DNA of 30,096 nt from Candidatus Sigynarchaeum calidifontis (lineage in GTDB: Archaea; Asgardarchaeota; Lokiarchaeia; Sigyniarchaeales; Sigyniarchaeaceae): contig JAUQYZ020000261.1 in the NCBI GenBank assembly GCA_030587475.2, positions 1 to 30,096 of the forward strand, in the 5' to 3' direction. Below, one piece after another: positions 1-30,096 of the stretch (positions within the stretch are counted from its first letter, which is position 1; the number at the start of each line of letters is the position of its first letter). The translations under genes were made by a program, and so were the position numbers. The notes beneath the pieces were generated by a model that saw only the letters and a list, made by a program, of their open reading frames with translations, was not told where the DNA came from and ran no database searches.

Positions 1-2
1 TG

Positions 3-812
3 CTAGCAGGTTGCGATGGCGCGCACTCGATCGTGGCGCGGCAATCGGGTATCGTTCACGGGTTCATCACGGGCAAGCAAGCCCTCATCGCGCCGCCACA
101 TGGTGGCAATAAATTCACCCTGGATTCATCTATCTGCGAGCTCCATTTCGATCCATCATGGAATGACCTGTTCGGCTGGGTCATTCCAGCGGGAAACACG
201 GGTTTACGCGTCGGCATCGCAACGCGCACCCGAGTTGCCAAGCGTTTCGATGCGATGTTCGGACGGAGGTTCGGGTGCTCCATCGATGAAGCGAGAAAAC
301 GCGGCTTGATCGGTGATGTCTCGTTCACGGGTGGAACCATCCCCGTCGGGCTTCCCACGACTTGCGCGCTGGAAAGGATCGTGCTCGTTGGCGACGCGGC
401 TTGCCAGGTCAAGGCTTCCACGGGCGGGGGGATCGTCATGCTCGCCATCGCGGCACGGCTCGCGGCGAACGCCATCTTGCACGCGTTCGAAACGGGGGAT
501 TTCTCGCGGAAATTCCTGGTCAAGCATTACCAGAAGCCATTCTTCAAGCGGGCACGATCGAGCTTGAAGATGCACATGGCCATCCACGAGGCCATCAAGC
601 ACTTCACCGACGCGGATTTTTCACGATTGTTCGACCTCGCGAACCGGCCATCCATCAAGAGGGAGCTCGCGAGGACGGCAGACATGGATTTCCCGGTCCG
701 GTTCATCTTGCGAATCCTTGGCGAGCCCGGCTTCTACTGGTGGGTCGTGAGCTTCTTGCTGCGTGATTATCATGTCTTGCGCGACGTGCTCGGCACGCTT
801 CTACGAAGATGA
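3..812 (+). CDS. Geranylgeranyl reductase-family FAD-dependent oxidoreductase, 5'-truncated by the window edge
   Basis: Frame is open from nt 3 (LAGCDGAHSIVAR, the DG motif). It also has FGWVIP, RVG and LVGDAACQVKASTGGGI, typical of archaeal GGR/DGGR flavoproteins. Confidence 0.88.
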   Translation, partial: LAGCDGAHSIVARQSGIVHGFITGKQALIAPPHGGNKFTLDSSICELHFDPSWNDLFGWVIPAGNTGLRVGIATRTRVAKRFDAMFGRRFGCSIDEARKRGLIGDVSFTGGTIPVGLPTTCALERIVLVGDAACQVKASTGGGIVMLAIAARLAANAILHAFETGDFSRKFLVKHYQKPFFKRARSSLKMHMAIHEAIKHFTDADFSRLFDLANRPSIKRELARTADMDFPVRFILRILGEPGFYWWVVSFLLRDYHVLRDVLGTLLRR

Positions 813-843
813 AAGACATAAATGGGGGCAAATAAAAGGATCC

Positions 844-1125
844 GTGATTATCGTGGCGACGAATCCCGCGAAGTTCGCGTTGAAGGACATCGATCCAAAG
901 ATCCTGGCACAAAAGATCGTGGGCATGCTTGTCATCCAAGGATTTATTTTTTGGATATTCACGATCATCGATCCAGGCTTCACGGATTCCTTGATGATGT
1001 ATTTTTGGTTTGTCGCCATTGGCTCCGTGGTTGTCATTTCGTGGGTGCATATCCACAACAACCTGGAAGAAGCTCGCAAGAAGAAAGCCGGAGTTCTTGG
1101 CCAAACGGATTACGCGGGCGATTAA
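844..1125 (+). CDS. Small hypothetical membrane protein, 2 predicted TM helices
   Basis: Hydrophobic segments IVGMLVIQGFIFWIFTII and LMMYFWFVAIGSVVVISWV followed by a basic tail. Start GTG 844 chosen to avoid overlap with the GGR gene; the start is uncertain. Confidence 0.6.
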   Translation: MIIVATNPAKFALKDIDPKILAQKIVGMLVIQGFIFWIFTIIDPGFTDSLMMYFWFVAIGSVVVISWVHIHNNLEEARKKKAGVLGQTDYAGD

Positions 1126-1153
1126 TCAACGTTTCTTTATGCGCTTCCCTCGC

Positions 1154-1163
1154 TTTTTTATAA
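1154..1163 (+). promoter_or_regulatory. Putative archaeal TATA box upstream of the gelsolin gene
   Basis: TTTTTTATAA in the intergenic region about 70-80 nt upstream of ATG 1235. The T-run could also serve as terminator of the upstream gene. Confidence 0.4.
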
Positions 1164-1234
1164 GTTGACGCGGGATCTATGATTATACACATGGCAGATT
1201 AGATGATTTTTCCCCGCGAGCGGTGCATGTGAAT

Positions 1235-3415
1235 ATGGACGCCAAGCTATATTTGTACGTCGAAGAGAAGGACTCGTTCACCGAGGTCACGAAGGTCACG
1301 AGCAAGGACGTCGTTTTCATCGTTTTAATGGACGAGCAAAAGGTCATCGTTTGGCAAGGAAAGGAATCGCCCCGAATGCTCCGTTATAAAGGAGGCATGA
1401 AGGTCGCGACGCTCATCAGCACGAAACGGCTCTACAACTTCAAGAGCGAGATCGTGATCGAGGGTGAAGAACCGGCATCGGTGCGGGAACTCATCACGCG
1501 GCACTTTGGGAAGCGCGAGCTATCGCAAGCCGAGATCGCTCGTGACGACCGCTTGCAAGTGGAAGCAAAGGCAAAAGCGATCGCCGAAAAATATTCCCAA
1601 CGTGAGCCCGAGTTGGTTCAACATGCGAGGCCTGCCACGCCCACCCCCGTCGAGAGCCGGGAGCCATCGAAACTAGTGCCGGTTTCCGAAAAAACACTCG
1701 AATCGAAAGAGGATCGCCAGGCTACATCCATCCAGGCAGAATTACGCCGGGTCAACCTCGGTTTGGGACAAAACCTGGCCGCCATGGAAAATATCAGCTT
1801 GGAAAAGAAGCAATACTTGTCCAAGGACGAAAGGGAGGTCCTCGACGAGGCCAGGCGGGAACAGAATCGCTCTGAAAACCTCGCGAGCGTGCAGGAAACC
1901 AAGCTCTGGGATGAGGAGCGGAAACAACTGCTCAGGAATCAGGAAGAGGCGAGGCAGCGAGAGCTCGAGGCTGAGAAGCGACGGAAAGAAGCGGCAGAAC
2001 GCGAGCGAATAGCGAGCGAGAAGCGCTTCATGGAGGAGAAATTGCGGAAGGAAAGAGAAGAGATGGAACGCGAGCGCCGTGTACTCGAGGAGAAATTACG
2101 CGAGGAGGAGCTTGCCAGGAAGAATGCTCAAGAAGCGGCCGAGAAAGCGCGCGAGGCGAGGAAGAAAGACCTGGTAGAATTCGAGGTGCGCAAGATCGAC
2201 CTCAGAATGCAGGTCCGGCGCAAGGGCATCGACTACATCGCCGCGCCCCCGCCCGGTGGATCTCACATCTTGTACCGTATCGAGAAGGGCGTCGCTGTCA
2301 GGATGCAGCCCGAGTACATGACCATGGGAGACGTGTATTTGCTCGACAAGGGGAATAAGGTGTTCGTTTGGAATGGCAAGCTCGCGTCGCTGGACGAGCG
2401 ATTCTTCGGGGACGAGATCGCGAAAATGCTCAAGGAAAAACGCGGCCCCGAGACGGAAATCATCTCCATCGAGCAAGCCAATGAAACGATCGACTTCGTT
2501 TCTAGCTTCGAGTCCTTGTCAATCCTCGATGGGAACTTCGCAGAATCCATCTTGAAGAAGGAGCAAGTGGGAACGTCGAAAGACTTCATATTGTACCGTT
2601 TCAAGACCGAGGGCGGATTGCTATTCATGGAAATGCCAAAATCTCACTCGTCGGTGACCAGCAACGATTCTTTCCTCTTCGATTTCGGCAAGGAGATCAT
2701 CGTTTGGCACGGGAAAGATTCGAACCCAGAGGAACGCCGGCGAAGTGCCGAGATCGCCTCGATGTTCAAGAAGGAGCGGGGCGAGGGCGTCAAGATACAA
2801 GTGGTTAACGAGGGTAGCGAGCCGGCCTACGATCAACTTCCCGCCCCCGTCTGGCCGATCTTGAAGGGGGAGAAACGCGCGGCAGAAATGGCCGACGCAT
2901 ACCACAAGGCCATGAGTGCCCTAGAGGCACAGCGACGCGAGGCTGCCCTCAAGCAGCAACAAGAAGCGGAAGCGAAGCGGCTCCTGGAGGAGAAAAAGGC
3001 CCTCGATGAGACCGAGCGGATCGAGCGGGAGATGCTCCAGAAGGAGATCGAGCGCAAGAAGGCGGAACTCACCCCCCAGCAGATCGAGGCGAAATGGCGC
3101 GAATTCAGGCGCAAGATGCGGGAGCGACGCGGGCTGCCACCAGAAGACGAGACCATCAAGATCGACCTCAAGACCGGCGAGAGCATTGCCGATGCAAAGC
3201 CAGCGGCAGCGCCCGTTCCCGAGGTCGACAAAGCCCAGTTCAAGAAGCAAAAGGAAAAGGAATTCGAGCAACTCAAGCGCATCGAGCTCGAGATGCTCGA
3301 GAAGCGGATCAGCCGGGAGAAACCAGCCGCGGACGTGGAAGCGCGCTGGCGGGCCGACTTGCAAGCAAAGCTGGACGGGCAATGGAAGGAAATTCAGGAG
3401 GAATTCAAGGAATGA
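1235..3415 (+). CDS. Gelsolin/villin-like protein: 3 gelsolin domains plus two long E/R/K-rich helical regions
   Basis: Three gelsolin signatures: VIVWQGKES...IVIEGEEP; GDVYLLDKGNKVFVWNGKLASLDER...IEQANET; NDSFLFDFGKEIIVWHGKDSNPEER...VNEGSEP. Charged helical stretches at about 1820-2170 and 2880-3415. Confidence 0.88.
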   Translation: MDAKLYLYVEEKDSFTEVTKVTSKDVVFIVLMDEQKVIVWQGKESPRMLRYKGGMKVATLISTKRLYNFKSEIVIEGEEPASVRELITRHFGKRELSQAEIARDDRLQVEAKAKAIAEKYSQREPELVQHARPATPTPVESREPSKLVPVSEKTLESKEDRQATSIQAELRRVNLGLGQNLAAMENISLEKKQYLSKDEREVLDEARREQNRSENLASVQETKLWDEERKQLLRNQEEARQRELEAEKRRKEAAERERIASEKRFMEEKLRKEREEMERERRVLEEKLREEELARKNAQEAAEKAREARKKDLVEFEVRKIDLRMQVRRKGIDYIAAPPPGGSHILYRIEKGVAVRMQPEYMTMGDVYLLDKGNKVFVWNGKLASLDERFFGDEIAKMLKEKRGPETEIISIEQANETIDFVSSFESLSILDGNFAESILKKEQVGTSKDFILYRFKTEGGLLFMEMPKSHSSVTSNDSFLFDFGKEIIVWHGKDSNPEERRRSAEIASMFKKERGEGVKIQVVNEGSEPAYDQLPAPVWPILKGEKRAAEMADAYHKAMSALEAQRREAALKQQQEAEAKRLLEEKKALDETERIEREMLQKEIERKKAELTPQQIEAKWREFRRKMRERRGLPPEDETIKIDLKTGESIADAKPAAAPVPEVDKAQFKKQKEKEFEQLKRIELEMLEKRISREKPAADVEARWRADLQAKLDGQWKEIQEEFKE

Positions 3416-3435
3416 ATTACAAGGAATAAGAAGCT

Positions 3436-3447
3436 CTTTTTTTTATT
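3436..3447 (+). terminator. Oligo-T archaeal terminator candidate
   Basis: Run of 8 T about 20 nt after the gelsolin stop codon, between convergent genes. Confidence 0.45.
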
Positions 3448-3465
3448 GCTATCGTTCAAGGCGGG

Positions 3466-5040
3466 TCATTGATCGATGCAAGCCCAGCACGGGTTGATGG
3501 AATGCACGATGTACGGCATCTTGCGGATCGCGACCTGCCCGGCGACGCGTTCCAGCGCCGTGAAGTTCTGGAAGCTCGGCGTACAGATCCGCAGCGTCGC
3601 GAGCTTGCCTGCTTCCTTCGATGCTTTAACGTACGCGTGCAGCTCGCCCCGGGCGCTTTCCACCACGGCGAAACCTTCGGCCCCGGCGACGAGGTTGCTC
3701 GCGTCAATCCGCGACGCTTCCGAGACGGGTGTTTCTGCAAGCAAGGCGTTGAGCTGGTAGAGCAAGCGCAAGGATTGCACGATCTCGCGCGCGTGGATCT
3801 CGATCCTGGCTTGCACGTCGCCCGTGACACCGGTGCACGTGTCCCAGCGCAAGAAACCTTGCTTGTAAGGGCCATGCGGGAAGTCAACGCGGGTATCGTA
3901 TGGCACGCCACTCGCGCGCAACGCAGGTCCAGTGAGACCGGCCTTCAGCGCTGCGTCCTTGTGGATGATGCCGATGCCGGCGAACGCGTCGAACAAGTAG
4001 TTTTTTTCGAGCGGATCGAGGAGAGCTGATGTGAAATCGTGCTCGTAATCGTGCAGGCACTCCTCGATCGCGGGTCGCGATAATCGACCGGTGGCAACGG
4101 GATCAAACAAGATACCGCCGGGCACGAGGAACGGCGTTCTGGTCGCCTCGTCGAGCAAGTGCTTTTCGATGGCTTCCAAACCGCGAAGTATTGAAGCGTT
4201 TCGCTTCGCAATGGCAAAATGACCGGCAAGTTGCAGCCACGAGATCAAGAACTCGTGGTGGTTCTTGACACGCTCGAGCTCGCAACAAAAAGCACGCCAG
4301 TATGCAGCGTGCTGGGGAATTTTCTCCGCGATGCCGGCCGCGCGTTCTATCGCAATGGCCACGGCCGCGAGGGCGTGCCATTTATCTCGCCAGCATGCGC
4401 GAGCGACGACGGGCGGGAGCTCGGATATTGGCAAGGATTCCGCGAACTTCAGGATACCCCGATGGAAGTGCCCGATCTGGCATCGGTTTGCGAATATAAC
4501 GGTCTTGTCAGTCTTCACCCACGTGTAAGAAAAGAGATCGAGCTTCGGATCGAAGATACCAGGGCCGCCTGGCAACCGGGACTTGTCCACCATGTCATCG
4601 ACCTGGAATTGAACCCACGGAGAACTCGCATCCATTGCAAGTCCGCCATCCTCTCCTTTCGGGGATGCAGCGCGCGGCTGGAAATCGATCGAGAGAAACT
4701 GCGTCTGGTATTTTTCTAGCCATTTTGCGGCCGGAAAAATGCCCGTGATCGAATCGGTTTTTTTGTCCCGCGCATCGATGTCGATCTTGACATACACGCG
4801 CGACCGTAAATGGTTCAAGAAAAGAACATCGATTAGCTCCAAATTACTCCCGGCATCGTTCACGAACTGCGCCACGAAACGTGCATCACAATCGATCGCG
4901 AGAAAATCCAGCAGCTCCAACATTTTTTCCGCCCTGCCGGACACCATGATTTCGTCATCACCCGGGGATTGCACGTTTTTCACGCCGAGGCCGAAGCGTT
5001 CCCCGATAGTATCCTTCAGCATCTGTATGGAGTTGATCAT
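3466..5040 (-). CDS. Group 4 [NiFe]-hydrogenase large subunit-like protein (HycE/NuoCD-type fusion) with atypical L1 motif
   Basis: N-terminal NuoC-like region (SITGIFPAAKWLE), then GHFHRGI, ELERVKNH, GLTGPALRASGVPYDTR, GDVQAR, VESARGE, RICTPSF and C-terminal NPCWAC. Confidence 0.85.
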   Translation of the reverse strand: MINSIQMLKDTIGERFGLGVKNVQSPGDDEIMVSGRAEKMLELLDFLAIDCDARFVAQFVNDAGSNLELIDVLFLNHLRSRVYVKIDIDARDKKTDSITGIFPAAKWLEKYQTQFLSIDFQPRAASPKGEDGGLAMDASSPWVQFQVDDMVDKSRLPGGPGIFDPKLDLFSYTWVKTDKTVIFANRCQIGHFHRGILKFAESLPISELPPVVARACWRDKWHALAAVAIAIERAAGIAEKIPQHAAYWRAFCCELERVKNHHEFLISWLQLAGHFAIAKRNASILRGLEAIEKHLLDEATRTPFLVPGGILFDPVATGRLSRPAIEECLHDYEHDFTSALLDPLEKNYLFDAFAGIGIIHKDAALKAGLTGPALRASGVPYDTRVDFPHGPYKQGFLRWDTCTGVTGDVQARIEIHAREIVQSLRLLYQLNALLAETPVSEASRIDASNLVAGAEGFAVVESARGELHAYVKASKEAGKLATLRICTPSFQNFTALERVAGQVAIRKMPYIVHSINPCWACIDQ

Positions 5041-5071
5041 GATAGGTCACGCGGGATCTTGTCTGTCGCGT

Positions 5072-5111
5072 TTAAATTATGGCGAGTGCCTTAATTAAAT
5101 TAAGGCGAGTG
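5072..5111. promoter_or_regulatory. AT-rich divergent promoter region with a 17-nt direct repeat and a palindrome
   Basis: TTAAATTA(T/A)GGCGAGTG at 5072-5088 and 5095-5111. Perfect inverted repeat GCCTTAATT-A-AATTAAGGC at 5088-5106. Confidence 0.5.
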
Positions 5112-5114
5112 ACC

Positions 5115-5585
5115 TTGAGCAAGAACGCCATCTTCCGAGGAACCTTAGAAGCCTACATACTCCCGCTTGCAGACTGTGGCGGGGGCTGCTACGAGAACCT
5201 TGCGAAAGCCATCGAGCGCTTGCCGATACGACTTGTCAACAATTCGAAACATGCGGATATCGTGTTCATCGCGGGTATCATCACGCACGCCGCAGCAGCC
5301 AGGTTGAAAGAGGAATTCACGGGCTTGTCCAAACCGTGTTTTGTTATAAGGGTCGGTGCTTGCATGGGAAAAGCCAATAAGTCGTTCGAAAACCCCTCGC
5401 AAAACTATGCCGTGAGCGAAACGATAAAGAAATTCTTTCCGGTTCATTCCGCTATCGAAGGTTGCCCGCCACAAGTCGACGAGATCGTGTCGAAGATGGA
5501 AACGTTCATCAATTATCTCGACCTCACGCCAGAAATCTCGAAAACATTGGACGAGAAATTGGACAAGTCGATTTTCACGCCGTGA
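5115..5585 (+). CDS. NuoB/EchC/HycG-like Fe-S small subunit
   Basis: DCGGGCYE, HADIVFIAGII, VGACMG and IEGCPP motifs. Start uncertain (ATG 5079, GTG 5109 or TTG 5115). Confidence 0.85.
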   Translation: MSKNAIFRGTLEAYILPLADCGGGCYENLAKAIERLPIRLVNNSKHADIVFIAGIITHAAAARLKEEFTGLSKPCFVIRVGACMGKANKSFENPSQNYAVSETIKKFFPVHSAIEGCPPQVDEIVSKMETFINYLDLTPEISKTLDEKLDKSIFTP

Positions 5586-5588
5586 TCC

Positions 5589-5855
5589 TCACGTGAGCAA
5601 GATTATTTTTCCATTCTTGCCCAGGATCATCACCCTATAGCGCCAATATCCTGTCACGGGATCCTGGTACGAGATCGTCGCCGCGTGGAGCGGTTGCCCC
5701 TTGTACCGCTTGAACGAGCGGGGATATTCCGTCGAAAGGCGAACAGCCTCTTCCAGGTCGATCGCGTGCACGTCGCTGATCATTGCATCTGCCGGGATCT
5801 CGTCCGCGAGTGCCGGATTCCTGGCAATTGAATTCCGCACGGTAGCCTCGTCCAT
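5589..5855 (-). CDS. Hypothetical protein (88 aa)
   Basis: ATG-started ORF that fills the gap between neighbouring genes and has a globular-looking composition; no family recognised. Confidence 0.55.
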   Translation of the reverse strand: MDEATVRNSIARNPALADEIPADAMISDVHAIDLEEAVRLSTEYPRSFKRYKGQPLHAATISYQDPVTGYWRYRVMILGKNGKIILLT

Positions 5856-5969
5856 GCTGGATGCACCTCGCTCGGTCCTTGGACGCGCTGGACAATTTTA
5901 TAGATGCCCGAGGACATGACTTCATATCACCTGGCACTCAAAAAAAGTCTCTCCAAAAGGTGCAAGCAC

Positions 5970-6683
5970 GTGGTGGAACGAATCGACGGGCGTAAAGCCG
6001 ACGAGCTGCGGCCGGTCAAGATCACGCGGAATTTCATCAAGTACGCGGAGGGGTCGGTGCTCTTCGAGACGGGCAACACGAAGGTCATCATCAACGTTAC
6101 CGTGGACGAGGATGTCCCGAACTGGATGAAAAATGCCGGCACCGGCTGGGTCACGGCGGAATACAGCATGCTGCCGAGGTCCACGCTCACGCGCCAGAAC
6201 CGCGAGCGCGAGGGGCGCGTGAACTCGCGCAGCCTCGAGCTCTCGCGCCTCGTCGGTCGGGCATTGCGGCCGGTCATCGACACGCGTGCACTTGGCCCGC
6301 GCACGCTCAAGGTCGATTGCGACGTCATCCAGGCCGACGGGGGAACCCGCTGCGCGTCTGTCACGGGCGCCTGGCTCGCCCTCAAGCTCGCCGAGAGATG
6401 GATGATGGACAACCGCAAGATCGCGGCGCCGATTGTGACCAAGCAAGTCGCGGCCGTCTCGGTTGGCATCCTCGGCGGGGAGGTGCTCCTCGATCTCAAG
6501 TACGAGGAGGACAAGGACGTCGAAGTCGACTTGAACGTCATCCAGGTCGGTGACGGGAATTTCGTCGAGATACAAGGCACCGCCGAGCACAATCCTTTCA
6601 CCAGGGCAAACTTGAACGCGATGCTCGACATGGCCACGAAGGGACTCAAGGAACTCTTCGAGATCCAGAAGGCGGCGCTGTGA
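5970..6683 (+). CDS. rph: Ribonuclease PH (bacterial type)
   Basis: R.DGRKADELRPVKITRNFIKYAEGSVL, GWVTAEYSMLPRST, SRLVGRALR, DCDVIQADGGTRCAS, LLDLKYEED and VEIQGTAEHNPF, all characteristic of bacterial RNase PH. GTG start assumed. Confidence 0.92.
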   Translation: MVERIDGRKADELRPVKITRNFIKYAEGSVLFETGNTKVIINVTVDEDVPNWMKNAGTGWVTAEYSMLPRSTLTRQNREREGRVNSRSLELSRLVGRALRPVIDTRALGPRTLKVDCDVIQADGGTRCASVTGAWLALKLAERWMMDNRKIAAPIVTKQVAAVSVGILGGEVLLDLKYEEDKDVEVDLNVIQVGDGNFVEIQGTAEHNPFTRANLNAMLDMATKGLKELFEIQKAAL

Positions 6684-6760
6684 GCCGCGATGCTCCCGTC
6701 GTGCTGCTTTTTTTCCACGCGGTTTTTTATCGCCCCGGCGCCTACCGTTGCGCGAGGCAC

Positions 6761-7909
6761 ATGCCAGAACCAGTGAACGTCGGTTTCATCGGAGGCGGCC
6801 CCCGGGCCGAGAGCATCTTCAATACCTTGATCATGAACAAGCGATTCGAGGACCAGGTCGTTCCCGTCGCGATGATGGACACGAGCGAGGCCGTGGTCAA
6901 TAATTGGCGCTACAAGGTCGAGTCAACCTACACGTCGCTCGACAAGTTCCTCGCGCACGAGGGCCTGGATGCCGTGGCCGTGATCACGCCGCCATCGACC
7001 CACGCGGCCATCGCACGCAGGTGCCTGGAAGCCGGCATCGACACGTGGTGCGAGGTTCCCATGGCCACGAAGCTGGACGATGTCTACCCGATCCTCGACG
7101 CGGAGCGGGCCAACAAGGGAAAGCGGGGGAAATATGCCTTCGGCGAAAACGCGTGCTGGTATTTACCGATCCAGTTCGCGGCGAAACTCGTCGACGATGG
7201 CAAGATGGGCGACCTGTTCTACACGGAAGGGGAATACCACCACAGCGTCGAGCACTACATGATCGAGGAGAACTACACGCAAAAGAAAGCCATCGACCCG
7301 GAATTCGCGACGGACGTGCACCCAACGTGGCGAGCGACGCTGCCGCCCGTCGTCTACGGGCACGCGGCCGGCATGGCGCTCTACGTGATCAACCGCCAGG
7401 ACCCGAAAGACCGGCCTGTCCAAGTGTGTGGATTCGGCAACATGAAGATGCTCAAGCGATTCAACAACCACAACTTCCAGATCGCCATGTTCCAGACCAA
7501 GAACGACGTGATCTGCAAGTTTGGCAGCGGGTTTGTCCTTCCGAACGAAGAAGTGCGCCACGCGCTGTTCTGGGCATCGAAATGCTATTTCAACGCGACC
7601 ATGTCGGGCACGCCCGAGTATTACCTGCACCTCGTGCCCGAGGGCATGGCGAAGTATCCCGACCGGCACAAGGCGGGCGGGCGAAAGATCACCGAGCAAG
7701 ACATGGTCGCCGCGGGCGCGAAGGTCGCCGCGGGTGGGCACGGGGGTGGCGACACGCTCATGATGGAGGCATGGCTCGCGTCGTTGCGGGGCGAGAAACC
7801 CTACGACATCGGCGGCGTGAAGGCGGCCGAGATGAGCGGGGTCGGGCTCGTCGCCGCGGAGGCCATCAAGCAGCGGAAGTTACTGGATATCCCCGATTTC
7901 ACGAAATAG
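6761..7909 (+). CDS. Gfo/Idh/MocA family NAD(P)-dependent oxidoreductase
   Basis: Rossmann motif VGFIGGGPRA, LDAVAVITPPSTHA, CEVPMA (EKP-equivalent), GEYHH and GGHGGGD. Confidence 0.88.
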   Translation: MPEPVNVGFIGGGPRAESIFNTLIMNKRFEDQVVPVAMMDTSEAVVNNWRYKVESTYTSLDKFLAHEGLDAVAVITPPSTHAAIARRCLEAGIDTWCEVPMATKLDDVYPILDAERANKGKRGKYAFGENACWYLPIQFAAKLVDDGKMGDLFYTEGEYHHSVEHYMIEENYTQKKAIDPEFATDVHPTWRATLPPVVYGHAAGMALYVINRQDPKDRPVQVCGFGNMKMLKRFNNHNFQIAMFQTKNDVICKFGSGFVLPNEEVRHALFWASKCYFNATMSGTPEYYLHLVPEGMAKYPDRHKAGGRKITEQDMVAAGAKVAAGGHGGGDTLMMEAWLASLRGEKPYDIGGVKAAEMSGVGLVAAEAIKQRKLLDIPDFTK

Positions 7910-8004
7910 AGGGTCGTGACTTATTAAAATGTAAGGTCGCGACCTAGCACGAAGCCATCACGTGCGGATGCGGTTGCGGGCTTGAACGCCGAGAAGTAGT
8001 CGTC

Positions 8005-8181
8005 GTGCTCGAGCCCGCGGTGCTGGATCTCGTCGACGGGCTGGGACTCGATGCCGACGTGGCCGAGGAGGTCATCGGCCTGCTGGCGACGATCCCGCCC
8101 GAGCAGCACGTCGCCTACGTCGTGGGCTTGTACGACGAGCTCGCCGGGCACCTGGCCGAACCGGACGACCTGGATCTGTAA
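8005..8181 (+). CDS. Short acidic helical ORF (58 aa) or gene remnant; not in the ORF track
   Basis: GTG 8005 to TAA 8181: MLEPAVLDLVDGLGLDADVAEEVIGLLATIPPEQHVAYVVGLYDELAGHLAEPDDLDL. Strong G/C third-position bias. Confidence 0.45.
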   Translation: MLEPAVLDLVDGLGLDADVAEEVIGLLATIPPEQHVAYVVGLYDELAGHLAEPDDLDL

Positions 8182-8243
8182 GGCTCGTGAGGCTCTTGCG
8201 GGATGGTGCCCCCGTTCATTCCCTTGTTATGACTTTTTTTCAA

Positions 8244-8681
8244 ATGAATCATCTTGAAGTGAGGAAACTTGGAAACGGGAAAGTATGGACAGTAGATCAT
8301 AATGGATGGACATATTTCGAGGCGAGATTCCAATTTAGTGATGTGTCACCGATTTATTCTATGGTGTGTCGCGTTCCGTCCTTGCGTACAGCAGTGATTC
8401 ACTTTGGTGTCGATGTGTTCTGGCAAGGCGTGATCGATCCGACCACGCATCATGTCACCCAATCGAATGGTCCGACGCTCGGGCACCTGGAAGAGATAAT
8501 CGCTTGGATCGGAGATGGAACTATAGATACACGCTTGGCTGCATACACTTCGAATTTTCTTATCTCGAACATCGGTTTTTACATTCCACCAGGCTTACAT
8601 GCAGCACCCGTCCAACAATTATGGGAATTACTAACCGTTTTTGGTGCGGGGAACCCAAACGTCGTACATTATCCTTGGTGA
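8244..8681 (+). CDS. Hypothetical protein (145 aa) in an AT-richer islet
   Basis: ATG 8244 ORF, aromatic- and beta-rich; no family recognised. Confidence 0.6.
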   Translation: MNHLEVRKLGNGKVWTVDHNGWTYFEARFQFSDVSPIYSMVCRVPSLRTAVIHFGVDVFWQGVIDPTTHHVTQSNGPTLGHLEEIIAWIGDGTIDTRLAAYTSNFLISNIGFYIPPGLHAAPVQQLWELLTVFGAGNPNVVHYPW

Positions 8682-8764
8682 ATTCACTTGGATCCGAATG
8701 CTTATATTCCTCATCTTTCTCTTCTTTTCTGTGAATTCTACAGATATAGCTTGGAGAATTGCGA

Positions 8765-9721
8765 ATGTCGATTTGTGAGAAAGATCTTAGACTTATACGA
8801 GAATTGACTTCTTTAGGGGAAGACAAGATTGATTTAAAATACGTGAAGGTACAGGAAGTCAAAAACGGGCGCATCACGAATCTGAGTCTTATGCGATCTG
8901 GAATCGACGTGCTCCCCGAGAATATCGGTGAGCTCGACGCACTGGAACGCTTCAACTTGTTCGAAAACCAACTTGAAAAACTCCCAGACTCTTTTCGTAA
9001 ATTCCATTTATTACGCGAATTAAACTTAGGTTTCAATCGATTTACGAGAATACCTGGAGTAGTCTATGAATTGAGCGCACTTGAGACGCTTGCCATCAAC
9101 AATAATTTCATTTCCCTCATCGATGATCGATTAATTGATTTAGCGAAATTAAAACATTTAAATCTCGACAGTAACCGATTATCTGATAATAATTTGAAGA
9201 TGTGCCACAGCCTCTTCAATTGCACTAAGTTAGAGACTCTTCAAATGAATGCGAACGATTTATGGATACTCACTGAAGATATTAGTCAGATGCAGGCGTT
9301 AAAAAGTATCTCGTTATATAGAAACAAGCTTGTGAAAGTTCCTGAGAGTATTGGGTTATTGAGCGGCTTGAGAGAATTGCGCTTACATACGAATAAAATA
9401 ACGGTTATTCCTGATAGCATCTGTAATATAAAAGGGTTAGAAATTCTGGACATCGGGGACAATCCAATCTCTCATCTGCCAAAGGATATAGGAGAATTGC
9501 GTTCCTTGCGTTCTCTTAATCTTGAAGATACGAAGATCGACACTTTACCTGATAGCTTCGCAAATTTGGAGAATTTAAAGGAGTTACACATTAGTGGATC
9601 TGCATTCACCACATTACCTTCTTTTCTTGCAAAAATGCCGCAGCTTGAATCGATAACAACTTATGGAGGCAGTCCAATTCGCTGGAATCCCCCCGCGGAA
9701 CTAAAGCACTTGATAGAGTGA
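8765..9721 (+). CDS. Leucine-rich repeat protein (about 11-12 mostly 23-residue repeats)
   Basis: Repeated LxxLxLxxNxLxxLPxxIxxLxx, e.g. LKSISLYRNKLVKVPESIGLLSG and LRELRLHTNKITVIPDSICNIKG. Confidence 0.95.
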   Translation: MSICEKDLRLIRELTSLGEDKIDLKYVKVQEVKNGRITNLSLMRSGIDVLPENIGELDALERFNLFENQLEKLPDSFRKFHLLRELNLGFNRFTRIPGVVYELSALETLAINNNFISLIDDRLIDLAKLKHLNLDSNRLSDNNLKMCHSLFNCTKLETLQMNANDLWILTEDISQMQALKSISLYRNKLVKVPESIGLLSGLRELRLHTNKITVIPDSICNIKGLEILDIGDNPISHLPKDIGELRSLRSLNLEDTKIDTLPDSFANLENLKELHISGSAFTTLPSFLAKMPQLESITTYGGSPIRWNPPAELKHLIE

Positions 9722-9895
9722 AGTATGTTTTGCATCGTTCATTCCCAGAGAAAGAAAACTTGAGAGCCGGGATACTTTCTTCACTTTTTAAGCGGCTGAT
9801 CACGTAAGCACTATGGACCCGTGCTTCATTTTCCGGTCGGTTTCATCGCATCTTTCACACCAGGAAAGAGAAGGTGCAAGCGGGGATGTGTTCCT

Positions 9896-10274
9896 TCAGC
9901 GGCAGAATGCCTTGCGGAGCAGCCACACCCCTGCGAGAACCGCGATGTCGACTCCCAGCACGATTATGTGCACGGCCGGGAAGAACGCGCATTTGAGCAC
10001 GTCCATGGGCCCGCCGCTTCCGTCCTCGACGCAGAACAAGCCTTCACAAGCGTCAATAACCGCCGCGATTAGACCAAACACTACTTGGTACGCGAGCGTG
10101 CACAAGTAGATGATAGGGAACTCGGCTGTGTTGTCCCGCCCGTCCCCGGGCATGAATGGTTCCTTGTGCCACAGTAAATAGTTGGAGTTGGCGATGTTGA
10201 TGACCGAGATCACGACGGGAATACAGATACCGAGAAAGAGTTCGAGGTTCCGCTTCTCTTGCTTGCTTTTTCAA
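9896..10274 (-). pseudogene. Small membrane protein, possibly frameshifted near its 5' end (intact ORF 9896-10213)
   Basis: Hydrophobic helices in 9896-10213. The frame continues upstream (KQEKRNLELFLGICIPVV) with no in-frame start, while TTG 10274 is out of frame by one 4-nt repeat unit. Confidence 0.4.
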
Positions 10275-10387
10275 GGCGGGTAACCGCGCGTGGTTATGGA
10301 CGAAGAACCCATCTCCGGCAACGCGGGTTCAACTTTATTTTCACCGAGTACCCACAAGGATTATCCAACGATCCGAGGCAATGGCAC

Positions 10388-10858
10388 GTGGCGGAACGAA
10401 CCGGCAGTGGTAAAAAATCGTCGTGGGAGGCTGCATTCAAGGACCAGCTCCGCAAGCATCCCGATCCCGCCCAGTTCCAGGCCGACGTCATCCGGATCAT
10501 GCTCGAGATGCTCCCGGCTCCCGAGGACAGCATCCCTCGCGCCATCGACAAGCACCAGGCCAGCGTGCGTTCCGGGTTCCTCGTGTCCATCTTCGGCGAC
10601 GCTGCCCGCGTCAAGATCATCGAAGCCTTCCTCCAGCACCCCGACGACTGGTTCAACCTCCAGGACCTCGCCACGATATCCGGAACGGGCAAGGCGAGCG
10701 CCAAGCGAGTCGTCGACGATCTCCTGGCCTCCAAGCTCGGTCTCGTGGAGGAAAAAGCCAAGGAGGGCAAGGAGATCGAGCGTCTCGTCAAGCTCAAGGA
10801 CTCGCCGCTCGCCAAGGAACTGCGTTTCCTTTACGTGAAACTGCGTGGCTTGCTCTGA
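10388..10858 (+). CDS. Winged helix-turn-helix DNA-binding protein (ArsR-like wHTH)
   Basis: IFGDAARVKIIEAFLQHPDDWFNLQDLATISGTGKASAKRVVDDLLASKLGLV...LVKL fits a wHTH. GTG 10388 start assumed. Confidence 0.72.
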   Translation: MAERTGSGKKSSWEAAFKDQLRKHPDPAQFQADVIRIMLEMLPAPEDSIPRAIDKHQASVRSGFLVSIFGDAARVKIIEAFLQHPDDWFNLQDLATISGTGKASAKRVVDDLLASKLGLVEEKAKEGKEIERLVKLKDSPLAKELRFLYVKLRGLL

Positions 10859-13800
10859 TCAAGAAAAATCCGCGAGCGATGTCTGCTTTCTCGTGCCGTT
10901 GAATATCGTCGATTCAACGCGCTCGGCAAGGATTTGCATCTTCTGCTGTGTATAGGGCGGGAGGTTGTACTCTTTCGCCATGTGCAGCGCGAGTTCCAGG
11001 TATTTCTTGATGCTCCCCGACGAGACGGTAAGGGTTAATGACGTGTTACCGCACTTGCATTTCCCCGATAGCGGCGGCCGGCGGTACTTCTCGTTGCATT
11101 TCGTGCACCTGAACTGCTGGCTCGTGAACGCGCGCAAGTTTCCCATGATATCCGGCGTGAAATGCGCCGAGATCACGCGCTTGGCCTGGTCAGCCCCGTC
11201 CACTGCCGCGATCTTCTTGGCAAGGGCAAACTGCGCCACGATCTTGTCCTCCATCGATTCGAGTTCCTTGTACGCCGTCGTTTTCGGCCCCTCGTTGATG
11301 CTCGTCGTCGGGTGGGTGAACCCGGCACCCTCGTACTGGCCCACCGTGCCGAGCCTGTCCTTGACCGTCTCGACGAGCTTGGCCAGCTTCTTGGGGTCGG
11401 GATATTCTTGCGATTTCTCGTAGAACTCGATCGGGTAGCTGAAGCACGTGTCCACGTTGTGTGCCTCGGCATCGACTTCCTCGGGCACGACCCGGCTGGA
11501 AATGACGAGCGGCGTGTCCATCTTCGCGCCCGTGCTGGAGGGTAAATAATACCGGGAGAAATTCAAGATGACATCGAGGAAGAGGAGAATTCCATCCTCA
11601 TCACCATCGCAATTGCGCCTTTTCGCGGCGTGATATGTTGGAGTGGCGTACCCGACGTTTGCTGTCGTGAATCCGATGACCCGGCCGACGATCCCGGCTG
11701 ACGTGTGCGGCGCCAGGCCGATGACCAGCTGCCCGATGAAGTCCCGCTCGGTCTTGATGTTATAATAGCGCGGCATGCCGTACACCTTCTCGAGCAAGTC
11801 GTCGACGAACGAGGCGACCTTGAAGAGGTATTTCAGCGATGCCTTCGGCAAGAGGATGTCTTGTATTTTCAACTCGCATACCTGGTTCGGGTGCTCGAGA
11901 GGCTTCCCGAACACGTCATGGGTATAGCCGAGTTTCTTTATGTCGTCGACCGTCGCGAAGATCTCCCGCGGGCAGAAATGCGTGAGCGGAACGTCGGTCG
12001 TGTCGAACCGAGCGGTGCCGTCCTTGTACACGTAGACCTCGTGCTTCGCCCGGAGCATGCCCTTTTCCAGCGGCTCGGGGATCTTGTGGGCGCTCGATAA
12101 CCCCTTGATCGCCTTGATCGTGGGCATGTTGAAGTTGACCCGCTTCATCGCGGCGGTGTACAAGTTGACCAGGTTCACCTCGCGGTTCGAGTAATACTGC
12201 CCGATGGCCCCGCACGATGGACACGTGTCCTCTCCCTCCTTGAGCACTTTCTTGCACTTGTTGCACGATTTGAAAAAGACCGTGTCTTTCTTGCACTTGT
12301 GGCACACGGGCAAGAAGGTCACGGCGCCGCAATCGGGGCACGCGCGGTTGGCCAGGTCGACCTTGATGACACGCTTTTTCATGGCATCCTGGAATATCCG
12401 TTGGGCACCCGAATCGTGGCCGATCGGGAACAAGACATGGACGGGCGGGTTCATCTTGCGTTCCTTGGCCTTTTCCGGCCGGCCCATGCGAAGCCCCATG
12501 AAGTAAGGTGCCTTGTCGCGTATCTTGATTTCCGAATACTTGTTGATGGCCTCCACCGCGTTAGTTACAGTGAGATCTATGAATGCGCCGGGATTTCGCA
12601 GGCCGAGGGTCTCTATCAGCGGTAAACTCTCGTCGAGAAAGTCATAAACATCGCCGTCCACGACATGCGGGATGCAAGCACGTTCGAGCAATCGCTTCAT
12701 CTCGGGATCGTGCGGTATCGTGAGGTGCGTGTTCCCCGCATCATCTTTCCTGACCACCTTGCCCGCTGCGAGCCACGTGCGCAAGGCATCTAGCTGTTGG
12801 AGGCTCAACGCGTTCCAGAAATACACGTATCGAGGGTGTAACGGTATGCCGAGCACCCTGGACAGCTCAATGGCGTGCACGGGCCCCGGTTTCTTGTAAA
12901 AGAAATCATCGATCCACGATTGTACCAGGCCGGGGTCGGCCTTGATGGCCGATGCGAGGCCCGCCACGTCCATTGACCTTGCCGCCATGGCCCGCTTCAC
13001 TTCGAGGATCCACCACTCCTCGACCCATGGTGATGGCATGATCTCGTGGTTATTCTCCGCGAATTCCCCGAAACCGATGAGCACGTCCCCAAGAAAGAGG
13101 ACTTTCTCTATAGCCGGGACGATCTTCTCGATCCCCTTCGTTTTTTCGATCCGGACAACGTCCCCGCTCCTCAATCGCACGATGGGACCCTCGATCGAGT
13201 CCACGGGCATGCACACCGTGCTCTTGCCAGGCCGCTCGACGCGCATCTGCGTGCCGATGGCCATGAATCTGTCGGTCGCGTACATCGTTGCCGGGTGAAA
13301 GCCGTAGCCTGCCAGGCCCATGTCGCGCGAGTGCCCGTACCTGATCCGGAACCCCCCGTGAGCGGAGGGATGGGCGATGATCGGCCGGCCCGCGATGACC
13401 TCGGAGATGAACTTGTCTTTGGGCTCGATCCTCTTCTTGCCTTCCTTTTTTTCCTCCTTTTTCGCGCCCTGGAACAGCTCGTCACCGAATTTCTTGTCGG
13501 CCATGTTATCTAATTGTTTATCATCGTGGTTACCTTTCGGGATATGCTTGAGCCAATCCCATCCCTCTTTTAACGCCTTGATGCCAAGGGCGTCGATGAT
13601 CTTGTTGAGTTTTGGAGCTTTCGCGAGCACGCCATCATTGACGACAAGGCAAGCCCCGCCCCGGATCGCGTTCGTCTCGATGCGGGGAAGGTTTCGGTGA
13701 GCCGAGACCTCTTCCGGGTTGGTCTGGTCGCCGGTGACCTCGACGGTCAGGTGGCGAACGACCCAGTCGAGTTCCTCGACCTTGCTCGTGTATTGGAGAT

Positions 13801-14377
13801 TCACGACCTTGTCGTAAAGCTTGATCTCCTCGATATACCGGGCGACCTCGTCCTCCGTGGGTATCCATTTACCAAGTCCGAGCATCTGTCGTATGTGATC
13901 GGCGATGAGTACCACGTATGCCTGGGTCGTGCCTCCGGCCGCTCGGATGGGCCCTTGAAAGTAAAGCGCGAGGTAAGCGCCATTTGGATCTTTCTTGATC
14001 TTGATCTCGCCTATGCCCTCGAGTGGAGCAGAGACAACGCCCTCCGTCTTGATGGCCAGCGCGCAGCGAATGGCCAGATCGGCGGCATATTGCGGGTCCT
14101 TGTCCTTGTAATCGTTCACGATCTTCTCGGCGACCTTAAAAGCGACCTTGTCTCTATCAAGGGTCATCGAGAGATCCCGAATGTAAGCCGCGATGCCCTT
14201 TGGCCCGACGAGTTCCTCCACGCGGCCGGCGATGTCCGGTGCCACGTTAACCTCGGGCTCTGGTACGGGGTCAATTCCCCCTTTTCTCCTTGCCTCGCGG
14301 GCGATCTTGTACATCTCCTCAATCTTGTCGTCGATCTCCTTGAAATAACGTGCCATTGCTTCGGACATGACGACCAT
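10859..14377 (-). CDS. polC: DNA polymerase D large (catalytic) subunit DP2
   Basis: TEGVVSAPLEGI, GPIRAAGGT, GGFRIRYG, RMGRPEKAKERKM, catalytic KRRNCDGDED, Cys4 zinc clusters and C-terminal PIP box KQTSLADF. No intein seen. Confidence 0.98.
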   Translation of the reverse strand: MVVMSEAMARYFKEIDDKIEEMYKIAREARRKGGIDPVPEPEVNVAPDIAGRVEELVGPKGIAAYIRDLSMTLDRDKVAFKVAEKIVNDYKDKDPQYAADLAIRCALAIKTEGVVSAPLEGIGEIKIKKDPNGAYLALYFQGPIRAAGGTTQAYVVLIADHIRQMLGLGKWIPTEDEVARYIEEIKLYDKVVNLQYTSKVEELDWVVRHLTVEVTGDQTNPEEVSAHRNLPRIETNAIRGGACLVVNDGVLAKAPKLNKIIDALGIKALKEGWDWLKHIPKGNHDDKQLDNMADKKFGDELFQGAKKEEKKEGKKRIEPKDKFISEVIAGRPIIAHPSAHGGFRIRYGHSRDMGLAGYGFHPATMYATDRFMAIGTQMRVERPGKSTVCMPVDSIEGPIVRLRSGDVVRIEKTKGIEKIVPAIEKVLFLGDVLIGFGEFAENNHEIMPSPWVEEWWILEVKRAMAARSMDVAGLASAIKADPGLVQSWIDDFFYKKPGPVHAIELSRVLGIPLHPRYVYFWNALSLQQLDALRTWLAAGKVVRKDDAGNTHLTIPHDPEMKRLLERACIPHVVDGDVYDFLDESLPLIETLGLRNPGAFIDLTVTNAVEAINKYSEIKIRDKAPYFMGLRMGRPEKAKERKMNPPVHVLFPIGHDSGAQRIFQDAMKKRVIKVDLANRACPDCGAVTFLPVCHKCKKDTVFFKSCNKCKKVLKEGEDTCPSCGAIGQYYSNREVNLVNLYTAAMKRVNFNMPTIKAIKGLSSAHKIPEPLEKGMLRAKHEVYVYKDGTARFDTTDVPLTHFCPREIFATVDDIKKLGYTHDVFGKPLEHPNQVCELKIQDILLPKASLKYLFKVASFVDDLLEKVYGMPRYYNIKTERDFIGQLVIGLAPHTSAGIVGRVIGFTTANVGYATPTYHAAKRRNCDGDEDGILLFLDVILNFSRYYLPSSTGAKMDTPLVISSRVVPEEVDAEAHNVDTCFSYPIEFYEKSQEYPDPKKLAKLVETVKDRLGTVGQYEGAGFTHPTTSINEGPKTTAYKELESMEDKIVAQFALAKKIAAVDGADQAKRVISAHFTPDIMGNLRAFTSQQFRCTKCNEKYRRPPLSGKCKCGNTSLTLTVSSGSIKKYLELALHMAKEYNLPPYTQQKMQILAERVESTIFNGTRKQTSLADFS

Positions 14378-14502
14378 GGATCAAACCTTCACCCGCGCGT
14401 TGACTTCATCGTGCAACGAGGGAAAATAAAGGTTTCTGGCTTAATATTGCACGTTGTTAACGCGCCATTACCGGGTATCCCGCTCGCCCGCATTCTCGCC
14501 GC

Positions 14503-14522
14503 GTTATTAAATTATTAATAAC
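14503..14522. promoter_or_regulatory. AT-rich palindrome in the DP2/DP1 divergent intergenic region
   Basis: GTTATTAA-ATTA-TTAATAAC (8-bp arms, 4-nt spacer). Confidence 0.4.
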
Positions 14523-14756
14523 CGCAAGGAATGATGCACGAACATCAATGGTTGATTTTCGTCGCTCGTCAACGCATGGTGCAATTATGCAGAGACTCGC
14601 GCAACGGTTAACGCGAATCCTAATATGTGATTGGGAACCATAATTTCTTACATCAAGCACCCGCGTGGATCTGGGCGGGCACAGCTTCGCGTCCGTCACC
14701 TCGATTAGCGAGCCTTCCACGCGGGGCACGACGCGTGATCGGGCGATCAAGCGACC

Positions 14757-16520
14757 ATGACCATCGAGGAACCGCTGGACAAGGCAATTATCATGGACTT
14801 CTTGCGTGCAGGTTTCAATATCACGCCCGGTGCCTTGTCCTTCATAAAACAGCGAGATGATCCCTCGCAGTTCGCCCAGCTTCTCTTGAAATCGTTCAGA
14901 AGCACGCGGCAGCACCAGACCATCACCCGCGAGATGCTCGAGTCGATCGATAACGCGGTGGCTAAACTCGTGAGCGGCTTGGCCAAGGCGCAGGTAACCG
15001 CTGGCGGGGCACTAGCAGAGCGCGCGGCGGAAAAAGCATCACTAAACGAGTCGGAGACGAAGGATAGCACCGAGCGATTACTTGCCACGCCAGGGTCAAG
15101 AGCAGGGCCCATCGGCAAAGCATCTACATCCACGCCCGAGAGACCTGCGAGAAGTACATTTACTGAGGCTCAGGCATCTATCGATTCCGTCTCGATCGAC
15201 GAAATCCCCGTCCCGGCAACAAGTGCTCATTCCCGCGACAGCGACTTGACATCTAAATCCACGATCATTCCACTCGCCAAGGAGTATGCTGCCAGGGTAA
15301 AGGTCATCGAGGACTGCACGGGAAAGCTAAGGAACGATGGCGAGTTCAACGATTTCCTCCACTTGTTCTCTGACAGATTCGAGAAGATCAAGAACATCTT
15401 TAAGAACAGGAGCGATATCCCCCGGATCGTCGACATCGGAGACGTTGGCGAAGCATCCCGTGCCGGAGAGGAGTGTTATATCATCGGCATGGTCGTGGAC
15501 AAGCGACAGACCAAGTCAGGTAACCTTATGCTGGAGATCGACGACAACACGGGACACACGAACGTCGTCATCTCCACGAAGATCAAGGATCCCAGGATCC
15601 TGACTACCATCGTACTTGATGAGGTGCTTTGCTTCAAAGGATTTAGCAAGGAGGGCTTTTTCTTCGCCACCGATTTTTACTGGCCCGACGTGAAGCGAAA
15701 CCGAAGGCCGCAGCTCGCCAGCGAGGACCTGTCGATCGCGCTCATCTCGGATATCCATATCGGAAGCGACAATCATCTCGGCGTGCTATGGGACAAGTTC
15801 AAGCGCTGGATCCGTGGTGAAGGGTTATCCGAGAAAGCGCGGGAATTTGCCGGGAAAGTGAAATATGTCGCCATCGCAGGCGACCTTGTCGACGGCATCG
15901 GGGTATACCCGACGCAAGAGGATCACCTCGTCATCAAAGACGTCTACCAGCAGTTCGACAAGGCTGCCGAGATGCTGCGGGAACTCCCCGATTACATCAC
16001 GTTCATCGTCTCGCCGGGCTCGCACGAACCTGTCCGCAGGGCATTGCCCCAGCCCGCGATCCCGAGATCTTACGCGAGAGGCTTGTACGACCTCAAGGCG
16101 GTAATGGTCGGTAACCCGGCCGTCGTCGAGACGCACGGCGTCAAGACCATGCTCTTCCACGGCGAGAGTTTCATCGACTTGGCTATCGACATCCCGGGCA
16201 TGTCGAACAGTAATCCAGAAAAAGCTATGGAGAAATTAATGACGTGTCGGCACCTGGCACCATCATTCGGTAAAAAGACCGAACTCGCCCCAGACAAGAA
16301 AGACTGGCTCGTCATCAACGAGGTGCCAGACATCCTCCACACGGGACACGTCCATTGCAACGGCGTCAAGCAATACCATGGCACGTGGCTCGTCAATTCC
16401 GGCTGCTTCCAGGGCCAAACGGACTTCATGAAAGGGCTGGGAATCGAACCAAGCCCGGGAAAGCCTAATATCATTTCCCTCAAGAGCTTCCAGTTGACCA
16501 CGCTGAACCTGTCTGGGTGA
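14757..16520 (+). CDS. polB: DNA polymerase D small (proofreading exonuclease) subunit DP1
   Basis: OB-fold region (IIGMVVDKRQTKSGNLMLEIDDNTG) and phosphoesterase motifs SDIHIG, AGDLVDG, PGSHE, FHG, RHLAP and HTGHVH; disordered N-terminal linker. Confidence 0.96.
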   Translation: MTIEEPLDKAIIMDFLRAGFNITPGALSFIKQRDDPSQFAQLLLKSFRSTRQHQTITREMLESIDNAVAKLVSGLAKAQVTAGGALAERAAEKASLNESETKDSTERLLATPGSRAGPIGKASTSTPERPARSTFTEAQASIDSVSIDEIPVPATSAHSRDSDLTSKSTIIPLAKEYAARVKVIEDCTGKLRNDGEFNDFLHLFSDRFEKIKNIFKNRSDIPRIVDIGDVGEASRAGEECYIIGMVVDKRQTKSGNLMLEIDDNTGHTNVVISTKIKDPRILTTIVLDEVLCFKGFSKEGFFFATDFYWPDVKRNRRPQLASEDLSIALISDIHIGSDNHLGVLWDKFKRWIRGEGLSEKAREFAGKVKYVAIAGDLVDGIGVYPTQEDHLVIKDVYQQFDKAAEMLRELPDYITFIVSPGSHEPVRRALPQPAIPRSYARGLYDLKAVMVGNPAVVETHGVKTMLFHGESFIDLAIDIPGMSNSNPEKAMEKLMTCRHLAPSFGKKTELAPDKKDWLVINEVPDILHTGHVHCNGVKQYHGTWLVNSGCFQGQTDFMKGLGIEPSPGKPNIISLKSFQLTTLNLSG

Positions 16521-17131
16521 CCGGGATGATCTCGTTAAAGCCAAAATCAAACCAGCCGAAGGACGTGCTGACGCACGTGTATTATTGCCTCGGAAAAGAC
16601 ACGATCCCTTTCCAGGAACTCGTTTTTTACATGGCCTTCGATCTCAAGCTGTTCCCGCCATCTGAATGCGAGAAAACGCTCGAAGCGGCAAGGAAAGAAG
16701 GATTGATCGACATCGCAGCCGACAAGATCGTGACGATCTACACGCGGCGGTTCATCCAGAGCGGAAAAGAGGCGACAGTACAAGATATCGTCAACGCGCT
16801 CGCCTTTAACGAGGCGGAGATTACCAAAGCGGTGAAAATCAAGCCGGATTGCATGAAAACTTTTAACATCGATGGCAAGACGGGCGTGCTCACGATCACG
16901 TTCACAGAAGATCCCCGAGGGAAGAAATACACGATTTTGGTCGATCCGGGACAGAAAACGCTGCACCAGGAATGCGACGAGGACGTGTTGGCGTTGAAAA
17001 ATAAGCGAGTGTTGCTGAAGCACGCGCTGCGCGCCGTTATGCTACTGAAGGGCAACAAGGAAGCACTCGACATCTTCAAGGACGTGCTCGTCAACATAAA
17101 GGACTGGAAGTTCACTTATTCGGGCGTCTGA
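16517..17131 (+). CDS. DUF2240-like (N-terminal) protein, translationally coupled to DP1
   Basis: GTGA start/stop overlap with DP1. GKDTIPFQELVFYMAFDLKLFPPSECEKTLEAARKEGLI resembles the DUF2240 N-terminal helical domain (from memory). Confidence 0.65.
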   Translation: MTGMISLKPKSNQPKDVLTHVYYCLGKDTIPFQELVFYMAFDLKLFPPSECEKTLEAARKEGLIDIAADKIVTIYTRRFIQSGKEATVQDIVNALAFNEAEITKAVKIKPDCMKTFNIDGKTGVLTITFTEDPRGKKYTILVDPGQKTLHQECDEDVLALKNKRVLLKHALRAVMLLKGNKEALDIFKDVLVNIKDWKFTYSGV

Positions 17132-17170
17132 AAGATGGGAAAAAAGAGAGAGGAGTTAGGGAGGCGTTCA

Positions 17171-18655
17171 TTACCCCTTGGTCACGCCGATGGGAACGAG
17201 TTTAACAACTTTCTTGACGATACCGAGATCATGGCTAACCTGGACGACCTGATCGATCGATTTATAAGCCCCGGGCGCTTCCTCGGCGATGACCGTGTCG
17301 GTCTGTGCCTTGACATAGATTCCCTTCGATTGCAGCTGGTTCGCGATCTCGTTTCCACGGTAATTGCGGATGGCAGCCTCTCGTGACAATGCACGGCCTG
17401 CACCGTGAGCCGTGGAGCCAAATGACAGCTCCATGGCTTTTGGCTGACCGATGCACAGGTAAGAGGCGGTACCCATGGAGCCAGGGATGAGAACGGGCTG
17501 GCCAGTGGCCTGGAACTGCGGGGGAAGCTTTGGGTGCCCAGGCGGGAACGCGCGAGTGGCCCCCTTGCGGTGCACGTTGAGCATCAACTTTTTCCCGTCG
17601 ACGACGTGTTCCTCTTTTTTCAAGATATTGTGGCACACGTCGTAGATGAGATGTAGATCCATATCTTCGGCTTTTTTCTTATAAACATCCGAGAATGATT
17701 TTCGAACCCAGTGCGTTATCATTTGTCGATTCGACCAAGCGAAGTTAGCCGCACAGCACATTGCCTCGAAATAATCTTGTGCTTCAGGTGTGCTCCCGGC
17801 CACGTATGCGAGCTCGCGGTCGGGCAGCGATATGTTGTACTTGCGCACGGCTTGCTCCATGGTTCGCAAGTAATCCGTGCATACTTGATGTCCCAAGCCG
17901 CGGGAACCTGTGTGGATCATGGCCGTGATCTGGCCGACCTCGTTTATGCCAAAGGCTTTCGCGGTTGATGGGTCGAAGATCTCGGCAACGCGCTGGATCT
18001 CGAGAAAGTGGTTGCCGCTGCCCAGGGAACCGATCTGGGACTTGCCGCGGCTTTTTGCCTTCCCCGAGACTTTCGCCGCGTTTCCGGGCATGCATCCATG
18101 TTCCTCGCAGTAGATCGAGTCTTCTTCCCAGCCATATCCTTTCCTGATCGCCCAGTTGACCCCGTTCTCGAGGATGTCGTCGAGATCCTTGGGCGTGATG
18201 GTGCCGATGGTGCCAGACGAACCGACGCCAGACGGCACGTTGTCGAAAAGCGCGTTCAAGAGATCCTTGATCTTCGGGCGTACTTCCGCCTCCTTCAAGT
18301 TCGTGCGCAGTAGGCGAACTCCGCAGTTGATGTCGTATCCAACACCGCCAGGCGAGATGACTCCCTCTTTCTCGAACGTGGCTGCCACGCCGCCAATGGG
18401 GAACCCGTATCCTTGATGCGCGTCGCTGAGGGCTATCGCGAACTTTAAGGTTCCTGGCAAGCACGCCACGTTGGTTAGCTGGTCGAGGGTCTGGTCAGTC
18501 TTGATCTTGGCAAGCAATGCCTCGTTGGCATAGACCCTGGCGGGAACCGTCATCTCGAAAGATTTAACTTGGCCCTCTATTCGGGCCATTTTCTTGGTTT
18601 TTGGTATCTCGTAGATGTTATCTGCGAGCTTGACCAAATTGAACTCGTGTTTCAT
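17171..18655 (-). CDS. rtcB: tRNA-splicing ligase RtcB
   Basis: DAHQGYGFPIGGV, PGGVGYDINCGVRL, GSLGSGNHFLE, HTGSRG, HRKGATRAF, PGSMG, HGAGR and EEAPGAYK. Confidence 0.98.
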   Translation of the reverse strand: MKHEFNLVKLADNIYEIPKTKKMARIEGQVKSFEMTVPARVYANEALLAKIKTDQTLDQLTNVACLPGTLKFAIALSDAHQGYGFPIGGVAATFEKEGVISPGGVGYDINCGVRLLRTNLKEAEVRPKIKDLLNALFDNVPSGVGSSGTIGTITPKDLDDILENGVNWAIRKGYGWEEDSIYCEEHGCMPGNAAKVSGKAKSRGKSQIGSLGSGNHFLEIQRVAEIFDPSTAKAFGINEVGQITAMIHTGSRGLGHQVCTDYLRTMEQAVRKYNISLPDRELAYVAGSTPEAQDYFEAMCCAANFAWSNRQMITHWVRKSFSDVYKKKAEDMDLHLIYDVCHNILKKEEHVVDGKKLMLNVHRKGATRAFPPGHPKLPPQFQATGQPVLIPGSMGTASYLCIGQPKAMELSFGSTAHGAGRALSREAAIRNYRGNEIANQLQSKGIYVKAQTDTVIAEEAPGAYKSIDQVVQVSHDLGIVKKVVKLVPIGVTKG

Positions 18656-18856
18656 GGTTCCTTTGTCACCACCACGGACTCGGTGGTTTTTTTTATGCAT
18701 GAAACTACTACGGCAATGTTTTTCTGGTTTATGTCTTGGAAAAAAAAGGCAAGGCGACTTCGATTGCTGGTGCGCGGCAAATTATTATTCATTGCGAAGC
18801 GTAATACCACATAGCCCCGCGTGAAAAACACCACGCGAAACCCACCGGTGGCCGAT

Positions 18857-19468
18857 ATGGACGCACTCTACCTCATTCACGCGCACTCTGGCAATTGCAT
18901 CATCTTCCGGAAATATGGTAACCTTGAATTCAACGAGGACTTGATTGCTGGTTTTTTGACGGCTCTAAAAGACTTCAGCTCCGAGGTGACTGGTGGAAAA
19001 GGGCGCATGAAGAATTTGGATATGGGCGAATACACGATCTTGTTACTCAACGAATCGGGGTTGCTCATCGCCGCCGCGATCAACAAGCGACGCGATGATG
19101 AGAGCATCGCATACAAGGCACTCAGGGAACTGCTCGAGGCGTTTTTGAAGGATTACAAGGACGTCCTTGTCAACTGGAACGGCAACCTCAAAATTTTCAA
19201 GGATTTCGAGCCAAAAATCGACAAGATACTCAAGAATGGCAAGGTTGCCGAGAAAGAGGTATTCGCGGCCGTCTTGAAAAAGAAACTCCCCAAGCAACTC
19301 GTCGAGATGGGTGCGCTGACCAAGGAAGAATTCGAATTCGCCAATTACCTGAACGGCACCGACCCGTCGGATGTCCTCGCCGAGAAACACGGCATCCCGA
19401 AAGAAAAAGTGGATGTTATGCTCGACAAGTTCAAGAGCCTTGGCCTCATCAAGCTCAACAAGCTATAG
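18857..19468 (+). CDS. Longin-domain protein with C-terminal winged helix
   Basis: Asgard-type longin pattern LYLIH..SG.CI, EDLIAGFLTALKDFSSEV, F...Y...L.NWNGNLKIFKDF. C-terminal EFANYLNGT...LAEKHGIPKEKVDVMLDKFKSLGLIK is wHTH-like. Confidence 0.75.
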   Translation: MDALYLIHAHSGNCIIFRKYGNLEFNEDLIAGFLTALKDFSSEVTGGKGRMKNLDMGEYTILLLNESGLLIAAAINKRRDDESIAYKALRELLEAFLKDYKDVLVNWNGNLKIFKDFEPKIDKILKNGKVAEKEVFAAVLKKKLPKQLVEMGALTKEEFEFANYLNGTDPSDVLAEKHGIPKEKVDVMLDKFKSLGLIKLNKL

Positions 19469-19502
19469 CGGTTATAGCCCCCGCTCCCGTGACTTGCAAA
19501 AG

Positions 19503-19961
19503 TTAAATGTCGAAGATGACATTTAACTGGTACAGCCCGTCCTTGCTATTTTTCTCGATTGTCATGTAGGAGTAGGTGATGGCCTTCACCTCCCTGCCCG
19601 GGACATGGTGTCCCTTCTTGAAGGTCTCGCCCTTGAACGTGCTCGTGACGCGATATGTTCCCCCGGGGAGTGCTTCGACCGACTTCACGTCCACGTCGCC
19701 GAGCACGAATAGCTCCGAGTCTGAATAAAAAAGCAGCTCGGTCAACCAGTCGAACAATGCAGCTTTCAAGTCTTCGGCTTCCGTGACAACATCGATTTCC
19801 CTTTCCAAGGCGATCGCGGGCTCGGGTACCATGACGCGCGCGAGCACGAGGGCCGCCTCCCGGAACAATTCTTCAAGCGATGGCGCCCACGCAACGACTT
19901 GAATATCCGCGGGATGACTCAAAAACTTGTGCCCGGTCGTTTTTTCTTGATCTTTCATCAT
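19503..19961 (-). CDS. Archease (RtcB cofactor)
   Basis: FLSHPADI, LEELFREAA, DWLTELLF, EVKAITY and C-terminal FDI. Confidence 0.93.
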   Translation of the reverse strand: MMKDQEKTTGHKFLSHPADIQVVAWAPSLEELFREAALVLARVMVPEPAIALEREIDVVTEAEDLKAALFDWLTELLFYSDSELFVLGDVDVKSVEALPGGTYRVTSTFKGETFKKGHHVPGREVKAITYSYMTIEKNSKDGLYQLNVIFDI

Positions 19962-20038
19962 GTATGAAATATCCCCTGAGCCTTTTGGAAACCGCAACAT
20001 GTTAATCGGTGATAAAAAAATCGGAAAAATTGGTTGTT

Positions 20039-20668
20039 CTAAACCTTCATCTTCTCGCATAAATCATTGAATTGCTTGTTGAATTTCTCCAATTCCTTGT
20101 TGTACTCGTCACGCCGACGGATGATGTCAGCCTTGGCTTGATCAAACGACCTGCCAGCCGCGTTCTTGTTCTCTTCCATGGCACCCTTCTTGTCGCTGAG
20201 CTTGTCCTTTTTCTCGAAGAGAACCTGGTCGGCCTTGATGAACTTGTGGAGCCAATCGCCCATTAACTCGTATCCTTGGCCAATTGCAATAAGTTTCTCG
20301 ATCACATTCTTTGCTTGAAACGTGGACGTTTTGATGGCTTCCGACAAGGCGACGTAATACTTGATGTCCTCGTCGAAGTTCGCGGCTTCTTTTTTATAAA
20401 GATCCACTTCTGATTTGTCGATCTTGGACTTGTCGACACCCATATTCTCTCCCTTGACCAACGCGATATCCTCGATCTTCTTTGCAAGCTCCTCTAGAAA
20501 ACGCTTTGCTTCTCCCTTGATCCTGATGAGCGCGTCATATTCCTTGGCCATATTCTCCCGTATATCTGCGAGTCTTTTTTCCGCGTTGGCAATCTGCTTG
20601 TAGAACTTGCCGACCTCCCCTTCCGCCTTCGCGAAGGCAAGCAGGTCGGCGTGCGAATCGATCGGCAT
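20039..20668 (-). CDS. All-alpha coiled-coil protein (209 aa), possible BAR-like domain
   Basis: No Pro after residue 2, long heptad-patterned helices and no TM segment. The C-terminus resembles helix 3 of Vps5/SNX-BAR. The CDS is well supported; the fold call is tentative. Confidence 0.6.
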   Translation of the reverse strand: MPIDSHADLLAFAKAEGEVGKFYKQIANAEKRLADIRENMAKEYDALIRIKGEAKRFLEELAKKIEDIALVKGENMGVDKSKIDKSEVDLYKKEAANFDEDIKYYVALSEAIKTSTFQAKNVIEKLIAIGQGYELMGDWLHKFIKADQVLFEKKDKLSDKKGAMEENKNAAGRSFDQAKADIIRRRDEYNKELEKFNKQFNDLCEKMKV

Positions 20669-20795
20669 GGGTTATTCCTCGATGTGTGTGATCGGTGGAT
20701 GTGATGTTTCATGCAATGATCGGTATAATTCAAGATAAAAGTAATGGTGATAGTCCGAGAGGGGCTATCAAGATCAGGAAAAAAAGAATAAAGGT

Positions 20796-21239
20796 CTACT
20801 GGCTTTCTGATATGGATCGGAAAATGCTGGCGAGCTCGTGATCCCTATATTCTTCTTTGATGGAAACTTGAGCTTTCTTGTAGGCCTTGTCGATCCCGTC
20901 GGCGAATTTTTTCAAATACATTCGGCTGATACCCATCTGGACAGAAGCATCGGACACCGCAGAAAGGATCACGTCATCGCCCATGATCGTGAAGAGTTTT
21001 TCGCCCGTGGCGAATTCGAAGATGCTCGAATCGAGAGGCTTCTCGCTCGCTTGAGATAATTGGTAAAGGGTGCTCGATAAAGCCGCGACGTTCTCGATGT
21101 TCTCTTTCCGGGCGAATTTTGAAGCCGCCGCGATGACGTCGCCAGATTTTTTGCTAGACACGATCATCTGGTTGATGCCGATGATCTTTGTCATTACCGT
21201 CTTGAGATGTTTCTCGATCAAGTCTTGCATGTCTGCCAT
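20796..21239 (-). CDS. Roadblock/LC7 (MglB/LAMTOR-like) domain protein
   Basis: Alpha-beta-beta-alpha-beta-beta-beta-alpha pattern: GINQMIVSSKKSGDVIA, VAALSSTL, SIFEFATGEKLFTIMGDDVILSAV, QMGISRMYLKK. Confidence 0.8.
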   Translation of the reverse strand: MADMQDLIEKHLKTVMTKIIGINQMIVSSKKSGDVIAAASKFARKENIENVAALSSTLYQLSQASEKPLDSSIFEFATGEKLFTIMGDDVILSAVSDASVQMGISRMYLKKFADGIDKAYKKAQVSIKEEYRDHELASIFRSISESQ

Positions 21240-21390
21240 GCGATTCATCTTGGAATGATGTTCTTGCTTGGCAGATGTGGCGGATGCGGGGTGTAAAGAA
21301 ACGGCATATGATCCTCGGATGCCCGGTGGGATACCTCGAAATAAAGGTAGTCTCGAACGATAATAAATAGAAAATAGGGGGAGGGCAATG

Positions 21391-21816
21391 TCATTCAGAG
21401 CGTCGTTTCGCCAACAAGCTCTTCAACTCGTCCATTATACTAGCCTTGAGCGACATCGGCCCGCCAGCACCTGGCGGTCGTGCAGCGGGTGGTGGCGGTG
21501 GCCCGCCTGGCGGTGGCGGCGGCCCCATTCCTGGCGGCATAGGCATTCCAGGATTGTTTATGCCGGGGGGCATCGGGGCCCCGCCTATGCCCGGCGGTAG
21601 TGGGGCGCCGGCCATGCCACCCCCGCCTGAGTTCAGCCGGGCGTTGATGGCATCGATCTGTTGTTGCAGCGCCTGAACCTGTGCGTTGATGATGGTCGGT
21701 AACTTGTCTGACACTATCGCCGAGAGTACTTCCATGGTCTCCATGATGCGCTGCAATTTCTCATCGAGCGAGCTGGTTTTTTTAGCGCCCAAGAAATCTA
21801 GGAATTCTGAGGACAT
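21391..21816 (-). CDS. Coiled-coil/polyproline protein with C-terminal VASP-FAB/WH2-like helix
   Basis: N-terminal heptads (LQRIMETMEVL...VQALQQQIDAINARL), Pro/Gly linker with GPPPPPGGPPPPP, and C-terminal SIMDELKSLLAKRRSE. Confidence 0.75.
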   Translation of the reverse strand: MSSEFLDFLGAKKTSSLDEKLQRIMETMEVLSAIVSDKLPTIINAQVQALQQQIDAINARLNSGGGGMAGAPLPPGIGGAPMPPGINNPGMPMPPGMGPPPPPGGPPPPPAARPPGAGGPMSLKASIMDELKSLLAKRRSE

Positions 21817-22069
21817 CAGTGAATCTCTCTTTGTTTTTGTTTGCTAAGGCGATTCTTGGACTCCGTTGGACTTAGAATGCTAACAACCGAAGATTCTTGT
21901 TAATTCAAATGTCCAATCCGTAATTACATTATTTTTATGACTTAAAATAGCCTTCGAGCGCGCTGCGATAGGCGATGCCCTCCATTCCTACTGCATCGTA
22001 CAGAAATTCAAGGCACTAGAGAAAGTTATTATTGCCGATCGCCTCGGATCCAGTGGGCACTGGTTTATC

Positions 22070-23389
22070 ATGGTACGTCCAAATACCCCGGAAGGGCTTT
22101 GCCTCCGCTGCAAGGGGTCGAGAAACCTCTGCGGGAAGAACCCTTGCCCCATACTCGCAAAGCACGCCGTGCTGAGGTCTGTCAATTTCTCGGCCGAACT
22201 TATCAGGAAACGCGGGGGCAACCTCGACATCGCGTCAGCTTCCCCGCCATCCTTCTTTGTCGGCCACAACGGGTACCCGCGGGTTTCGATAGGACCGATG
22301 CTGCCTCATTCCCTCGATAGTCCCCTCGAGGTTCATTCATTGGACGCACCTGAAGAATGGCTCGTGCCTGGTTCGCCTGCTTATACACACAAGAAGCTTA
22401 TGGACGTCGTCCAGTTCCGCAGCTCGCTCATCCGGACCACGCACCCCATACATGTCAAGGACCGGAACAGCGATAAAATACTTGGCTTGAGCCAGCAGAT
22501 TGCTATGGCCGAGAAGCCTGTCAGCACAGAAGTTGCAGTTGAGAAACTGCACGTGAACATCCAAGTCGACGACCATGCTGCCCCTAATGGCCCATCCGGC
22601 TCGCTCCAGAAACTTGCCATCACGGAGAACCCCAAGGTGCATAAAAAAGTCGATTACGTGGTTTCCGACACGGATCTCAAGGCTAGCGAGGCGATCACCA
22701 AATATCTCTACGCGGATGGCCATCTCCCAGTTTCGGACATCTACCGCATCCTTTCCGCGGGCTTGCTTGGCCTCGGGAACAACAGGCGGCTCGTACCAAC
22801 GCGATGGGCCATAACCGCCACGGATGACACGGTATCCAAGAGCTTGATCGATCGCGTCAAGTTCTTCCCTGAAATCGGCGAACATCTCTTGCACGAGAGC
22901 AATTACCTCGGCAACTCGTTCCACATCATATTCATACCGCGGCCATGGGTTTACGAGATGATGGAATGCTGGGCACCGCATTCTATCTGGCGACTTTTCG
23001 ACCGGGACAAGAACTATGTTATCGTGCAAGATCACGAGCTCTCCGACGGCCGCACCACGTATGCGTCGAACATCACCGGGGCTTATTATTCGGCTCGCCT
23101 CGCCGTTGCGGAATATCTAACCAGAATCAAGCGTCAAGCAGCGGTCATCGTCATCCGCGAGGTGAATGAGCAGTATCTCATGCCCCTCGGCGTCTGGGTC
23201 ATCCGTCAGGCGGTTCGCGACGCGCTGGCACGTCCGCCGCGCAATTTCTCGAGTCTCAAGGAAGTGCTCGCAGCGATCGCGCCCAATCTACAAGTTCCCC
23301 TCCGGTACTGGCTCACAAGGAGCCAGCTCTTGCCATATATCCGCTCCCAGCGGACGCTGGAATCGTTTCTCCCCCACATGAAGACCTGA
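22070..23389 (+). CDS. nreA: Nre family PCNA-interacting DNA repair protein
   Basis: N-terminal CLRCKG..LCG..CP, SPPSFFVG..GYP.V..GP, RRLVPTRWAITATDD, YYSARLAV.EYL, PLGVW and C-terminal PIP QRTLESF. Confidence 0.93.
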   Translation: MVRPNTPEGLCLRCKGSRNLCGKNPCPILAKHAVLRSVNFSAELIRKRGGNLDIASASPPSFFVGHNGYPRVSIGPMLPHSLDSPLEVHSLDAPEEWLVPGSPAYTHKKLMDVVQFRSSLIRTTHPIHVKDRNSDKILGLSQQIAMAEKPVSTEVAVEKLHVNIQVDDHAAPNGPSGSLQKLAITENPKVHKKVDYVVSDTDLKASEAITKYLYADGHLPVSDIYRILSAGLLGLGNNRRLVPTRWAITATDDTVSKSLIDRVKFFPEIGEHLLHESNYLGNSFHIIFIPRPWVYEMMECWAPHSIWRLFDRDKNYVIVQDHELSDGRTTYASNITGAYYSARLAVAEYLTRIKRQAAVIVIREVNEQYLMPLGVWVIRQAVRDALARPPRNFSSLKEVLAAIAPNLQVPLRYWLTRSQLLPYIRSQRTLESFLPHMKT

Positions 23390-23448
23390 TCAGCCCCGGC
23401 ACGTTAATAGCAATTTTTTTAGATTACCAAGCTGATCCACGATCCATC

Positions 23449-24249
23449 ATGGAGCACTATCTCTCCACCATCATCGCTGCCAAGGGCGCGGATCTATCCG
23501 CCAAAAAGCCCGTCCACAACCGTTTCGTCCGTTATTCCAAGGGAACGTTCGACGGGCCGACAGCGAAGATTTCCCGCAAGGGAAAGAGCATCACGGTCAA
23601 GGCCGGGATCGATTACGAGAACATCCTCGGTTTCCTGGTGCTATCAAACATCAAGTCAGATAAAATTAGCGTCGAGGGGAACATCACGGCATTCGAGGAT
23701 CCGAGGCCCGTGATAGGCAGCGTGATACCCGCCGCGAGGGACGGCCAGGTTATGATGGACGAGAAGAAGAACAACTGGATCCTGGACTTTACCGGCGATT
23801 GGGCAAAGGCCGAGTTAACCAAGATCTACGACGCGTTCGACCAGAGACGCGGGTACATCCTCCTCTCCTTATCGGACGCCGCGGACAGCTCGATTTCCTT
23901 CAAGATCAGCTCCAAGCCGCCTCGGCCGAAAAAAGATAGTGGAAAAGGCGATGCCGAGGAGGCGAGCGAGGCAGACAAGATTGCCAAGGCGGTCAAGTTC
24001 AGCACCGCCAAGTTCCCGAACGAGCCCGGTACCACGAACGCCATCATCGACGCGCTACTCCCCGACGTAAAGAAAGAAGCGGCCAATTTCAAGGAAATCA
24101 CCATTGAGAACGCCTATATGATAAGTGACATCGTGATCCCGGCCAACGCTGTCGACAAGCGGCTCGCAGCGGTTCGCAAAGGCGTGTTAACGCGCAAGAT
24201 CACGATCGATGCCACGGTTAAGAGCTTCCAGTATCCGTTTATCGTTTGA
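23449..24249 (+). CDS. Hypothetical protein (266 aa)
   Basis: Long ORF with the local codon bias, containing VHNRFVRYSKGTF near the N-terminus and AVRKGVLTRKITID near the C-terminus; function not recognised. Confidence 0.8.
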   Translation: MEHYLSTIIAAKGADLSAKKPVHNRFVRYSKGTFDGPTAKISRKGKSITVKAGIDYENILGFLVLSNIKSDKISVEGNITAFEDPRPVIGSVIPAARDGQVMMDEKKNNWILDFTGDWAKAELTKIYDAFDQRRGYILLSLSDAADSSISFKISSKPPRPKKDSGKGDAEEASEADKIAKAVKFSTAKFPNEPGTTNAIIDALLPDVKKEAANFKEITIENAYMISDIVIPANAVDKRLAAVRKGVLTRKITIDATVKSFQYPFIV

Positions 24250-24264
24250 GCAGCGTTCACGGTG

Positions 24265-24666
24265 TCAGGCCTTCTTGCTAGCCCGCATCGTGCCGCCGCA
24301 TTTCTTGCAAAGCAGCTGGTGGGGTTTTAAATCCCCGGAAACGTGTAGCTCCTTCTTGAATTTACATGCCGGGCACGAGAGAACGTATTTTTCCAAGCCC
24401 ATCGCCTTCAGGATCACTCCCCGCGGGATCGCCGGGCTCCCTTCTGCCACTCCCGCCTGCTCTCCTTCATTTTGGGGTGGGCTTTCGATCTCCCCGGCGC
24501 CTTCTGCATTTACCGGGGCGGATTTCGCGATTTTCTTGGACGGTGCCTTCTTGGACAGCTTCTCTGGTTTCGTGTCTCCCGCGGCAAATGTTTTCTTGGC
24601 TGGCTTTTCAGGTCCCTTTTCGCCATCGTTCTTTTTGTCAGTCTTCACGAACTTGTCAAGGCTCAT
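24265..24666 (-). CDS. Low-complexity protein with C-terminal Cys4 zinc ribbon
   Basis: K/E/P/A-rich linker followed by CPAC-x17-CKKC. ATG 24666 (MSLDKF) taken as start. Confidence 0.72.
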   Translation of the reverse strand: MSLDKFVKTDKKNDGEKGPEKPAKKTFAAGDTKPEKLSKKAPSKKIAKSAPVNAEGAGEIESPPQNEGEQAGVAEGSPAIPRGVILKAMGLEKYVLSCPACKFKKELHVSGDLKPHQLLCKKCGGTMRASKKA

Positions 24667-24694
24667 GCGTTTCTCATTCCTCCTCGATAATGCA

Positions 24695-25474
24695 TCATGC
24701 GACAACGTAACCTAACTCCTGGCAGCGTATTGCGACTGGGATGTCATATTTTTTCACGTTAGCGGCGATGATCCGTAGCTTATCGGCCACGACCGTTTCG
24801 TAGGATTTCCTGTTCGTTTTCCGGACGCCGTCGCTTGGTAAATACTGCTGGATCACGTAATAGCTTCCAAATTTTCCTGAAAATCCCGCGTGCTTGAGAT
24901 GATCTGCGATCGCCATGATGTCATCGATTGAATTCGCAGGCGGAGCATACGTGAAACGGAATTCTACCCTCCCTATCTTGCGGGATCGTTCGCACAGGAT
25001 ATCAATGCTTTCACGCACGTTATCGACGTTCACGTTCCTACGAACGACCTTCGGATAGTTTTCCATCGCGGTTTTTACGTCCATGGCGACGCGATCCAAG
25101 AGGGGGGACACCTGCGCGAGCAGCACCGGGTTGGTGCCGTTCGTGTCGACGGCGACGAACGGGATCTTTGCCTTGACGGCTTTTACGAAATCGATGATGT
25201 TTGGTTGGAGCAAGGGTTCGCCGCCCGTGAACACGACGCCGTCGATCAAGAAGTTGCCTGCAAGGTTTTCGAGCAACTGGTCCACCGTAATTTTTTTCGA
25301 TTCTTTCGTGAACATGGGGATGAGCGCCGAGTTGTGGCAGAACCCGCAGTCGAGATTGCAACCTTGCAAGTAGATTATGGCGACCGCCTTCCCGGGCTCG
25401 TCCACGAGGCTCTGCGACTTCATCCCAGCGATGTAAAGTCCTTTATCTTCCACCATTTGTAGTATTCGCCTCAT
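24695..25474 (-). CDS. nrdG: Radical SAM glycyl-radical activase, NrdG-like
   Basis: SLVDEPG, GCNLDCGFCHN (CxxxCxxC), GVVFTGGEPLL, VDTNGT, AMDVK and VEFR.T. Confidence 0.8.
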   Translation of the reverse strand: MRRILQMVEDKGLYIAGMKSQSLVDEPGKAVAIIYLQGCNLDCGFCHNSALIPMFTKESKKITVDQLLENLAGNFLIDGVVFTGGEPLLQPNIIDFVKAVKAKIPFVAVDTNGTNPVLLAQVSPLLDRVAMDVKTAMENYPKVVRRNVNVDNVRESIDILCERSRKIGRVEFRFTYAPPANSIDDIMAIADHLKHAGFSGKFGSYYVIQQYLPSDGVRKTNRKSYETVVADKLRIIAANVKKYDIPVAIRCQELGYVVA

Positions 25475-26146
25475 TCACGCGGAAAAGCCATCCGTTCCGA
25501 TCAGCGGGACGAAGACCACCCCGCAGATGTCCTTCTGGGAGATTTTACCTTCCTTTTTCGTGACCTCGTAGAGCGTCTGGTAGCCGTGCTTGTCGCCAAC
25601 GGGAATGAGGAGGATCCCGTCCTCGGCTAGTTGGTCCGCTAGTGCTTGCGGGACTCGCGGTGCCGCCGCAGTAACCAGGATCCGGTCGTAAGGTGCCTCC
25701 GGCGCATACCCGAGGGTGCCATCTGATACGATCACGGTCACCATATCTTTATATCCAGCCTTTTCTAGCTGCTCCTTGGCATTTTCAGCTAGCGATTGTA
25801 TTCGCTCTACAGTATACACGTGACCACCAATACCAGATAATTTCAAAACCTCGGCGCACAAAGCAGCGTGATAGCCGGAGCCCGTGCCAATTTCAAGCAC
25901 CTTTAAGGGATTTTTGCCCTCCAGCTTCAAGCTGGAACACATCATGGCGTTCATGTGCGGGGCGGATATGGTTTGGCCTAGACCGATGCTGAGCGGCCTG
26001 TCCTCGTAAGCCGACGATTTCACGTCGTCCGGCAGGAAATCCTCCCTGGCCACGTTCTCCATTGCTTGGCGGACGAGCTTCGTGGCGATATAACCAGATT
26101 TCTCGAGCCGGTCGAGCAGCTGCTTTTTTTGTTCCCCGATATCCAT
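25475..26146 (-). CDS. pcm: Protein-L-isoaspartate O-methyltransferase
   Basis: AYEDRPLSIGLGQTISAPHM, VLEIGTGSGYHAA, GDG-equivalent SDGTLG, APYDRILVTAAA and FVPL. Confidence 0.96.
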   Translation of the reverse strand: MDIGEQKKQLLDRLEKSGYIATKLVRQAMENVAREDFLPDDVKSSAYEDRPLSIGLGQTISAPHMNAMMCSSLKLEGKNPLKVLEIGTGSGYHAALCAEVLKLSGIGGHVYTVERIQSLAENAKEQLEKAGYKDMVTVIVSDGTLGYAPEAPYDRILVTAAAPRVPQALADQLAEDGILLIPVGDKHGYQTLYEVTKKEGKISQKDICGVVFVPLIGTDGFSA

Positions 26147-26284
26147 GGTGTACTTCATCCCGCGTGCCAGACGGCGAGCTATGTGGCGCAGCATTTTTTC
26201 ATTCTCGTGATTTTATATCTCCAAAGTCATATTTGTCTCTATTCGATCTAGGAACGCAGTCCCACGGACGCAAAAGGTACCTCT

Positions 26285-27214
26285 ATGACGAAAAAACCGC
26301 AGTTGATCGGCTTGGGAGAGATAGCCTTGGATTGGGTCGATGAAATACCCCATTTCCCGCAACCGGACGAGAAAATTGACGCAATAAGCCAAAATTTCTT
26401 CATGGGTGGCGTTACCGCCAATTTCCTCGCGGGTGCCGCGAAGCTCGGGGCGGAAACAGGTTTCCTCGGGGCGGTCGGCAACGACGAGTACGGCACGTTC
26501 CTTCTCGAAGGGCTGAAGCGAGCTGGTATCGACGCGTCGCTCGTGAAGCGGAAGGACAAAACCGCCGTGAACTTTATCATGGTAGCAAAGGACTCGGGAG
26601 AGAAGATCATCATCCAATCGCCTTACATGCAGACCACCAAGCTCTTGCCAGGCGACATCAACGAGGAATACTTCTCGAATGCCAAGGCACTGCACACGAC
26701 AGCCATCCACGAGGATCTCACGCTCGAATGCTTGCGCATCGCCAAGCGAAGAGGCATCACGGTCTCCCTCGACCTCGAGAAACAAATCGCGGTTCGAGGC
26801 TTGGCCGCGTTGAAACCCATCATCAAGGACGTCGACATATTGCTCCCGAACAAAGAAGGGGCGAAGACGCTCACGGGCGAATCGGATATCAAGCTCTCTG
26901 CCAAGAAATTCCTCGATTGGGGGCCGAAGATCGTTATTATGACCCTCGGCGGCGAAGGGTGCCTCGTCACGACCCCGACGATGCAAAAGCGAATTCCCGC
27001 CTACAAGGTGAACGTGTTGGACACGACCGGCGCGGGCGACGCGTTCTGCGCCGCGTTCATCACGGCACACGTGATCAAGGGGCTTGATATAGAGGCAGCG
27101 GCATCATTTGCCAACGCGGCAGCGGCCTTAAAGGTTCAACACCTCGGGGCGACGAGCGGGCAGCCCACGTGGGAAGAGGTGAAACGATTTCAAGCAGAAC
27201 ACGGCGTTAATTGA
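26285..27214 (+). CDS. PfkB/ribokinase-family carbohydrate kinase
   Basis: GGVTAN..GAAKLG, GAVGNDEYG, PNKEGA, TLGGEG and DTTGAGDAF. Confidence 0.95.
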   Translation: MTKKPQLIGLGEIALDWVDEIPHFPQPDEKIDAISQNFFMGGVTANFLAGAAKLGAETGFLGAVGNDEYGTFLLEGLKRAGIDASLVKRKDKTAVNFIMVAKDSGEKIIIQSPYMQTTKLLPGDINEEYFSNAKALHTTAIHEDLTLECLRIAKRRGITVSLDLEKQIAVRGLAALKPIIKDVDILLPNKEGAKTLTGESDIKLSAKKFLDWGPKIVIMTLGGEGCLVTTPTMQKRIPAYKVNVLDTTGAGDAFCAAFITAHVIKGLDIEAAASFANAAAALKVQHLGATSGQPTWEEVKRFQAEHGVN

Positions 27215-27325
27215 CGCCCGAAGATTTCCTATTAAAACACTTCCATTCGAGCAAGATTTTTATCTTTTTACAGACTCCCTCGATCATCCGTTTTTAATTC
27301 AAATCGCAAAGAAGCTGGTATTGTT

Positions 27326-28552
27326 ATGGTGCTTAAGGTCACGAAATCAGCACTCCCACCAATCGAAAAGTCCGAAAGCCCCGAGATGGTCGAGCGCAAG
27401 GGCAAAGGCCATCCCGACTCCGTGTCCGACGAGTGCGCCGAGGCAATCTCCCGGGCGCTCTCGAAATATTATCTCGACAACTTCGGCCAAGCGTTCCATC
27501 ACAACGTGGACAAGTTCTCCATCATCGGCGGTATAGCCAAGCCGAAGTTTGGCGGTGGAGACATCATCGAACTCCAGAAGTTCCTTGCCATTGGCCGTGC
27601 CACCAGCCAGGTAATGGTCAAGGGAAACATCCACTATGTCCCCGTCGGCACGATCGTGGTCGACGCCGTGCGGGACGTGATCAAGAAGACGTTCAGGAAC
27701 CTCGACCCTGACACGCATTGCATCATCGATCATGTATTGCGCCCGGGGTCACTGGATCTCGTTGGCGTGTTTGATGCAGGCGTCAACGCGGTTCCTCTTG
27801 CTAATGATACGAGCTTCGGAGTTGGATTCGCCCCGTTCTCCGATGCAGAGAAGATTACGTACGAGGCCGAGCAGTTACTGAACAGCGACAAGTTCAAGAA
27901 GAAATGCCCGGCTTCGGGTGAGGATATCAAGGTCATGACCCACCGGCTCGGCAATGAAGTGAACGTGACGGTCTGCAACGCGATGGTTTCAAAGTATTGC
28001 CCTGATAAGAGCGCATATTTGAACGCGCGGGAGGAAGTCAAGAACGCGGTCGAGGATCTCGCTGCTAAACTCATCCCCAATAAAAATGTTAAAGTCAATG
28101 TGAACACCGGGGATATTATTGACAAGGACGTGTATTTCCTGACGATCACGGGGACCTCCGCTGAAAACGGCGACGATGGTGTCGTCGGTCGTGGCAACCG
28201 TGCATCTGGACTCATCACGCCGACGAATGGCCGCCCGCAGACCCTTGAAGCAGCGGCTGGAAAGAACCCCATCAACCACGTGGGCAAGATCTATTCGATC
28301 ATGAGCAACGAGATCGCGAAGAAAATCGTCGAGGCTGCCAAGGGCGACGCGATCGAGGTCTATGTCCGTTTGCTCAGCCAGATCGGCCATCCGATCAACG
28401 ATCCATGGCTCGGTGACATCGAGATCAAGGTCGCCCCCAACGCCGATTTCAAGCGGCTGGAAAAGCTCGGCAAGGAAATCGCCCAATCCGTCCTGGATGA
28501 CTGGATGGGTATCAGGAAGATGCTGCTTGAAGGCAAGGCGAGGATCTGGTAA
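27326..28552 (+). CDS. mat: S-adenosylmethionine synthetase (archaeal type)
   Basis: EMVERKGKGHPDS, HHNVDK, ANDTSFGVG, GEDIKVM, GTSAENGDDG.VGRGNR and AAGKNP..HVGKIY. Confidence 0.97.
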   Translation: MVLKVTKSALPPIEKSESPEMVERKGKGHPDSVSDECAEAISRALSKYYLDNFGQAFHHNVDKFSIIGGIAKPKFGGGDIIELQKFLAIGRATSQVMVKGNIHYVPVGTIVVDAVRDVIKKTFRNLDPDTHCIIDHVLRPGSLDLVGVFDAGVNAVPLANDTSFGVGFAPFSDAEKITYEAEQLLNSDKFKKKCPASGEDIKVMTHRLGNEVNVTVCNAMVSKYCPDKSAYLNAREEVKNAVEDLAAKLIPNKNVKVNVNTGDIIDKDVYFLTITGTSAENGDDGVVGRGNRASGLITPTNGRPQTLEAAAGKNPINHVGKIYSIMSNEIAKKIVEAAKGDAIEVYVRLLSQIGHPINDPWLGDIEIKVAPNADFKRLEKLGKEIAQSVLDDWMGIRKMLLEGKARIW

Positions 28553-28643
28553 TTTCTTTTTATTTTGCAATTTCTTGTACCAAAATCTATTTAATTTCTC
28601 CCGCATTCATGCTTGATGTGCGTGAAAACCTGGTGATGGACGC

Positions 28644-28823
28644 GTGTACGACATTCTAGGCTGGCTGTTGATCATCGTGGCAGCGATACTGTTCGTGTTC
28701 GTCGTGCTCCACGTTGAATCCGGAAAGAAGCTATCGCTCAAGTTCACCACTATCTCGGTAATTATCGCATCTTTCTGCATCGGCTACGGCATCCATTTCT
28801 TGCTTCTCAACGCCGGTTTATGA
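28644..28823 (+). CDS. OST5/TMEM258-like 2-TM protein (59 aa); not in the ORF track
   Basis: GTG 28644 after GGTGA (RBS-like): MYDILGWLLIIVAAILFVFVVLHVESGKKLSLKFTTISVIIASFCIGYGIHFLLLNAGL. The second helix resembles TMEM258 [17 protein letters not shown] (from memory). Confidence 0.7.
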   Translation: MYDILGWLLIIVAAILFVFVVLHVESGKKLSLKFTTISVIIASFCIGYGIHFLLLNAGL

Positions 28824-28943
28824 ATAGGTTTTTAGAAATTCGCGGCTCTTACATCCTTTTTTGTTCCCCGTCCCGCGTGTTAGTAAATTAATACATGCCC
28901 GTCGTATTAAACGCCGCCGGGATAGGAGACATCAGCAAACCAT

Positions 28944-28950
28944 AGGAGGT
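28944..28950 (+). promoter_or_regulatory. Shine-Dalgarno sequence of the RPA gene
   Basis: AGGAGGT 8 nt upstream of TTG 28959. Confidence 0.65.
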
Positions 28951-28958
28951 CATCACTG

Positions 28959-30096
28959 TTGAGCCAAGATATCTCGTTGGAGGAGGTCATACGTACCATC
29001 GTGTCACAAACTGGCCTTTCCCGTGAGGAAATCAGGAAACAAATCGATGATACGATTGCAAGTTTTAATGGATTACTCACGGAGGTCGGTGCCGCCCTCA
29101 TCATCGGTGACCGGCTTGGCGTGAAGGTCAACGCCCATTCGCCCCAATCCGGATCCCAGGCAGATGCTGCCGGGATGGATTCCGCCGTCAAGATCAAGGA
29201 CTTGATCGACGGTATGAAAAGCATCAACGTGTACGGTCGGGTGGCCGGCATCACTCCAGCGAGGGAATTCCAAAAAAAGGATGGCCGGAAAGGGACTGTT
29301 GCATCGATCATCTTGAAAGACGCGACTGGCCAGGTCCGGGTTTCGTGTTGGGATCACAGGGCAAACCTGGTAGAAGCATCCATCAAACAAGGAGATATCA
29401 TCGAGGTTTGCAACGCATACACGAAAATCGGGAGGGAAAACACGGTCGAACTGCATGTCGACAACCGTGGCATGTTGAAACCGAAACCTAAAGGCCTCGA
29501 CGAGTCCGCCTTCCCTGCCGTTCCAATTTCTTCCAACGGCGGGCTTAATTCTGCCACGGGCCCGCTAGGCACGGTCGCGTCTGTTAAGATAGCCGAGGTC
29601 AAGGAGGACACGCGGTTCTGCAGCTTCGCGGCTCGCGTGCTCGAAAAGCTCCCTCCCAAGGCGTTCTCGCGGAAGGACGGCACGGAGGGTTCGGTCGCCC
29701 GCGTGCGGGTCGCGGACGAGTCCGGTTCCGCATACGTCGTGTTCTGGGCGGATCAAATGGACGAATATAATAGCTTGAGCGCGGGCGACGTGTACCAGTT
29801 CGAGAACCTGACCGTGAAGAAGAATTCATTCGGTAACAGCATCACGATCGAGTTCCACGCGAACCGGGGCTCGAAGATCACAAGGTCCGAAAAAAAAATA
29901 GAGGTCACAACCGATTCAACCGCTCCTCCCAACGGTGCATCGGGCTCGTCAGCACCCGTCGCGGTGACCACTATTGCCGACGTGAAGGGGGATATGCGTT
30001 TCTGCAGCTTCGCGGCTCGCGTGCTCGAAAAGCTCCCTCCCAAGGCGTTCTCGCGGAAGGACGGCACGGAGGGTTCGGTCGCCCGCGTGCGGGTCG
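28959..30096 (+). CDS. rpa: Replication protein A (multi-OB-fold ssDNA-binding protein), 3'-truncated; not in the ORF track
   Basis: Open from TTG 28959 to the window end. Helical N-domain (TGLSREEIRKQI...GLLTEVGAALII...LGV), then OB folds KIKDL...INVYGRV...FQKKDGRKGTVASIILKDATGQVRVSCWD and FAARV...FSRKDGTEGSVARVRVADESGSAYVVFW. Confidence 0.9.
   Translation, partial: MSQDISLEEVIRTIVSQTGLSREEIRKQIDDTIASFNGLLTEVGAALIIGDRLGVKVNAHSPQSGSQADAAGMDSAVKIKDLIDGMKSINVYGRVAGITPAREFQKKDGRKGTVASIILKDATGQVRVSCWDHRANLVEASIKQGDIIEVCNAYTKIGRENTVELHVDNRGMLKPKPKGLDESAFPAVPISSNGGLNSATGPLGTVASVKIAEVKEDTRFCSFAARVLEKLPPKAFSRKDGTEGSVARVRVADESGSAYVVFWADQMDEYNSLSAGDVYQFENLTVKKNSFGNSITIEFHANRGSKITRSEKKIEVTTDSTAPPNGASGSSAPVAVTTIADVKGDMRFCSFAARVLEKLPPKAFSRKDGTEGSVARVRV
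29616..30096 (+). repeat. 97-nt exact direct repeat (29616-29712 = 30000-30096), offset 384 nt
   Basis: Base-by-base identity of TTCTGCAGC...GCGGGTCG. In frame (128-codon period); both copies encode FCSFAARVLEKLPPKAFSRKDGTEGSVARVRV. Confidence 0.95.

Follow-up and report, generated by a model that had tools for sequence, protein, structure and literature searches.

The DNA analysed here, a window of 30,096 nucleotides from Candidatus Sigynarchaeum calidifontis (GCA_030587475.2, contig JAUQYZ020000261.1), encodes a protein of 726 aa (P0001) at positions 1235–3415, the TGA stop codon included. All features described below lie on the forward (+) strand. The gene occupies a single unbroken open reading frame (1223/1235–3415), in which the ATG at 1235 (MDAKLY) was taken as the start, matching where the homologues begin. 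A gene for a small 2-TM protein (763–1125, profile match from 859) lies upstream, a conserved neighbour and possible partner. The intervening sequence contains TTTTTTATAA (1154–1163), about 70 nt 5' of the ATG, a putative archaeal TATA-like element by consensus resemblance only. A T8 run (3437–3444), 22 nt past the stop codon, reads as an archaeal terminator-like signal.

The encoded protein is devoid of cysteine and carries three gelsolin-fold domains in one chain. Their order is Gel1, an interval of 249 aa (aa 96–344), Gel2, Gel3 and a helical tail; the original prediction had placed an N-terminal gelsolin domain about 250 aa from a tandem pair, in agreement with this layout. The W-x-G motif of the three domains (W40/G42, W379/G381 and W491/G493) is kept across the family. 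The protein represents a lineage-restricted family of Asgard proteins, Sigynarchaeum-like and within the Lokiarchaeia. Five clusters were found among 1.84 billion representative proteins, and the family was confined to one family-level group (f1) among 400 Asgard genomes. The layout is retained, down to 39% identity, in at least 14 full-length proteins whose assemblies and sources are independent, and every named member is annotated as a hypothetical protein.

Gelsolin domains

Gel1 (aa 1–95; 1235–1519) was classified as a ProGel/GelX-type gelsolin-fold domain from its fold matches, its residues and its closest relatives. On its own, the domain scored below the Pfam Gelsolin cut-off, and N-terminal domains from 7 of 14 family members matched at E ≤ 10 (best 0.0067). 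A family profile of the domain matched gelsolin chains in the PDB (E = 4.7e-7), with ProGel (7c2f) at 0.0019. The AF2 model (pLDDT about 85–90) had ProGel 7c2f_B as its top Foldseek match (probability 1.00, TM 0.78 on the target, rmsd 2.4), and VIA-align superposed 84/88 residues (Z 13.0, rmsd 1.9). The fold search returned 85 PDB matches at E ≤ 0.001, gelsolin-family throughout among the matches listed. The N-terminal domain is thus gelsolin-fold, as had been proposed, and it also lacks the type II Glu: D25 is kept, L49 stands at the Glu position, and the family has L, Q, A, W, S or T there.

In an exhaustive search with an N-domain profile, the nearest relatives of Gel1 outside its own family were proteins of 437–533 aa that combine a gelsolin domain with a coiled coil. 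They included a GelX-type paralog encoded in the same genome (28% identity to Gel1), which has a clear heptad coiled coil. A word-index search with aa 1–335 for shorter relatives yielded none; charged low-complexity words probably swamped this search. By analogy with ProGel and 1DGelX, Gel1 would bind actin without Ca2+ dependence. The affinity of ProGel for rabbit actin is very low (Kd about 337 µM; PMC7444086), so Gel1 may not act as an actin-binding site by itself.

Gel2 (aa 345–425; 2267–2509) and Gel3 (aa 451–530; 2585–2824) form a 2DGel module, recognised by Pfam, PDB matches and alignment, and for Gel2 also by fold. The Pfam Gelsolin profile (PF00626) scored 83 bits on the whole protein against a cut-off of 21 bits, with two stretches that correspond to Gel2 and Gel3. 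With phmmer against the PDB, aa 345–531 aligned to Thor 2DGel3 (7c2h, E = 1.7e-23). Gel2 is gelsolin G1-like (match to gelsolin G1, 2ff3_A: Z 14.9, rmsd 2.1, 104 residues), and the folded Gel2–Gel3 pair matched 2DGels with Z 13.6–13.9. The same genome also encodes an ordinary compact 2DGel, which is 32% identical to the module; compact 2DGels, this paralog included, are equidistant from it (31–36% identity).

Both domains of the module retain the Asp/Glu pair of the type II Ca2+ site, again as anticipated: D366/E388 in Gel2 (16/17 members) and D478/E500 in Gel3 (14/15). At the type I site of Gel2, the Ca2+-binding Asp (Asp-x4-Gly-x-Ala) is replaced by K400 in 16/17 members, with the residues mapped by sequence alignment only. 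The type I Asp and Gly are kept in Thor 2DGel3, in Loki-type 2DGel and in the compact 2DGel of the same genome. Neither K400 nor the duplicated tail motif described below had been mentioned in the original prediction.

The linker between the two domains contains L440-K-K-E443 (2552–2563), a WH2-like motif that is conserved in the family and aligns with ILKKVQ of 2DGel3; the WH2-like linker motif of 2DGels was described previously (PMC9433394). The module would bind, cap or sever actin in a Ca2+-dependent manner, as the Thor, Loki and Heimdall 2DGels do. Because the LKKE motif and the type II sites match those of severing 2DGels, the complete protein may likewise sever or cap filaments, whereas the original prediction had favoured a Ca2+-regulated cross-linker or spacer over a simple severing or capping protein.

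Linker, rod and tail

The interval between Gel1 and Gel2 starts with a conserved predicted helix (aa 98–121; 1526–1597), in which A102, D105, R106, K112 and I116 are invariant in the alignment. It is followed by a variable, Pro-rich linker (aa 122–165; 1598–1729) that is predicted to be disordered (pLDDT 29–48), with a mean pairwise identity of 25% and many indels across the family. The next segment is conserved in the alignment (aa 166–196; 1730–1822) and includes L170-R-R-V173, which may be a WH2-like motif, judged by eye only.

The central rod (aa 197–330; 1823–2224) was predicted as one helix of 134 residues, about 20 nm long, with pLDDT values up to 93. Its core (aa 225–312) is E/R/K-rich and 65% charged. 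The i/i+4 salt-bridge score per 32 aa was 9.1 for the rod, compared with 3.1 for the coiled coil of the GelX paralog and 1.3 for the globular part, and the best a/d hydrophobic occupancy was 0.36 versus 0.61 in that coiled coil; both kinds of score, SAH and heptad, were devised for this analysis and have a single internal control. These properties are in line with the E/R/K-rich, SAH-like rod of the original prediction. Neither the rod nor the junction contained an indel in 14 full-length members, the rod sequence equals the globular domains in conservation, and its C-terminal end (FEVRKIDLRMQVRRKG) is highly conserved. SAH domains are known rigid connectors (see PMC5812594).

The model and scores suggest that the central rod is SAH-like, but it departs from a textbook SAH: on it lies a hydrophobic stripe, conserved and one residue wide (I259, M266, L270, M277, L284, L288), which would also fit an interaction surface or weak self-association. 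We propose that the rod would act as a mostly monomeric strut of the ER/K type, holding the actin-binding ends about 20 nm apart.

Alternatively, the protein could form a parallel homodimer or higher oligomer via the stripe on one face of the rod (259–288) and/or the tail hairpins, giving a four-ended, GelX-like bundler. In line with such an assembly, the tail hairpins have a higher a/d occupancy (0.45), domain X of 1DGelX is a predicted coiled coil (PMC7444086), and the paralog in the same genome has an evident one. However, the stripe spans about 30 residues of the 134-residue helix and is a single residue wide, the invariant charged residues E273 and E280 occupy d positions, and both the charge of the core and an a/d occupancy far below that of a genuine coiled coil from the same genome speak against it. 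We consider oligomerisation rather unlikely. A two-copy complex prediction of aa 190–345 with the family alignment gave a score of 0.00 ("no answer"), which weighs neither way on dimerisation.

The family-specific tail (aa 542–726; 2858–3412) was delimited by prediction and alignment. A second charged rod had been expected here: the tail is indeed helical and charged, but it consists of two helix-turn-helix copies with a variable linker between them rather than one rod. The first core (aa 591–636; 3005–3142) terminates in a basic FRRKMRERRGLP patch and shows the highest conservation in the whole protein; the second comprises aa 669–720 (3239–3394). The mean pairwise identity of the tail was 81%, compared with 62–66% for the gelsolin domains. 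A tail family profile had no match among Pfam families and PDB sequences, where the best hits, sigma-factor chains at E 0.8, were judged to be chance, and the motif did not turn up in the rest of the genome or, outside the family, in the protein database. In the fold search with the full model, the tail matched generic helical hairpins (Z ≤ 8.3), a score that is uninformative for helices. Alignments of Loki-type 2DGel that extended to aa 581–641 were dismissed as acidic low-complexity matches; the C-terminus of that protein is a Zn ribbon.

The conserved tail would serve as a docking site for a partner, for which the 2-TM membrane protein encoded next to it is a candidate. In 6/6 further loci examined, the 2-TM gene was located upstream on the same strand; it was the next gene in five, and in the remaining one (G282) it was about 1.1 kb away with an IS-like ORF in between. 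Significant 2-TM matches were limited to four genomes of the gelsolin-bearing family among 154 genomes of the order, and the two genes have the same phyletic range and relative position. Together with a tail that is the most conserved region and unique to this protein family, these observations favour a tether from actin to the membrane, in which the tail and its basic patch would bind the 2-TM protein or acidic lipids; such a role is compatible with the spacer reading. However, the whole block from a GGR-like gene to RNase PH is syntenic between loci, so the adjacency may reflect shared ancestry only, and the close kinship of these genomes means that the co-occurrences do not count as independent. 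The intergenic gaps measure 89–277 bp. The gelsolin gene has its own TATA-like element, so co-transcription with the 2-TM gene is not implied. We regard the tether as unlikely.

Proposed function

We hypothesize, with about an even chance of being right, that the protein is a lineage-restricted actin regulator in which a ProGel/GelX-type module and a 2DGel module are joined by a rigid spacer. It would most likely be a Ca2+-modulated actin linker or spacer. A single molecule would connect two filaments, or fasten a capped end to the side of a filament, at a set distance, and Ca2+ would engage or release one of its ends. A bolder version, which we think improbable as a whole, is an archaeal ER/K SAH ruler between a constitutive and a Ca2+-gated actin module, with the tail coupled to a small membrane protein dedicated to it. 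Such a system would be a primitive, Ca2+-switchable actin–actin or actin–membrane link that evolved independently of eukaryotic cross-linkers such as alpha-actinin, villin or supervillin.

The strictly conserved length of the rod, and a sequence unusually conserved for a spacer, would also suit a tropomyosin- or caldesmon-like ruler lying along a single filament, to which the rod and both gelsolin ends would bind. Gel1 and the 2DGel module would then sit about 7 subunits apart, and the protein would stabilise the filament, measure it or position Ca2+-triggered severing. A length of 20 nm is commensurate with the actin lattice (7 × 2.75 nm = 19 nm). The extension of 1DGelX has been proposed to bind filament sides (PMC7444086). 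Against this arrangement, in Pfam and PDB searches the rod resembled no known actin side-binding protein in sequence or profile, and the flexible linker at aa 122–165 makes a fixed register of Gel1 unlikely. We find such a ruler quite improbable.

That a GelX-type gene and a 2DGel gene were falsely joined by mis-assembly or sequencing error, as a short copy in one genome (G280) whose match ends after about aa 226–258 might suggest, is barely credible in view of the unbroken architecture in independent assemblies of distant family members and of the indel-free rod and junction. The short copy was also considered as a natural split form and rejected: its frame leaves homology, and the rest of the gene is absent from that 63%-complete genome.

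Current descriptions of how Asgard archaea regulate actin recognise three gelsolin layouts: ProGel, GelX and 2DGel. At least one Asgard lineage merged two of these modules around a predicted rigid spacer of invariant length, and put a Lys in place of the actin-bridging type I Ca2+ ligand. If the spacer reading is true, Ca2+-controlled filament linking at a set distance would be a prokaryotic counterpart of the eukaryotic spacing cross-linkers and would offer a handle on how cytoskeletal architecture, beyond filament turnover, was regulated before eukaryotes. The rod end and the tail repeats, both highly conserved and so far unexplored, could be used as motifs in a search for partners. Testing would be inexpensive, since all the assays have been established with Thor and Loki gelsolins.

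Comparison with known systems

The published Asgard gelsolins comprise ProGel, 1DGelX, in which a gelsolin domain is joined to a domain X predicted to be a coiled coil, and 2DGel, some forms of which carry C-terminal tails (PMC7444086, PMC9433394). The background assumed in the original prediction, that characterised forms are mainly compact with 1, 2 or 6 domains, was incomplete, since 1DGelX and tailed 2DGels have been published; no characterised example of a 6-domain Asgard gelsolin was found. 1DGelX thus provides a precedent for a helical rod placed after a gelsolin domain. No paper with the layout Gel1, charged helix and Gel-Gel was found in the literature searched, in accordance with the expectation that this architecture is not already catalogued. 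The parts of the arrangement were already known.

The closest known counterparts of the 2DGel module are Thor 2DGel and 2DGel3 (7C2G, 7C2H; Akil et al. 2020, PMC7444086); aa 345–531 correspond to 2DGel3 over its full length, and identity to genome-encoded Thor-type 2DGels is about 36%. Thor 2DGel3 and the Sigynarchaeum protein share the tandem gelsolin pair, W-x-G, the ILKK-type WH2-like linker and both type II pairs. Whereas Thor 2DGel is compact (about 200 aa), the protein described here adds 344 aa at the N-terminus, including the third gelsolin domain, and a 185-aa tail, and the type I Asp-x4-Gly of 2DGel domain 1 is changed to Lys-x4-variable. The Loki and Heimdall extended 2DGels (7WHG, 7WHF; PMC9433394) likewise extend their 2DGel core by a charged segment at the C-terminus. 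The Loki tails, however, consist of an acidic linker and a Cys-rich Zn domain, in contrast to the Cys-free duplicated helical motif found here.

GelX proteins, exemplified by Thor 1DGelX and L. ossiferum B35_GelX (PMC7444086, bioRxiv 10.1101/2025.11.30.690169), resemble the N-terminal half in having a gelsolin domain devoid of a Ca2+ site, then a linker rich in Pro and Ala, and then a long helical stretch. Their rods could not be aligned with the present one. The rod of the paralog has regular heptads, while those of the present rod are weak and its composition is ER/K-rich. Furthermore, GelX proteins are without further gelsolin domains, and the present protein has two more. For this sequence comparison, the paralog and the relatives of 437–533 aa were used, and Thor 1DGelX was compared by description. 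ProGel (7C2F) is the best structural match of Gel1 and similarly lacks the type II Glu, but it is a stand-alone protein of 92 aa with 18–19% identity to Gel1.

ER/K SAH spacers occur in myosins VI and X and in caldesmon. The rod resembles them in its length, in its E/R/K-richness and in its predicted form, a free-standing helix that connects functional domains, and differs from them in its conserved hydrophobic stripe and in the conservation of its sequence, not only of its composition. Eukaryotic 3- and 6-domain gelsolin, villin and CapG also have three gelsolin-fold domains per chain, and Gel2 is G1-like. In eukaryotic gelsolin, G1-G2-G3 are contiguous. Unlike this arrangement, the extra domain of the Sigynarchaeum protein is N-terminal, of the ProGel type and separated by 249 aa from the pair, and there is no contiguous G1-G2-G3. 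The protein is convergent with eukaryotic gelsolins in domain number and is not a G1–G3 precursor.

Gelsolin-fold domains and Ca2+ sites

The fusion gelsolin gene (1235–3415, + strand) was one uninterrupted reading frame, 726 codons long. A GTG was present in frame at 1223, and the ATG at 1235 encodes MDAKLY, the N-terminus of all homologues. A TTTTTTATAA element precedes the gene by approximately 70 nt and a T8 run follows it by 22 nt, both on the + strand and recognized by consensus resemblance only; the gene thus appears to form a transcription unit by itself.

The Gelsolin repeat of Pfam matched the protein twice (83 bits, cut-off 21). In a search of solved structures, aa 345–531, the 2DGel module of Gel2 (aa 345–425) and Gel3 (aa 451–530), aligned end to end with Thorarchaeota 2DGel3 (7c2h, E 1.7e-23); the next matches were Loki 2DGel, villin and gelsolin. 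Gel1 (aa 1–95) alone had no Gelsolin match in Pfam. A profile of 14 family N-termini matched gelsolin chains (E 4.7e-7) and Thor ProGel (E 0.0019). The AF2 model of aa 1–125 had a pLDDT of 84–90 across Gel1, and its best Foldseek match was ProGel 7c2f_B (prob 1.00, TM 0.78 on target, rmsd 2.4); the remaining matches listed were all gelsolin-family. When the full-length model was compared with VIA-align, aa 2–88 matched ProGel (Z 13.0, rmsd 1.9, 84/88 residues) and aa 331–467 matched gelsolin G1 (Z 14.9, rmsd 2.1, 104 residues). Based on the Gel1 profile, Foldseek and VIA-align results, the protein has three gelsolin-fold domains, including the N-terminal domain assigned to this fold in the original prediction.

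In gelsolins, the type II Ca2+ site consists of the Asp of GDxY and a Glu of the long helix, and the type I site of Asp-x4-Gly-x-Ala. Site residues were mapped via the 2DGel3 alignment and these established sites. The type II pairs D366/E388 and D478/E500 were present and conserved, each absent only in single divergent family members. Gel1 kept D25, with L, Q, A, W, S or T at the Glu position across the family. The pairs predicted for domains 2 and 3, and the missing Glu in domain 1, were thus correctly called. The prediction did not mention the type I site of Gel2, in which K400 occupies the Asp position in 16 of 17 members. The fusion Gel2 differs here from Thor 2DGel3, one Loki-type 2DGel and the compact 2DGel of the same genome, which keep the type I Asp and Gly. 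Judged from the sequence, K400 could take the place of the actin-bridging Ca2+ of this site. A WH2-like motif, LKKE (aa 440–443), was conserved between Gel2 and Gel3; the role of such an inter-domain motif in 2DGels has been described (PMC9433394).

Linker, rod and tail

In the full-length AF2 model (mean pLDDT 75), Gel1 was followed by a conserved helix (aa 98–121), a disordered stretch (aa 122–164), a weak helix (aa 166–184) and one continuous helix, the rod (aa 197–330, pLDDT up to 93). With a rise of 1.5 Å each, its 134 residues would span approximately 20 nm. Between the disordered linker and the rod, a short helix was followed by a conserved [LI]-[RK]-[RKQ]-[VM] motif, LRRV (aa 170–173, positions 1742–1753), which by eye is similar to the LRRT/LKKV core seen in WH2-like motifs.

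The rod core (aa 225–312) was 65% E/D/K/R and 15% hydrophobic. The regular coiled coil of the GelX-type paralog from the same genome served as control. On home-made scores rather than a published predictor, the best a/d hydrophobic occupancy was 0.36 for the rod versus 0.61 for the control, and the i/i+4 salt-bridge score was 9.1 versus 3.1. Across 14 full-length members (39–86% identity to this protein), the rod had no indels, and the preceding linker had gaps in 76 of 103 alignment columns. The rod was not pure low complexity. Six conserved residues (I259, M266, L270, M277, L284 and L288) lined up in single file along one of its faces, and its end, FEVRKIDLRMQVRRKG (aa 313–335), had a mean pairwise identity of 76% versus 62–66% for the gelsolin domains. 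We interpret the rod as an SAH-like helix under a length constraint; its conserved surfaces may bind something.

A second charged rod had been predicted after the gelsolin pair. Instead, the tail (aa 542–726) comprised two repeats and a disordered, variable linker (approximately aa 637–668), with AF2 helices at aa 546–607, 614–631, 666–695 and 699–725. The two halves aligned with 33.5 bits versus 19.8 ± 2.8 for 200 shuffles (maximum 31.2) and shared the signature RIE-x-EML-x-K-x-I-x-R-x-K ... EA-x-WR. Repeat 1 (aa 591–636) was more conserved than any other part of the protein (81% identity) and ended in an invariant RRGLP. The tail profile had no match in Pfam or PDB, the tail occurred nowhere else in the same genome, and in an index of 5.8 billion proteins the only sequences that contained it were fragments from this family.

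Distribution and gene neighbourhood

A word-index search found the same layout in 15 clusters. The few named ones were hypothetical proteins of Sigynarchaeum springense, Sigynarchaeota or MAGs labelled Lokiarchaeota, Promethearchaeota and, in one case, Bathyarchaeota. In an exhaustive search of 1.84 billion representatives, the Gel1 profile matched only five clusters at E <= 1e-30, all of this family, two of them new and with the full architecture (42% and 39% identity). The next matches (E 1e-11 to 1e-8) were mostly proteins of 437–533 aa with a single N-terminal gelsolin domain, followed by coiled-coil-like regions in both of the two scanned. Among 400 Asgard genomes, matches beyond the 2DGel part were confined to this family (full-length in two genomes, cut by a contig end in one, truncated in one); outside it, only aa ~344–531 matched. 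In the truncated copy (G280:C1:3522940–3526719, ORF 1492–2742 of locus L008), homology was lost past approximately aa 226–258 and the ORF continued into a membrane-protein gene. The rest of the gene was not found in that genome (63% complete), and the short copy may be either a genuine truncation or the product of a join in the assembly.

The genome that carries the fusion gene analysed here also encoded a compact 2DGel of approximately 208 aa (contig C217, L001:1114–1743, + strand) with an intact type I Asp-x4-Gly, an LKKV linker motif and 32% identity to the 2DGel module. A GelX-type protein of approximately 494 aa (contig C3, L018:289–1866, − strand) combined a single gelsolin domain (28% identity to Gel1) with a Pro/Ala-rich linker and approximately 230 residues of regular coiled coil. 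A third, 241-aa protein (contig C42, L020:1057–1782, − strand) carried a gelsolin-like domain at its N-terminus, with TM helices after it. Given these paralogs, the fusion gelsolin does not replace another gelsolin of the genome but is an extra paralog of ancient divergence.

Upstream, a GGR-like FAD protein gene and a small 2-TM protein gene (763–1125, profile match from 859, + strand) preceded the gelsolin gene here and at six other loci, the 2-TM gene being on the gelsolin strand in all seven. The 2-TM protein (approximately 85–120 aa) had two TM helices and conserved L-x-QK, D-x-x-F-x-x-SL and H. When 154 genomes of the order were searched, only the family's four genomes gave significant matches to it. 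One relative, G282, had an extra IS-like ORF between the two genes. By eye, this ORF (L007:467–1096, 209 aa) resembles a portion of a TnpB/OrfB-type protein from an IS element. Since the genomes are kin, the co-occurrence fits a functional pair or, equally, a lineage-specific syntenic block. Downstream (3466–5585), the gene for a hydrogenase-like large subunit, which is convergent, and those for Oxidored_q6 and RNase PH kept their synteny with the gelsolin gene in relatives (L021–L025); they recurred in the three metagenomic loci, where identity falls as low as 39%.

Proposed function and comparison with known gelsolins

The predicted domains and residues were confirmed, with the tail redescribed, and the proposed Ca2+-regulated cross-linker or spacer was supported in part. 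The best-supported reading, in which we place about even confidence, is a two-ended linker: the two ends would link actin, modulated by Ca2+, the rod would serve as a rigid 20 nm spacer, and the tail would dock a partner. Among the main alternatives, a dimeric bundler and a membrane tether are each unlikely; a filament-side ruler is quite improbable.

In the literature searched, whose coverage was incomplete, neither the gelsolin architecture of Sigynarchaeota nor a layout of the Gel-rod-2DGel kind was mentioned. ProGel, 1DGelX (gelsolin with a predicted coiled-coil X) and 2DGel were defined by Akil et al. 2020 (PMC7444086). Tailed Loki and Heimdall 2DGels were added by Akil et al. [quoted passage not shown] L. 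ossiferum gelsolins were grouped into GelX, 2DGel and single-domain classes. As the fusion protein contains no Cys, it lacks the Zn domain of the Loki tails. It belongs to the gelsolin-domain superfamily and contains a 2DGel module, departs from 2DGels in its type I site and in lacking their compact layout, and is not a GelX protein.

Follow-up and report, generated by a model that had tools for sequence, protein, structure and literature searches.

How Asgard archaea bundle their actin filaments and attach them to curved membrane is the question on which the locus described here bears. Asgard archaea crawl with actin-filled protrusions and are said to depend chiefly on gelsolins and profilins, with Ena/VASP proteins and formins cited as features of eukaryotic migration (PMC13716822). 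In an initial annotation of a window of 30,096 nucleotides, i.e. the whole stretch of DNA analysed, from Candidatus Sigynarchaeum calidifontis (host genome of 4.99 Mb, 89% complete), three neighbouring genes, VASP-like, roadblock and BAR-like, were tentatively read as a minimal, GTPase-regulated system that couples membrane curvature to actin elongation. Here we asked whether these genes encode such an elongation system, a filament tether or proteins of unrelated processes. The genes and elements concerned are the following:

1223-3415, plus strand: gelsolin-repeat protein of 730 aa (PF00626, E 1e-23, two stretches pass)
18857-19468, plus strand: protein with a longin-like domain and a C-terminal winged helix (weak Pfam hits), convergent with archease
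19503-19961, minus strand: archease, the RtcB partner (PF01951, E 1e-32), between the BAR-fold and longin genes
20039-20668, minus strand: stand-alone three-helix protein of 209 aa, BAR-like predicted fold (AlphaFold2 model, fold searches)
20189..20209, minus strand: basic loop between helices 2 and 3 of the 209-aa protein (Lys154, Lys156, Lys160), its basic character shared by at least 92% of 60 homologues
20733..20740, minus strand: TATA-like TTTTATCT, situated 65 nt upstream of the BAR-fold gene; a T7 tract, which follows the stop of the roadblock gene, precedes it
20796-21248, minus strand: Roadblock/MglB-type protein of 150 aa with a C-terminal extra helix (profile search)
21391-21816, minus strand: 'tether' protein of 141 aa with an N-terminal coiled coil, a proline/glycine-rich arm and a conserved C-terminal helix

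The tether, roadblock and BAR-fold ORFs are adjacent and co-oriented on the minus strand, at the positions first annotated, and, judged by the conservation of all three proteins in relatives, they are genuine genes and not chance ORFs. Close homologues of the window's proteins carry the labels Ca. Sigynarchaeum or Lokiarchaeota, as befits a Sigynarchaeaceae-like Lokiarchaeon. The database call of the roadblock gene starts at Met4, giving 147 aa, and at one locus (L125) the tether ORF is present, being uncalled in the source annotation. The gaps of 142 nt (tether/roadblock) and 127 nt (roadblock/BAR-fold) agree with the annotated gaps of about 130-150 nt, and a T-rich tract follows each stop. 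TTTTATCT, a putative promoter element by comparison with the archaeal promoter consensus, aligns in five of the six loci from the host's family (f1 of the four families of its order, f1 to f4). Given these T-tracts and the retention of TTTTATCT, the three genes are probably transcribed separately, as had been suggested from the T-rich and TATA-like tracts. A sigma-70 promoter scan was set aside, the model being unsuited to archaeal promoters and its result at chance level.

The surroundings are otherwise of housekeeping type, with genes for PolD subunits, RtcB, archease and Nre; the genes for the large (DP2) and small (DP1) PolD subunits (10859-16520) are divergent and do not form one operon. 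No small GTPase gene was found in the window, although the host genome has about 36. Both further genes mentioned in the initial annotation, a longin gene about 0.6 kb away and a multi-gelsolin gene, are present. The gelsolin-repeat protein, with its long charged coiled-coil inserts, is encoded ~17 kb from the cluster. The longin gene ends 571 nt from the BAR-fold gene, but the archease gene, overlooked in the initial annotation, intervenes, and the longin gene travels with archease and RtcB. It lies beside archease in f1, in one f2 genus and in f3, and was not seen there in the f4 loci. RtcB and archease (17171-19961), which are tRNA ligation partners, flank it, and the RtcB-longin-archease trio recurs in f1 and one f2 genus, its archease-longin part in f3. 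The Pfam hits behind its longin and winged-helix domains are weak: E 0.033 for Longin and, in relatives, 4e-4 at best for TrmB/HTH_47. The longin gene may be tied to the RtcB/archease locus rather than to the tether.

The AlphaFold2 model of the 209-aa protein comprises helices 6-74, 85-153 and 158-207 with a pLDDT of 92. Its top VIA-align match was arfaptin (Z 12.9, rmsd 3.5, 181 aligned residues), whereby a Z under about 13 is, by the tool's own warning, common among helical bundles without kinship, and non-BAR bundles reached Z 10.4-10.9 against the same model. SNX5, Lsp1, SNX1, Vps5, ACAP4 and FAM92A1 were the other leading matches; the top ten in Foldseek were all BAR-family, none reaching E 0.001, and the Atlas search returned FAM92 (TM 0.71). 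Fold searches with a paralogue of ~15% identity were again led by BAR domains, so that the BAR-superfamily superposition of a ~200-residue three-helix monomer was obtained for two family members, with a Z borderline for helical bundles. At the sequence level, no BAR Pfam family passed for the 209-aa family (FCH, E 0.014, in 4 of 60 members), and PDB profile searches matched designed coils only.

Compared with classical BAR domains, namely arfaptin (1i49, 4dcn), SNX1/SNX5 (4fzs, 8a1g), Lsp1 (3plt), ACAP4 (9jih) and FAM92A1 (8ceg), the protein shares a length of ~200 residues, three long helices that run antiparallel and are about as long as theirs, and a basic helix 2-3 loop, and for most of them the superposition covers the whole domain (rmsd 3.1-4.3 A over 162-181 residues). 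It differs in its 8-15% identity, in lacking a Pfam match and in standing alone, without PX, PH or SH3 domains or a clear N-terminal amphipathic helix. The model is nearer to the classical BAR type than to the VASP-recruiting I-BAR type (Z 9-10). We consider it likely, on the strength of the model, that the protein has a BAR-type fold: BAR domains came first in three fold searches, and a non-BAR coil, named beforehand as the outcome that would speak against a BAR-like protein, was not what they ranked first, though the borderline Z and the Foldseek E-values leave the annotated BAR likeness short of firm. The helix 2-3 loop lies in what we take to be the position of the distal basic tip of a BAR dimer. 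Besides its lysines, Arg173, Lys179, Arg184 and Arg185 are conserved; net charge across the homologues ranges from -6 to +6.

The 209-aa family is present in 72 of the 76 genomes of the order, usually in one copy. Nothing convincing was found outside the order, where a broad profile gave incomplete and weak matches (E above 4e-5) that we regarded as generic coils; by these searches the family is confidently found only in one order. The broader profile also recovered a second BAR-like paralogue in some genomes of the order. This paralogue family (L165-L169; P0072-P0101) occurs in f2 and f3 genomes, does not adjoin a tether gene and carries, towards the end of helix 3, a conserved Trp, which the family encoded in the window has lost. 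The main text of two recent structure-based Asgard surveys mentions neither BAR domains nor VASP.

The middle gene was correctly recognised as a roadblock gene, its profile matching an Asgard roadblock protein (7yh1, E 8e-5), Myxococcus xanthus MglB (E 5e-4) and 7f8m (E 0.005). As with MglB and Asgard roadblock proteins (7yh1, 7f8m, 6h5b; PMC10933270), the match covers the region of the C-terminal extension helix; unlike in those systems, there is no partner GTPase gene nearby, and the protein is a divergent paralogue that was found in one family only. The host encodes three paralogues of this MglB-like protein. Among 41 genomes of the order, a close orthologue (E below 1e-60) occurs only in f1, scores elsewhere being at paralogue level, near 1e-10, or none.

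The tether and BAR-fold genes lie within 1 kb of each other in 64 of the 70 genomes in which both were located, a sample dominated by f4 and equivalent to about four independent observations, not 64. The two are adjacent in each of the order's four families, and three arrangements occur: BAR-fold then tether in f4 (61 of 63 genomes, both exceptions at contig ends), tether then BAR-fold in one f2 genus and, with the roadblock gene between them, in f1 (all six loci examined), and convergent in f3. The genes lie far apart in three further f2 genera, three closed genomes among them, and none of 17 loci of other Asgard groups has a BAR-like neighbour of the tether gene. A three-gene module across Asgard genomes is not supported: the triple is found only in f1, the pair in one order and the tether alone elsewhere. 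A conserved neighbourhood, on which that proposal depended, does exist for the tether-BAR pair, but does not extend to the f1-only roadblock gene or to the three closed genomes. The core is a two-gene pair and not a three-gene operon.

Some of these data would suit a gene order simply inherited among housekeeping genes (Nre, archease, RtcB, Elf1, pelota), with the three proteins serving unrelated processes. The BAR-fold gene has its own promoter-like element, T-tracts separate the genes, orientation varies and the pair is unlinked in the three closed genomes; moreover, archease is an immediate neighbour of the BAR-fold gene, or one gene removed from it, in three families (f1, f2 and f3), and Elf1 lies near the tether in two (f2 and f4). 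The tether-BAR pair is nevertheless the sole adjacency retained in all four families despite changed flanks and relative order, and we consider an inherited order unlikely. The pair is the most durable adjacency, only modestly so, archease and Elf1 being kept nearly as widely.

Profiles of the tether family gave matches in 189 of the 301 Asgard genomes searched, members including Jord-, Odin-, Freyr-, Hel-, Hod- and Lokiarchaea, a spread across Asgard archaea equal to that of Lokiactin. No significant Pfam match was obtained for the host protein or family members, an ESM Atlas feature search returned unnamed clusters only, and no description of the family was found in the papers searched. The layout of coil, low-complexity arm and end helix is constant; in the host protein the parts are as follows:

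21631..21783, minus strand: coiled coil, residues ~12-62 (PDB sequence matches mostly trimeric coils)
21457..21606, minus strand: proline/glycine-rich arm, residues ~71-120, containing two proline runs (4-5 residues)
21400..21456, minus strand: end helix, residues 121-139, with a likeness to the F-actin-binding (FAB) motif of VASP

The best PDB matches of the coil were GCN4-adhesin fusions, reovirus sigma-1 and Lpp, which suggests that it is probably a parallel trimer. WAVE/WASH coils (HSPC300/BRICK1, HSBP1, WASH WAHD) resemble the tether in having an N-terminal trimer-like coil, a proline-rich arm and a terminal helix. A WAVE/WASH/HSPC300 ancestry was set aside: the matches (HSBP1 E 0.007, WASH_WAHD E 0.087, BRICK1 E 0.1) are non-significant and stand among many generic coils, and, unlike WAVE/WASH, the tether is devoid of WH2, central or acidic Arp2/3-activating segments. 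The arm is 46% Pro in the host and 8-46% across Asgard archaea; a run of at least four prolines is absent in 17 of 29 members, long runs being mainly Lokiarchaeal.

Within the end helix Glu130-Leu131-Lys132 is near-invariant. Against the VASP FAB core, a 13-residue query taken from the sequence printed in PMC10340426, the helix has 6 of 13 identities (10 of 16 in a Thorarchaeia-type member), a match whose boundaries were chosen after the likeness had been noticed and which fades with a longer query. A scan of 4,686 host ORFs with this core ranked three tail proteins first to third (scores 39, 39 and 34), the tether joint top; as these are the tether and two homologous tails, they count as one observation. 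The remaining 4,683 ORFs scored at most 30, and about 0.1 windows scoring 39 would be expected by chance. The tether reached the top three in 0 of 200 full shuffles and in 14 of 200 (7%) pattern-preserving shuffles.

The other hallmarks of Ena/VASP (EVH1, proline-rich region, GAB, FAB, tetramer coil) were sought likewise. A GAB query on host ORFs gave the tether a score of 10-14 (rank 1,579-3,156); EVH1 is absent, the protein beginning with the coil and no family member having a Pfam match; and there is no C-terminal tetramer coil, the chain stopping two residues past the helix. For the tail, neither WH2 nor a PDB actin binder was matched, searching PDB and Pfam by its profile gave nothing meaningful, and a rough pattern search of the host yielded no convincing candidate for a WH2 microprotein. 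The likeness to Ena/VASP comprises a putatively oligomerising coil, a proline arm of the Ena/VASP type and the 6 of 13 identities of the end helix to the FAB core; the coil, however, is N-terminal and trimer-like where that of Ena/VASP is C-terminal and tetrameric, and the length is 141 residues against about 380. Without EVH1, GAB and a C-terminal tetramer coil, the tether, by its sequence features, is not an Ena/VASP member. The description of a coil/polyproline/FAB-like protein holds, its helix exceeding full shuffles though equalled by 7% of the pattern-preserving ones, while the epithet VASP-like must be narrowed accordingly.

Actin elongation, the activity first proposed, fares worse. 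The layout of oligomer, polyproline and FAB-like helix in Lokiarchaeales, the BAR-like fold and the constant three-gene order in f1 would suit a BAR-recruited processive elongator switched by roadblock- or longin-regulated GTPases. Against it speak the lack of EVH1, WH2 and GAB (ranking 1,579th or lower), the absence of proline runs from most non-Loki members and the restriction of the roadblock orthologue to f1. Furthermore, Loki profilins are reported not to bind VASP polyproline (PMC8410842), which weakens profilin-fed elongation in the very lineage richest in prolines, and no host profilin was found above the Pfam cut-off in the 89% complete genome. We therefore hold the elongator model to be very unlikely; both elongation and GTPase control of the locus would be proposals only.

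In the host and elsewhere in the order, the whole coil-arm-helix module also occurs as the C-terminal tail of Arf/Gtr1_RagA GTPases (hhalign of tether against GTPase tail module: 93%, E 3e-7). In the tailed Lokiarchaeal GTPases compared (host C22, L174, L181, L182, L184), homologous coil, arm and helix follow in the same order but are fused behind the G domain, whereas the tether stands alone. The host example (C22:19698-21131, minus strand) is a small GTPase of 477 aa that starts with a helical domain and ends in the complete coil-proline-helix tail, and similar Arf/Rag-like proteins were found at L174, L177, L178, L181, L182, L184, L186, L188, L190 and L192. We found no description of them in the papers searched. 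None of 15 secondary matches was a tail fusion to gelsolin or profilin. These fusions tie the module to GTPases more directly than the roadblock gene does; neither the roadblock nor the longin gene contributes much.

Other proteins with the motif include a 322-aa protein without a Pfam family (C132:16811-17779, plus strand, in the host; L183:223-1146), which has a helical N-terminus, a coil, long proline repeats and the end helix nearest to VASP FAB in the host. In proteins of ~670-700 aa (L175:817-2910, L187:1296-3293) the proline arm and end-helix motif lie mid-protein, that of L175 ending in hydrophobic, membrane-like segments.

This distribution bears on two further readings of the end helix. 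It might dock a non-actin partner (a GTPase effector, a protein of trafficking or ESCRT type, or even the BAR dimer), in which case the tether would be an adaptor or a competitor of the tailed GTPases. The motif occurs outside the tether mostly on Arf/Rag-like GTPases and not on known actin regulators, its conserved hydrophobic face with an invariant Leu is typical of short docking helices, and WH2 or PDB actin-binder matches are lacking. Nevertheless, the specific VASP FAB likeness exceeds shuffles, and the tether family is as widespread as Lokiactin, unlike the BAR-like family with its restriction to one order, so that non-actin docking seems to us rather unlikely. Should the helix not bind actin, it would still represent an unnamed Asgard-wide docking module. 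Alternatively, the helix could be a basic amphipathic membrane anchor of MinD/FtsA type on the tether and the GTPases, as its extreme C-terminal position and net charge of +3 to +4 would allow, and Asgard GTPases would presumably need a non-lipid anchor. Its hydrophobic moment is low, however (0.10-0.16 over a 17-mer), conservation is sequence-specific and includes an acidic residue, and in the two long proteins the motif is internal; an anchor is accordingly quite improbable.

As the best explanation we tentatively put forward a multivalent filament tether beside a BAR-like membrane scaffold, and not a VASP-type polymerase. The 209-aa protein, as modelled, would form a BAR-type antiparallel dimer and bind curved membrane via its basic tips. 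The tether would oligomerise via its N-terminal coil to present several flexible arms, each with a FAB-like end helix, and these helices may grip Lokiactin filaments, making it a multivalent tether or bundler. Adjacency of the genes suggests that both proteins could act at the same curved membranes, e.g. protrusions. GTPase input, if any, would more likely come via the tailed Arf/Rag-like GTPases, which could co-assemble with the stand-alone tether, while the roadblock protein would be a family-specific MglB-like addition that may regulate a tailed GTPase.

A more far-reaching version, to which we assign some but little weight, makes the tether a prokaryotic protein that binds F-actin multivalently, its end helix being ancestral or functionally equivalent to VASP FAB; in Lokiarchaeales it would, together with a true BAR dimer, couple Lokiactin to curved protrusion membrane, the Arf/Rag-like GTPases joining via the same tail. 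[quoted passage not shown] One closed genome of the order (6.0 Mb), probably from L. ossiferum, encodes exactly two members of the BAR-like family, and these may be the two pull-down BAR proteins. In this genome the BAR-fold and tether genes are unlinked, and a tailed Arf was not found with one query.

The candidates offered by the locus are two small, soluble-looking, near-universal Lokiarchaeal proteins, a 20-residue motif and the GTPases sharing that motif. It should be added that variants of the tether exist. Two adjacent host genes (C267:9157-11071, plus strand) encode products with a tether-like N-terminal coil (E 5e-6 and 0.05) and no clear copy of the end helix. Tandem tether gene pairs (L090:3201-4036, L098:82-973) occur in two Helarchaea-like genomes from sister families of the same class, and a minimal version of 98 aa (L193:160-453) consists of coil and end helix with almost no proline arm.
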